The notes beneath the pieces are model-generated. The model did not search any database and was not told the origin of the DNA. It saw only the letters and a list, made by a program, of their open reading frames with translations. The position numbers were made by a program, and so were the translations under genes. A stretch of DNA of 64,000 nucleotides from Mytilus trossulus. Taxonomy: Eukaryota. Location of the stretch: the NCBI RefSeq assembly GCF_036588685.1, contig NC_086382.1:56482001-56546000 (forward strand). The letters are read 5' to 3'. Shown in pieces: positions 1 to 64,000 of this stretch (the stretch's first letter is position 1; the number at the start of each line of letters is the position of its first letter).

Positions 1-300
1 GGAATGTGTCAAAGAGACAACAACCCGACCATAGAGCAGAAAACAGCCGAAGGCCACCAATGGGTCTTCAATGCAGCGAGAAACTATCGCACCGAGAGGA
101 GTCCTTCAGCTGGCCCTTAAACACAAGAAACTAAAATTTAAAATCTTACAAGAGGCCAGAGGCTCCTGACTTGGGACAGGCGCAAAGATGCGGCGGTGTT
201 AAACATTTTTTTTTAGAACTCAACCCTCCCCCTATACATCTAGCCAATGTAGAAAAAACAATCATACAACTATACGTACATTAAAGCTCAGTTCAAGTTT
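1..300. repeat. Unclassified dispersed repeat, truncated by the window start
   Basis: GC-richer block; contains cctgacttgggacagg (~165-180), the reverse complement of the CCTGT(A/C)CCAAGTCAGG motif in the family-A repeats elsewhere in the window; resembles an abundant mussel repeat from memory. Confidence 0.55.
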
Positions 301-1913
301 TAGTTTGTCTCTGTCATTGTTGTTTACGCGAAAAACAGTTTGTATTCCAATGTGTGTCATTTTTTTCAAATTTAATAATATTAATCAATGTGCTTATTCT
401 AGAATATAAAAACTCAAACATGATAAAAAGATCTTTGATCTTAATCTTCACAAGACCACTCTTGGGAGAGGTTTCTTACATTTTTTTTATATTCATTTCA
501 TATTTCTAATAAAATGTTCATACCATTCGTCTTTATATTATTAAATAATTCAATCAAAATTTCAATCGTTTTTAGGCCTTTTCAATCATGAGCATCAATA
601 CAGATATCCTTTTAAAAAGGAAAACAATCTCTTCAACGATATATTTCTTGTTAAAGATAATTTAAGATGTGCTACCATTCATTGTGAGAAGCATTGTTGT
701 TTTGGTTCTCTACAGCCTCAGGGGAATTGCATTAGATGAGAATAATGAAAAGAAATAAACAATTCTCTTGACAGAGGGAATGTCTCCGGTCTCTCATTTT
801 TTGTTCCTTTATTTGATCATTTCTAATAACGGGAAGACCAATCGATCAGTCGAACAAAACCCGGTGCTAAGAAATGGCGGTAAATAAAAGTAAAAGCAGA
901 CGTCTTGGCGTGGTTATGGCTAATTGTCCTATATGTTACATGTCTTTATTTGTAACTTATGATGAAACATGGCTTTCCCTTTTGTAATAATGGACAAAAT
1001 CGTAATTAATTGAAACTATGTTAAATTATTGGTCTATACTATATAGCTAAGAGGTTAATGAACAATACATTGCTCGCGTCTAGAAAGTTCACAGCAATAT
1101 TTGTTTGGAAATATGTGTCCTGTCCTTATTGCACGGACATGGAAAACTAAGTGTTAAAAAAAACCATCTTATCTATTTACTACTTAATTTTGCAGCAGAC
1201 AATTTTAAAACTAATTACAAAAAGTCGAAAATTAATGTCTTCTTGTCCTTCACATAAACAATTGAAAATTTAAAAAAAATATATTAAATTGATAAGTTTT
1301 CGATTGTAGAAACATTCTTTATTTTCTTGATTGTATACTTATTGTCTGGGAGGATAAAGCATTTCCTAGATGATTTTGAATATAGTAATGATTATTGAGG
1401 AGAAACACATTCAAGGTTTTGTAACAAGGTCATAAAACAATTTAGCGATGCAATGACTATCAGTATCACCATGTCTGATTGTTTTTTTGTTTGTTTGTTT
1501 GTGTTTTTTTGTGTTCTTTTTGTGTTCTTTTTTGGGGGGAGGGGTCGAATGGTTTGTATTTAAGCCTTTTGATATTTTTATTTATAAATGTTTGGAAGTT
1601 GAAGTCACATTTTGCGCCTGCCATTAACATTATTAAATAGCTTTTTAATACAAAACTTGGCTAGACAAATCTTTTCTTGTTCCGATTATAGTATTAAATA
1701 CAACTTTGGCGAATAAATACATTATATTATTTCATGCTTAAAATCCTGGAAAATGTGTTTTTTTTTTTGTTATAGTTTTAATGTTAAGGGTACTGCCACA
1801 GTTTTTATGTATGCAAATTTGAGGGATTGTGAGAGCTCTTCAACTTATATGATTATCACAAAGATAGAATAATCTTTATGTTATACTCTACCTTTCTTGA
1901 CGACGTTGCGTTG

Positions 1914-2285
1914 AGGGGGTAAATTCAGTAAATAAATATACGTCATCAGCTACCGCCCATTTGGGGGACAGCTTTCTGTACAAAAATGGTCATGTTCTCT
2001 TCTGATTGGTAGAAAATGTTTGTAATAAATATTGTTTGGTAGATGGATCAAAACAAGAGTTGAAAAAACTTTTACTACAGTTGAAAGTAATGGGGGTCAG
2101 TATACGAATTCAGTGCGAATCTACATTGTTTGTAAACAAGGCCATGGGAATGCCCAAAAAAGCCGCATGATCCTATGTTTTTATTGTTGCAAAAGATAGG
2201 GCTACAGTAAATCAGGTATAAATTTAATTCCACACATAGATAAGAATTAAAGTCAATGGATCATGCTTTACTAAATTTACCCCTG
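1914..2285. mobile_element. Old non-autonomous TIR element (MITE) candidate
   Basis: Inverted repeat ggggtaaattcagtaaa (1916-1932) / tttactaaatttacccc (2267-2283), 16/17 match; right terminus reads CAGGGG on the minus strand; no clear TSD. Confidence 0.5.
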
Positions 2286-2729
2286 AAAGAATTCGTATGT
2301 TTAAACAGCTACTTATATAGCTACAAAGGCATAGAAGTATACGTGCATCAGTTTCGTACGAATTTTCAAAGATGCGTTATTCGCTTTTGGTCTGACATCC
2401 AAGGTGACCGCCAAATATAGTTTATCCCAGATACTAATAAGGTTTACTTGTACACATTTTTAAATAAAAAAACTGCACTAAAAAGTAATGGTATAGAATG
2501 CATACATCTGACGTTGATGGAGGATTGATAAATGTGATTGACTGATTGTTTCTATACAACTAGTTTCAAATATGTCATGCATATTAAGAACAGGAACTTT
2601 TTAAAGTAAAACAAAATATATAAAAAGGAATGTTCTGTTAAAAAGGTCGGGTTGACCTTAATTATAATGGGATTTGCCATGTCATTTTAAAGTTGTTTTC
2701 ATTTTTTACAGCACTTTGTAGATTCCGTT

Positions 2730-3050
2730 GTTAGTGGACTCTCAGTCCCCCGATGGTATCAACAGCTAGCTAGTCAGAACTTCGTTACTGGTATTATTTA
2801 TAACAAATCTTTCTAAAATTTTGTGTTTATAAAGTTATAAATTATTAGAAATTAAGGTTTCAACTCCGTCAGACAAAGTGGACCTTAGATAAATATGTCT
2901 ATTTTTAGGTCCTTTTGTTCATATAGCTCTTCACTGTTAAGGTTAACATACATTCTTGGCTTTCAAATATTCAGCTTTCATTTGTTCTGATGGAGGTAAA
3001 GGCGATTCGGATACATGGAATTTATAACGTGTTATTCTAATTTTTTTTAA
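2730..3050 (+). mobile_element. Highly decayed relative of the retrozyme-like repeat
   Basis: gtcccccgatggtatcaacagctagctagtcagaacttcg matches gtccccgagggtatcaccagcccagtagtcagcacttcg of the 34065 unit; later segments (gaccttag, gctcttca, ctgatgga) are collinear; no intact hammerhead. Confidence 0.55.
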
Positions 3051-3423
3051 ACATGCATGGACACTACTTCGGATACTGCTGTCATATTTTAAAAACTAAG
3101 ATTATTATAAGACAATTTTCTTGGAACATCAATACAAGGACATATAATTATTGTCAACAGAGTAGCAGAATCATAAAATTATATGTCTTCTGACATTGAA
3201 GGTCTATGATACCTGCACATTTTAAGCATTCATTGCAAGTTTCTTGCAAGGTTTTTTTTATTGATATTAAATGTAAAATGTACATGTATGTTTATTTCTA
3301 AAATTTTGATATCGGCTCGAAAGTTTTAATTAAAGTCCGAAACCTTCTTTCCTTTACGGGTAGACTTTATATACATAAATTAAGTGGTACAAGAAAAGCA
3401 AAATGAGTATGGTAAATTTGATG

Positions 3424-3787
3424 TATGCCTTTTTGTGATTCTTCGTTACATTTGTTGTTTTTATAATGATATTAAGATGATAACACAATATTGACTGCTG
3501 TACCCCTATTTTGACATTTTTACTCTTTGAGTATGTTTGTTTTGTTCATACATCGTTGATAATGTAATGGAATTTGATGCGACTGTCATACAAGTGAGAG
3601 GTTTAGCTAGCTATAAACCAGGTTCGATCCACCATTTCTACATTAGAAAATGCCTGTACCAAGTCAGGAATATGACAGTTGTTATCCATTCGTTTGATGT
3701 GTTTGGACTTTTGATTTTGCCTTTTGATTTTTGATTTTCCTTTTTGAATTTTCCTCGGAGTTCAGTATTTTTGTGTTTTTACTTATT
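3424..3787 (+). repeat. Dispersed repeat family A (longest copy)
   Basis: Shares ggaatttgatgcgactgtcatacaagtgagaggtttagc...cctgtaccaagtcaggaatatgacagttg...ttcctcggagttcagtatttttgtg with copies at ~12347, 21855, 26440, 27783, 29145, 30040, 36243, 52330, 54935 and 57640. Strand is by convention only. Confidence 0.85.
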
Positions 3788-4791
3788 ATGTCATCTGAAA
3801 CAATAATGTTAGTTTAATGGTCTAGAATATTTTGTCTTGAGTATACTAGTACTCTGTATTTTGTTCCATTTCAAATTTTTATTTTAAAATTCTCCTTTTA
3901 TGAGAAAGCAATGAAAGACAACTATAAAAGCATGATATTGTTATGCATAGATGATACCCTATTTTTTTTTATTATTCGGTATTTTTATTTTGAATCGTGA
4001 TGATGTTAGTACTAATCTGATACCCCAAGAGAAGCTTTTCCTTTCGTAGAATTTTATATCAAATATTCATCGTCAAATGTTTAAAATTTCATATATATTA
4101 ATTTTGTCCAAATTGTCATTTAACTTCTTTATTAGATTGTCCCACGAGCTTCGACTTTTATAGCATCACGACATCTTTCAATAAAAAACTCGTGTATAAA
4201 AAAAATTACACTAAAATTATGAATAATAGAAAAATCATCAAACCTGCGAAGTTTATAATATACAGCATAATTAATTGAGCTTATAATTGTATTTTCAGTA
4301 AACATATATTTTATGTATGACCTTCGAGAATTAGTATGCTATCTTAATAATGGCTAATGTGACGGTTGTAACTTAAGTGCCATCAAAATCTATAGTAAGC
4401 ACAGTCACAAGGGGAAATTCTAAACTGTTAATTTGTCATAATGTTTCATATAATTTTTTGAATATTAGAGTATCCTTAATTTCCATATTGATCTATTAAA
4501 TATTTATTCTATATAACATGACTTGCAAGTTAGCTGCTTTATCATTATTCCAAATAATATGAAGATGAGGTAGTTTTTTTTCAATGTTGTCTGAACCTCG
4601 GTATATAATATTTATTTATTTATGCTTATTAACATATATGGGTAAAGCCAGGCTCACATTCTTCACTTTCATGTGTTTTGTTGTGTTGTTGCTTGTCATT
4701 GGTCTTTTTCTCCGCGACCATGGTGTGGTTTGTTTTCCTACGTTTTTTGATTGCTACCTTCAACTTTTTTATCCCTGTTTTTACTGTAATT

Positions 4792-5147
4792 ATGAGAGCC
4801 GTGGTGTAGTGGTTAGTGCATCGGACTACTAACACAAAGGTTCCTGGTTCGATTCCCGTTTGGGATGAAAATTTCAGGAACTCAATTTTCGGCTCTCCCT
4901 TGACACCATTTGCGATTATGGTCTTGAGGAAACGATGATAGTCCGTCGGACGGGGACGATAAATGGCTGACCCGTGTTAAGAGAGAGCCACATCTCTTGC
5001 ACGTTAAAGACACCCTTGTAGATTTCGAAAAAGAGTAGGCTAATATGCCGCTACAAGGCAGCACTCGCACCCGCAAAGTGGAGAGGGATTAATATAAGTT
5101 GCAAAACTTGTTTCCCAATCCACTATAAATAAATATGTTTAAACTAA
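4792..5147 (+). mobile_element. Full-length tRNA-derived SINE, probably with a Nin/Deu-type central domain
   Basis: Pol III A box tggtgtagtgg (~4802-4812) and B box ggttcgattcc (~4846-4856); central gtccgtcggacggggacgataaa...gcacgttaaagacaccc resembles the Nin/Deu domain (recalled); short taaac tail; exact 9-bp direct repeat actgtaatt at 4783-4791 and 5148-5156. Confidence 0.88.
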
Positions 5148-6270
5148 ACTGTAATTTAAAAATCACATACCAATATTTTTTCCCCTTTTTTCTAAATATA
5201 ATGCAGTATTTTATTAGATTTTATTACATGCGGTTACTTGTCATTGGTCCTTTTCTTTGCCGCCATGGAAGCCAAAATCCTTTTTCTTCTGCTTGCCCAT
5301 TATATAGCAAATCCCAAATCTTACCATACTAGAATATCACATTATAAATTTGAAATACTCACACACGAATTATGAATGTCTAAAATCTGCGTTGAGCTTT
5401 TTCCCTTACTATGGTTAACTGAATTATCATATTAAGTTTAATTGAAAGAGTTGCTGCGCTCTGAAAAAAGTTACACAAGGCCTAGCATATATCAGAATCG
5501 TAAAAATAAACAGTGGTATAGAACAAAAATTCAGTTGTCTCACCTTGATTCATTTTCGTCAAACCACTGATCACCACTGAACAATAATACATTAGTAAAT
5601 AAATGAATATTTGTTAAGTTCGTTTTACAATAATAAAAAAAAAGATCTGTTCAACTTGGCCTCAGTTTCGTTCGCGAATTGTCAACTGGAGTTGTATGAC
5701 TAATTGAGGTATAACTGCTTTTCTCTCTGGTGTTTGTGATGTTAAATATTTATGTGTGTTATATTTACGTGTTTAGATTTTTTTGTGTCTTTTTGTTGTT
5801 GGGTTGTTCTCGCATATACATTTACACCGCATCTCGTTTTATTCATGATATGGCGATTATAATTTTTGTCTTACTTTTTATATACATGAATTTACTTACT
5901 TTACAGTTTATCTGATTTCCATTTTGTAAATTCAATACCAATAAAAACTGCTAATTGATTATGTTACTCACACGTGACTCTTTTTAAAAATGTATGCTGG
6001 TGATTCAGGTGAGTTTTCGCGGACTTTGTAAAAAATGTTCATGAATCACGTGAAACGATGAAAACAAGGAAATGTAAAAATTATGAATGTGTGATGAATG
6101 AATAACTCATTGGCAATCATACCGCATCTTTTTATTTTTTTTTTCATCAAAAGACGAGGAAACTTTCAATGCTATCTTTAAACGATCGTTTCCTGGGTTT
6201 CGGATATTTCTTTCATTATATTTTTGAATAGTTGTCAGATGTTCAAATCATGTTTGGTGGTCAAAGACTT

Positions 6271-6427
6271 CAGAGGCGGATTTAGGGGGGGCACAGGGGG
6301 CCCGGGCCCCCCTTTTTGGAAAAAAATTGGTTGCTTATATAGGGAATCACTGAAGCGTGACTGGAGCGGACCCCTCTTAGGTCAGTCAGTGGGCCCCCAT
6401 TTATGAAAATTCCTGGATCCGCCACTG
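6271..6427. mobile_element. MITE with CAG termini (hAT-like), nested in a decayed family-A copy
   Basis: TIRs cagaggcggatttagg / cctggatccgccactg; GC-rich interior; the right flank continues aagttaggaatatgac (family A); 8-bp flanks match only partly (aaagactt/aaagttag). Confidence 0.8.
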
Positions 6428-8140
6428 AAAGTTAGGAATATGACGTTGGTTTCAATTCGTTTCGTTGGTTGGCGGATTCCCCCTCTTTTGAACATACCTC
6501 GGAGCTCGGTATTTTGTTATACTTCTTTCTCTGAATGAGGCTGTACAATCTAAATTAACTATAATCGAGTTTACATACTGAAGTTTACATGTTTGATTTT
6601 GAATCTAAAAGTGTTTCAGTGATGCAAACAGTAACTAGTTTATTGAGTTTAATTTCAAATGGATGATTAGAATATAATCTACAAGTCTCTATGTCATGTT
6701 TAGTGTATAGATATTTGTCATTACGTTTTCTTTCTGGACGTACTTAACAGATTTGCTGCCGATTTAGACATTTCTTCGTTTCTGTTTCTTTATATTTACT
6801 AGTTTTTCTCTGCCTTTTTTTTAAATGATATCAAGCAAAGAGAACGCCCATTGTTTCATATGTAATTACTTTTTTAAAAATCACTGAAAACGTACAGCGT
6901 AAATAATAAAATGTCTAATTTAAACTTTATTTATTTGAGTGTTGAAATAATAACTTTATTTCAATTATAATCCAATACGACAGTTGGTTTCCAGAATAAC
7001 AGATTCCCGAAGGATTTGTTTATTTATGGCTTCTTTTAATTTCTTTTAATTTTAATTAGAATTTATTGTTTTGATGCCTTCATTTTGCATAACATTGTAC
7101 ATACGGCATTTGACTTCTCCCATGACTGCAATAAAGGGCGATCAGTGATAGGAAATCTAATTATATCTGTCGATTCTACAGACTACAAACTATTTATGAC
7201 ATAGCCTATGATGGGAAAGAGCAAAACGTGATCCATTGCTTATAAATCTCGTTGTAGCATCGTGCAGTGTGTGATTAGAACGGTTAGTACTCCCATCAGG
7301 TTTAAGGCATTATAAAGCGTCAGATTTTAGATTGTTATTCATCAATAAAGCTATTGAAAAAGCATGAAACTTTATCATGTTGGGGATGTAATCCCCTCCG
7401 TTAGCGATTGTGATATGAAGAAAAAGTACACGAGAAAGATTAAATAGAATGAAGACTAAGCGAAGGATTCTTTTGTCGTACAACCAAATTAAACATTTAA
7501 GGAAATCACATTTCGAGCTCCATTTTGTAAGGAAGACTGATTTATTATTTCCAATATTGATGCTATCTTAGACTCAGTAAATCCAAAATTAAATGCCAAG
7601 TGTCCTTCCGATTTTATGAAACATACATTGTGTAAGCTCTTTTGCTAAAATAAGTTGATTTTTGTTACACTAAATAGATTAGATGTTGTACTCTTTCGGT
7701 AAATAAAATTAAACATTGAAATTAATTTAAAAAACAAGGAAGAACGAGAAATTGTTTAGTTGTTACATGACCTCAGATATCTTTTGAATTTATTTTTTAT
7801 TCTGGAATCTTAAACTGCTGATTTTAACTCGATCCGATGATGCAGTTGATGCGATTTGTTTCACATAAAACTTTGGCAGTATTTGCTTTGTCAAGAAAAG
7901 TTGAATCATTGTCATTTGGAAATACAAGACATTGTTCATTCTGCAAGTGTCTGTTAGAGGTTAGTATGATGGCGAACCTTCGGTTAAAAAAGACAAACAA
8001 GTACACAAAAGATTAAGAATCAAATTACCAAAATAACCATAACCATCAATATAAGACAAAAACAATCGAATTAAATTTCAGACACATTCAAGGAAAAAGT
8101 GGTGAAAAAATGTGTAGATTTTCCAAAATAAAACTCTTAA

Positions 8141-8412
8141 GGTGGTACCTAACACCTAAGTTAAAATTAATTTGGCTCGTTTAATTTTCTTAAAATTTTG
8201 ACAAAGTATTTACTTTGAACTTTTGACAAAGATATAAAAATTTCAAAAAAATTGAACCAACCGTTTAATCAGAAAAGTTACACTGGTTATATAGCAGTTT
8301 GACAAAAACTTATTTTGATCATTGAGAAGCTTAATATTCCCTTAACAGCACGACGTCATTAAAACGTTCTGCTGATTTTTCAGAGTTATCTCCCTGTAGT
8401 TTAGGTACCACC
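8141..8412. mobile_element. MITE flanked by TTAA (Kolobok-like)
   Basis: TTAA-ggtggtacctaa...ttaggtaccacc-TTAA: perfect 12-bp TIR, TTAA at 8137-8140 and 8413-8416; purine-purine terminus fits Kolobok better than piggyBac. Confidence 0.8.
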
Positions 8413-9949
8413 TTAAATGTTTGGCATGTTATTGGTTGTAGTTCAACGGCACAAAAACCCAAAATTCATAGAAATAAACACACAGTTTATCATTCATGCC
8501 TATTAAACATTTTCTATCAACTACAAGTCGAATGTTCACACTTACACACACGTTATGACATCACATAGTGTATTTTAAACGTCATTGATTATTTTTTTAA
8601 ATGAACTATTACAATTATATTTTTTTCAGGTACAGATTCATAAGCTTCAGTGGTAAACAACTGAATTGTGACAAGTTCCAAATTTAGCTATAACAAATCA
8701 AGTGCAGCATCATTCCCTAAACCAGTATCACCCGAATATTATAGTGAACGAAACATACTTAGTAGTTATGATCAGTATGGTTACCAATATTAACAAATCG
8801 TTAGTGTTTTTTTTATCGCAATATGACTTACTGAACTCTTATTCCCGATTTTCCATTCATTCAACATCTTCAAGAGACATCATAAAGCAGATATATCATA
8901 TGAATAAATGTTCCTTTACCATAATATTCACATCTCAGTCGTCCATAGTGTAGATATGAACATAGTAAAAGGTATACATTTTTTTAAACCAACAGTCAAC
9001 AAAAACAAAATTATTATTATTTTTTTTATTTATATTTCTGACATGGAATACAAAGGTGGTAATTATCTTCATGTTTTAGCAATCGGTGTTTTTGTAGATG
9101 TCTGTGATTTTTACTGACACTTTCGTCAAAAGATCATCTGCAAAAGCTTGTCTAACAGATTATCAGACTTTATAACATTTGATACAGTATTTAGTCACTT
9201 ATGTCTGAAATAAGTAATCTTTTTACGATGTCCACATTTCCCCATCTGTAATATCTATGTTTAGATTTCCATTCTTCGTGTGGGTCTAGTGAACACTAAT
9301 ATGGTGGTGCCAGTTGTTTTAGACTGTTGTTGAAATCTTCTGTTTAAGGTTCTCCTTCATACAGTCTATAAAAGAAGGAAAACAACAACTGTACAAGAAA
9401 ACATTTCATTGATACTACACTAATATGAGTAATTTATAATGGTAAACATTGGTGTTTGTTGATTGTCGACAACATAGTCCGAAAAGCACAAAACAGGTCT
9501 TAAAGTAATCGCTATGGTGTAAAGATACAACATGTAAGGACGACCATATGAATTTCTGCGTCTGGCGAATGGGACACAGAATAATTTGTACGTACAAACA
9601 AATATTTCTTATCAATGCACAACTCTCTATGGGGCGGCATTAATATTTTTTAGTGAGAATCATTTGCAGCTTTTTTTGGATCAGCATATATCTTCCAAAA
9701 GCTGGCTTTGAAGAAAAAATGTATTAGATTGTTGTAGTTGCTTTGTAGAGTTTTCTTCAAATTACCATTTTCTTATTTAAATGATCGTCCCCTAATGGTC
9801 ATTTCGATATACACTGTGATATAATTCACTATATGAGAATGCATTATTGTGTTATGGCGATAACCATTATTTCCACCAACTTGCAGTTATTTCTGTGGAA
9901 AAAATATGTTTAGAAGGTGAATTGACGTTTTTATATTCATAGTATGGTG

Positions 9950-10060
9950 TAGCTGCGGTATCGTAGCTCTTTAGGTCCTTTTGAAATTTTTTGACTATTT
10001 GCGGACCGCAAATAGTCAAAAAATTTCAAAAGGACCTAAAGAGCTACGATACCGCAGCTA
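9950..10060. mobile_element. Perfect foldback element (55-bp arms, 1-nt centre) with 9-bp TSD and TAG...CTA ends
   Basis: 9950-10004 is the exact reverse complement of 10006-10060; direct repeat agtatggtg at 9941-9949 and 10061-10069. Confidence 0.9.
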
Positions 10061-12346
10061 AGTATGGTGTAGACTATGGAATACTTCTTGAACCAAAAGC
10101 ACTCTGTGAAACGCATCATTTGTATATGCAAAAGATAAAATAAGATATTAACTTCCATGACAATTCACTGCCGAAGAAGTGGCAAAATATATACATATTC
10201 TTCATTCTTGTCATTATAGAAGATAAACAACGTAAAAAGACAATTAAACAGGGAATGCATTATAATATTAAATCAATACGCTTGTTGGACAATGTTGGAG
10301 GTCTTACTTTTTGTTTTTTACATTGTAGATAAAACTTTTATAATCACAAATGGTCTTGATATAAACATTGTTTTTTCACTGACTCTAAAGAGAATAACAG
10401 AAACAGACTAATCCAATATAAGACTTTATATTCAGATGGATAAAACTAAACAGACCAACAAGAACCGTCAGTACGGAAATCAATAACTAAATCTGGACGT
10501 CATCTGAGAAGGATTATAGAGAACTGACAGATAGGGACACACAGTAATTGGTTATTTCCAAATCTGTCTTTATCAATCCACAAACCAATTGCCATGTCAT
10601 GCCTTATATTTATCAAAACGCTACATTGAAGCCGTCACAGAAAACGTGAGGATAGACCATCACAAACTTACAGTTTGATACTAAATTGACAATGATATTC
10701 ACGTATTCAGAAATATACATTAGAATAAAAATCTCACAGAAATATTGCAAGAATAAAATAGGAGACATAAGGCAGACATATCATCCCTGACATCAATATT
10801 TTCCTAAGTTAAGTAGATGCAAATATTAAAAAACGTAGCACAACCAAACCCGTCTTTCAATACATATACGAAAACAGAACTCGACATTGGTTAAATACTT
10901 TAAGCTTGCTTTCAAGACTTGTCGTCGTTTTACGTATTGTTTATAATTGCCATACTTGTACTTTATTATGATCTTGTCATTTATTCATTCGATATTACGG
11001 CGTTAGTCGACTTTTCTGTATGAACTTTTAAGCGCCTTTTAATTTTGTATTTGTATCTGTGGGGTGTTAATTGTTTCATTGGCGTTTTCTATACATTTAC
11101 TTCTACCATGTTCGGTTCCTACCCACACAACTGAACATGTTTTCATTTGACTATACATAGGATACATGTTAACAAGAATGTATAAAAGAGATGAACGTTG
11201 AAGACAGAAAATGAGACATTATTATACTTGTAGCAAGAACGATAATCCTTTTTGCATGATTAAGTACGAGTGGTCTGTATGGAATTACTGCGATATTTGT
11301 TTTCAATAACGAGCTAAAAATTCAGAACTAATTACATGTCGAGTTCTAATGCCGATCCCCGATCCCTAAATCAAACCAATTTTAATAAAAGATAATAATC
11401 TAAAGGGTTTTATTTTCTTAAGAACATATTATGAATTTTACAATCACTCTCTTGCGTCTTCTGATGCGCAAGTAATCCTATATAAGCATGACCATAAACC
11501 CTTACTCAAAGTTTCGTATTTGTTCTGTTTACTATTTACCACACACATATTGCATGTTGTAGACTTCAAGCATGTTAGAAACATATCTGATTCCACGTGT
11601 TGTTAGAGATTCAATTTGATGCGCATCTGATATTTTGTTTGCCATCTTTTGTGGTAAAAATAATCAGCCAGAAGAAATAAATATTTTGGATTTGAAGAAG
11701 GCAAATAAATATCTTCACCTAATCAGATTTCTTTCTGTAATACAAAAAAAAGGCGCAGATGTTAGAAAAAAATTGATCAAAATTTTTATAAAAATTATCC
11801 ATTTCATTTTGTGAAACTGACTAGAAAGTATTTTTGTTTATTACATTGCAAGCAAGCAAGCAATACAAATCCGTGTTCATAATTATTACAAATTTCATTT
11901 TTACACACGAAATGGTACGAAACCAGTCAGATATTTAGCTTTTTTACAACATAAACTATATTATCAAATTAAATATTGTGTATGCACGTGATAAATTGAA
12001 TAACTTATCTGGTTAACCGCTACAAATAGTTTAAATAAAACGGAAAAAGGTTTAACATAATAAAAAATAATCAAAGACGAAATTGGTTATAAAATATCCT
12101 GAAAATAAATGGAATAAAACATCCTACCGATTGCCACCCAAATGAGGATTTTTTTTTAACTAAAACACATCTGGAGGCAATATACGATTATTAAATATTT
12201 GAAACATATATTTACAATTTTTCAAGCTCTTAATTATCTCATGTTTGAAAGAGATGTGCAAACTAAATATTACTATAACTAGAATGTTGCTTTTTATTTT
12301 CTAAATAGCAAGTAACTAATATTACATGCATAAAACACATCAATCT

Positions 12347-12642
12347 AAAAAGTAAAATCACAAAAATACTGAACTCAGAGGAAAATCAATTTGGAAAGTC
12401 CATAATCACATGGCAAAATCAAAAAACAAAACGCATCAAAAACGAATGGACAAGAACTGTCATATTCCTGACTTGGTACAGGCATTTTCAAATGTAGAAA
12501 ATGGTGGATTAAACCTGGTTCTATAGCGCTAACCCTCTCACTTTAATAACAGTCTCATCAAATTCCGCTACATTTACATGATGCGTTAAATAGACAGTCA
12601 CAATTAATAAAATAGTCAAAATATGGGTACATCAGTCATCAT
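12347..12642 (-). repeat. Dispersed repeat family A
   Basis: Reverse-complement match to 3480-3787 (aaaagtaaaatcacaaaaatactgaactc...cctgacttggtacaggcattttc...aacctggtt). Confidence 0.85.
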
Positions 12643-14499
12643 AACAGGTTTAACTCTGCACAATAGGTCGAACAGAATGGAGTGGTAGAAGTTTTGGCAG
12701 ATAAGTAAAGTCAATACAGTTCCCAGATGGAGGCTTTAAGGAATGTTCTTGATCTATTGTTTATTTGAAAATTTTTTTTTTTTATGTAATGCAGATAAGT
12801 TGCCGCAGTCATTCTCTATATTTTGAAAATGTATCACAAATATCATTGCAAAAAGTATACTGATTGATTTATTTTTGACAATCTTCGAAAATCTTGTATT
12901 TTGATAACATATTGAATTCTGAAGTTGTTTTCTCATTTATCAATTAGTTTGGTCTTTTCTCTCACGAAATAAATCGCGATCAATAATTGGCGTTTCTTAT
13001 TTCTCAAAACTTATAAAGAAAAAATATGTCCAATTCTAAGATTTCAGAAATCCTGTTGTTTCTTGTTTTACCACTTTTTTTCTTCTACAAACTTTTAATG
13101 AAATCTAGAGCTTGCTGTTACTGATAAACGATTTTGTTTTTTGTTTATTTGTCTTACTTATTTAGCAAAACTAGGCTTTGTCAAAAACAAGAATCTTAAA
13201 TGTAAACTATTGTTGCCTTTTCTAACTTATTTTGTGTTTTCAGTGACAAATTTATACTGAATTAAAAGTTCTGAAGAGTTATTATTGATCTTTCTGTCAA
13301 TTATCATCCGAGAAAATAAGCTCACGGATCAACTGATTCCATGATTTTATTTAAGAATTTCTGTTTGAATTTTCCAATCAATTTTGATTCCCATCGAAAT
13401 TAACCTTTTGCGTACTAATTTTCTGTCGATACAAAGTCGTGCTGTGTTTCTTCACAGTGTCTTGAAGAAATTTACTTGGACAAGTGTAATGAAATGAACT
13501 GTTTGAAGATACATATTAATTTGTGAATTACAAATCTAGTAATGAAGTTTCACGCCTCATCATGTGTAATTTACCTCTAAGTGAGTCCTTCGTGTGACGA
13601 TAAACTTAATTATTACTGTAATCATCTTTGTCGACGCCCCACTTACTAATATGGCCGCCGGAAACATAGAATCAACGTCAGTAGGGCTCTTTAATACAAA
13701 TTGAGTTTACAAACATTGATTAGCCACAATGATCTGAAAAAGAAGTATCAAGACAAAAATAACATCCACTTAATTTGTTTTGTTAGTGTTTTTAACAGAA
13801 ATATAAAAGAAAAAATATACGATTCCGCTCTTAACTGCTTAAAAAATTGAGTTCAAAAGTCATTAATTGCTTCCAAAATTATAATTATCTTGTCAAGAGC
13901 TGGTTTTTGCTATGTAATATCATCATGCCAGAAAATGTTGAAAGAAAGTTATTTTCTCATAGTTGTTAGAAAATGAGAATAAAACTAGATCATGTTTTCC
14001 ATCTAATGTAATAAAAACATAACAATGGTTACAGTAATCGTTTTGCACTGGTTTATAATGTTGGATAAAAACTCAATATAGTAGCAAATCATTGGATAAA
14101 AAAGGGTCACAAGCAATAAAAAAAACTTGAATAAATGTACAAGATACCTTAGAAATGTGTGACGTGTCACAATCATAAGTAAAACAATAACAAGACAGTG
14201 CAACTGCAAATGACGACAACAGTTGACATCAGACACTAAACGATTAATTACAACTTAAAAGCGGGGTGAATTCATGGGCTTCGGAAGGGTAAAATGTTTT
14301 ACTATCATGTTAGTCCCGTAAGAGTCTTTTAATAACTCACGTCAGACATTGATACATCATTTATTAACGGAATGATCTTAACCTTAGGTATATTTAGAGA
14401 AGAAATCATGGTAAGGTAGATATTTGTTATAGATAATGAAATATGTGGTATGAGTACCAATGCGATAATTCTCCGTCAAAGTCGCAATTTGTAAAAGTA

Positions 14500-14745
14500 G
14501 AAAAACTCATCATATATACCAGGATTACATTTTGTATTGACGCCAAAAGCGCATTTCTTCTAAAAAAGACTCACCAGTGACGCTCAAATCCCAAAAAGTT
14601 AAAGAGGCCAAATAAAGTACTAAGTTTTGCCAAACACAGCTAAGGTAATCTATTTCTGAGGTAGCTATAAGAAAAGCCTTAGTATTTCAAAAATTCAAAA
14701 GTTTTGAAAACAGTAAACTTATAAATATGACTGTATCAATGATAA
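14500..14745 (-). mobile_element. Partial retrozyme-like copy with a decayed hammerhead
   Basis: Minus strand 14540-14585 reads gagcgtca-ctggtga-gtc-ttttttagaa-gaaa-tgcgc-ttt-tggcgt; flanks match the 20438 copy (cctggtat..atgatgagttt; gattaccttagctg). Confidence 0.8.
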
Positions 14746-15141
14746 ACCAGTATAGGTTATAGTACGGTCTTCAACACGGAACTTCGGTTCACAACGGTAA
14801 CTTTTCAATTCGGAAATTGTGAAGCATTATGAAATTCAATCATTGAAAAAATGTCCTTATAAATATTTAGTTTAACACTTATTTAAAACAAAAATGTTTA
14901 CAACTTCAAGGGGTCAAATGATGGCTTTTATAAATCATTAGAACTTATAAATAATCTTAACTCTTTGCCATCACGAAAAACTGTAAAAGATTGCAAAACA
15001 CATTTTGTCAAAAGACGCAATATACTATAACAATGAAACACTGAACATACATAAAAACCTCACACAAAATAACAACAAAAACTGCAACACTGTAAACTTC
15101 AAACAAAAAAGAGATCATATACATTAGAAACATGGATACAC

Positions 15142-15405
15142 AAAGGCAGCAGTAGTATTCCAGTGTTCAAAAGTCATAAAACAAATCCGGTTTACAATCT
15201 AAAACAGAGGAAGGCAAATCAATTTTAAAAGGAATACAAGGGGACAAAATGACCAATGAAGTACAACAAAAACAAACGTCAACATACAAAGAAACGAATT
15301 ATTTGATAACAACTGCCAAATTCCTGACTTGGTACAAGACATTGAAAAAATTGTTTTTTTGAACCTGGTTTTATAGCTTGTTAAACCTTCCGCTGTATGA
15401 CAATG
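15142..15405 (-). repeat. Family-A variant with a different terminal segment
   Basis: Contains cctgacttggtacaag and aacctggttttatagc of family A; its other end (aaggcagcagtagtattccagtgttc) recurs at ~17842 and, inverted, at ~51961. Confidence 0.65.
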
Positions 15406-17079
15406 TTAAAAAATAATGCTAAAATTAACAAGATGTTAAATTCCTGTACAAGCCATGTTATTTATTATGACTTATAAAAATTTCGCGATATGATAATTTC
15501 GATACCGTTATAGATAACAAAGATGGCTATGACAAAAGGTACGTTTCGGTAGTCATGTTTTTGATGAAATAAAATTACATAATGGTTGATCAAACTATGC
15601 ATCAATCGTTTCTATATACGTATAGACATCCGTGGATTTCCAACGGTTTGGTTTTAGCGTTCCTAATAGAAGGTAAATGCATACATACACTTCGGACACC
15701 TGGGCTTAATAAAGTTTCAATAATGATAATGTCCGTGAACCTTTTAAAAGTATTCTCCATCAGCATTTATACCTCAATAAAAAAACTTCATAAAAAATGC
15801 AAGCCTGGAATATCGTATCTACTTGGAGATAATTATCGTATATGTAAATGATGATATATGGAAATTGAAAGTTGTTAAAAATGAGGAGCTGGCGTCTTTC
15901 AGTCAAGGACATCGTCTAATAAGCGGAAGACGAAAGTGTAGGAGAATTCTCGCTTGTGTTCATTCTTCTTGAACAGCTTTTATATGGAATCTGATTAACA
16001 CGAATAAAGGAACAAATAGACATATTTCGGTTGAATTAATCGGGAATGGCCTTCAACAATAAGCATTTTACCTAAACCCATGTGGCAATTAATGTGTAAT
16101 ATATCATTTCTCTCCTAATATATAGATTTGTAGAAATGGTTCTCTTAAGATTTATGGTACAAAAGTTTCAATCAATAACTCTATCCTTGTTTTTTGAATG
16201 AATACTGGTGAAATTAACCATGTAGACTAGATGAAATTACCAAATGCCCATGGGTGAAGTTGAATGTTATAATGCATTTTTTCATTTATTTCCATAGATG
16301 TTTAAATAGAACTTTACACAGGCAAACAATCATCTTTCTAAAAACCTTGTCGAAAGGATAGTATTTTGCCACCTTGTTATAAAAATGTCACTTTTAAGAT
16401 AAGTTTTGTTGAAAGAAATGAACATTTTTATAATATTTATATTTGTAGGTTTGCATGCTATTATTTTAAGCAGATCACCATCAAATTCATACAGTTACAG
16501 TTTGTTTAATCAAACTAATTATAATGCGTACATCTATGAAATTTGTAAATGTGTTCTTAAATGAATTATAACATAAACCTGTATGTTTAGTAGTTTTTGA
16601 GGTAACTGCCATTTTTCGTCTTTGGTTAAGGAACAAATGGGTGCAGTTTATCTTTCATTTAACATTTACAGCTTTGTATAATTTGTCTCGAACAAGTCCA
16701 TGACCTTTAGAAAACTATGGAAATTTCCAATCACCTTCCTTTACTAACATCAATAGAAATATTGACAAAACGAAAGTATCAATTGTCACATTACTTCCTT
16801 CTACTTGTTTATTCCTGTTTATTAATTGTTTTTCAGTTGTCATAACTAATTTTTAAAACATCAAATTTAAAAAATAAAAGACAAAGTGGCGTCATTCGTA
16901 TGACACTTTACCGTAGTGCATGTACACATGCATCATACTACGCACTTAGTTTTGTAACGAAAGTTTGTGTTCAGGTACTGTATCATTTACATTGTTTTGA
17001 TAAATTCGAAATAAGAAGTATATTGAATTAAACATTGCCCCGGTCATCAGTGAGAACTAAAATCCACATATGTTTCTAC

Positions 17080-17220
17080 TTAGGAATGGTTGTATTTGAC
17101 AAGACCCTTCTTGAATGTTTTATCCTCATTGCAAGTTAACTTTTAACTTGCTTTGGCCTTTTAATGGTTTTGCTTTGATTATCAATGAGTCTTTTGTGGT
17201 CGTAATGCGTTTCTAGCTTA
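17080..17220 (+). mobile_element. Decayed retrozyme-like fragment
   Basis: gtatttgacaagac..ttgaatgttttatcctcattgc..ttggccttttaa..atgagtcttttgtggtcgtaatgcgt is collinear with 34250-34380; hammerhead core destroyed. Confidence 0.5.
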
Positions 17221-18225
17221 CATTATTACAAAACAGTATATATTTGAAATTCTAAGATTCTTATTCTAAAAGTTGGAATTTATACTCGTGTTTGAATTAT
17301 GATTTTTGTGAGTTGTAGTAGGTGAATTATTTTAAAGATACTGTATTGACGTCGATAAATACTAGTTGTCCATCCATCATAACAATTTCAGTTTTCTCTA
17401 TATTTTTTCAAAATAATAATATTTTTTGTATATTATTGATCATGATATGATTAAGTTACAAGCGTTTTTCAAATATTTCATGTTTGAAGATTGTTTATTT
17501 CAAATGTTTAATATTTGTTCATTCAATGTTTACATAAAAGTCTTGCTTTCTTATATCTATTGCTAAACGAACAGATATTTTTACGAAACAAAACCTTAAA
17601 TAAGATAGGGTAACAATAATAACATTTTTCTATGTAGTTGACAATACCTGTATGCAGTTTATTTGTGTAGTCAACCTTATATAAAATGAACTGTCCAAGC
17701 TCGCCTTATTAGACTTTTTATCCGTTTTAAAGTCTTAAATCCAAAAACAATTCTGTATGGAAAATCTACTGTTCAGAACAAAATGATTCTTCAAACAAAA
17801 TCAACTTTATTCGATTTGCTTATAATAAGCTACATATAAATGCAACAGTAGCGAACCGCTGTTCAGAATTTATAAATCAATTGAGAGAAAACAAATTCGG
17901 ATTACAAACTAGGAACATTTATACCCGTCCTGGGCATAGGAAATGACATTTTGTATTTTCTAGGTTTGTGCTGTTTATTTTTTGTGTTTGAGTTTGGCCG
18001 AAGTATTGTCTGTATAAATTCATCTACGATTTAATACATCCGCCAATTAGTCTTCGAACAAGGCTCAATACGAAATTTGTTTTTTGTTTTTTAATTACAT
18101 ATTCCAGTAAAATCACAAAAAATACCGAACTCAGAGGGAAATAAAGCTCTATAATAGTGTTATCTGAAAAGAAGAAAAATAAGACGACAAGAGTTTCTGA
18201 TGTTCAAATTTTGTGCATCGACTAT

Positions 18226-18329
18226 GAAGAGACAAGTTCTGGTAACAATACAAAAACCCTGAGAGAATCGCATGGCTAGGAAGAGACAAGTTCAGGTAAC
18301 AATACAAAAACCCTGAGAGAATCGCATGG
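18226..18329. repeat. Tandem duplication, 54-bp period
   Basis: gaagagacaagttc(t/a)ggtaacaatacaaaaaccctgagagaatcgcatgg at 18226 and 18280, one mismatch. Confidence 0.9.
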
Positions 18330-18419
18330 ACTCAAAAAGGAACGAGCTACTTGCATCAAAAGATGGGAAATATCGCAAAAAAACTAACATAGTATAGAAG
18401 CTTTATATACTTTCAAAAG

Positions 18420-18670
18420 TATGACAATGAAACGGATAGACAAACATTTGGAAGACGTCCTTCGACTTCTGTGTGACAATAAAACTGGGAGCAAATCCGT
18501 TGGGATGACAGCTGTTGTCACTTTCTGACAATGAAGCTGGTATTAAAAAGAAGAGATGATTTGTTTTGGCAACCGTATGATAATGAAACCGACAACAAAA
18601 AGATTGGATGTTTTTTTGGCAACTGTATGACAATGAAACTGGGAGTAAAATCATGAGACGATTGGTCGTA
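18420..18670. repeat. Degenerate ~52-bp minisatellite
   Basis: Anchor tgacaatgaaac-like at 18422, 18474, 18526, 18578 and 18628. Confidence 0.7.
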
Positions 18671-19904
18671 TCATAGTTCATGTGATGTTATTTAGCTGAT
18701 TTTCCGTGTTGATGTGAGGAGAACAGAAATAGTATTGTCAATATATATGGACCTAAAACTTCATAACTTTGAATTTTTATATTTTATAGTTGGAAATAAA
18801 ATTCTCCAAATGTTTGTCACTGAACACTTTCTTCCAACTTTTTTTTCAGATCGATTCGAACTTTTTCTTTTTTTTCTTATTTCCTACATCGCACACCAGT
18901 TCTATGAACCTGTTATAGAAACAAAACTAAACCTCCTTAATAAATCGATTTTTCATATTGCAGTAAACGGCTAGCATGATCTACTAGGATGTCAAATTAA
19001 ACAGTTTATCCAGCTTCATAAAGCATAGAAGAAACGAGGGAAATTTAATTATGATTGTCAGGTTTACTACAGAATTCCTCGGAAATTGTTTGTGAGTTGA
19101 TTGTCCGTCATTTTAATTGCGATATCCTAAATTATAATTCACTTAGTGAATTGATTCGGAAGATGTCCAGAAGAAAATGGACACGTACAAAGATTAATGA
19201 TTATTTATACCTTTCAATATTTGTATATTGTTATAACTGAGAGTTTCAACTATAAAATATTATACATATATAGGTTAACGTACGCTCATCTTTTTTTCCA
19301 GACCAAAAAACAATACATGAAGAATTTATTCACGGGCTGAATAATTGTTTTTTCAAACCTTGATCATATAATTGAGATGGGTAGGAGGAGTCTTAAAATG
19401 TCTTTCTTCACACTTAGTTTGCAATTTTCTAAAAAACAATATTTTGTTTATACGTTCTTAGAGTATATTTGACATTCTTTCCACGATTATGGCCTTGAAT
19501 AAAACAACAAAGAGGTTAAACAAAAATAAATCTACTTATAACTTGCACGCGCCCCAAGCCTTTTGCTGGATTTCAGTTCATTATGAACGATAGAAGCCGA
19601 ATATTTGAACCAAAGCAGTTGAAGAGCTTTATCTTAAAAAAAGGGCTTTAAATTCAAACCCATGTATACACTAACACCTTGACATATACTAGTCAATACT
19701 AACGGCAATATATACCAAATGAGAACTCTGTCAGAAAATTATTCACATTATTTGTACAAGCTTAGAAACAGGAAGATAAGCGAGTCTCGTCGAGCTTTCC
19801 AAGTGTTTTTGTTACGAGTACAATTTCTTTTAACAGAATGACATAATTTTTTATGTTATACGGGCGAATTACGTTCAGCAATTGATGGTTGCTGTAATAG
19901 GTGT

Positions 19905-20700
19905 ATACCCGAGGGAGTAGCGTCCACCACTGTGTCGATGGCTGACAGTAATTGTCAGTGAGATTAACGCCAACCACTAGATTGATAGAGACGATTAATG
20001 ACTGAGGGAGTAATTTCCACCTCTGGATCAATGTCATTTTTAATTGAATGTTAATGTCACAGGATGTAGTAGTGTCCACCAATGGATCAAAATCATTGGT
20101 AATTGACGGTTAATGTCACAGGAAGTAATGTCCACCAATGTATCAAATTTATTAATAAAACATTGCTGGTTTCAATGACAGTAATGTCAGCCACCTAATC
20201 GATGTCATCAATGAATGGCGGCTGATGTCCGGGGGTGTAGCGTCTACCAATATATTGATGCCATTGATGTCTAACAGTTAATGGAGTTACGAAATCCACT
20301 CATCCAACGATTCCATTGATTGCGGATTGTTATATCCTAGGAAGTTATGTCATAAACGATGTCGTGATGCCTAGCAAATAATGCCCCATGAAGTTTCATC
20401 CATCACTAGATCTATGTTATTAATAACAAACGGAAAGGATTACCTTAGCTGTATTGGCGAAAATTTGAGGAATTTTGGTCCTCAATGCTCTGCAACTTCG
20501 TACTTTATTTGTCCTTTTTAACATTATTTTTTTCGAGCGTCACTGATGAGACTTTTGTAGACTAAACGCGCGTCTGTCGTCAATATGAAATTTCAATCCT
20601 GGTATCTATGATGAGTTTATTGATTGTCGATTGGGTTACGTCTTTAACTAGATTGATGCCATTGATGTCTGACCGGTACTACCCGAGGAAAAGATCCAAT
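19905..20700. repeat. Degenerate ~55-bp minisatellite interrupted by a retrozyme fragment
   Basis: Recurring gtccaccaatggatcaa..cattg..ttaatgtcacagga; attgatgccattgatgtct occurs both before (~20254) and after (~20652) the 20438-20621 insert. Confidence 0.65.
20438..20621 (+). mobile_element. 5'-truncated retrozyme-like copy with a mutated hammerhead
   Basis: 20537-20580: gcgtca-ctgatga-gac-ttttgta-gac-taaa-cgcgc-gtc-tgtcgt (GAAA changed to TAAA, stem II mismatch); upstream part matches 34238-34330. Confidence 0.85.
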
Positions 20701-21854
20701 GGTGTGAAATGACAAATTCACGATTAGTATTGCGAAATAATGTAAGGTCACTGTGATTTTGGACATAGAGTATTATAACAAAAAAACAGCGACATGTAAA
20801 ATGTAGTATGGTTAATCAGTCAAACAATGGAAGTAGGATAAACTATTGAATAATTTTGCAATGGTTACTTAACCTTTTCCCGCTCTTAAAATCTGATTAA
20901 TTTGACACATTAGATTTAGATGAAATATCTGCAATTTCCAGCCAATATATGCAGGAAATTTTGCACAGGAAAGCTTAAAGCATACGATCATAATATTTGT
21001 TGAGTATTATCCTTTAGAAATAAGTCCACACAGTTGGTCTACAGAACATATGTCTACAGCATTGAAAGACCATTAGTGAATTAAAGATTTAGGTAACATA
21101 TCCGATTATTGCAGGTAAAAGTACAAAAATTATGTTAAGATTTCAAAAAATACTGATATACAGTCTTTAAAAGGATATTAGTCTTTTAACTAGTTGATTT
21201 GCCATGTTTATAACTTTTAAATTGCATGTGTTGTCTATAATCTCGCTAAATATAGCGGAATAAAACAAAATAGACCAAACGATTTCCTGTTCAGAATATC
21301 ATAAATAAAATAATTACATTCTCATTTATAGGTTCATGATGTTTCGCATGCAGGCCGTAAAAGTGTTATTTTCCGCCACTTCTTAAAATCATATTTTAAA
21401 TAATGCATACATTACAGCCAATCCAGTTCTTGGATGTCTTGAGTCAAAACATGGATTACAACTATTATGTTAAATATTTGACTTTCAACATTGGGATTAA
21501 TGATTATATACTGGTTTATTTATTCCATATTTTTAATTTTAGTTTACTACTGTACTTGTCAATTATTCTGAACTATGTACATCCACGTGAATTTTTAAAA
21601 AAACTAGCTCATGATGCCTTGGATCGGTTGTACATTACATGAAATAAAAAATGAAAAAAATGAAAAAAAAACATATTAGGGTTCTGAAATAAAAATGAAA
21701 ACAAATAATGGATAAAAATGAAAATTTTAACAAATTGGCCTAAACAATTAATTATACAGGAGTGAAAAATTATTCCGACACTCATTCATATGCTTTATTT
21801 TTAGAACAACATGATCTATATGTGCTTTTCACAAGTTTAAACAGTGGTTTTATA

Positions 21855-21995
21855 AGCAGTAACTGTACCAAGACAGGAATACAACAGTTGTTATCCATTC
21901 GTTTGGTGTGTTTGAGCTTTTGGCATTGCCATTTGATCAGGGAATTTCCTTTTTGAATTTTCCTTTGAGTTCAGTTTATTTGTGAGTTTACTTTG
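21855..21995 (+). repeat. Dispersed repeat family A (partial)
   Basis: ctgtaccaagacaggaatacaacagttgttatccattcgtttg...ttcctttgagttcagt. Confidence 0.8.
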
Positions 21996-23431
21996 TTCTG
22001 TGCAAATATGACGAACTTGATTAGTAGAGCAAACATATAAAAGATTGAAACATTACGAAATTAGGTCAAATTAGGTTAAACTTTTATCACGATGGAATGA
22101 CAAGATGACACATTAAGTGCAGTCTGTGGCTTGGTCATTATTACACCTCAATATCTTTGTTTGAGGCAGAAGTGACAGCGAAGTAATATCAAAACGTATA
22201 CTAGAAAACAAAACAAAGAACTCTATAGCAATTGTCATTACATGTAAAGACAACTTCCTACGACTTATGACATGACAAACACGTTTTATAATTTATGTGG
22301 CAATTAATTAAAAAATCTGTGTGAAATTTGACAATTTTATTTTTGATAAATAAAACTTTGCATTTATTACATTCTTTAAGTATGAAAACACATTTAGTCT
22401 GAGAATTTAAACAAACCAATCTGTTTCCAGTCAACTTTGTTTTTAGAAAAGGAAGGAACTATGTAAAAAATCATCAATGGTAGCAAGCTTTTCACCTACA
22501 AAAGTATCATGCAACTTACCAAAACGTACTAATATACAAAGAAAATGGTGTAAATTATGGTACATAAAGATCTTTTTTAGATAAATGGTAAAATAAAAAT
22601 TATCATGCAATAATATGGGTTTGTAATTAAACTAAGCCATATATGCCAGTAAAGAAAGCCTTAGAATTGGAAAGGATTTATACCAAATATAAATTACATG
22701 GGCGTCATAAACTTGATTTAAATGGATTTTTCACTTCTTTTTATCGGTACATCATTGAGAAAATAAACTGATAGATATAGTTCTTGACAAAAGAACTATG
22801 GGTAATTATTACATATATGATATCAGATACTCTTGATTGCGTCCCTTTTTCTCCAATTACAAGTAAAGTGTTAAATGGTCTTGTAAAGCGCGGGTAATAT
22901 TACATGATCTTATCGCGGCTTCATATTGTCATCATCACATCGTACAAGTTGTTTATAACCTTTGTTGGATTCGGGTTTCATATCTTTATGGAATGATTTT
23001 TTTCGACTTTAGATCTTATCACAATTTTACAATATGGAACTCTCATATGTCATGTCTAGAAAATTTGATTATTTACCTGTTAACATATGTCCTAATAAGA
23101 ATTATTAATAAGGCTTTCATTACTTTTCAACAAGACAGCACACAATATCAGACAAAACATTATAAATGAATACAATAAAATTGTTGAAATGAAAATAAAA
23201 GTATAATGTAATAAAAATTATATTACATACTTAATTTTGCACTATGTTCCCTGAGTCACTCTCCGCCTTCATACTATCTAAGTCTGTCTAACCTTCAAAG
23301 AATATATAACATTTATATGAGTTGAATAAGTTTGATGCGCTCATGAAAATTCTTTTGTTTCAACAGTAAAAATCCCTGTTTTCTTTGTGAAAATTAATTT
23401 TATTCTTTAAACCGGTCTCGCTGTTAAACAA

Positions 23432-23681
23432 CTGTTACCTATATCCTTTGTTTCGTTGTCTTTCTGTTAAGTTGTGTGTCTTACAAAGAATTTCAGGTTG
23501 TTACATCATATTTTTCTTCGAATTTATACAAACAATTTTTGAAGACTATGTGTGTCTGTAACCTATATCCTTTGTTTCGTTGTCTTTCTGTTAAGTTATG
23601 AGTCTTACAAAGAACTTCAGGCTATAACATCATATTTGTCTTGAATTTATACAAACAATATCTGAAGACTATGTGTGTTTG
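23432..23681. repeat. Tandem duplication, ~124-bp period
   Basis: acctatatcctttgtttcgttgtctttctgttaagtt at 23437 and 23561; both units end gaagactatgtgtgt. Confidence 0.9.
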
Positions 23682-24270
23682 CTTAACAAATAATATTACC
23701 ATTCTTTACAAGTTTGTTAATATATCGTTTTATATTTTTTGCATATCATTTCAGTTTATTAATAGGAGAGATTTCATTATGCCCATTCCAAGTGATTGCA
23801 TTCTGAAAGGTATCTTATTTTTTTTCCTTTAAATTAAAAGCTAAAATTTTCAAATCAATTAAGTTCTTCTAAACTCAGGCATAGATACCATAGGTCAGAT
23901 TTGGAACAACTATTTTGAATATTTGGCATTGTATACACTTGTTCTGAGTCGAGTGCCACTAATGAAAGAAAAACTCGACTGAATGGCATAGAATACGCAA
24001 GGTATCTTCAATGAGTTTGACCCCTGAAAATTTATTGAATCAGTTTTTTTTAAGAAATGAATTACACAGTACGTATAGAATATTGCAGTGGTGATTTCTA
24101 TGTTTGATCCCAATAGCAGCTTCAATATATGAGTATCCATTCTGCAATTAACTATAGATTTATTTACAGCAAATACTTTTCTTGAAATTTAAGTGAAAAA
24201 TAAATTTGATATTAATTACTGTTTATGCCAAAGTACAGATTGTTTTTCGTGTTTGATATCATTGAAGTAA

Positions 24271-24570
24271 GGGAGCTACCATTTGATTTTTATGGGGGGG
24301 GGGGGGGGGGGGGGGGGGGGGCTAGGATGAAATTTGAAAACAATAGGCAGGACAGGAGTTTTGAGTAAAAAAAAGGGCAGGATGAGCAACTTGGTAAAAT
24401 AAAAAGGCAGGATGACATTTTGTGTAAAAAAAGTCAGGATAAACTAGTAAAAAAAAAGGCAGGACCGAATAGAGTAAAAACAAAGGCAGGACAGAGATTA
24501 CAACTAAAAAAAAAGCAGGACAAAATTTTTCATCCTAGCCCCCCCCCATAAAAATCAAATGGTAGCTCCC
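24271..24570. mobile_element. MITE with TAA TSD (PIF/Harbinger-like)
   Basis: TAA-gggagctaccatttgatttttatggg...cccataaaaatcaaatggtagctccc-TAA; the TIR continues past the G/C runs (gctaggatgaaa / tttcatcctagc); interior has seven ggcagga-like motifs. Confidence 0.88.
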
Positions 24571-26439
24571 TAAATATATAACTTTAGAGTCATTCATTAA
24601 TCACATTAGTCATAAATTCATCTTTTTATATTTGGCAGTGTGATAATGGAAAATATTTGTCAGTATGAATGTGCTAAAGTTTTCTTTAATATAAAACAGT
24701 CGTATTTTTGTGCTAACGAGACAATTGTGGCTTCTGTACGGTCAATTTCTCTGGGATCACAGGGGACACGTTTTTATTAGGACCGAGTCGACAATGTATT
24801 AGACAATCCAATCAAAAGCCGAACGCCTAATTTACAAACAATGACTGGGAAATTAGATTCTATTTGCAGGTCCCAACGCAAATCTATTCAAGGGGAATTC
24901 GTGACTTGCTTGCAAAATTTGTTTTCTCTAAAGACCGTTATGGTTGTTAAAGCAATAAAGACGAATTAGTCAGCTTTTGTAGTACGGCTTACAATGACAT
25001 TTGAAGGAACAAGTGATTTAAAAGAAACGTTTCTTGTCTTGATGTAGTTCGATGTTGTTAGCTACGGTACACATTTATCCGGGAATTTTGTTCAGAAACT
25101 TTTACTGATCTTCTCATAAATTGGCCTGAAAACCATGGTATAGACTACAACACATCAATTAGATTACAGGGAAATACTGACAAATCTCCTAAAACACCCT
25201 TATACTGTTTAAATGAGCTCTGTTCAATAATTTCATTGTAACATAAATTTCAATCAGACAGGCCTCCTAAAGAATCCTCAAATTCCTTGGATAGCCGTAA
25301 TTCATGTTGATAGCCAATAAAGGCAATTTTATTGCATTTTGTGCACGTGTTGGAAATAATTAAGATTTCGTTGTAATTATAAGTTTTAGATGCGGTTTGG
25401 TTCTGAAACGTATAATTTATCAATTTAGAAAACGAACAGTGTGCTTCTGTGCGGTAAATCCTCTGAATTTAACTAGCATGATCACACTAATTATCCCGAC
25501 TCGTTAATTTACCGTATTTGGATTCTGTCATAAGAAATGAAAAATCACTTTTATTAGTTAGTTATATTGACTCATCAGATACTGACATGATAGAATGGCT
25601 GCTTTAACTTTACGGTTTTAGCAAAAAGAATGGGGAAAAAAGATCGAATTAAATTATCTTATTTAATAGTACATATTTTATGATGGCATCGTTACACATA
25701 GTTTTATATTTCTTATGTGTACATTTTTCGTTTAATATTATGTTGCATAATGAAAGACTAAATATCAATCTGATTTCACAACGATGGTTAAACAACCAAC
25801 TTTGAAAAATGGCAATATATGACTTATCCAAGAAATAAGCGGTTCTCTCCCTTTTACCGAATGATACATGTACGGGAAATGTCAAAAATATATCTGTTGA
25901 TGTGAATAACACAAATATGAATGTTAAGTAAAACTGGTGTATCTATTTCATGTTATAATAAAGGCCTTAATTTTTGGATCAATGACATTTTATTATGTCA
26001 ACAAATGTTTAACGTTCGGCAAATTATATATAATTTGACGATAACAATGGAAATATACGTTTAATCTACTAATTCGTAGAACTATTGCCTCTTTGTGACT
26101 AAGTATTCTATCCTTGATGACGTATTAAGATAAAACATCTGTCTGATATTCCAGGGTGATAAACCTAATTACTTCCTATTTTATCAAACTACGATATAAT
26201 TAAGAGGCCATGATCGAGACGGGTTAGCTGAGGACAGGCAAAATGCTTGTTGATGTAGTAATGCAGGAATCAAAATACAGAAACAACAATACCAAACTGA
26301 CGATTTAAATAATTTGAGTAAAGTTTATATATATATTTGTATATATCAATCCAATACGATTATATATTTTCGGTTTGTACTACTTAGATACGTTTAGTAA
26401 TATGAAAAGTCTTGAAAGACATCATGTCTAAAATTCAGA

Positions 26440-26650
26440 AAATATCACAAAAATACCGAAACTCCGAGGAAAATCGAAAACAAGAAGTCCCTAATCAAAT
26501 GGCGAAATCAAACGCTGTAACACACCAAACTAATGGATAACAACGTCATATCTCTGACTTGGTACAGGTATTTTCTTTCGTAAAACATGATGCATTACAC
26601 ATGGTTTTGTAGCTAGCTAAACCTCTCACTTGTATGACAGTCTCATAATA
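26440..26650 (-). repeat. Dispersed repeat family A
   Basis: atcacaaaaataccgaaactccgaggaaaatc...ctgacttggtacagg...ctagctaaacctctcacttgtatgacagtc. Confidence 0.8.
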
Positions 26651-27075
26651 TTCTTAAAGTGATAATCGTTACAGACGTCGTTGTAACATTACTTCTCATA
26701 GTCACTGTCTTCCCATCTACCCTACCTTAAATTCATTCAACCAACTTGATTTACACTTATGACATACTCCCATTAAGAAACAATCCTCTAATTATCGATA
26801 AATGAAGCAGATATTTTAACATATTACCTAACATATTGATGGCTGTCAAAACCATATGTTTATCATTGTATTTTTACTAACTAACATACATGACATATGC
26901 TGTTACAATATATGACAACATATTCCGTTTATTGTCATTAAAAGTGTAAACTTGTTTCATTTTTTATAATATGATTTGCCAAAGTTGTCCATTTACATTA
27001 GATAAAAGACTTAAAGAATTAAAAAAAAGATCAAATTTATTTGCCAAGATAGCACATTCAGTCCTCTATTCTCAC

Positions 27076-27150
27076 AATCTGTGTTCAAACAGCAACAGTG
27101 TATTGGCGAACAATTCAAAAAGGTCACGTGATTCTAGTATTACTGTTAAA
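27076..27150 (-). CDS. Candidate internal exon (75 nt) of an unknown minus-strand transcript
   Basis: Acceptor ttctgtttcacag|, donor |gtgaga; open in phase 2: LTVILESRDLFELFANTLLLFEHR, compatible with exon 28880-28971. No homology recognised. Confidence 0.4.
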
Positions 27151-27250
27151 CTGTGAAACAGAACCAACTGGACATTTTCCCACAGCTTCTCCTTACAAAA
27201 ACTACAAACCACAATAAGGCCTTTATAATGTATGTTTAGTTCACGCATCA

Positions 27251-27631
27251 TTGGCCTACAAATTGTATAAACAAAATTTTGAATTTGAGGAATATCTGAA
27301 TATTTTAAATGATAAAGATAGAATAACATATTGTAGATTTCGTACGGGTAACCATAAGTTACCCATCGAAACTGGTAGATGGAATAAGATTGAGCGAAAC
27401 CTTAGATATTGTAACTTATGTCATTGTAACGAGATTGGTGATGAATTTCATTACACTTTGCAGTGTAGTTCTTTGGCAAATTTTCGAGCACAATATTTGG
27501 ATACTTTTTTCTTGCACAGATGTAACATACTAAAATTTGAAAAACTATTTCAGTTAAAAATTAAAAATAAGTTGAAAAAGCTGTGCAAATTTATCAGGGT
27601 TATAACTTTTCAAGTGAGTCTTCCTGGTTAA
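27251..27631 (+). pseudogene. C-terminal Cys/His zinc-binding region of LINE ORF2 (fragment)
   Basis: FRTGNHKLPIETGRW...RYCNLCHCNEIGDEFHYTLQC is the motif found after the RT domain in invertebrate LINEs (RTEX/CR1-group type, recalled); no true ATG and no RT domain upstream. Confidence 0.85.
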
Positions 27632-27781
27632 TCACCACTCTTCTTTACTATACTGTTTATCATGTATTATTTGATATTTTCATCTCATCTTGTCATGTGT
27701 GTTTGTGTTATGTTATATGACTTTTGATGAACTTCTTTGTACCATTGTATCTTTATGGTGTTTAAGAAATAAAGAATCTTG
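27254..27781 (+). mobile_element. 5'-truncated LINE (non-LTR retrotransposon) 3' end
   Basis: ORF2 C-terminus, then a T-rich 3' UTR ending aaataaagaatctt, abutting a family-A copy. Confidence 0.85.
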
Positions 27782-27782
27782 T

Positions 27783-27965
27783 AAATATAACGGAATTTGA
27801 TGAGACTGTCGTACAAAGTGAAGGGTTTAGCGCTATAAAACTAAGTTGAACCCTCCATTTTCTACATTTGAAAATGCCTGAACCAAGTCAGGAACATGCC
27901 AGTTGTTGTCCATTCGTTTTTGATGTTTTGATTTTGAGGTCAGTTTTTTTGTGATTTAACTTTTT
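27783..27965 (+). repeat. Dispersed repeat family A
   Basis: ggaatttgatgagactgtc...cctgaaccaagtcaggaacatgccagttgttgtccattcg. Confidence 0.8.
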
Positions 27966-28879
27966 TCAACAACAAACAAAGCTCATAACGTAAAATAAGC
28001 TATAAATGTTTGCAGCATGACATAATGTGCAACCAAGTATAGAAAAAACTAACGGCTTATTTTATACTGATAAAATGAACGAAAATCAATTACAACCAAC
28101 AGCACTAATAAAACTCAAAAACGGGTTAAACTAACAAAAAGCAAAAGACAAAAAGTGCCGCTTGAAATATCATTACTTTAAGCTAGTCCAAATTTCAACT
28201 TTTACAGAACTTCGTTTTCTAAGACTCAAATACCAATCAAAACACATTTATCAAATTTAGTGTGATGACATCATTATCAGTCTGGAATAAACCCCCTGAT
28301 CTTCCGCGATGTCATTATATATGTATTGGCCAGATTGAAACATTGATAGCAATACTGATTATTATTATAATATCAAAAATAAAACCAATGTAAGTATCGA
28401 TAAAAACAAAATCAAAGATATTACTACATTGATATATTTATAACCGTTAAGAGCATTTTTATTAAATGGAGCAATAATTTTACATGATCGTTTCTGAATT
28501 TGCGGCCTAAAATCACAACATCACTGTAAATAAAATGTGATATCCTATTAGTGACTCAGCCAAAACTCCAAGTCAAATGTTTGTATCAATAAGAGAAATG
28601 CTATTTAACACGTTTTAAGATCGAAATATCCGACTCAATAATTTGCCAGTTACATATAACGATTGTCATTATTTAGATATATAGGTATAAAGCTTCTTAT
28701 TTGACAGACACTGACACTTAGAACGAGTTAAAAGTAGTGTACACAGTAACAAGGGTGTGAAACGAAAACTGTCTCTTTTGTCGTTAATTCACTATGCAGG
28801 TTTTTTTCTTGTGATTTTAATATATCTAAACATGAAGAAAACCAACTAGAATATTTGTATTGCATTAATTCAAACTCAC

Positions 28880-28971
28880 TTTGTACGAGTAAGTTTCTCC
28901 AATGTCATTGATAGTTTTGCATTTAATATACAACAGGAAGGAATATTCCTGCACGTTAAGGCTGTTATTCC
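28880..28971 (-). CDS. Candidate internal exon (92 nt) of an unknown minus-strand transcript
   Basis: Strong acceptor (ctgac, long T tract, gttatttttttcag|) and donor |gtgagt; frame 0 open: GITALTCRNIPSCCILNAKLSMTLEKLTRT; frame 2 is also open. Coding status uncertain. Confidence 0.45.
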
Positions 28972-30943
28972 CTGAAAAAAATAACATCTGACATCATTGA
29001 AGAAAAAAAAAAAGTCAGATCTCAAGAATTGAAATCGTGTAGATCGAAAATACATGTAGCGATATTTCATATTTCTATAATAAAAAAATGACCTCAAGAT
29101 TTATCGAATTTCGTAACTAATATGTCTATGTATTTATTTGTCCGACTGTATTCCAAGTGATGTGTTTGGTTTGTTTGAGCTTTTCATTTTTCTATTTTCC
29201 TAGGAGTTCAGTATTTTTGTGATTTACTTTTCACTAGTGTTGAAAGTAATTTGTAATTTTGTCAAAAATGAGTAAAATGTGACTGGTTTGAAAATTCTAA
29301 ATATTTGAACAATACAGACACGTGTTTCTTTTTTTAAATAATAAAATTATATGCACTGAATGCGACTTTTGGAAGAGAGACGTTCATAGTATGATCGTGC
29401 AACCGTCTATTATTTGATTGACCCGGACGTGAAAATCACTCGGAATATTGCAAATTTTCTGCTTTGTGTTAATGCTGCAATTACACAAACAGAATTTACG
29501 CACTAATGAACCGTTAATATAAAGTTACGGCTTCTCGTAATTCCTTCCTCTGGGAACTCTAATTTGGCGTATTCGACTTGTGGGTAGTGTAACAAAATTA
29601 CGGACAATAATGACCGATGTTGGTCATCAGACGAAACTAGAACAGCTGTTATTCTTTGACAAATAACGGGTTATATCTAAATTCTTGTCAATTTTGATCG
29701 AAATCAATTAGAAGTTTATCTGCCTCTAAACCAAAAGATCAAATCCAAAGCTTTATATTGATTTATTTTAACACTAAGTTGTCATTTATATAATTGCATC
29801 GTTTACTGGAAAATTTGAGGGTTAATGGAACTGCTCTTGTGCTTAGAACGACCTATGAATGAAGATATATGTGAATAAGTTGACAAGATATGTAGTTTTC
29901 ATTAGAAGTTTCCAATATAGTTTCTTTTCTTCAAAAGAAAGTTGTATATAATAAAAAAAGAAAAAAATGAAAGATAAATAAGAAATTGTGTTCAAACCTT
30001 GTAACTACATTGAAAACAATCGCGCAATTGGTCTAACTTTGATTAGGGACTTTGCGTTTTGAATTTTCATCGGAGTTCAGTATTTTTGTAATTTAACTCT
30101 TTGTTTGTACTATACAAATCAAGCAAGATTCAAAAAATATATTGCAAAGGTTATCAAACAATGTAGCTTGATACGAGATGCTTTCAATGCAACATTTTTT
30201 TAAAAACATCAACTTGTGAACTTGTGTTCATACTTTTGTTTACTATTGCATAGTTGTTGTTGATCGCATATATTATAGTTTCCTTTGTTGAATTGACCAA
30301 CAACTTGTTTAGGCTAGATAATATTAGCAATCTAATTTGTCATATATAAATATACGTTAAGATTGCATTTTTCAGAAATTTGTTTGGTGGGTGCTGTCTT
30401 ATCTATGTTATATTCGCGTTCATCTGAACATATGATGCACATTTTGGAAGAAGCAAGCCTCTGGGTGCGGATTTTTCTAGCTGTTTTGAAGTTCCATTTG
30501 ATGGCCCTTCATTGTTTTGTGATTTGTGTTCTAATTGTTGTTGACATATTCCCCAGTTCCATTCTCCATTTTATGGAACAATATTTATGAAGCCTTACCA
30601 AGTCAAGAAACGTCAGGTTCATTGGATAAGTGTATTAAAACATTTACTGTTCAAAGACATCATGTTTTGGAAGACAGATTTGAATAATCGGCATTATTCT
30701 TTGTTTCCCAAGATATCATGACTTTTGAGGGTTTTTTTTTTGTAATTAATTTGACAAAATATCAAATTTAAAGTGATCAATAAAAATACAGATATAAAAC
30801 ATAAGTCAGATTTTGACATTAAAATGAAAATGTTTTGTAGTCAAGTCATGCTAGAGGAACCTGACAAAACATGAAAAAATATTGATAATTTATAAAAATG
30901 ATGAATTAGGTGACACCTTTTTATAAATATATAAATTACTTAC

Positions 30944-31072
30944 ACATGTATTGATGACTATTCTGTCAACAGGTGCGCGTTGGAGTGACCGCTTCTCATC
31001 AGTATTCATACCAAATCGCCAGGAAAACACCATAATTCCACGTTTAAGTTGTCTTATAGTGAAGCATCATAC
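30944..31072 (-). CDS. Candidate exon (129 nt), possibly carrying the start codon (ATG at 31033)
   Basis: Acceptor aattttcag|, donor |gtaagt; ATG 31033 to the donor is exactly 30 codons MVFSWRFGMNTDEKRSLQRAPVDRIVINTC (phase 0); in-frame TGA upstream at 31067-31069. Confidence 0.4.
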
Positions 31073-34000
31073 CTGAAAATTTCAAATGGTTAAAAATTCA
31101 GATTTAATGACTTAAATATCGAATCTAAAAGTAATTATTCAAATGAACCGTCAAACAAATGCACAAATCATTGCATGAAGATTGTAAACCTGTCAAATAT
31201 ATATATTGATAATGATTTTTTTTAAAGCAACTTTAAATACACGTGTAAAAATCATTTCAATTCATTTGACTTAGTTTAAGTCTGCAACCGTAAGATAAAA
31301 ATAGACAGAAAGAGTTTCTTACAATTGTAATGAGTAAAAAGTTGACGGAAATAAGACTTTTGGCAAGGGATTTTCATATAACCACATGTTAAACTGAAAA
31401 AAAGGCCAATATTACTATTGTATTATTTGGTGTAATATGTCTTAAAGGGAATATTATTATTCACCATTCGTTTTGAAAATGAAATTATTGGGGGTTTTTT
31501 CATGCCATTTTCTGTACAATTATTCAGTTTCATAGCAGTCACACTTCTGGTACAATATACAGACCTACAATGTACCACAAGAATGATGATACTACACACA
31601 TTCGATAATTAAATACAAATCAAACAGCAATATCTTATAGATTAAGTTACAGTAAAAAGAAATCAGGTTGATTGGCCTTCCAAGACCGTGCATGTTTTAA
31701 AAACTTCAGAAATATGAATGGTTTCCAAAGCATTTATACTAACCATTAACTTTTTAAAAAAAACCTCTAATTTGGGGAACTGACGTTATGGACTTACATG
31801 TTTAGTAAATTCAGGGAAATATGTTTTTCATAGTTTAGTTCGATTTTTTATTGTAATTTTGCATTTTTCTTCGCCCTCAGAATCATTTCGCTTTTAGAAC
31901 AAATGAAAGATAATACAATGACATTAACATTGTCTAATTAGAATATTCCAAGGACTTGTCTGCAAGTCTAGATCCGCACACACCAACTTTACAGAACTTG
32001 GAAGTATAACAATATGTAATGTAAAAACACATGCGAGGGTGGGACATAACTATCTAAGATAAATAAAAACCAAATTTTGATAAATGTAAATACATATATT
32101 TAAAATGTGTTTGATCCTTAATACCTTTTTGATTTTAATTTTCGACAAATTAAATATGTAGTGGGAAAGCTCATTTAATGTTTCCCATCGTGTGAATAAT
32201 ATATGGTTATAAAATGTTCAAAGCACCTTGTGACGTAATAAAAACTGTCTGATATAGATCATAGTTGGTGCAAAGAAGCTGAATTCTTTTAACCTTAGTA
32301 CAGACGGTAATAAAAATGATAAATTATACAATAGACAAAATAAAATACAAAATATGTTGCTTTAAAACAAAAGTCAAAAGATGAATAAATATTCTTTTTA
32401 CAAAGCAAAGTAAATATTGAACAAAAATGACACAATGAAACAATTGCAGCATATGTTAGAGTCACTATGGCAAGATTCGATCACGGTCCATTATACTCTT
32501 GTTAAATGCATACATTGTTCCTTGTCAATAAAAGTACAACTTTATCCTTGCAAGAGGGATATAATAAAGAAATGTTACACACATGTTAGTGTTAGTATGG
32601 ATATTATCGGCCCAGCATGATCCTAGTCAAAACCCAATCAACTGTTGTAATCTTCTTATTTTTTAAATTATCGATACAGGTGTTAGGCCAAGAAACTTGC
32701 GGTAATGTATTCCGCCTTTAAGTTTCATTTCATTTATTTTCTAGCCTCTCGAGGAATAGAATTTACAATAAAATCTTTTTTTCATTTGAACTACAACAAG
32801 AAAATTGCGTGGTAAGGTACAATATAGCAATGAAACTTTCAATTAAAGACGGAAATTTCATCGTTTTTTTCTTCAGGTTCACAAAAAATACACACGCAAC
32901 GAGTAAAAAATATAGATGGGAGAAAATTCGTTTGCCACTCTGTGAACTATAATTTGGCAAGTATTTCTTAATTAAATCGAGCTTATGCAATATAACCCTT
33001 GACAAAAAAAAATGTTAAAATATGTTATATATATAAAAATGCGATTGTTTTCTTTGAATATGCTTTTACACTATTGAGGATTTGTTGGAGTAGTTGTTAA
33101 GAATTATTTTAAACTATTCTTTTTCTATCTTTCTCTCCCGGGATCCATTGATTACAATAATGATAAACTCAAATTTATTTTGGTAATTTTTTAAAACTTT
33201 TTATTGGTTCGAGGTTTCACTGTATACACTCTTAGACTAATAAATGCTGATGAATACCCCCAATAAACATCATTAATAGTTCAATAATACAAAAATGCAG
33301 AAATTAAAAAAAAATCACTCATAAATTTTACTTTAACTTAATAATGTAAAATAATGACAAAAAAGGGGAAATTAAGTATGCCTTTTCATCCTAATATTTA
33401 ACACATTGTTTATATAAATACTTGATAAAAATCAGTCATGCTTCTTCAATATTATTCAATTAATATGGTTGCTGAAGCTAGAAAAGGTTTTAACACATGC
33501 AGTCTTTTGTTTTTACTTAAGCAATGGAAATCAAGAATCACGTTTTTTTAAATTATTCATAATATGAAGATATTATACATACACAATGTATTTAATCTCA
33601 TTATGTTCAGTATGCCCTTTTTTTTACCAATACACTGGGGTAAACATAGTGAATGTAATCTAATGTTCTGCTGCGAAGGCAAGGTACTCAATTAAATATA
33701 TTGTGTTTTAACAACACAGGTTAATGAGCAATAAATTAATAAATTAACAACATGAATGAGTTAGAGATTTACCGTCCCTTGTGTACCAAAACACTCTATC
33801 AATTCTGTGTATGTTTTCATGGTGCTGTTGTTGGTGTTTGGTGCACAATATTTCATGACTAAGATTTTCGTTCTCGGCACACATTCGAAAGACTGTTAGG
33901 TGATTAAATTATTAACAACTGACTGCATAATAGTATAATTTATTGTTTTAAAAATAGAACTACTTATATTAATGAAAAGACTTTTTCATAATCAATATAA

Positions 34001-34336
34001 TGCAGTATATATTGTTTATAGAATGGTATGTATACAAATGATAATTTCTTTCTGCATATGAATTACTGGGTCGATGCCACTGCTGGTGGACGTTTCGTCC
34101 CCGAGGGTATCACCAGCCCAGTAGTCAGCACTTCGGTGTTGACATGAATATCAATTATATGGTCATTTCTATAAATTTTCTGTTTACAAAACTTTTAATT
34201 TTTCGAAAAACTAAGGATTTTCTTACGCCCAGGAGTAGATTACCTTAGCCGTATTTGGCACAACTTTTATGAATTTTTGGGTCCTCAATGCTCTTCAACT
34301 TTGTATTTGTTTGGCATTTTAACTGTTTTGATCTGA

Positions 34337-34380
34337 GCGTCACTGATGAGTCTTATGTAGATTAAACGCGCGTCTGGCGT
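34337..34380 (+). ncRNA. Type I hammerhead ribozyme, core-mutated copy
   Basis: gcgtca-CTGATGA-gtc-ttatgta-gat-TAAA-cgcgc-GTC-tggcgt: G12 of GAAA replaced by T. Confidence 0.75.
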
Positions 34381-34693
34381 ATTAAATTATAATCCTGGTA
34401 CCTTTGATAACTATTAACACCACTGGGTCGATGCCACTGCTGGTGGATGTTTCGTCCCCGAGGGTATCACCAGCCCAGTAGTCAGCACTTCGGTGTTGAC
34501 ATGAATATCAATTATATGGTCATTTCTATAAATTTTCTGTTTACAAAACTTTTAATTTTTCGAAAAACTAAGGATTTTCTTACGCCCAGGAGTAGATTAC
34601 CTTAGCCGTATTTGGCACAACTTTTAGGAATTTTTGGGTCCTCAATGCTCTTCAACTTTGTATTTGTTTGGCATTTTAACTGTTTTGATCTGA

Positions 34694-34737
34694 GCGTCAC
34701 TGATGAGTCTTATGTAGACGAAACGCGCGTCTGGCGT
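34694..34737 (+). ncRNA. Intact minimal type I hammerhead ribozyme
   Basis: Stem I gcgtca/tggcgt; CTGATGA 34700-34706; stem II gtc/gac; GAAA 34720-34723; palindromic stem III ACGCGCGT; GTC triplet with predicted cleavage after 34731. Confidence 0.9.
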
Positions 34738-37700
34738 ATTAAATTATAATCCTGGTACCTTTGATAACTATTATGTTATTGTATATATAAAATACAAACA
34801 CGGGACCCGGTGATAGAGTAATGCAGTCACATTGACAGTTTTTAAGACGGTCCTCAAACATTTATGTATATCTATATAATTATATAGACAAAGGTAATTT
34901 TTGGAAAAATGATTAGAAATTTAAAAGCTATCAGATTATAAACAAATGACGACAATGCAACATGCGATACTGACTGAAACAACTGTATACGCAATAGTGC
35001 AAATTACCTTTTCTATCTTGAACGGTGAACATAATAAGGCTAGCTACCCTTTTCTTAATAGTGCAAACTTCCTTTCTTTAAAATCTTTACCCTATAAAAA
35101 GGACATTCATTGTCACTAGTTTTCAATTTCTTTTTATACATTTGATGTAGACAGGGCTAGTTCAGATCAATACATATTTCATATTACCTCTTTTAGTATT
35201 GGTCTATACATTTGTATTTCACGTTTGCAGTTCAACATAATAGAAAACCATTGAAATAACTCCACGGACAAATTTCAAAGTAATTTGAAAGAATTTATTT
35301 GAAAAGTTATTAAAAAACAACCATAAACAAATATTAAGATTTTAATCCAATTTACAGTTTCCTAAATAGTGCCCCTTGAGTACATTTCTTCTTAAGAAAT
35401 TTTCCACTTGCTTTCACCTTAGTCTTCTGTGTCAATAGAGCATTCTTATCAGGCGTGCAATATGGGCGACATTAAAAGATTTCTATTCAACACTGGATGA
35501 AAAGATAAAATAGCTGTAGCACACGTGCGAGCTAGGACTAGATGATAAAACCGGATTTAAAAGGTCTGCAATAATACACCAGGACATAAAACGCAGTAGA
35601 TTCGTACCTAGCTGGCTTATTAATTGTTTCATTATTTGTTCACTTAACAATAAAAAAGCAATTAATATTGATCTTTCATTGTGGTTGTCCGTGTGAAAAG
35701 AAATATGTAACAATTTCATAACTATTTTGAAAATGGTGTGTAAACAAGAAAACCTGTGGTTAGTGTTTATGTACTTCTAGATATAAACCCTAAGACAATG
35801 ATTGCCAAAAGAACAACAACATGTAGAAATATACCAATGACAAAAAGTTGTAAAATTAAACATCAACAAGTCGCCGTTCAAAAGGAAGACGATCACATGG
35901 TTACAAGATCCCGCCTTAACTGGGTCAGACAAATGAAGTATGAATCAAGGATATCAAGTCTGCAAGCTTTCCCTTAACACAAGACAGTGTAAACTAGCTA
36001 CCATCGAAAAGATGTCGTTTTCCCTCATCCTTACTGCAGTTTTCTTAGGGTGGTTCAGTGATATCGCCATAACAACAACATACTGTAGCATTAATAGAAT
36101 CAACTAAGATATGTGAACACCACAGGAAAAGGAACAGGATCTCTGCGGTAAAAGAACAGGGTAATAATACAGACAAAAAATATTAAAAAAATACCAAACG
36201 GCCAAGTTTTATTCAAAAAGGGGCAAGTCGATAAAACATAACCAAATCAAACGTTCGACTATATCAACATACTGAACAAATGGAAAACATATTGTCATAT
36301 ATCTGACTTTGTTCAAGAAGCTGCCGAGTTCAGCCTGGTTTAATAGCTAGCCAAACCTCCCACTTCTATGACATTCCGTTATATCGTGAAATATTTAGAT
36401 AAGCAAAACTGTGTGAGCAACAAAAACAGACTTAATCGGTAAAGTAACATTAATTGGAACCCAGCAGTCACAACTGTTAAGATATATCACAGACATACAC
36501 ACATACAATGAACTTAAAACAAATCAAACAAACATAATGATAAATTTGACAAATTATAGACTCCAACAAAAAGTGTGTTTTAGTTGATAGTACAGTAAAA
36601 ACAATTTCTATTACACTTTGATGATGGGCACACAAATAGTAAAATATAAATGCATGATCATACAAAATGTTACCACTGGCAACACTATTTATACTAATGC
36701 GACCGAATCGTTTCTCTGAAACCATCTGCAACGGAAACGCTTTAGTATGAGAAGGTTGTTCCAAAAACTCTCTGTATCATTCAAATTAGTTTTAAATTAA
36801 CGGTATACCAGATGGTTCTTAGTACAAACAAGTTATTTACCTAATCTGCTCCAATGAATATTTATAAACAATGTCAGAATACTGTCATTGTAGGAAAGGG
36901 CAGTGACCACATGGTGCACTTTTATTTGTGTTCGATGTTTTATTTTTTTGTTGTTCTGGTGTAGAGTATAGTAAAATATACACAATAAAGACATGTATTA
37001 CTGTAATGCAATAACGCATTGTTATTGTTATGTTTGTGACCGTGATTTTGCCGATCTCTCGTTGATTTATGAATTTTGATTCTCCCTATGGTATCTTCCC
37101 CTTTTACATATCCTAAACAAGTTTCATTCCTAAAAAAATGCTGTTGGTTATCTTCTTTTCATAGTTGAGTTTGGTTGACATCTTTTTTCATACTATCATA
37201 AAGACATGCAAATATAAATGATTGCTACTGGGTTAATTATAAGTTTGAAGCTAGGATTTATATAAATAATAGTACAGACATTCCAGGTCGATTTTTGAAC
37301 TACAAAAAGTACTACTGCAATGTTTAATAATTCACTAACTAAGGATATTCTCAAAAATGAATTCATATGCAGCTATCTTGCATGGATTCAAATAAAAACA
37401 ACTACTACCCATAAAAGGAGAAATTGTCAATGAAACAAAAGATCTACTACACACATCATATCTCAGTGGTTATACGGTAATCTAGAATTGACACCCATTG
37501 ATTATATAGAAAGCCACATTCGTAGTTTTGGCTATGCTCTACGTGACTTGATGGCTACGAAGCGAAACATAGCCAATACCCAACATTCTATACAGTGGGT
37601 AGCACCAGAGTGTTAATGACAACACTATTACGAATTTATCTAAAAGGATGCCATCCTACACTCTAATATCAACGGCTGTACTTTGAGTATTTTCTCTACA

Positions 37701-38967
37701 GTAAAATAATGAACAGTGCCGAATGACATGACCATGCACTGCCAAAAGATAATCTCTCTCAAATTTCAAATACCGTATATAAAAAATCAGCAAAAAGAAT
37801 AGATCACTCATAGACTACCTAGAAAATGGGTTCTGAAATAGGTAAAACCTTTTTCAAGAAATAATAAAAATAAAATCTCTTCAAAATTTTTCATTGAGAT
37901 ATTTGTTTCAGCTATATATAACTAGTATATTTAACTACGTATGAACTACATGTAATTATACTGCATGACGAACATGACTACGAAAACATCAGATTTAAAA
38001 GTCATCTTTTGTAGAATCATAATCTCTTGTGTACTCTTAATAAGTAATAATTATCTGTATGTTCCCAGTTTAGTAACAGTTTATTAAAATAACACTAGGA
38101 AACTAATGTCTTTCTGCGATGCTCTGTTATATCCATATTTTTACCTATATTACGATTTATTTTCTAATAACCATGAAGGATTAAATTTTACAGATATACG
38201 GGAGGTATGCGTATTTTTATTACAAAAATGGCACTTTTTAACGCTAAGCATGATAAATAACGTGTGAAAAAGCTTATGTCTTCTGCAGTTAAATACCTCA
38301 TACGAAACGTTAATAGAAAATCCGCTGATATCATTTAGTGAATTTCGGTGGCACAAGAAGTTTAAGCAAGTGTATAACTGCTACAAAGATAAGAAGATCA
38401 CGAAAAGTGACACCATTCTAAATCGGTTACCGTTGGTCATTTTGCAAAGGGATTTTAAATGATATCTTCCTGAAATTAATTAAAAACAGCTTAATCCTAC
38501 TGAGCATGGAATTGTTTGTCAAGACTGGCAAGAAATGCTGACGGATAGAAGAAAGATTCCGAACAAAAATTTGTTCATGCATATCAAAGATCCAGCTGTC
38601 TTCGAATAAAGGACCATGTGACAGCATGTCACAGAATTACGACACAAACGACAACGTACAGTTTTAATCAACTCCAGAAAGCAATACCTCGATGGCATAC
38701 CTTTTAAAACTATTATATGGAAAGGCAGTGATATTCTTACTACATTGGTTTTGAATATTGAACAAGGGATAGATTCCTACGGCGATGAATTAAATTTATG
38801 TCTAATTGTGTGGAAAGTTCTAACAATATTGTGGGAAATAATCACTGGGATACCATAAGATCAAAACATTAAACATTTTAATGATTGATCCGATAATTTC
38901 TACAATTTTTAGTATTTTATACCAGTCTCAAGACATTTGATTAGTTTTCCATTGTCAAAAGTTTGTA

Positions 38968-39034
38968 ATCGTCATGAAAATGCATGAATTATTTGCAACT
39001 GGACGTTCAGCAACACAAAATCAATCAATCAATC
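38968..39034 (+). mobile_element. 3' end of a SINE/LINE-type element with a (CAAT)n tail
   Basis: tgcatgaattatttgcaactggacgttcagcaacacaaaatcaatcaatcaatc; inverted relatives at ~43122-43170 and ~2523-2595. Confidence 0.6.
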
Positions 39035-40589
39035 GAAAGTTCATACTTTTAAGTTGAGACCCTATGTTTTTTGTATGCACCAAAATCACATTGTATTGTA
39101 GAAAACTGAGATAACTTTTGCTATATAAAAATAAGAAATGCTGTATATGTGATTGGCAATGAGACAACTCGCCACCAGAGACAATATGTAATAGACGTTA
39201 AAGCAACTATATCGTAAGTCTGCAAAGCATATCAATGACGCTCGATACTAAAACATAATAATCTGAGAAGCCATAAGGAGCATTTGAGGACCAAACAAGG
39301 TCACATTTCTTCCTTTTCACCTTTTCTGAGTCGAATTTTGACAACAATGTTTGTTTCCAACTAAACATATGGTTTAAATGCGAGGTACACAGAAGAAAAC
39401 GTGTTAGCCTGTCAGCTACCGGTAATGTCTTGTTTGTTACAGTCCCGGAGATTTGTAAGGATTATTAGAAAACTCAGCTGTCATCTCTGTGAACGTTATT
39501 CGTTTTCTGTAGAGGTTTTGATAAATCGTGTGAAGGGCTTTGTTCTTTGGTGGATATTGATAACGTCGATCTTAGTTTGATGAATTGACACATTGTACCA
39601 AATGGTTATTTGATTGAAGCAATTTCAATTGCATGCCTTATTACCCGTTTAAACGGCGAAAAATATTGAAAATGAAAGAGATATTAGTGAGAGATGACCA
39701 TATACAGTAAATTAATTGAAATGTCGACCATAACAAAGGACAATGCCCGTTTTCAGTTTTTAGTGTCCGTTTCGGGTCATAGTCTCTAGTCTGGTCATTA
39801 GTTATCCATATCAAAGTTCAAGTTTTATCGTTAATTTCTCTATAAAATATATCTATCTAAAGCCAAAATGAATTAGTTTGCGAGCAGCGACGCGTTAACT
39901 CTTAATTTATAGATATTGGTTGTTCATATCGTGAAATTGTGCGGAAATATTAAACTGATATAGAATTGATAACGCGGTATTAAGTCCTATCATTAGAAAA
40001 AGGCCTTGTATTATTCACTATAATTGAACTCATTACATTTTGCCCTATAGTCATCATCAAATGTGTTCTTGTACTAATATGTCCTGCTTAGTCAAGTAGT
40101 AAAATTTGTTCTAAATAGAACATAATATTAAAGAAAGTTAAGTCTTTTTATAATAACTTAGGAAAAGTATTAAAATTTTCTACGTGAGAAAGTCGATATT
40201 TTTAATTCAAACATTATTAACATACAAAAGTAGCAATAGAGAACAGCGAGCATATTAAAACATAATACATGTTGGTGATTAAATATTACAAAAGGAAAAG
40301 CAGAATAAAAGGAGAAACTCCATTATCAAACCTAGGGGAAAGATAATTAAAAAAGTCAAGTGAAATTGATAAAACACTCCTTTAAAAACAAGAATCAAAG
40401 GTATGTATCTGTTAGCTTACACGGATATTACCAAATGACAAACAATATAAATGCATATGCAACTGTTTAATATTCAACGACTTTATCTTTCCAACTTCAC
40501 AAGAACGATATCAAAAGCATTTGTACCTTTTACACTAATCAGTAAAAAGGAAATGCTAAGTAAGTAAAAAGCAAATTGCAAATTGTTTT

Positions 40590-40750
40590 ACATTATCATT
40601 TCGGGGCCTTCAATAGCTGACTATGCGGTATGGGCTTTGCTCACTGTTGAAGGTCGTACGGTGATCTATAGCTGTTTAAAACTTTTACATGTCATTTTGG
40701 ATCTTGTGGAGAGTTTTCTCATTGGCAAGCATACCAAATCTTCTTTTTCA
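40590..40750. repeat. Dispersed repeat family B
   Basis: tcattttggatcttgtggagagttttctcattggcaagcataccaaatcttcttttt recurs at ~42745-42805 and ~6105-6140, and inverted at ~39125-39182 and ~14440-14480. Confidence 0.75.
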
Positions 40751-42734
40751 CATATTCACTTGTAACAGAATCATGAAAACCTGTAAACTGTCTATTCTAA
40801 TAAGGAACAATTTCCAAATGGTCGGTGACAGAAACCTCATTATTTCCTTGAAGATTTTGGACTCTTGGTCACACAAATATTGTTATATATATATAAAAAA
40901 TATACATTATTTTTTTTTAAATGTATGTACTTCAGCACATCATTTATTTACCAGGTTTCAATGAAAGCGTCAATTTGCGAAAACGTAAAAAAACAAAGTT
41001 TTGAAATGGCTACAACAGGGGACACTTTTTTCTTCTGTAACCTCACCAAACAATATTTATTTCGTGACAAATCTCTGCCTTTCGTAATTTTTATCTATAA
41101 TATTATATATATTGAAATGTAAGCGATAGTTATTTGTATATACAGAGTTCGGTTTATTTTCCTCGTTTGTTATTAAGATATCTTACATTTCTTGGAGAAT
41201 GTACTTGCACTTTCTCTAGAAACAATATATATTAACCTTGAAAAAGTTATCTTAATTTGAGTTCTTGTAAGTACACAATATTCTATTCACAAACAAACAA
41301 AACATATACCAGAACACGAAAACACACACGTACAATTAGAATATTTAACTTAAGAGAAATACGAAATAATCAGTTTTTTTTCAAAAAGCAGGGAAGATAA
41401 GTAGCAGCACATTTTTCAATTTCGAAAGAATAGAATGTTTTATTAAATATGTTATGTAAAACAAATGAACCATGTGAAATTAATCATGCATGCAACTTCT
41501 TATATTTACAATTAGGAAAAATAATATTTACCAAAAAAATCGTATCTTATATTACCCATACCAATAGTATAAAAATAAAAAAATGTTCAAACACGTTAAA
41601 TTGCACGGTACTTAATAAAAATTAAGGTATTAAGATTCCACGCTGTTTGACGCTCATTAAAATTATTCATGTTACAGAATTTTTCAAAGTATTGATACCT
41701 GTTTACATCCAATCAGAAGCCGGTAAATAAGTGAGTGCTCTAGCTTCTTCATCTTCAAAAACAGAATCTTATTTAAAAGTCTAAATATTCCACTCTAGTG
41801 TCAAATATAATACATTCCAAAATAGTTAAATACTTTAACTTCGAATACATGGAACGGCTCGTCAAATAAACCTCCTTATAATGTCAGAATATATATTCAC
41901 AATGGTTATAGAATAAACGAGAAGAATGTATCCAAATATATCTTTTTCTGTTGTGGGACATTTTGCCTAAATATATCCTTACAAGTAAAAGACCTTCTCG
42001 TCTCTACAATTGATTTTCAAATACTGATATAAGGTGAGAAATATTCATGAATTTATTCTGAGACGATTCGCATATCAGATTACCAAAATAAGACGTTAAA
42101 ATTCAGCAGACATCTATTAAGGAGGTTTTGAGCGCCGCGAGTCCATTCCAATTTTCGGCTTTGGACAATATGAATTACCGTCTTCATGAATAATATGAAT
42201 GTAAGATGAGCCCGTAACTCCCCAGAAATAGCTTAAAGGAATATAATCGACGGATTTAAAAATGACCAGAATGCACATTACCCTATTGTCGAGGAAGAAA
42301 ATTAAATCTGAATTTTCATGAAGTCCCTAACTCGTTGCATATTTGCCTTGAATACTAAATAACTTCCGTGATAATTCAGATCAATACAACTAACGTTTAT
42401 CTGATAGGATTTTCGTTTTTATTGTTTACCCCTGTTGTGCATAAAAATAGTTTACCACTTACTGAATAAATCTCCATAAATTCAAGAAGGGATATTTTGC
42501 TTCATATGTCCATTCATAATTTCGTTATTTACCAAAAACCACGTGGTTATTTGGTTGTGTTAACAGTCAACAACATTCAACATATATTTTTACAGTAGGT
42601 TAAGAAAACAACTTCTGATATGAAAAAAAAAGGTTTCAAACTTGTCAAAGAAAAAATAGGTTGCATGAAAACACTTGTTTACAGTAAAATAGACACTCTT
42701 TTTTTAAAGCAGGTATAATTATATTAACAACTGT

Positions 42735-42808
42735 TAATGTTTGTGTCATTTTGGTCTGTTGTGGATAGTTGTCTCATTGGCAATCATACCACATCTTCTT
42801 TTTTATAT
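42735..42808. repeat. Dispersed repeat family B (partial)
   Basis: gtcattttggtctgttgtggatagttgtctcattggcaatcataccacatcttctttttta. Confidence 0.75.
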
Positions 42809-43121
42809 AATGTTTTGTTTAAAATAGATACTAGTACTCAAGGAAAGGTATACCAACATGGTAGAATTAAACCAAAAAATATATTTCTAAAAATAAGGAG
42901 AATATTGAGGAACTCACTTCAGTGATAAAAACTTCATGTAAAAATCAACTAGAAAAGGCTTCAAACTCATCAGGTTGGAACCAAGCTCTTAAACAACGGA
43001 CAAAATGACAACAACAAAAAAAGATCACAAAGTATCGATATAAAAAAGATATGATGCCTAAAGTCATGAACACCCACTAAAAAGTATTTTTTATTGAACC
43101 CCCAAAACCTTAGTATGATAA

Positions 43122-43170
43122 TGATTGATAGATGGTTGTTTGCCAAACGCCCAGTGGCAAATGTTTCAGG
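43122..43170 (-). mobile_element. Inverted 3' end of the (CAAT)n-tailed element
   Basis: tgattgatagatggttgtttgccaaacgcccagtggcaaatgtttca is reverse-complementary to 38985-39034. Confidence 0.55.
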
Positions 43171-44756
43171 AACATAGTGAAGTGTTCGCACGACAAATGA
43201 TATAACAAAACACCGAAAAGCAGTATTTTACACAACAGATGAATATATGTTTGAATGTAACTAAAAATTGGAAATTTTATAGTTATTTTTTTTGTTAAGT
43301 TTGCTAGAATTTGTTTAGGTTTTTTTTTCGATTTCATGAAGTTTCAAGTGTAGAATGGAAAGTGGGTCTCAATATCCTTTCCAAGTTAAGCAATTTCAGA
43401 TAATTTTTAAAGGGGTTTAATTCAAACTAAATTATATACGGTCTAGATACCTGTGTGAAGCCGAAAGTGAGCAGATAATGTTTCACGGTTTTTTGTTTCT
43501 TTTTGTTACTGTGTGCATGATTGTTTTTGTAAAGTATGAGACGGTATAGACTATTCATCTTTTTGTAAGAATCGATAGCTTTTCAAGTTCTCTGCATGTC
43601 TTTTGCCTAACAATGCGGACTGAACGTAGAAAATTCGATGTGAATTACTTTGATTTTGCAGTGAAGGTTTAACATACAATTCTATCTAATTGCAAAAACC
43701 AAAAAAATTGCATATATTAACCAAGTCTAGATTTTATATATCGAATTGTTAAGTCTTTTTGTGACGTATGGTTTTAGCATGGGCTCAAGATAGCTTATGT
43801 TTGATAATTAGACATTGTATTGTCTACATATTTGGAATATATATCTATTTTTGTTTTTGAGAAATTAACTACTTGTAATGCTGTCCAAATACATTTCTGA
43901 ATTATCTCCCCCCTTTTATGGATCTACCTAATCAAACGACCAAATCCTTTACTTCCTCCATTTATAACACTAGTAATGAATGGTAAAAACATGTTCCAGC
44001 TTCTAAAAGGTCAGCCAGGTTAGCGTGTGAAGTTCGATTTGCCGTATGAGATTGATTTCCTAGAATTATCAATAAGACCATTGGGAAATAAGATATCATT
44101 GGCCGTCAAATACCATTAGTTGAACAATAATCAGGCATAGTTCTCAATCGTATAAAATGTGTCCAGTTTGTCAAAATCATTAGTCAATAAGGTTCGAATA
44201 ACTTCCAGATAAAAAACTTGATTCATGTCTTCCATCTCGTATGAATTCCCCAACATAGCAGCACACTGGCAAACACTAAACGTTAGCATTTCACAAACAG
44301 AAAAACAAACAAACAAAAAAAAATTCTTGCTTGGTTGTCTTAAATCTGTTCCACTGTTTTTATGATGATAAAAAATATCAGTAGGAGGGCGAATAATGTT
44401 AGTGGTACTAGGAGTTATAAACTGTCATGCACATGTCGTTATCTTGGTGAAACTTTTTCCTCCTTTGTTGCAAGCATATCAACAATAGTTTTTAATATAT
44501 ATCATATTGTTCATTATCCCTGAAAATTCTTGTTATTCTCATTGTTTTTCTTGAAATGTGTGATTTCTCTATAGGAAAAAAACAAGTTGTTTTTATTAAT
44601 GTCGAGAAATGAAAAAGGGGGAATTTATTGTCACAAAAGGAACACCTATCAAAGAAAAATGATGCCTGAATTCACAGAATGGAAAGATAGCAGAACGAAC
44701 AGACCACAGGGGAAATTTGATGCCAGTTGTCAAAAAAGGAACAGATACAGAGGGAT

Positions 44757-46695
44757 CATGATGCCTGTGATAGAGGAGGGACATATCACTGTGGAATCTG
44801 ATACTTGTTGTCAAAGGAGGAACGTATCACTGTGAAATCTGATTTCTGTTGTCAGAGGAGGATTATCTCACTGTGAAATCTGATATCTGTTGTCAAAGGA
44901 GAAAAATCTCACTGTGAAATATGTCGTCTGTTGTCAAAGGAGGAAAATCTTACGTGTGAAATATGACGTCTGTTGTCAAAGGAGGAAAATCCCACTGTGA
45001 AATATGATGTCTGTTGTCAGAAGAGAAACATTACACTGTGAGATATAATGGCTGTTGCCAAAGGATGAACATATTACTGTACAATCTGAAGTCTGTTGCC
45101 AAAGGAGGAAAACACATCACTGTGAAATATGATGCTTGTTGTCAGAGGAGGAACATTCCACTGTGACATCTGATGTCTGTTGTCAGAGGAGGAACATTAC
45201 ACTGTGAAATATGATGCCTATTGTCAAAGGAGAATCATTTTCCAGTGAACTCTGATGCCTATTGTCAAATGAGGAACATATCACTGTGAAATCTGATGTT
45301 TGTTGTCAAATAGGGAACATATCACTGTGAAATCTGATGCCTGTGGTCAGAGGGGGAACATATCACTGTGAAATCTGATGTCTGTTGTCAAATAGGGAAC
45401 ATATCACTGTGAAATCTGATGAATGTTGTCAAAGGAGGAACATATCTGTGAAATATGATGTCTGTTGTCAAAGAAGGAATATGTAATTGTGAAATATGAT
45501 ACGTGTTGTCAGATGACAAACATTTCACTGTGACATCTGATGTATATTGTCAAAGGAGGAACATATCACTGTGAAATATGATGCCTGTTGTGAAAGGAGG
45601 AACATATCACTGTTGATTCTGTTGTAAGAGGAGTACATAGCACTATGAAATCTGCCGCCTATTGTCAGATGAGGAGCACATAACTTTGAAATACGATGCC
45701 TGTGGTCAGAGGAGGCACATACCACTGTGAAATATGATGCCTGTTGTCAGAGGAGGCACATACCACTGTGAAATATGATGCCTGTTGTCAGAGGAGGCAC
45801 ATACCACTGTGAAATATGATTCATGTTGTCAAAGGAAGAACATATCATTGTAAAATCCGATGCATGTTGTCGTTGTCAGAAAAGGAACATATCACTTTGA
45901 AATATGAAGCCTGTTGTCAGAGGAGGAACAGTACACTGTAAAATATGGTGTTTGTTGTCAAAGAAGGAACATATCACTGGGAAATATGATGTCTGTTGCC
46001 AAAGGAGGGACATGTCACTGTGAAATATGATGCCTGTCGTCAGAAAAGGAACATATCACTTTGAAATATGAAGCATGTTGTCAGAGGAGGAATATACCAC
46101 TGTACAATCTGATGCCTGTTGTCAGAGGAGGAACATACCACTGTGAAATCTGATGTTTGTTGCTAAAGGAGGGACATGTCACTGTGAAATCTGAGGTATG
46201 TTGGCAAAGGAGGAACATTACACTGTGAAATATGATTTCTGTTGTCAGAGGAGGAACATTACACTGTGAAATATGATGTCTGTTGTCAAAGGAGTAACTT
46301 ATTACTGTGAAATATGATGCCTGTTGTCAGGGGAGGAACATATCACTGTGGAATCTGGTGTCTATTGTTAAAGGAGGAACATTTCACTGTCAAATTTGAT
46401 GCCTATTGTCAAAGGAGGAACATTACACTGTGAAATATGATGTCTTTTGTCAGAGGAAAAACATTACACTGTTAAATATGATGTCTGTTGTCCAAGGAAG
46501 AACATATCACTGTGAAAGCTAATGCCTATTGTCAAAGGAGGAACATATCACTGTGAAATATGATGTCTGTTGTCAAAAGAGAAACAAATCACTGTGATAT
46601 ATGGCGTCTGTTGTCAAAAGAGAAACAAATCACTGGAATATGATGCCTGTTGTCAGGAGAGGAACATATCACTGTGTAATCTGATGCCTGTTGTA
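44757..46695. repeat. 41-bp minisatellite, about 47 units, with decayed flanks (~44625-44757 and ~46700-47170)
   Basis: Consensus actgtgaaat(a/c)tgatg(c/t)ctgttgtca(a/g)aggaggaacatatc; period checked at 45721/45762; no unique spacers. Confidence 0.95.
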
Positions 46696-47908
46696 ACAGA
46701 AGTATCAGAGAGCGGTTAAAAATGCAACGTGTTAATACAATGTCACAGAAGGAACATATTAAAGTGAAATATAGATGTGTGTTGTCACAAAAGGAAAAAA
46801 AATAACAGTGAAATCTGATGTTTGTAAATAGATAACTTAAAATAACTTAAATATGAAAATGAATGCCTGTAACAAGAGAAGACATAGACAACGGTGAAAT
46901 CTTATACATGTTGGCTCAGAACTAAATATCACGATGGACATGAGGTCTATTTGCGCAGAAGTATTAGAACACAGTGCAAATCTGAAGGCTGTTGTCAAAG
47001 AATTAAAAGATCAAGATGAAATATAATGCATGTGTTTCAACAGAAAAGATAACAATGAAAGCAGATTCTTGTTGCAACACAGAACAACTAAAAGATCGCT
47101 ATAAAACATGAAGCATGTTGTAACAGAAGTATTAGATCACGGTGAAAAGTAAGTTGGCGCAAAAGGAACATTAAACGAGAAAAGTAATTAAAGTGAAATT
47201 ACAAATGTATGCATTTTACACAATACTGAAATTGTAATGATTTAGATTTTAAGATCAAATTATATGAAATAAATCATTCAGATCAACCATTTATTTATGA
47301 GATATAAAATTCACCGTCGGCTTTACTAAAATTGTTTTAACTACTTTAATTGAGTCAACGACTTAATCACTAATAAGAGATTAAAATATTAATTCAACAG
47401 GGAAGTATTAAATAATATTTTCATATCTGATGCTATAAAATCCGAAAAATATTCTAAATAAATTAATTATGCAATACATGGTATTTTATAACAGATGTAA
47501 ACAACAGCTCTCCAACAATATGTGCATGGGCTTGTATTGAATGAATGGATAAATTTTGAATGAATGTGATATTCAACATAAAAAATATAAACATTTGCCA
47601 AAACAATATAAATTATTTGAAATTTCTAACAGTGAAATATAAGAAAAATATATCATCAAGGAAATAATTCTATCAAAAAGTTATTAAACTAGAGAACATA
47701 CACTGTGTAATCATATATCTTTAGATGCATTAGTGTATCATGATATTTTATGAGAAGACCAACAGGGCTGAACTCATGCACGTGAAAAATATATGTATAT
47801 ATTTATAGTTTAATGATTGTGATTTAGTCACATTGTCAAGATCATTGTGTGTTCAGAATATGGTTCATTTTCGTGTACTAACTCTCCTTTTTTTTATTGT
47901 TTTTGCTG

Positions 47909-48430
47909 GATGGACTTGTTTTTCCAGAGACAGATTAAATAATATCTATATATGGGTATCAACTGTTCGTATATTCGAATGTAGCAGACTTATGGTAGAT
48001 GATTCAATCATAGAGTGAAAAGATACACACGTTTTGGGTTAAAAGCACATTACTTCCTAAAGATTCTACACTACTTTCATTGAATGATTCAATGTTTCGG
48101 GATTGTATTGATCACAACTGATAAAAATAATACCATACGTACCCATGGCTTCTCTTCTTAATTATATTTTACGGTACAAGAATTAAAAAAGTTTCCGATT
48201 TATAACTTTCCATTCTTATATAGCAACAGTCCTGCAGTTCTTGTGTATGGACAGTTGCTACATTATAACTATATTTAGGAACTCGAGTTTCTAGTCATGA
48301 TTAACTTTAAAGATTGATGTATTTTTTATAAAGAAGATACTATACGAATATATGATAAAGTTTGAGGTTCTGTTCGAAAGTTTACGGAAGCTTATGATGA
48401 ATTTAGTTGATTGGCAAGGAATATCTCTGT
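47909..48430 (+). pseudogene. Fossil Penelope-like element reverse transcriptase
   Basis: Frameshifted peptides in the expected order: DGLVFPET (47909), MGINC (47952), LFVYSNVAD (47963), LLSLNDSMFRDCIDH (48071), FPIYNFPFLYSNSPAVLVYG (48192), RKF (48375), LVDWQGISL (48403). These parallel the recalled mollusc Penelope motifs GGRVFQQT, PMGTNC, LFLYSYEADF, VLSLNNSKFGDYVD, FPIVNFPFLCSNIPAAPAYG and RKFYGRHHDLVDRYGISV. Confidence 0.75.
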
Positions 48431-48847
48431 TGAAAGTGGAATTTTATATAAGGTATATCGTTTCAGACGTCATTTAATGGGACAATGAAATGTTCGATGT
48501 TACATTTTTTTCTCTTTCAGTTATACTGTTCAAGATTTACACTGATTTTGTGGACAAACCAAACTGATAATTTTCTATTTAAATCTTTTTATTTAATCGT
48601 TTATCTATTAAGTTTGTCAGTATAAAAATCAAAATGCATAAAAAAAATATTAACCCTCACATTTTAATTTGAATAATAAAAATAAGACAACTAAACAATG
48701 GCAAATACTAATTTCTGACCAATAAAAAAATAGAATTAAAAATAGGTAAATAGCTTCGACCATAACAAAATAGATTTAAAATAAGCAAATAGCTTCAACC
48801 TTAAAAGCAATATATAATATTTCGAATTGTAAACTCGTACATTGAAT

Positions 48848-49140
48848 TTTAAACTCGTACATCTGCTATCTGTCCTGAATGAAAAGAAACTTGACAATTT
48901 AGGGAAGTATTTATTTCTGGCCGAGAAGGCACGTAATTAAATTCATTTGAGAATGCTTAATATGTGTTATATTTTATCATACACTGCTGTACAGTTATAT
49001 TGGTATACTTCATTGTATGATTATTTACTGATTTCTTAAAGATATAATATATATATATATTTCACTGATGTAATTGAATGTATGTTATATTTATATTCTA
49101 TAAGCTGTATTGCTTACGAATAAAATGATTATTATATTAT
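48848..49140 (+). mobile_element. Very short LINE 3' end (last 30 codons of ORF2 plus 3' UTR)
   Basis: 48848-48940 translates FKLVHLLSVLNEKKLDNLGKYLFLAEKARN*, the same kind of terminus as LKFEKLFQLKIKNKLKKLCKFI in the 27251 ORF; followed by an AT-rich UTR, aataaa and an (att)n-like tail. Confidence 0.65.
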
Positions 49141-52100
49141 AAAGTTTCAGATTGTAAAACTGCGATGAGTGGTAATCTTAAATAGTTATCAGAAGTCAAT
49201 GTCAGACACTCTCTAAAAACTATCACTGCAATGATGCAAACAAGTTTAATTGTGCTTTTATATGATATCTAGAATCTATTAAGTTCCCGAAAATATTTGC
49301 AACAATACAGCTGGAATGAAATAAATTTGTTTAAACAATGGAATACACATTGACTATAAAAAAAATCAATAATAACTGTTATGGATTCTTTGAAATTTCC
49401 TAAAAATATCAGATATTCACACAATTAATATGTATAAATTCGTTAGTGCATGCTTTATATTGAAAAACTAAACCCAACTTCAGCGTTGTCTATATGCATT
49501 TTTTAAACAAATATGTGGGCAATATTTCTTCATTGATAAAGCCATTAAAGCAGCGAGAAGCGTTGTACTCCATATAGAAATTGTGCATATAAATGCATTT
49601 ATTGGTTTTCCGGACTTCAAAAATATTCTACTTCAGGGATTATCATTTTATAAATTACATTTCTTGTATCCGATTTATATTGCTCTTTGCTTTGTCCTTT
49701 TTATTTCTTCAGCACAAATGTGTTCACAACATGATATATTTCTAAATTTTGTATTAAAAAGACAATTTTTTGCTGATTCTTTAAACAACTTTAAGAGCGT
49801 TTTTATCTATATAAAAGATTCACTGCAATATATAAATACATAAACAATAATATATTTTGTATTTTATATGTTAAAATATTTTATAAGTATGAAATTGAGC
49901 TCAAAAAGTATCTGGATTTATACTATTCGTTAACATATCTAAAGTATGGAATAATCCTATATTTAAAATCAAACCGAATAAAACCACTAACAATTTATTG
50001 AACAAATTAACCACATATGTTTTAAACGAGATAAGATATGAGTTATTGTTGTTAATTCGGGTTCTCTCCCCTTTATCACAGTTTTAATGATATAATTCAA
50101 ATTATCAAGCATCATTGTTAATACTTTGTTATTCAAATTAAACAAAAAACAAAAGATAATGTGTATAAATATACAATAATGTCACTTTATTCACAGTTGT
50201 GCATCATAATCGATTAATTATATCATGCAAGGCCATAGAAATTTAGACAACTGTGCATTAAAATATATCATTGACACGGGAAATAGAATTAAACAATATC
50301 AATAAATTAATATGATGCTAATCAATTTTTATACTTTTTCCAGATACCATGTATGCTTGCATGGAGCTGGGTTTTACAATTCTTATAAAAAATCAATGAA
50401 AGTAACAATTACTGGTATCCGCCCCTCATTTTTGTTGTCATACTTTATACCAGCTGACATAAATCATCACCACGTGTAATCAGTTTGACCCATAACTATT
50501 GTCTGTTTTATTTTAGAAATAAATCGAAATTATTTGATCAATAATCCAGAAAATGTCTAAGGAATCGGCACGCAACCATGTATCTTAATCCTGCGGATCT
50601 GGACAGACAAAGTCGGCATAACTTGTGAAAATCCCCTATCCTCTTTCCCTAAGGACCTACAATTTACGCCTTAATGTGTTATAATTTAATATCCTCATCT
50701 AGATGATTCGAACCGTTATGCCAGTGGCACCAAGAGTTGTAATTTGTTGTTAATTGAGCCATTTGGTAGCTTATACATTACATGAATGATAAAATTGAAT
50801 GTTTCATTTTCTCAGTGTGGTGCCTTAAGTATTGATTCAAACATTTGCTTGAAAATTTGAAATTAATTGTAAAATCAGCTTTTATTATATGTTGAGATTA
50901 GCGCAGATTCAAGCCTCTGTGCGTAAACAAGTGTTCAGGTGATTGTGGGAAATTGTTTAAGCTTTATTTATTATTTCAAATGAGTAAACATAAAAATACA
51001 TATATTTTGCAATAATGATAATGAAATAATTGTAATGATAATAATGAAAATGATGAAAATAAAATAAGACACACAAAAATAAAAATATTACAATGTGTTC
51101 TGTCACTCCTATTAATTTGGAATATATACATTGAAACTGAAAAACAAATTGCATTAATTTCAAAGTACATTTTTCATGTTGGTAGTTTTAAGAAAATATT
51201 AATACACACCTTTTAATATTTACAAAATATTTTTCTTTTACTGCACACGATGATAAAAATACATCATGTAAAACAAGTATAATCTGTTATTCTATGAAAA
51301 CTGCCTACAACACAGTTATGGTCTCACATGGGTTTCTCAAAATCTTTGACAAAATTATAAATTTAAATTAATCCGCATGATGGTAATTTTCTTGACATTA
51401 AATCGTGGTGTAAATCAATTTATCATTGAATAATTGAGTACTTTTTTATTCGAAATTATTTTATTTGAGTATTTACAGTAATTTGTTTTATGTAAAATGT
51501 ATTTTTTATACATCGATTCGATATAAAATACAGATTGATTGTTAAAAATTAGATGGCATATACCATGACGGTACGAATACTATTTTGTTTCGCTTTGAAT
51601 TTTGCAAATTATATTGCGATGTTATATTAGACGGAATGATATCAACTTTGTAATTAGTTACAAGCAAAGCAAACATTGTAATGATGTCTAATTGGAAGAA
51701 GACATGAATTGTAAACTACTTTAACAAATTCTATCAATGTTAAACGTACAATTGCAGGCTTTGTAAATATTTAATTATAATGTAAAATCAAAACTTGTAC
51801 ATGGAATATTTAAGAGGTATTTTTGTTTAAGTTGTAAAAGGAAAGAGGACAATTTTGATAAATGCTAAACCGTTTTCTTTTGTCTGGCAATATAATATTT
51901 AAGAGCATATTAGGTACTATATTCCAAAAGATTTTTTAAGTGTTTTTGAAAATATTTTTTACAGCGGTATACTACTGTTGCCATTATTTAATTTGTACAT
52001 ATTCTTTACAAGAAAATGCCGTACAAGCAAACTTTCATTTAAAATCCACCACTTATATTTGAGAAATTGAAAAAGAACACTTTATAAATGTGATGCGTTG

Positions 52101-52329
52101 GAAGAGTTTTTTTCTGGTTTTATGTTTATCAGGAAGGCTCAAATCTAAGTATTTGAAAGGATGAAGAAGAAACGAAACAGTTGTGGATCAATATGAACAA
52201 AAGGGTCATAAAATTATAGTCAAATCCATTTAAGATCGACTTTGCTTGGGGGAGCTGAAATCTCAACTGAAACAATTCTACATTATTAAGCAAATAAATA
52301 TTGTTTCACCAAAAACAAGTTCTGTTCTT

Positions 52330-52422
52330 GATGTGTTTTGTTATTTGATTTTGCAATGTGATTATGGACTTTCCGATTAGATTTTCCTCTAAGTTCAGTA
52401 TTTTTGTGATTTTACTTTTTTC
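52330..52422 (+). repeat. Dispersed repeat family A (terminal fragment)
   Basis: ttgattttgcaatgtgattatggactttccgattagattttcctctaagttcagtatttttgtgattttactttt is the reverse complement of 12347-12430. Confidence 0.8.
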
Positions 52423-55400
52423 TTATGATGAAAAAAAACAAAACAATGAATATTGTAAAAATTAATTTATGTCCTAAAATGCACCATCATAATTTTATTG
52501 TAGAAATAAAATATTTAAAATGGTCATACAAATGACGATCGGTTATAATATAAATAAAATACATGTTTCTTAAATATATAAATACATATTTCTTAAAAAC
52601 ATTCCAAACAAAATTCAAAAATTATATATATCATTATAATGACAATATGTTCAATAATTCTAGCATGAAAAATCATTGGATATAAATAATGGCTGAATCT
52701 GAATAGAATGGGACGATTATAGGGTTAACATAAAGGTTAACATAACTCTGGTAAATAAATTATTAAATACATTGGTTATTTTTGATAGATTAATTACATT
52801 TGTTAATGACAGAGTATGCTCCTACCTTTGAAACAGCAAGAAATCCCATAAATACAATGTAATCGTACAGTAACACAATACTAGTTCTTTTGTAATAAAG
52901 TCATAAACGAAGTCAAGTTGTTACTTTCAGAACACTTCAACTTTATTTAATTTGAATGAAATTACCATATATCACAAAAATTATACATGAATGAAATATT
53001 AATTATTCGTAAAATTGTTGTTATAGTTCAAACGATTTTCCTGCTTTAATTTTGATCGTATATTCAAATTTTATTCATATTGGTCCGATTATCAGTTTCC
53101 CGTCATTAGATTCTTTCATCTTAAACGTGTAAATCAAACAACTATGGAAGAGTATATTGTACATTTTGTTACATAAAATAAGTATTTAGTTAAATATTAT
53201 TATTATTTATTAATCTAAATATCATAAAGACTTTTTTCTGAACCTTGAAAATATTAATCATTTTCCAAATTTTTAACGTCGTTTTCACAACTACATCCGA
53301 AGTATAGATTTGTTACATTTAAGAAGCAAAACATGAAATATTTTGCATTGAATTGAACCGAAATTCAATTGATACCTGGTGAAAATAGAGTTTCAATTAA
53401 ATATAAATTGTTCCCATCAACCATTGCGAGTAGAATGTTGATTTGTAAATGACCTTAGCCTCTGCATAGGTTTGGAAATGACAATAAAAACAAATTTATC
53501 ATCTCATAATATAAAGAATTGTCGATGCCGGTAGAGAATCTATATTAATGGCTGGCACACACATTTCAAAGGCTAAACACTCCAATGAAACACAATTATT
53601 GTAACGACAATTTTAAACTCAACCCTGCAGACAGTTTATTTGAAGGTCAGTTTATAAGCAACATGAAAGGTCAAAAATGTTTGGTACAACTACAGCATGT
53701 TTACAAAAAAATAAAATGAATATACTCCAAGACATGTGTCTATTGAATATTTACATCAGTGTTTTTTAGGAGGGGGGGGGGGGGGGGGGGTTCTACAATT
53801 TTTCATCATAACATAAAACAAAAAACTTACAAAAAAGAGCTGGGGATATTAAACAGTGAACAACCAAAACAACTGCTGAAAGAATGTTAAACAATAATCA
53901 AACTTTCAAATAAATTTATATATGTGATACATATATATAACTATAAAGCAAAAATGCATACAAAAACTTGACAAAACTAACGAAATTTATTTAACCATTA
54001 CTCATTGATTTGATTTTATTTTAAGAAATATATACTAAAGTGACAAAATCTTAAAAAAAGAATAAAATAGCAATATATATATATATATATTTCAACAAAA
54101 CGCAAAGAGAAAAGCACAGATTGAATTTAAAAAATGATATTTTTGTTACATGTTTGACAAATTAAAAAAAACATCTCTTGGTTGTAAGATATTATTCCCT
54201 TATCGTATTAAATATTCCTTTATTATCTTCTAGATAGAATAATGCATTTCAAGACATGTAAAACTTACAAAAGAGTATAAAATTTGATAGTATGGAAAAT
54301 AAAGAACTAATTATCTTTCTAGACAATAAGAAGCTAATAATTTTTTGTCAATACAAAATCATTCACAAACGTGATTTGTAGACTAGTTTAATTTTGTTTC
54401 GATGATGTTTTTCCTGGTTGCAAAGAATTTTTAAGGACGATTGATTAGATAAGTTAGACAAATTATCAAAAATAAAAAATAAAAAATAGCAAGAAGGAAA
54501 ATAAAAAAAAATTTCAAAGAGAAAATACAATCATGTGAGGTTTATCAACCGATCATACTTTTGTAAAAAAATCGGAACACAATACAATTTGGCGATAATT
54601 TAAAGCAGGATTCATTACATATTCAAATATGCACACACAAAATATATAATTTAACAAAGGTCAATGTCTATGTATTGATTTTGGGTTTTTCCTGCTACAG
54701 TTCAACCCATATGTGTTTTAATATTGTTTACTCCATAACAAAATATTATAATATAAACGGAAAAAAAACCAAAAATACAGCCAGAAAAATCCCTCGATCA
54801 TAACAGACTGAGAATGTTGGGGAGCAGATCAGTTATCTTCTTAAATATAACTTATCATTATCGTGCTTATGTTTCGATCTTAAACCGTAAGTAATAAACT
54901 CATCAATCAAAAGAGTGCGAAAAAAATATATTAACAAAACTACCGAACTCCAAGGACAATTCTGAATAGATGTCCCTTAACAAATTCAAAATCAAAAGCT
55001 CAAACACATCAAACGAATGAATTTTTTATAGGTCAATCATAACTTTTCCAGAAAGACAGTTAATACAATGATAGAGGAATCAACTTTTTGAATGAACAAA
55101 CACAAGTCCACCAAACACAACCCAGAAACATTTGAGATTCAGAGAGCAACGAAACCTGAAAGGTAAGCAGTTCATATTCCTCCATTAAGGAGGTCTGCAA
55201 TTAGCCAAAAAAATGTTGTTCTTTATTTTCATTCATTCATTCATTATTTAGCTCGACATTTCATTGATCTTTGATTATAAAAATGAATTTCTAGGCAATA
55301 AATTCCTGCGTTTTGAGATAAAACGTATTTTGATTTATTAAAGTATACTATAAAAAGAAACATGTTTGTTCACCCCGACCCTCAAATATATTTGTCATTT

Positions 55401-58400
55401 AAGTCCATATTTCAACAAACACGTTATACTCTAAAATATTAACATGTTAATAGAAAAGAAATAGGAAAAAGATATTCTAATCATCAAGATGCAGGTAAGT
55501 ATTTATCAAAAGTTCTTCCCGGTCACCATCAATGGCACATTCAAGAATATTTGTTAACAGTAAATATAAAAGATTGCCGCTAATATCGAAGCCGTATGTT
55601 CTTTCTGATTTTACTGAAGGGTATTAGATTTTAAAACATGGAAGAAAGATGATGCCAGGATAAAGAATATCAAAACAAGTGTTGTTCATAGTAGGAAAAG
55701 AAATAGTAAGTATAATGGAATACAGTTAGACTGTCCCTTTTGGTATCTTTCGTCCCTCGTTTAGCATTTATCTATCTCAAATTACAACCAGAAAAAGAAC
55801 TACAGAAACTATCCAAAGAAAAACAAAACATATATGTTTATTACATATGGACTATTTTTTGTAACTAGTTGAAGTTATAGTTAGTTGATTTAGATGAATG
55901 AAAAGGTCTGGTCTGTTTTCATTAAAGCCAGAAAATGCACAACTGCAGACACAATACAGTGAACATTATAACACTTATCATTGTTGACACCAAATTGTTC
56001 TCATAAGATAAAACTTTTTCAGGTATGCTCTTTGTATCTCATGTTACAAACACATATTCCATTTACCACGAATCATATTTAAAAAAAAATGCTATGTCAG
56101 TCTCAACCAATGTAAAATTGACAATGTAAACAACTCAAAGAAAATTTTATTATTACCAGTTAGGTTTATTTTCAAAGAAAACATATATTTTACATATGCC
56201 TTTGTATATAAAAGCCATTATAAAAGACAAAACTTGCATACATTAGTAGGGTACAAGATGGTTTATGTATTATTCCACCCGTTAAAATATGATAAATAAA
56301 TTACATTAAGTTTACATGTGTTTCCTTGTCATTTACTGCTATTAATGGTAATTGTTATCAATTCTGGCCATCAGTTATGGTTTTTAATGTTAACGATATC
56401 CAAACTGTGGTGTTTTATTTCTAGTCTCCCTCTTAGTATAATTTATTACTTTACGTGAAAAAGATATTTTTCTGTATAATGGTATCATATTTCAATACTG
56501 CTCAGTTCTAATTATCGTTCAATATCGCTATTCAATGAAAGCTATTAGGAATCAAGAACGGCAAATTAATCACCTAAAAACCGAGATAAATCACAGATTC
56601 AAATGATTGGCCTACACAAAATGGCTACCAGAGCGACTCTAAACGTAGTCACTTCACAATTAAAATTAATTGAATGTTTAGTTGAAAGAAAAACAAACAA
56701 AGATTTACTAACTTGATAAGGCTTGTTTCTTGTTTTTGTAGGTAACGTCTTGCTTCCGAATAGTACACCATTCGGAATCCTAAAACGGATGAAGTGAATG
56801 ACGATAAAGGACCAATGTCAGGCTAAGTGATTGATGACAATATGATTTGATTAATTCAAAGAAAAGTGTGTTTCTTGTAGAACGTTGAACATTTGTTGAC
56901 TTTTTGCTGTTAAAATCAGCATACCTCGCTGTTTTCCGAGCAGGTGTGAGATTTTAGTTTTGTGAAGTATTTTTCACATTTGACCTTATTCCGTTTACCA
57001 GTAAACTGGCTAAAGTGATTTCGATAACTTTTTTCTTCTGCTCGTGATGTTTAACGATAATTTAATGATTGAATTAAATGAGGCAGTTTTGAAACATGTG
57101 AGAAAGATAGATGACTTTATTATTGCTAATCAATAGGATTTTAGTGAGTTTTAAATGATAATATTAAACCAAATGATTGCAGAAAGAACACGTTCAATGG
57201 ATGAAACCTATCTGTCTCAAATATGAATTTATATATATTTGATACCAATATCAAGGTTTTATTCCCAAACAAGGTTCGTACATTGTGGGATGAAACCTCA
57301 TTTTTTAGTTCTGTTTTTGTTGTCCACAAGTCCTTTTCTGTGATGTTGTGTATGCATATATCGTCGAAATGACATTTAAGAAAATGTTCAAAACATCCTT
57401 AATTTGTCAAAAGATAAAGTAGAAGGAGAACTATTCTTCATATCAAAATTTTTCATTTACAGGTCTATTTTGGTGTGATACGAGTTACGTTTGTAGAAAT
57501 CCTGCATTTTGGTAATAATACTGATGACGTGAACACTATAGCAAACTAACAAATTTTAGACGGGGACAGGGGAAGCTTTTGTGAACTTAAAAGGTGCATC
57601 TAAATATGAACAACAACTAAAAACAAAATGATTTCAAATTAAAATTCAAAACGGAAAGTTAAAAAGGTTAAACGCATCAAAGGAATGGAAAACGATTGTC
57701 ATATTCGTGACTTGGTACAGGCATTTTTATCAAAAAAAGGTAATTACTTATACAGTACAAGCATCATTTTTAAATTGGCACTTGTGCTTTCTGTTAATGG
57801 AATATGAATTCACCAGTTTTATAAAGACATATACCTTAATATATTTGAAATGCCTTTAGTATTCGCAGTAGAGGAAAAAGCTCTTTTGTATTTTCAACTA
57901 TAAGACCTGACTGATTGGAGATTCATTATCGAAAGCTTTTCTTAATACTTATAATTGTGAACAAACAAGGTTTACTTTCAAAATATCAAAATCAGGACAG
58001 TAACAAGTGCAAAATGTCAATAAATATTTTTAAAGGTTTAAAACATAGACATAGTATAAATAATGTAAATATAATCATTCAAACAAAACCCAAAACTAAA
58101 CAACAAAATTCATCAAACTTTCTAGACAAAAATACTTCAAAAACAGAGAAAAAAAACATTAACAAGGACACAAACAATAAAATATTATGAGATAACAAAA
58201 CATCCAACTAAAACCAATAACAAATAAGAGAAATAAACAAAAAGCCATATCACTCCCATCCAATATAAACCAATAGATGACAGAACAAAAAGTAAAACCA
58301 TACGGTCAAATGAGAAACAAATATCATTATAGATACAGATGTCTTTACATATGTTGGCAATAGTTCATGAGAGTATAAAATGAGATGTGTGGTAAAGCTA

Positions 58401-61400
58401 ATTAAACAGCAATATACATGTTTGGTTGTATGCATCTAATGCCCTTTGTTTATTGCCCTAATTGGCACGGCTATGTGTATGCAGGTGCTTGCTTGAACCT
58501 TATTTTGAGAAATAAAGACGAAAAACGTTAACTGAAATTTATGTAGTCCATGGCTACTAAAATATATGCAGCAGTATATCAATTTTGCACTTTTATTTCA
58601 CTAGTAAATCAATTTTATCTTGAATGACAATTTTGATCCGAACGTTGCTAGATATACTTAAAATTATCCTTTCATTTTCGGCTAATCAGTTAACTTTTAA
58701 AATAAATTTCATAACCTACTGAATTGTCCACAGAGCTGCTGAACATTTCAGTTCTTAATTGACTGCAAAAGAATGGCAAGAAAATATGACTACTAGGCAA
58801 ATTCAGAAATTTGGAGTTTGACAAAATCAATTGCTATCAACCATCGGAACAATTTAAAGACAAAATATAAAGGGTGATAATTAAGGTGTCTATGTTAAAA
58901 CTCAGAAAATATTTTTTTTAATATAAAATTTTAGAGTATCAATGTATATAAACAAAGTAATATATAAAAGAGGTTTGGGTGAAACAATATCATATGTAAA
59001 AAAACAGACAACGTCAATGCCTTAAAAAAGACAAATAAACACAAATAGAGCAATAAAGAGAAGACAAACAATTGGTAGGATGCAAACAGGACAAGTAAGC
59101 TAATTCTAAACGACAGATTAAAACTAACTTTTCAAATGTTTCATAGAATAGAAGTTCATATTTGAATGTGTAAGTTTAGGTAACAGATTACATTGAATGA
59201 GTGACTAATATTACGTAATATTAAAAGTTTGTAAACAAAAGTAAGTTAATATAAACTGTACCTTCCACTGAATGTGTTGTGTGTGCATATAGCTGTAGGT
59301 TAGGTGTTTTTACTTCTTGCATATTTAGATTCCATTTCGAATTCTGTAAATAGTTAAAGAGTGCCATGAGTGATAGTGTAAATATTTTGAATTTTATTAG
59401 AATTAATGAATAACAATATTGTAAACATAAATACTCCAGCCAGTAGGCAAGCTGCTGTTTATGTATTGTTAACCACACTTTTATTTAGTTTCTCATAAAA
59501 TTAGAATTGTAAATTTAACATTATACTCCTAGTAAAAGGTTGATTATTTCACTATCATGGATCTAGGTCATTTTCTTCATTCATAAAAATTATTCAAATT
59601 TATTCATTTATTTTCACTATTTTCCACTTGTATATTTATGTAAATTGTTATTACAATTGACTTCTTTCAAACATCATTATCATAATTCTTAAATGGAAAG
59701 CTAAATTGAAAACCGATACATAAAAGTTAAAGTTAAAAAAAAGAACAGGGATTCTTTAACAAATGTGCAAAGAGTATGGGCAAGTATACTATGGATAAAA
59801 ATTGTAAAATGAAACGAAAATAATCGTACATGATTTAAATTAAAGATTATCATTTAATTTCAAGCTTCATAAATATAAATACTTAATATATATTTTTTTA
59901 GTTTATTAATGAATCTGACTAAAACTCGAACAACATGTAAAACACGATATAGCATAAAGATTTGTTAGCCACATTTTAAAGTTGATGGTATTTGATATAA
60001 TAACTTATATATCTATTTCCATCTCAATATCAGTTGCAACACTACATAAAGTATTTCATGCAACATCACAAAAATAGTATTCAGTGTATTTTTTTTATAT
60101 CGTCTTAAATTTTATCTATAGTCAAACTTGACGAAAGGACTGATTAAGGACAATCAAGATATGTGTTCATACATCTTCTGTCTTTATGCTTAGTTTGAAA
60201 CAATGTAGTCATCTTTTAACATTACAAAACAATATTGCATTGATATATTTTAACATGTAAAATATACTGTATTGTCCATGTAACAGTTCAAATTAGACAG
60301 GTTGTTTTATACAAATTACATTCATTAAAAATACTGATTATAAAAAAAACAGTGTTCCTTTTACATAGGTGATAAAAAAACAATCGTTAAAAATGCGTCC
60401 ATGGCCAATTACAGAAAATTGTCTATTTATTAGAAAAATGCTATCGTGGCGGTATTGACCAACGAAACCAATTCACATACATTGTTAAAACGGTTAGAAT
60501 TATTTTAATTTTAGAACTTGTTTAGACATTTTATAAATTACAGCTAAATGGGTATCTATTGTATGAACAACTTTTCATTTATTGAAGGAAATCTGCAACT
60601 TTTTTATGCATGTTTGTGATAAGAAGCTGTGTCGCTGACACTTTCCCACTCTTTTCTTGAAGAATACTCATCCCCGTTTAACTATTTACATGCAAATGAT
60701 CTGTTTTTAGGAAAATGATGATTTAAAAGAATTAATAGAAAAAGATACTGGGAATTATCATTTAATCCATCTGATTTAGCTGGGTTCCTATCACATAATC
60801 TTTCGTTTTCATCGCGTTATATATTTGTTGAATTGTTTACCTTTCCCTTTTTGCAACGCTGTCTCTTTGGTATGTTTTTCATTGCTTATAGGTATATTGT
60901 TACCGTTTACAATCAAATCAAATTATATTATTGAAATAAAGAATATGTTATCGGCAATGCCTATCTCTTTATTTTGTTTTGGGGGAGTACTTGTTGCTCA
61001 ATCTTTTGTTTTTCTGTGATGTGTTGTGAATACATTGTTTGCTCTTTTGGCGTTTTTCTTTTTGTGTCATGCTATTGTCAGTTTGATTCGAAACCGAAAG
61101 CCTCTCGTCAACATATGTGTGTCGCACCGACCTCCATCTGTGATCTGTATGATTTCCATAAAGCTAACACATACTTTTAATATTAAACTACCTAATCAGC
61201 CAAAAAAAAAAAATTTGGTACGAAATAATAGTGATAACTTCTCAGTTTTTGTTTTTGTACATATACTTTTTGTACTATCGAAAAATAAGTAATTACTGCA
61301 GATTAAATCTTTTTATATAATTTATGATTAATGATGATTTTTGAGTTATTAGCTGATTTGCGTTTCAGATAAAAGTTCAAAGACAGCGGGTGACTACCCT

Positions 61401-62490
61401 ATATAAACGACTGAAACATGAGTATATATCAGGAAAGATAACGACTAAACAAATAAAAAAATGAAAATTACAATAGATACATTTATACCGTGACGAATTA
61501 TATGCAATATTAATTTTATGATCAACCTATTTTGATAATATAGACCCTTTCCTAGGATAAGGAAGATTATAACACACATGATGTACCAACGCCAGGTGCG
61601 AATCTGTGGAACCAATTACAAGAAACAGACACATTATGGCCTAAAACAGCTAAATATGACGTGATTATTGTGTCAAATTACGCATGAAATACGGCAAATT
61701 AAATGGTTATATGCGCAATCTTTGATGAGAGCACTTCAAAACTTACTGCATGGTTAATAGGCTTAATGACTCCATTTAGAACATTTAATGCATGTTTATT
61801 GCTCTGATGCGTGCTCTGCTGTTTTCGGCAATAATAATGATAAAAGCTTTTTATAAATTGGTGTCAATACTATGAAATAAAAATTATAGAAAAATTACAA
61901 TTAGATGGCGCCTTAAATTTTGAGTATAATTAGGTTAAGCCCGAAATTTTAAAATTTGCAATCTTTTATAATACCACATATATGTTAGAAGAACTGTGGT
62001 TTTTGCAGGGTTGGCTTTGGCTGGTTTTATAAATGGTCATTTAGATTAATTATAGGCATGAAATTTATAATTCGATTATCTTTAATGAATACAATTTCAT
62101 TTTGATATGAATTCACCGTGAATAGAACGCAGTATCTTTGGTACGCATGAACCAAATTCGTTTCCACTCAAAAAGTAAAGGCCACACATTCAAGAATACA
62201 TATAGTCAGAAGTGTTACACTTGTTACATGAAACACCAAGCAACCAAGGAGTACAGTTTATGTACTTTTTAGTATAATATCAGTTTAGAAAAGGCTTCAT
62301 TTTACATATAGGAAACATTTTTCAATTATAATCTAAATGATAGTATATTCAAATTATTACATGGATACCACCAAAAAGTTTGTAATCGTAAATAATGATA
62401 ATGTGAAGTTTATTCCAAGAACAATACATACCTACCAAGAAATTATTAATAAGTATAATGGGTCATTTAATGTCAAATGGTAGCTAATTA

Positions 62491-62850
62491 AGACGAATCG
62501 CGTACTTCCGTATCGAAATATAAACCTTGTACCGTTGATAATTATTTACGCCACTGGAACCCGAGCATATCACTAGCCCAGTAGTATCAATTCGGTGTTG
62601 ACATGAATATCAACTATATGGCCATATTTATAAATGTTTGCAAAAGTAAGAATTATTGAAAAACTAAGGATTACATTGGCCGTAGTTGGCACAACTTTTT
62701 TGAATTTTGGGTCTTCAGTGCTCTTCAACTTTGTACCTGTTTGATTTTTTAACTATTTTGATCTGACCGTCACTGATGAGTCTCATGTAGACATGTAGAC
62801 GAAACGCGCGTCTTGGGTTTCGAAATATAAGCCTGGTACCTTAACTATTA
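62491..62850 (+). mobile_element. Retrozyme-like copy, slightly more than one unit
   Basis: Starts with the 3' half of a decayed hammerhead (agacgaatcgcgt), crosses the unit junction (gataattatttacgccactgg), follows the 34422 unit with deletions and ends cctggtaccttaactatta. Confidence 0.88.
62767..62818 (+). ncRNA. Hammerhead motif with intact core, lengthened stem II and damaged stem I
   Basis: ccgtca-CTGATGA(62773-62779)-gtctcatgtagacatgtagac-GAAA(62801-62804)-cgcgc-GTC-ttgggt. Confidence 0.65.
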
Positions 62851-64000
62851 CGAGACATGCTTAAAAGATGTTGGTAATAGAAGAATAAAACATTGAACCT
62901 TGAATGTTCAGCTAGCCGTTGGTGTGCTTTTGAGTAGCTTGGTAATGATATATACATAAAAGATCACATTTGACGAGGGGTTTAACACATCTTATAATTA
63001 AAGCCTTAAATCAGGATTTCACTAAAGTAATACCGTACTGACGATTCATTTTCCTTCTAACCATGTTTCTTACAAGGTTAGTATGTCTCTTACTACGTTT
63101 TTTCGTATGAAATATTTCATCAATTGATTTTTATATCTTTCTCACAGTAGCGCTAGTTCATTGCGATTAAAGTGCTTTAATGCCGTTAAAGTGGCTTCTC
63201 TGTTTTGTTTTAACATCAGTTCCCTGTTATTAATTTTGTGTTTAACAATTGCCTCGACATTATCCATTATCAAACAATGGCGGATCAGTCTGAGGTTACA
63301 TATGATTTATCGGAGATGTCTGAGAGTACACAAATGTCCATAACAAACCATTAACAGGGGAAGACGTGATATTATTTTACACAACCCAATTTTGAAGACT
63401 TCGCTTCAAAGATGAACTAATTTTAAGAAAGGACAATATCACTGTCAAAGTGTCGAATGTTTGAACATTGAGAAACGTTAGAGAAGGCCCATTAACAAAT
63501 GTCATCCATTTTGAACTGTAAAAAAAAATGAAAAACAAACTTTAGGAGAACGATATCCAGGAAAACATTATAATCAATCTTTTCCAAATGACAAAGTCAA
63601 GAAAGATGTTTTCCGATGTTCTTCAGGCGCGACACCAGAAACCAGAAAAATACCTTCAATAGTTCAAGATTTGTCATTCGATTAGATTATTTCAAAACTT
63701 GAAATTAAAGGAGCAACATTTACCAATTTATGTGTTCTAAACACAAAAGTGATGAAATGATGCTTTTTTCTTAACGTCTTATGACTTTTTTCGTGAATAA
63801 GCCCGTATATTCATACAAAGCATGATTGCAACCATATACATTGTTTATTGCATATACCATACGTGTCGGTCGTTGCAAATGCTTAAATGATGATCTTGGT
63901 TAATGTATATGTGAAACAGACTATCCAAAAATAGACAGGTAACTGAGGAGAGTAATATACCTGTAATGAAGACTAAATGGGGACGATAAAAATGAAGCAA

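What the first reader, a model, noticed from the sequence alone, without database searches (positions are those of the whole stretch)
34065..34773. Tandem 357-bp non-coding retroelement carrying hammerhead ribozymes (retrozyme-like, potential circular RNA source)
Seen: two almost identical 357-bp units, each with a hammerhead motif; unit 2 has all conserved core nucleotides, stems I and II, and a minimal stem III. Established: minimal type I hammerheads in tandem repeats typify Penelope-associated elements and metazoan non-LTR retrozymes, whose multimeric transcripts self-cleave to monomers that can circularise. I recall such elements being reported from mussels, so the class is probably known even if this locus is unannotated. 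Inference: this is a young insertion of a self-cleaving, non-autonomous RNA element, with predicted cuts after 34374 and 34731, 357 nt apart.
Basis: partly seen in the sequence, partly recalled or inferred. Interest (0 to 1): 0.9.

Follow-up and report, generated by a model that had tools for sequence, protein, structure and literature searches.

The report
Known mussel hammerhead retrozyme, two-unit copy
This is one young, two-unit genomic copy of the hammerhead-ribozyme "retrozyme" retroelement already described and tested in Mytilus mussels; it is real but ordinary, and one of its two ribozymes has since been killed by mutation.

Summary
Positions 34065-34773 are 1.99 head-to-tail copies of a 357-bp non-coding unit (4 substitutions between units). 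Each unit matches the type I hammerhead model: 34694-34737 at 33.0 bits with every core base intact, and 34337-34380 at 25.2 bits. The interpretation also holds, but the element is known. It belongs to the Mytilus galloprovincialis retrozyme family of Cervera & de la Peña 2020, whose cloned unit differs in the ribozyme by one loop base. That family has published self-cleavage, RtcB circularisation and circRNA northern blots. This scan already holds 287 notes on hammerhead retrozymes in this genome.

New details:
- Unit 1 carries a private CG>TT change (34362-63) that removes catalytic G12, so the locus now has one live core.
- Stem III is an 8-nt palindrome, and two ribozyme segments co-fold into the classical double hammerhead (-31.5 vs 2 x -10.0 kcal/mol).
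- 42 of 55 independent arrays end 38-46 nt past the cleavage site, while their 5' ends are scattered. This fits target-primed reverse transcription from a fixed site on a circular or multimeric RNA.
- A 29-nt match to a Naiad Penelope-like element is an embedded retrozyme fragment, not a shared terminus.

The parts
34065..34773 (+). Whole insertion: 1.99 units of the 357-bp retrozyme. It is 5'-truncated at monomer position q48 and ends at q42 (q1 = first base after the ribozyme cut).
   Evidence: TRF; blast of the monomer against the locus; both 400-bp flanks are single copy in the 1.3-Gb genome.
34065..34374 (+). Unit 1, 5'-truncated (q48-q357). It carries 3 private derived changes at 34270 and 34362-34363.
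   Evidence: the 69 other family units read G, C and, in 68 of 69, G at these three positions.
34375..34731 (+). Full cut-to-cut monomer (q1-q357), the RNA that would be released and circularised. It has one private change at 34448.
   Evidence: 95-100% identical to at least 150 listed genomic matches.
34732..34773 (+). Terminal 42 nt (q1-q42) after the last cleavage site. This is the canonical 3' end of arrays of this family.
   Evidence: 42 of 55 distinct array ends fall at q38-q46; all 14 complete arrays listed end at q39-q46.
34337..34380 (+). Hammerhead 1, inactive core (GACGAAAC has become GATTAAAC at 34362-63; G12 and C11.1 lost). Cleavage site 34374|34375.
   Evidence: Rfam 25.2 bits. 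This variant was seen only in this locus among 75 distinct ribozyme sequences.
34694..34737 (+). Hammerhead 2, all core positions intact. Cleavage site 34731|34732. Stem III plus loop forms the palindrome ACGCGCGU.
   Evidence: Rfam 33.0 bits, E 3.9e-6; identical to 57 of 70 full family units; double-hammerhead co-fold.
34422..34499 (+). GC-rich conserved domain (q48-q125, 57.7% GC against about 31% for the AT-rich rest), including a C(UUCG)G-capped hairpin. It is also present at 34065-34142.
   Evidence: Composition and conservation. RNAalifold gives a covariation term of only -0.07, so the structure is not proven.
34744..34772 (+). 29-nt 3'-terminal segment (q13-q41; also at 34387-34415). 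A copy of it sits embedded in the 3' UTR of a young Naiad-type Penelope-like subfamily.
   Evidence: local score 43 against a shuffle maximum of 33; searches show it is internal in the Naiad.

Best explanation
The stretch is a dispersed genomic copy of the Mytilus non-LTR retrozyme, a non-coding, non-autonomous retroelement. For the family, the published life cycle runs as follows. Tandem units are transcribed. The type I hammerheads, whose 2-bp stem III with a palindromic loop favours a two-ribozyme (double-hammerhead) fold, cut after GUC. [quoted passage not shown] A borrowed reverse transcriptase, probably from a Penelope-like element, copies that RNA into tandem cDNA that integrates elsewhere. 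The insertion anatomy seen here refines the last step. Copying starts at a fixed template position about 41 nt downstream of the cleavage site, runs around a circular (or along a multimeric) template, and stops at a variable point. This gives 3'-anchored, 5'-truncated arrays; the present one covers q48 through one full unit to q42. Both units were identical at insertion. Since then unit 1 acquired CG>TT, destroying G12, so the locus has one live core. It is probably a decaying copy rather than an efficient source of circles. Shown: the sequence anatomy, family membership, copy number, the 3' anchoring and the private nature of the killing mutation. Taken from the literature: cleavage, ligation and circRNA abundance. 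Inferred: the template form, the start site of reverse transcription, the identity of the enzyme, and the present inactivity of this locus.
For: Repeat and ribozyme. Family: at least 193 scored matches at 95-100% identity on many chromosomes, including long arrays. All 30 loci brought in by Rfam-positive hammerheads elsewhere in the genome are diverged members (76-96%) of the same family. The published M. galloprovincialis clone shares the ribozyme (one loop-2 base differs) and long blocks of the unit. Published experiments: kobs about 0.1/min, circRNA northern blots, RtcB ligation. Dimeric mode: co-fold -31.5 kcal/mol with trans stem I and an 8-bp stem III, against -10.0 per monomer and -6.7 for the single-hammerhead fold; same principle in PMC4209133. 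3' anchoring. Unique flanks. Private mutations. No ORF of 80 aa or more overlaps the element. GC is 39.2%.
Against: The monomer's predicted fold is no more stable than shuffles (z -0.76). Ribozyme stems are invariant, so there is no covariation support. The conservation excess is modest (0.55% against 1.36% variable cells) and not significant in the small unbiased diverged set (6 units, p 0.44). No target-site duplication was seen. No hammerhead-bearing autonomous element with matching ends was found in the 20 Penelope-like loci examined.
Confidence: 0.9

Rival explanations
1. The locus is still a working circRNA source. In the double-hammerhead fold the live core of unit 2 cuts unit 1's site (34374|34375). 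In the alternative single-hammerhead fold it cuts its own site (34731|34732). Together the two cuts would release the 357-nt monomer 34375-34731.
For: The co-fold of unit 1 and unit 2 segments gives the same double-hammerhead architecture at -30.5 kcal/mol. In that fold each core faces the other copy's GUC; this follows from hammerhead geometry (Forster et al. 1988, cited). The published mussel clone, carrying a single hammerhead, self-cleaves at about 0.1/min (construct).
Against: The single-hammerhead fold of unit 2 is disfavoured (-6.7 against an MFE of -10.0 kcal/mol). The two segments are 357 nt apart, and in the full 709-nt MFE both adopt other local pairings. No promoter or transcript evidence exists for this locus.
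Confidence: 0.25
2. The retrozyme is mobilised by the Naiad-type (N-terminal GIY-YIG) Penelope-like element of this genome, recognised through a shared 3' end.
For: 29 nt of the retrozyme 3' end (q13-q41) recur at 90-93% identity, ending at the same base, next to a Naiad family with DKA and CxC motifs. That segment belongs to the Naiad unit: it lies 1773-1777 nt downstream of the RT segment in two copies and 2003-2006 nt upstream in two others. Other notes of this scan read it this way.
Against: The segment is followed by the same Naiad sequence in 450 places against 20, and 481-483 copies run on for at least 62-115 nt. The Naiad's own fixed 3' end lies about 417 nt further on, near L070:995. 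Diverged Naiad units lack the 27 nt (L069, L043), whereas old retrozyme copies keep it. The simplest reading is a very short 5'-truncated retrozyme insertion that hitch-hiked in a young Naiad subfamily. No other similarity to the Naiad terminus was found.
Confidence: 0.2
3. It is a local tandem duplication or satellite fragment with a relic ribozyme motif, not a retrotransposed element.
For: Long arrays exist elsewhere, and unequal crossover can change unit number. The 2026 preprint favours local amplification for array growth.
Against: The flanks are unique, yet the insert is 99-100% identical to copies on many chromosomes. 42 of 55 arrays share the same 3' end with scattered 5' ends, which duplication in place does not produce.
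Confidence: 0.03

Closest known systems
Mytilus galloprovincialis non-LTR retrozyme (Cervera & de la Peña, NAR 2020, PMC7229834; constructs Rtz/DRtz_Mg353)
   Same: Same unit size class (350-390 bp) and the same type I hammerhead (one loop-2 base differs from the printed clone). It shares the GC-rich block and several AT-rich blocks, and has the same tandem, non-coding, low-GC organisation.
   Different: The printed clone belongs to a sister subfamily: after the cleavage site it reads ...CTATGATGAGTTTAT..., a variant also present in this genome. The host assembly here is unnamed. A 99% match of a neighbouring protein fragment to M. trossulus suggests a Mytilus species.
Newt satellite 2 / axolotl retrozymes and the double-hammerhead mode (Forster et al. 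1988; PMC7229834; PMC4209133)
   Same: Type I hammerhead with a 1-2 bp helix III capped by a palindromic loop, in about 330-350-bp tandem units. The dimeric fold is predicted here too.
   Different: There is no sequence relationship. The mussel ribozyme lacks the loop 1/loop 2 tertiary contacts (paper's statement), and the mussel clone cleaves appreciably from a construct carrying a single hammerhead.
Hammerheads in pseudo-LTRs of Penelope-like elements, and vertebrate retrozymes as their derivatives (PMC4209133; preprint 10.64898/2026.07.22.740005)
   Same: Ribozyme-bearing repeats that occur head to tail, with 5' truncation and no poly(A). A dependence on PLE reverse transcriptase is proposed.
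   Different: No ORF is attached here. In the 20 PLE loci sampled from this genome, no PLE carried this ribozyme or these ends as its own terminus. The preprint tested Xenopus, not molluscs.
Non-autonomous head-to-tail derivatives of Naiad/Chlamys elements (e.g. MRC1; Craig et al. 2021, PMC8557442)
   Same: Short non-coding units inserted as multicopy head-to-tail arrays and 3'-anchored. A ribozyme-free 259-305-bp unit of this kind accompanies the Naiad here.
   Different: Those share their 3' end with the autonomous partner and have no ribozyme. The retrozyme has a ribozyme and no demonstrated shared end.
Plant LTR retrozymes
   Same: Non-autonomous, hammerhead-processed, circRNA intermediates.
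   Different: Plant elements have type III hammerheads inside LTRs, PBS/PPT, 4-bp TSDs, high GC and Gypsy-dependent mobilisation. None of these features is present here.

Membership tests
Metazoan non-LTR retrozyme (Cervera & de la Peña 2020) | A type I hammerhead with conserved core in the repeat unit | tested here: met
   Unit 2: full core, 33.0 bits. Unit 1: core mutated at G12/C11.1.
Metazoan non-LTR retrozyme (Cervera & de la Peña 2020) | Head-to-tail repeats of about 150-450 bp, from dimers to long multimers | tested here: met
   357 bp x 1.99 here; arrays of at least 20 units elsewhere.
Metazoan non-LTR retrozyme (Cervera & de la Peña 2020) | No LTR/PBS/PPT, no coding capacity, low GC (<45-50%) | tested here: met
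   No ORF of 80 aa or more overlaps the element; the unique flanks start directly at the repeat; GC 39.2%.
Metazoan non-LTR retrozyme (Cervera & de la Peña 2020) | Many dispersed near-identical copies (mobile element) | tested here: met
   At least 193 scored matches and 3266 first-look candidates, on many contigs.
Metazoan non-LTR retrozyme (Cervera & de la Peña 2020) | Expressed as unit-length linear and circular RNA | not testable with these tools
Shown for the family in M. galloprovincialis by northern blot and RT-PCR.
Published Mytilus retrozyme family specifically | Sequence homology to the cloned M. galloprovincialis unit | tested here: met
   Comparison was by inspection of the clone printed: the ribozyme is identical except for one loop-2 base, and the GC-rich block and several other blocks are shared. 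No computed alignment was made, because the clone exists only as typed text.
Rfam RF00163 Hammerhead_1 | Bit score at or above the gathering threshold (34) | tested here: not met
   33.0 and 25.2 bits, and nothing at gathering. Forty-two scored hammerhead matches elsewhere in the genome reach 34.8-40.9 bits. The 30 fetched as loci are all copies of this family.
Dimeric (double-hammerhead) type I ribozymes | Helix III of 1-2 bp with a palindromic loop; the dimer fold is favoured over monomers | tested here: met
   A-U and C-G pairs plus a GCGC loop form the palindrome ACGCGCGU. Co-fold -31.5 against 2 x -10.0 kcal/mol. Dimer-dependent cleavage itself is not testable here.
Autonomous Penelope-like element or its pseudo-LTR | Adjacent RT + GIY-YIG ORF, or the unit being the terminus of such an element | tested here: not met
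   No ORF lies nearby and the flanks are unique. The sampled Naiad and C-terminal-EN PLE families end in other sequence.

The most novel reading that the evidence does not exclude
The fixed 3' boundary, 38-46 nt downstream of the ribozyme cut and combined with scattered 5' ends, marks a defined internal start site for target-primed reverse transcription on a circular (or template-jumped) retrozyme RNA. If so, the released linear monomer is not the template that is primed at its end. The word searches run on the two key papers found no mention of truncated or bounded array ends. The 27-29-nt retrozyme fragment that ends at the same position inside a currently amplifying Naiad subfamily could even be a template-switch product made inside a Naiad particle. 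That would point to the enzyme responsible.
Probability: 0.4. Interest if true: 0.45.

Novelty: already known. Interest (0 to 1): 0.2.

Why it matters
For annotation: default Rfam thresholds miss this copy by one bit, so such elements stay unlabelled in mussel assemblies even though they give rise to abundant circRNAs. For mechanism: the 3'-anchored, 5'-truncated architecture is a cheap genome-wide observable that constrains how retrozyme RNA is reverse-transcribed. The asymmetric dimer (one dead and one live core sharing a palindromic stem III) is a natural construct for testing cross-cleavage. None of this changes the classification, and the locus itself is one ordinary copy among very many.

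Tried and rejected
1. The Rfam scan of the whole window at gathering thresholds gave no hits. The ribozymes appear only in E-value mode.

3. Fetching full Penelope-like elements failed. I did not try to obtain those letters by other tools, and worked from coordinates and pattern counts only.

4. Naiad partner by a shared 3' end: pursued in detail and rejected for this family. The motif is internal in the Naiad, absent from older Naiad units and ancient in the retrozyme.

5. A C-terminal-EN PLE family (L061, L068, L077-L080) ends about 200 nt after its stop codon next to (TA)n, with no Rfam hammerhead. The retrozyme fragment near L078 lies about 870 nt beyond that end.

6. A metagenome scan for the Naiad-type motif gave 0 hits.

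7. Covariation tests gave little. The ribozyme stems are invariant, and the GC-rich domain has a covariation term of -0.07.

8. Thermodynamic stability of the monomer gave z -0.76, so it is not exceptional.

9. Target-site duplication or empty site: none is visible, and the flanks are single copy, so there is no paralogous empty site.

10. An apparent TA preference just after the 3' end was withdrawn. Most family members read T at q42 where this copy reads A, so many of the apparent 'q41 + TA' ends are really element sequence.

11. tRNA-like origin: ARAGORN found nothing.
Full report
**Observation.** Tandem Repeats Finder reports one array in 32-37 kb: 34065-34773, period 357, 2.0 copies, 98% matches, score 1390. 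Aligning 34065-34421 with 34422-34778 shows 4 substitutions in the 352 columns that belong to both units. After that the second unit runs into unrelated flank.

At gathering thresholds Rfam finds nothing in the 64-kb window. In E-value mode on 33900-34950, Hammerhead_1 (RF00163) matches 34694-34737 (+) at 33.0 bits (E 3.9e-6; gathering score 34) and 34337-34380 (+) at 25.2 bits. Read against the standard numbering, unit 2 has:
- stem I, GCGUCA/UGGCGU;
- the core C3-A9, CUGAUGA;
- stem II, GUCU/AGAC, with loop UAUGU;
- G12 A13 A14;
- stem III, A15.1-U16.1 and C-G closed by GCGC;
- C17, followed by the cut 34731|34732.

Unit 1 reads GAUUAAAC where unit 2 reads GACGAAAC. It therefore lacks C11.1 and the catalytic G12. 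Its GUC site at 34374|34375 is intact. The only correction is that unit 1's ribozyme is not competent.

**What it is.** The window lies on contig C10 of a 1.30-Gb assembly. The cut-to-cut monomer 34375-34731 has at least 193 scored matches (3266 first-look candidates) at 95-100% identity on many contigs. These range from 1.1-unit copies to arrays of more than 20 units. A genome-wide search with RF00163 gave 42 scored hits above the gathering score (34.8-40.9 bits). All 30 loci fetched for them are diverged (76-96%) members of the same family.

The literature search led to Cervera & de la Peña 2020 (PMC7229834). They describe about 5000 type I hammerheads in M. galloprovincialis within 350-390-bp repeats. 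They report self-cleavage at about 0.1/min, circRNAs on northern blots (especially in gonad and mantle), and RtcB-mediated circularisation of a monomer from construct DRtz_Mg353. Their supplement prints the cloned unit. By inspection it shares with this window the ribozyme (one loop-2 base differs), the block beginning CACTGGGTCGATGCC and running to CCAGCCCAGTAGTCAGC, and several AT-rich blocks. I made no computed alignment, because that clone exists only as typed text.

The unit has 39.2% GC, and no ORF of 80 aa or more overlaps the element. Every testable defining feature of metazoan non-LTR retrozymes is met. The one exception is the Rfam score, which this copy misses by one bit. A protein fragment from a neighbouring transposon is 99% identical to a Mytilus trossulus entry, consistent with a Mytilus genome.

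**State of this locus.** Both 400-bp flanks are single copy in the genome. This is therefore a dispersed insertion into unique DNA, not part of a satellite block. Against 69 other full units:
- unit 1 carries three private derived bases (34270 G>T; 34362-63 CG>TT);
- unit 2 carries one (34448 C>T, at a CpG);
- both units share the minority base A at q42.

The two units were therefore identical when inserted and have since diverged by about 0.6% per site. The ribozyme-killing GAUUAAAC variant occurs nowhere else among 75 distinct ribozyme sequences collected. The locus arrived with two good ribozymes and now has one.

**How the ribozyme probably works.**
- Stem III plus its loop is the palindrome ACGCGCGU.
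- A 58-nt segment around the ribozyme prefers a non-hammerhead fold (-10.0 kcal/mol) over the single-hammerhead fold (-6.7).
- Two such segments co-fold at -31.5 kcal/mol into the classical double hammerhead. Stem I forms in trans, each stem II is local, and stem III is an 8-bp intermolecular helix.

This is the mode proposed for newt and viroid ribozymes and for most metazoan type I motifs. In that fold each core faces the other copy's GUC. In a transcript of this locus, unit 2's core could therefore still cut after 34374, while the site after 34731 would depend on the weaker single fold. The unit 1/unit 2 co-fold keeps the same architecture at -30.5 kcal/mol. Whether this yields any unit-length RNA is untested. 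I rate the locus as probably decaying (about 0.6) rather than productive (about 0.25).

**Conservation.**
- Among 70 distinct full units, 57 have a ribozyme identical to unit 2.
- Variable cells are 0.55% in the ribozyme against 1.36% elsewhere, despite several CpGs in the ribozyme.
- In diverged copies the variation concentrates in loop 2, while core and stems stay fixed.
- Most diverged copies were ascertained through the ribozyme. The six that were not show 90.3% against 85.4% identity, which is not significant.
- The stems do not vary, so there is no covariation evidence.
- The whole monomer folds no better than shuffles (z -0.76).

**Insertion architecture.** In coordinates where q1 is the first base after the cut, the arrays whose ends lie within L001-L030 end at q39-46, and their 5' ends are scattered over the whole unit, for example at q5, 33, 48, 71, 88, 163, 182, 233, 284, 315 and 320. 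Over all 60 retrozyme loci, 42 of 55 distinct 3' ends fall at q38-46. About 1.4 would be expected if ends were uniform. Several of the exceptions belong to a sister subfamily that simply diverges there. There is no poly(A) and no visible target-site duplication.

This 3'-anchored, 5'-truncated pattern is the signature of target-primed reverse transcription. Because the anchor lies about 41 nt past the ribozyme cut, the ribozyme-released linear monomer cannot be the template primed at its own 3' end. A circle, an uncleaved multimer, or a re-opened circle with template jumping would fit. Word searches of the 2020 paper and of the 2026 preprint on vertebrate retrozymes (10.64898/2026.07.22.740005) found no mention of truncated or bounded array ends. 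Another follow-up of this scan noted a fixed internal 3' end for a 566-bp family. I withdrew an apparent TA preference after the boundary. The family majority reads T at q42, so many apparent 'q41 + TA' ends are element sequence.

**Search for the autonomous partner.** A six-frame GIY-YIG search found 149 matches with open frames up to 1067 aa. One family (L064-L076) has the nuclease N-terminal (residues 179-271 of an open frame of more than 771 aa) and carries the DKA and CxC motifs that define Naiads (Craig et al. 2021).

Upstream of its ORF, three copies contain 29 nt that are 90-93% identical to retrozyme q13-41 and end at the same base. The local score is 43, against a maximum of 33 in 500 shuffles. 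Coordinates show that the segment belongs to the Naiad unit. It lies 1773 and 1777 nt downstream of the RT segment in two copies, 2003-2006 nt upstream of it in two others, and 4332 nt apart on either side of the L069 element.

It is not the Naiad terminus, for four reasons:
- It is followed by the same Naiad base in 450 places against 20.
- 481 and 483 copies continue for at least 62 and at least 115 nt.
- The next landmark 18-mer occurs 2006 times. It is followed 961 times by another 259-305-bp mini-unit and 679 times by a roughly 300-bp block whose own 3' end is fixed near L070:995 while its 5' starts vary. One Naiad copy's homology begins exactly there.
- Diverged units of the same Naiad (in L069 and L043) join ...AAAATTGTT directly to TGTATGCAC... 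without the 27 nt, whereas retrozyme copies as diverged as 76-85% keep the segment at their 3' end.

The economical reading is a very short 5'-truncated retrozyme insertion in the 3' UTR of a Naiad that later amplified. A template switch inside a Naiad particle remains possible but is not required.

A second, C-terminal-nuclease PLE family ends about 200 nt after its stop codon, next to (TA)n. It has no Rfam hammerhead and no similarity to the retrozyme. The mobilising enzyme therefore remains unidentified. This contradicts, for the 357-bp family, earlier notes of the scan that its ends look like those of a Naiad.

**Limits.** After that I used only coordinates and pattern counts from the window's genome. 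The sample of arrays is biased towards copies most similar to the query, or with the best ribozymes.

**Verdict.** Interest is low. The residual value lies in the 3'-anchoring observation and in the natural dead/live ribozyme dimer.

Noticed in passing
window 62491-62850 (+), 20438-20612 (+), 14509-14744 (-): Three older, degraded fragments of the same retrozyme family (69-83% identity). Their ribozymes carry an 8-nt duplication, a G12>T change, or several core changes. The first still ends at the canonical 3' boundary.
   Followed up: partly
window 12346-12642 (-), 3492-3788 (+), and nine shorter pieces (e.g. 26441-26653, 27770-27935, 52324-52423): A roughly 300-bp repeat identical to L070/L074:699-995, with variable 5' starts and a fixed 3' end near position 995. 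It is probably the 3'-terminal part of the Naiad-type element, or a short element sharing its tail. There are eleven pieces in 64 kb.
   Followed up: partly
L074:56-693; many genomic places (e.g. C1:31494423-31495252): A ribozyme-free 259-305-bp unit repeated head to tail next to Naiad copies. Its landmark 18-mer occurs 2006 times in the genome. It looks like a non-autonomous Naiad derivative of the kind described for Chlamys elements.
   Followed up: partly
L069:550-578, L070:550-578, L074:245-273 and 550-578; at least 450 genomic places: A young (about 99% identical) Naiad subfamily carries a 27-29-nt retrozyme-derived segment in its 3' UTR / pseudo-LTR. Older units of the same Naiad lack it.
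   Followed up: yes
window 34422-34499 (and 34065-34142): The GC-rich domain of the unit (57.7% GC) stays 88-92% identical in copies that are 76-84% identical overall. It contains a C(UUCG)G hairpin. In that hairpin 12 sequences change G-U to A-U, and one young copy (L019:300-386) has a C-G to A-U double change. It also holds GGGTCGATGCC, which resembles a Pol III B box, but T-runs inside the unit argue against Pol III transcription of multimers.
   Followed up: partly
L061, L068, L077-L080 (oriented positions 1765-1973): A canonical C-terminal GIY-YIG Penelope-like family whose copies lose homology about 200 nt after the stop codon, beside a (TA)n-like tract. No hammerhead was detected by the Rfam models.
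   Followed up: partly
P0075: A 535-aa Mytilus trossulus protein entry is 99% identical to part of the Naiad ORF of this genome. This hints that the assembly is a Mytilus species and that this transposon is annotated there as a host gene.
   Followed up: no

What the first reader, a model, noticed from the sequence alone, without database searches (positions are those of the whole stretch)
34337..34737. Asymmetric dimer: palindromic stem III predicts cross-cleavage, with one dead core
Seen: stem III is the self-complementary octamer ACGCGCGT, too short to be stable as a monomer hairpin. Two of the four differences between the units fall side by side in the unit-1 core (GAC-GAAA to GAT-TAAA). 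Established: such hammerheads can act as double hammerheads, and G12 is catalytically essential. Inference: in a dimer fold, the intact unit-2 core would cut the unit-1 site (after 34374), while the unit-2 site (after 34731) would stay uncut. The locus would then give one cut and no free monomer.
Basis: partly seen in the sequence, partly recalled or inferred. Interest (0 to 1): 0.7.

Follow-up and report, generated by a model that had tools for sequence, protein, structure and literature searches.

The report
Mutated copy of mussel retrozyme repeat
This is one two-unit copy of a very abundant non-coding repeat, likely the mussel "retrozyme" already known to make small RNA circles, in which one of the two self-cutting RNA motifs carries a likely chance, disabling mutation of a kind seen in hundreds of other copies, so it is ordinary.

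Summary
Observation confirmed: two 357-base units (34065-34773), each with a type I hammerhead; four differences, two of them turning the unit-1 C11.1-G12 CG into TT. The cross-cleavage geometry is right but textbook, and the palindromic octamer is Rfam's own Hammerhead_1 consensus. The asymmetry is not special. The intact 20-mer occurs 16,383 times in this genome, and 809 of 17,707 counted motifs have lost G12. Of 40 sampled G12T loci, 7 are the same dead-first/intact-second dimer and 3 the reverse. Three of the four differences sit in CpGs, and each is absent or rare in sister units: post-insertion decay. "One cut, no monomer" is not secure. A published single-repeat mussel clone self-cleaves (about 0.1/min), and the 5' product is predicted to bind only weakly, so 34731 would likely be cut too. 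The released unit, 34375-34731, would carry the intact core. No cleavage was measured, and this locus is not shown to be transcribed. The scan already filed another decayed dimer of this family in this genome (e1-9920380). Verdict: already known, low interest.

The parts
34065..34421 (+). Repeat unit 1 (357 nt) of the retrozyme insertion
   Evidence: 153 matches in 39 scored of 3057 candidate places in the genome
34422..34773 (+). Repeat unit 2 (352 nt; ends at the family's fixed 3' end). Whole insertion is 709 nt = 1.99 turns
34337..34380 (+). Type I hammerhead 1 with damaged core (C11.1>U, G12>U)
   Evidence: Rfam RF00163 25.2 bits, E 0.0013
34694..34737 (+). Type I hammerhead 2, intact: stem I 6 bp (2 G.U), CUGAUGA, stem II 4 bp + 5-nt loop, GAAA, stem III 2 bp + GCGC loop, GUC site
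   Evidence: Rfam RF00163 33.0 bits, E 3.3e-6; pairs listed
34362..34363 (+). CG>TT at the C11.1-G12 CpG; derived; not found in the sister units examined
   Evidence: sister units: C in 144 of 144, G in 143 of 144; 7 TT motifs in the genome
34366..34373 (+). Self-complementary octamer (stem III), unit 1
   Evidence: octamer duplex -13.3 kcal/mol
34723..34730 (+). Self-complementary octamer (stem III), unit 2; same letters as the Rfam Hammerhead_1 consensus
34374..34374 (+). C17 of unit 1; predicted cut after this base, needing an intact core from unit 2 or from another RNA
   Evidence: hammerhead numbering; inferred
34731..34731 (+). C17 of unit 2; predicted cut after this base, by monomer fold or in trans
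   Evidence: inferred
34375..34731 (+). Predicted excised monomer/circle (357 nt) if both sites are cut; holds only the intact core
   Evidence: sequence; inferred
34732..34773 (+). 42-nt stretch between the cut site and the fixed 3' end; resembles the 30-40 bp Penelope-element tail
   Evidence: 3' ends at unit positions 349-356 in 36 of 39 loci; loose ends at 34415-34416 in DNA runs; tail
34270..34270 (+). Derived G>T in unit 1, outside the ribozyme
   Evidence: G in 135 of 137 sister units
34448..34448 (+). Derived C>T at a CpG in unit 2, outside the ribozyme
   Evidence: C in 125 of 126 sister units

Best explanation
This is a two-turn copy of a 357-base hammerhead repeat with over 16,000 motifs in the genome, likely the known mussel non-LTR retrozyme, whose first core likely lost G12 by chance mutation at a CpG after insertion. 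Shown: repeat structure, hammerhead motifs, copy numbers, derived state of the four differences, frequency of dead cores, a fixed 3' end. From the literature: this class is transcribed, self-cleaves, is circularised (likely by an RtcB-type ligase) and is thought to be reverse-transcribed by Penelope-like elements. Inferred: if this locus is transcribed, single and double hammerhead folds both compete with inactive folds. The unit-2 core would cut 34374 in the cis dimer and 34731 as a monomer or in trans with another family RNA, slowly releasing a 357-nt unit that carries the intact core and leaves the dead core behind in the 5' fragment.
For: Counts at this CpG with fixed flanks: CG 16,383, TG 332 (20), CA 665 (24), CT 95 (19), AG 183 (36), TT 7 (13), AA 16 (25), TA 26 (39). 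G12 is lost in 809 of 17,707 (4.6%; G12C not counted). The G12A change is twice as common as the wobble-keeping C11.1U, so dead cores are not purged from genomic copies. The first 40 of the 95 G12T places: 21 solo, 12 first in array, 7 last; 7 dead-then-intact dimers, 3 intact-then-dead. In the 39 closest loci, 12 of 141 scorable hammerheads have a core hit, and 6 of 39 loci mix dead and intact cores. The four differences are absent or rare (at most 2 units) among the 126-144 sister units covering each site. RNA reads of a run labelled organism C cover the family mostly with the first mate on the minus strand (about 5:1 in most bins), and 548 reads cross the unit junction. Mussel family: about 5000 hammerheads, 350-390 bp repeats, single-repeat kobs about 0.1/min, dimer construct yields monomer. 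5' product binding -4.7 kcal/mol.
Against: No cleavage assay. The published single-repeat clone may have cleaved as a trans dimer, and I could not see its sequence (supplement unreadable), so identity with that exact family is inferred. Dead-first outnumbered dead-last 12 to 7 (no test was run on this; too few to exclude a mild bias). No locus-specific RNA evidence: 1 read pair on the left flank in X21 and 0 of 42 exact reads with TT in X24, both from an organism label other than the best DNA holders. TT is 3.6 times the independence expectation (p 0.004), falling to p 0.08 after correcting by the TA excess.
Confidence: 0.85

Rival explanations
1. One reading: cleavage needs the cis dimer, so only 34374 is cut and no monomer is released.
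For: Nested dimer geometry is valid; octamer duplex -13.3 vs hairpin +2.4 kcal/mol; cross-core about 3-4 kcal/mol better than monomer; double hammerheads are documented for short palindromic helix III.
Against: Single-repeat mussel clone cleaves. 5' product binds weakly. A trans double hammerhead of two unit-2 motifs is favourable (-29.5 vs -18.4 kcal/mol for two free minimum-energy folds, isolated motifs at standard state), and family RNA is abundant in mussel tissue.
Confidence: 0.15
2. Monomer-only cleavage: each hammerhead acts alone, unit 1 is dead, only 34731 is cut, and the locus is a dead end (the reading the scan gave another dimer, e1-9920380).
For: Helix III of 2 bp + tetraloop is the ordinary invertebrate form and cleaves in single-repeat clones. 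Unit 1 is transcribed 357 nt before unit 2 and its own stem I can form first (its local minimum-energy fold keeps stem I).
Against: Folding gives the cross-core a lower energy than the monomer; axolotl 2-bp helix III motifs cleave much better as dimers.
Confidence: 0.3
3. The two substitutions are an assembly error.
For: No reads tie TT to this locus; the change lengthens an A/T run; no raw reads of the source were available.
Against: TT occurs at 7 places in the assembly with different flanks and in contigs of 3 of 3 DNA runs from 2 studies. Double changes at this CpG follow the single-change frequencies.
Confidence: 0.05
4. A selected device: the host keeps one dead and one live core to make a single defined cut.
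For: Dead-first was commoner than dead-last in the sample (12 vs 7).
Against: Young copy with private changes. One X1 contig runs along the left flank to 34065 and its remaining 34 letters do not lie on the element, which suggests a haplotype without the insertion (record 2). No gene context found: 0 of 74 ORFs passed a Pfam cut-off.
Confidence: 0.02

Closest known systems
Mytilus galloprovincialis non-LTR retrozymes (Cervera and de la Pena 2020, PMC7229834; parts 2-4 of 6 read, supplement unreadable)
   Same: Type I hammerhead in 350-390 bp, low-GC tandem repeats; thousands of copies; no ORF; their dimer construct is named Mg353, close to the 357-nt unit here.
   Different: Sequence identity to their clones (MN642551-76) could not be tested. 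At least 16,383 motifs here vs about 5000 in their assembly. This copy has a G12 change in one core.
Double hammerhead of avocado sunblotch viroid and newt satellite 2 (Forster et al. 1988; seen only as cited in PMC4209133, PMC6155905, PMC6765202 passages)
   Same: Two tandem hammerheads pair through a palindromic helix III, so each core faces the other's site.
   Different: Newt-type helix III has 1 bp; here 2 bp + tetraloop. Recalled, not read: engineered one-dead-core dimers were already used around 1988-1991 to tell single from double hammerheads, and both modes were found. The 1991 papers were not held.
Rfam RF00163 Hammerhead_1
   Same: Full-length match, with the consensus GACGAAACGcgCGUC matched letter for letter by unit 2.
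   Different: 33.0 and 25.2 bits, below the gathering score of 34, mainly from stem I letters.
Penelope-like element pLTR/tail and PLE-derived retrozymes (PMC11167929 and PMC8557442 passages; bioRxiv 10.64898/2026.07.22.740005 parts 1-2 of 5)
   Same: Fixed 3' end about 40 nt past the hammerhead cut, ragged 5' ends, tandem units.
   Different: No RT or endonuclease ORF here; I did not look for a partner PLE in this genome.

Membership tests
Type I hammerhead ribozyme | Core CUGANGA / GAAA / UH with three stems, stem I open | tested here: met
   Unit 2: Rfam RF00163 positions 1-45 of 45, E 3.3e-6; pairs
Type I hammerhead ribozyme | G12 general base (unit 1) | tested here: not met
   34363 is T; role of G12 per PMC6155905 passage
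Type I hammerhead ribozyme | Self-cleavage after C17 | not testable with these tools
   No pile-up of read starts or ends at the site in X21 (table 6); such libraries rarely show it
Non-LTR retrozyme | Tandem units of 150-450 bp, each with a type I hammerhead, GC under 50% | tested here: met
   357-nt units; arrays of 1 to 24 turns in 39 loci; region GC 0.34
Non-LTR retrozyme | High dispersed copy number, no coding capacity | tested here: met
   16,383 intact motifs; only 64-67 aa stop-to-stop frames over the element
Non-LTR retrozyme | Family is transcribed in the ribozyme sense | tested here: met
   4498 reads laid from about 6% of X21, mostly first mate on minus; family-level, organism C; strand reading assumes a usual stranded library
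Non-LTR retrozyme | Circular monomer RNA | tested here: inconclusive
   Junction reads (548 at 34421>34065) cannot tell circles from tandem arrays, since DNA runs show the same joint
Non-LTR retrozyme | Target-site duplication (optional in the family) | tested here: not met
   Only a 3-nt ATT shared by left flank end and element end, by eye
'Active' retrozyme as defined by Li, Clavereau and Pollet 2026 | [quoted passage not shown] | tested here: not met
   Unit 1 core damaged; definition
Obligate double hammerhead | Palindromic helix III | tested here: met
   Octamer duplex -13.3 kcal/mol
Obligate double hammerhead | No cleavage as a single motif | not testable with these tools
   Published single-repeat mussel clone cleaves at about 0.1/min, which argues against; trans dimers not excluded there
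Penelope-mobilised element | Fixed 3' end 30-40 bp tail; ragged 5' ends | tested here: met
   36 of 39 3' ends at unit positions 349-356, 39-46 nt past the cut; 5' ends spread over positions 1-350
Penelope-mobilised element | Shared pLTR sequence with an autonomous PLE in the same genome | not tested
   No search made

The most novel reading that the evidence does not exclude
Cross-cleavage acts as a rescue: in dead-then-intact dimers the downstream core cuts both sites in turn and releases a wild-type circle, so arrays shed broken ribozymes from their progeny. The genome's hundreds of natural one-dead-core arrays would then let RNA-seq decide whether animal retrozymes cut as single or double hammerheads in vivo.
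Probability: 0.3. Interest if true: 0.4.

Novelty: already known. Interest (0 to 1): 0.12.

Why it matters
As a locus it matters little: it is one mutated copy among more than 16,000. Its use is as a ready-made reagent. Whether invertebrate retrozymes cleave as single or double hammerheads is argued from constructs, and a dead-then-intact dimer separates the modes: a cut at 34374 needs a partner core, and a cut at 34731 needs the monomer fold or a trans partner.

Tried and rejected
Rfam gathering scan of the window: 0 hits; the E-value scan found both motifs. Idea that insertions start at the ribozyme cut: suggested by short BLAST pieces starting at unit position 307-311, rejected because most of those loci extend further 5'; only 2 of 39 start at 311. 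Idea that CG>TT is a distinct methyl-CpG tandem lesion (mCG>TT, PMC1976268 passages): possible but not shown; TT 7 vs 1.9 expected, p 0.08 after the 1.9-fold excess seen for TA, and AA p 0.36. Clustering of 5' ends near whole turns: set aside, because loci were picked for holding a full unit. Gene context: 74 of 109 ORFs of 62 aa or more scanned, none passed a Pfam cut-off; small exons are not excluded. Locus-linked read support for TT: not obtainable from 31-mer contigs. Scripts 32 (error after 14 loci) and 33 (time-out) were redone, 2 of 39 loci (L056, L065) gave no ungapped hammerhead and are missing from the 141. Among the 39 loci three pairs look like duplicates (L038/L042, L039/L040, L049/L064). 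Four older papers on single vs double hammerheads were not held. The scan's notes near this place were empty.

Full report
Observation. The window holds a direct repeat of period 357. A base-by-base comparison gives an insertion from 34065 to 34773 (709 nt, 1.99 turns) with four differences between the units: 34091/34448, 34270/34627, 34362/34719 and 34363/34720. Each unit ends in a type I hammerhead. Rfam Hammerhead_1 matches 34694-34737 at 33.0 bits and 34337-34380 at 25.2 bits, both just or well under the gathering score of 34. In unit 1, C11.1 and G12 read TT. C17 lies at 34374 and 34731. The Rfam consensus itself carries the same octamer in stem III, so the palindrome is a class trait, not a feature of this locus.

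What it is. The exact 20-mer around the intact core occurs 16,383 times in the 1.30-Gb genome (control 0). A DNA search scored 39 of 3057 candidate places and found arrays of 1 to 24 turns at 95-100% identity. Contigs C1-C14 are 60-113 Mb and sum to about 1.19 Gb, and one run holding the stretch is labelled 'mollusc metagenome'. That Mytilus has 14 chromosomes is recalled. Cervera and de la Pena 2020 (PMC7229834; parts 2-4 of 6 and passages read; supplement unreadable) describe about 5000 type I hammerheads in 350-390 bp repeats in M. galloprovincialis, expressed as circles. I file the element there by size, anatomy and host, without a sequence alignment to their clones. The family is expressed: 4498 reads from about 6% of RNA run X21 lie on unit 1, mostly first mate on minus, which in usual stranded libraries means ribozyme-sense RNA. 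That run carries the label organism C, not that of the best DNA holders, so this is family-level evidence. In 36 of the 39 closest loci the 3' end falls at unit positions 349-356, about 41 nt past the cut, while 5' ends are ragged. Loose ends at 34415-34416 in three DNA runs agree. This resembles the 30-40 bp Penelope tail (passages of PMC11167929 and PMC8557442), and a 2026 preprint argues that animal retrozymes derive from Penelope-like elements (parts 1-2 of 5 read).

Is the dead core special? No. With the flanks held fixed, the C11.1-G12 dinucleotide reads CG 16,383, TG 332, CA 665, CT 95, AG 183, TT 7, AA 16 and TA 26 times. G12 is lost in 809 of these 17,707 (G12C and rarer doubles not counted). 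The G12A change is twice as common as C11.1U, which keeps a wobble pair, so genomic copies are not purged of dead cores. Of the first 40 of the 95 G12T places, 21 are solo, 12 first and 7 last in an array; 7 are dead-then-intact dimers like this one and 3 the reverse. In the 39 closest loci 12 of 141 scorable hammerheads have a core substitution, and 6 loci mix dead and intact cores. All four differences here are derived and absent or rare in sisters: sister units read C in 125 of 126, G in 135 of 137, C in 144 of 144 and G in 143 of 144. Three of the four hit CpG bases. Across those units minor letters are rarer in the core (9 of 1582) than elsewhere (624 of 46,016), and none of the 7 positions varying in over 10% of units is in the ribozyme. 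This fits selection on source lineages and neutral decay after insertion. TT exceeds independence 3.6-fold (p 0.004), but TA shows a 1.9-fold excess too, and after that correction p is 0.08. A single mCG>TT event (PMC1976268 passages) is possible, not shown.

Real or error? TT occurs at 7 places with different flanks. Contigs of X1, X3 and X4 cross 34362-34363 at 100% identity. They are 33-42 nt long and cannot be tied to this locus. In RNA run X24, 0 of 42 exact reads carry TT. One X1 contig follows the left flank to 34065 and then leaves the element, which suggests a haplotype without the insertion.

How it would cleave. In ViennaRNA the free 34300-34780 RNA prefers inactive folds. The active cross-core lies 5.6 kcal/mol above the free ensemble, the unit-2 monomer 8.4 and the full dimer 8.4 at 37 C; at 15 C the values are 7.5, 11.6 and 11.8. 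These models omit core and tertiary energies, so they give only a mild lean to cross-cleavage. Double hammerheads with short palindromic helix III are established (passages). But the same 2020 paper bp plus a tetraloop the invertebrate form and reports that a single cloned mussel repeat self-cleaves at about 0.1/min, by monomer fold or trans dimer. After a cut at 34374 the 5' piece binds the rest by about -4.7 kcal/mol and should leave. The remaining RNA holds a complete hammerhead, and abundant family RNA could also pair in trans. So 34731 would likely be cut as well. The piece between the sites, 34375-34731, contains only the intact core; the dead core stays in the 5' fragment. I put the outcomes, if transcribed, at roughly: both sites cut 0.5, only 34731 0.3, only 34374 0.15. 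None was measured, and transcription of this locus is not shown (1 read pair on the left flank; no Pfam-supported ORF among 74 of 109 scanned).

Known or new. Family, double-hammerhead geometry and the role of G12 are in print. That engineered one-dead-core dimers were used to separate single from double hammerheads around 1988-1991 is recalled; those papers were not held (two titles seen in reference lists). Six paper searches listed no study of natural one-dead-core retrozyme dimers, but the library lacks most subscription journals and I did not aim a search at that phrase alone. The scan has an unreviewed note on another decayed dimer of this family in this genome and one on Penelope-type ends in another genome. 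Verdict: already known; interest 0.12. The boldest reading left open is rescue by cross-cleavage (probability 0.3).

Noticed in passing
window 20438-20612 (+), 62560-62850 (+), 14509-14744 (-): Three older fragments of the same family in this window (81%, 76%, 69% identity). The 20543 core also has G12>T; the 62773 core has a duplicated stretch in stem-loop II.
   Followed up: partly
G000:C13:37448036-37451957 (L051): An 11-unit array in which 5 cores carry A6>G in the pattern dead/intact DoDoDooDooD: a higher-order repeat that spread a dead core by tandem expansion after insertion.
   Followed up: partly
genome-wide, CpG at window 34719-34720: Strand-partner changes are all about 2:1 in favour of A on the sense strand: CA 665 vs TG 332, AG 183 vs CT 95, AA 16 vs TT 7. 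Could be sequence context, the neighbouring A run or a reverse-transcription bias; unexplained.
   Followed up: no
window 34363, RNA run X21: G12 is kept in 1196 of 1242 reads with first mate on minus vs 431 of 472 on plus (96.3% vs 91.3%). It hints that sense RNA is enriched for intact cores, but reads are not independent and the run has another organism label.
   Followed up: partly
window 34773 and 39 related loci: Fixed 3' end about 41 nt past the ribozyme cut in 36 of 39 loci, like a Penelope tail; no partner element was sought.
   Followed up: partly
G000:C1 about 269295-290897: A long array of about 60 units at 355-base spacing among the first 100 listed matches.
   Followed up: no
window 27218-27631 (+): 137-aa open frame rich in Cys/His that by eye resembles the C-terminal end of a non-LTR retrotransposon ORF (recalled); no Pfam hit.
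   Followed up: partly
window 34064-34098 (+): The unit's 5' part folds into long stable hairpins (about 34420-34505 in unit 2) in every predicted structure; function not examined.
   Followed up: no
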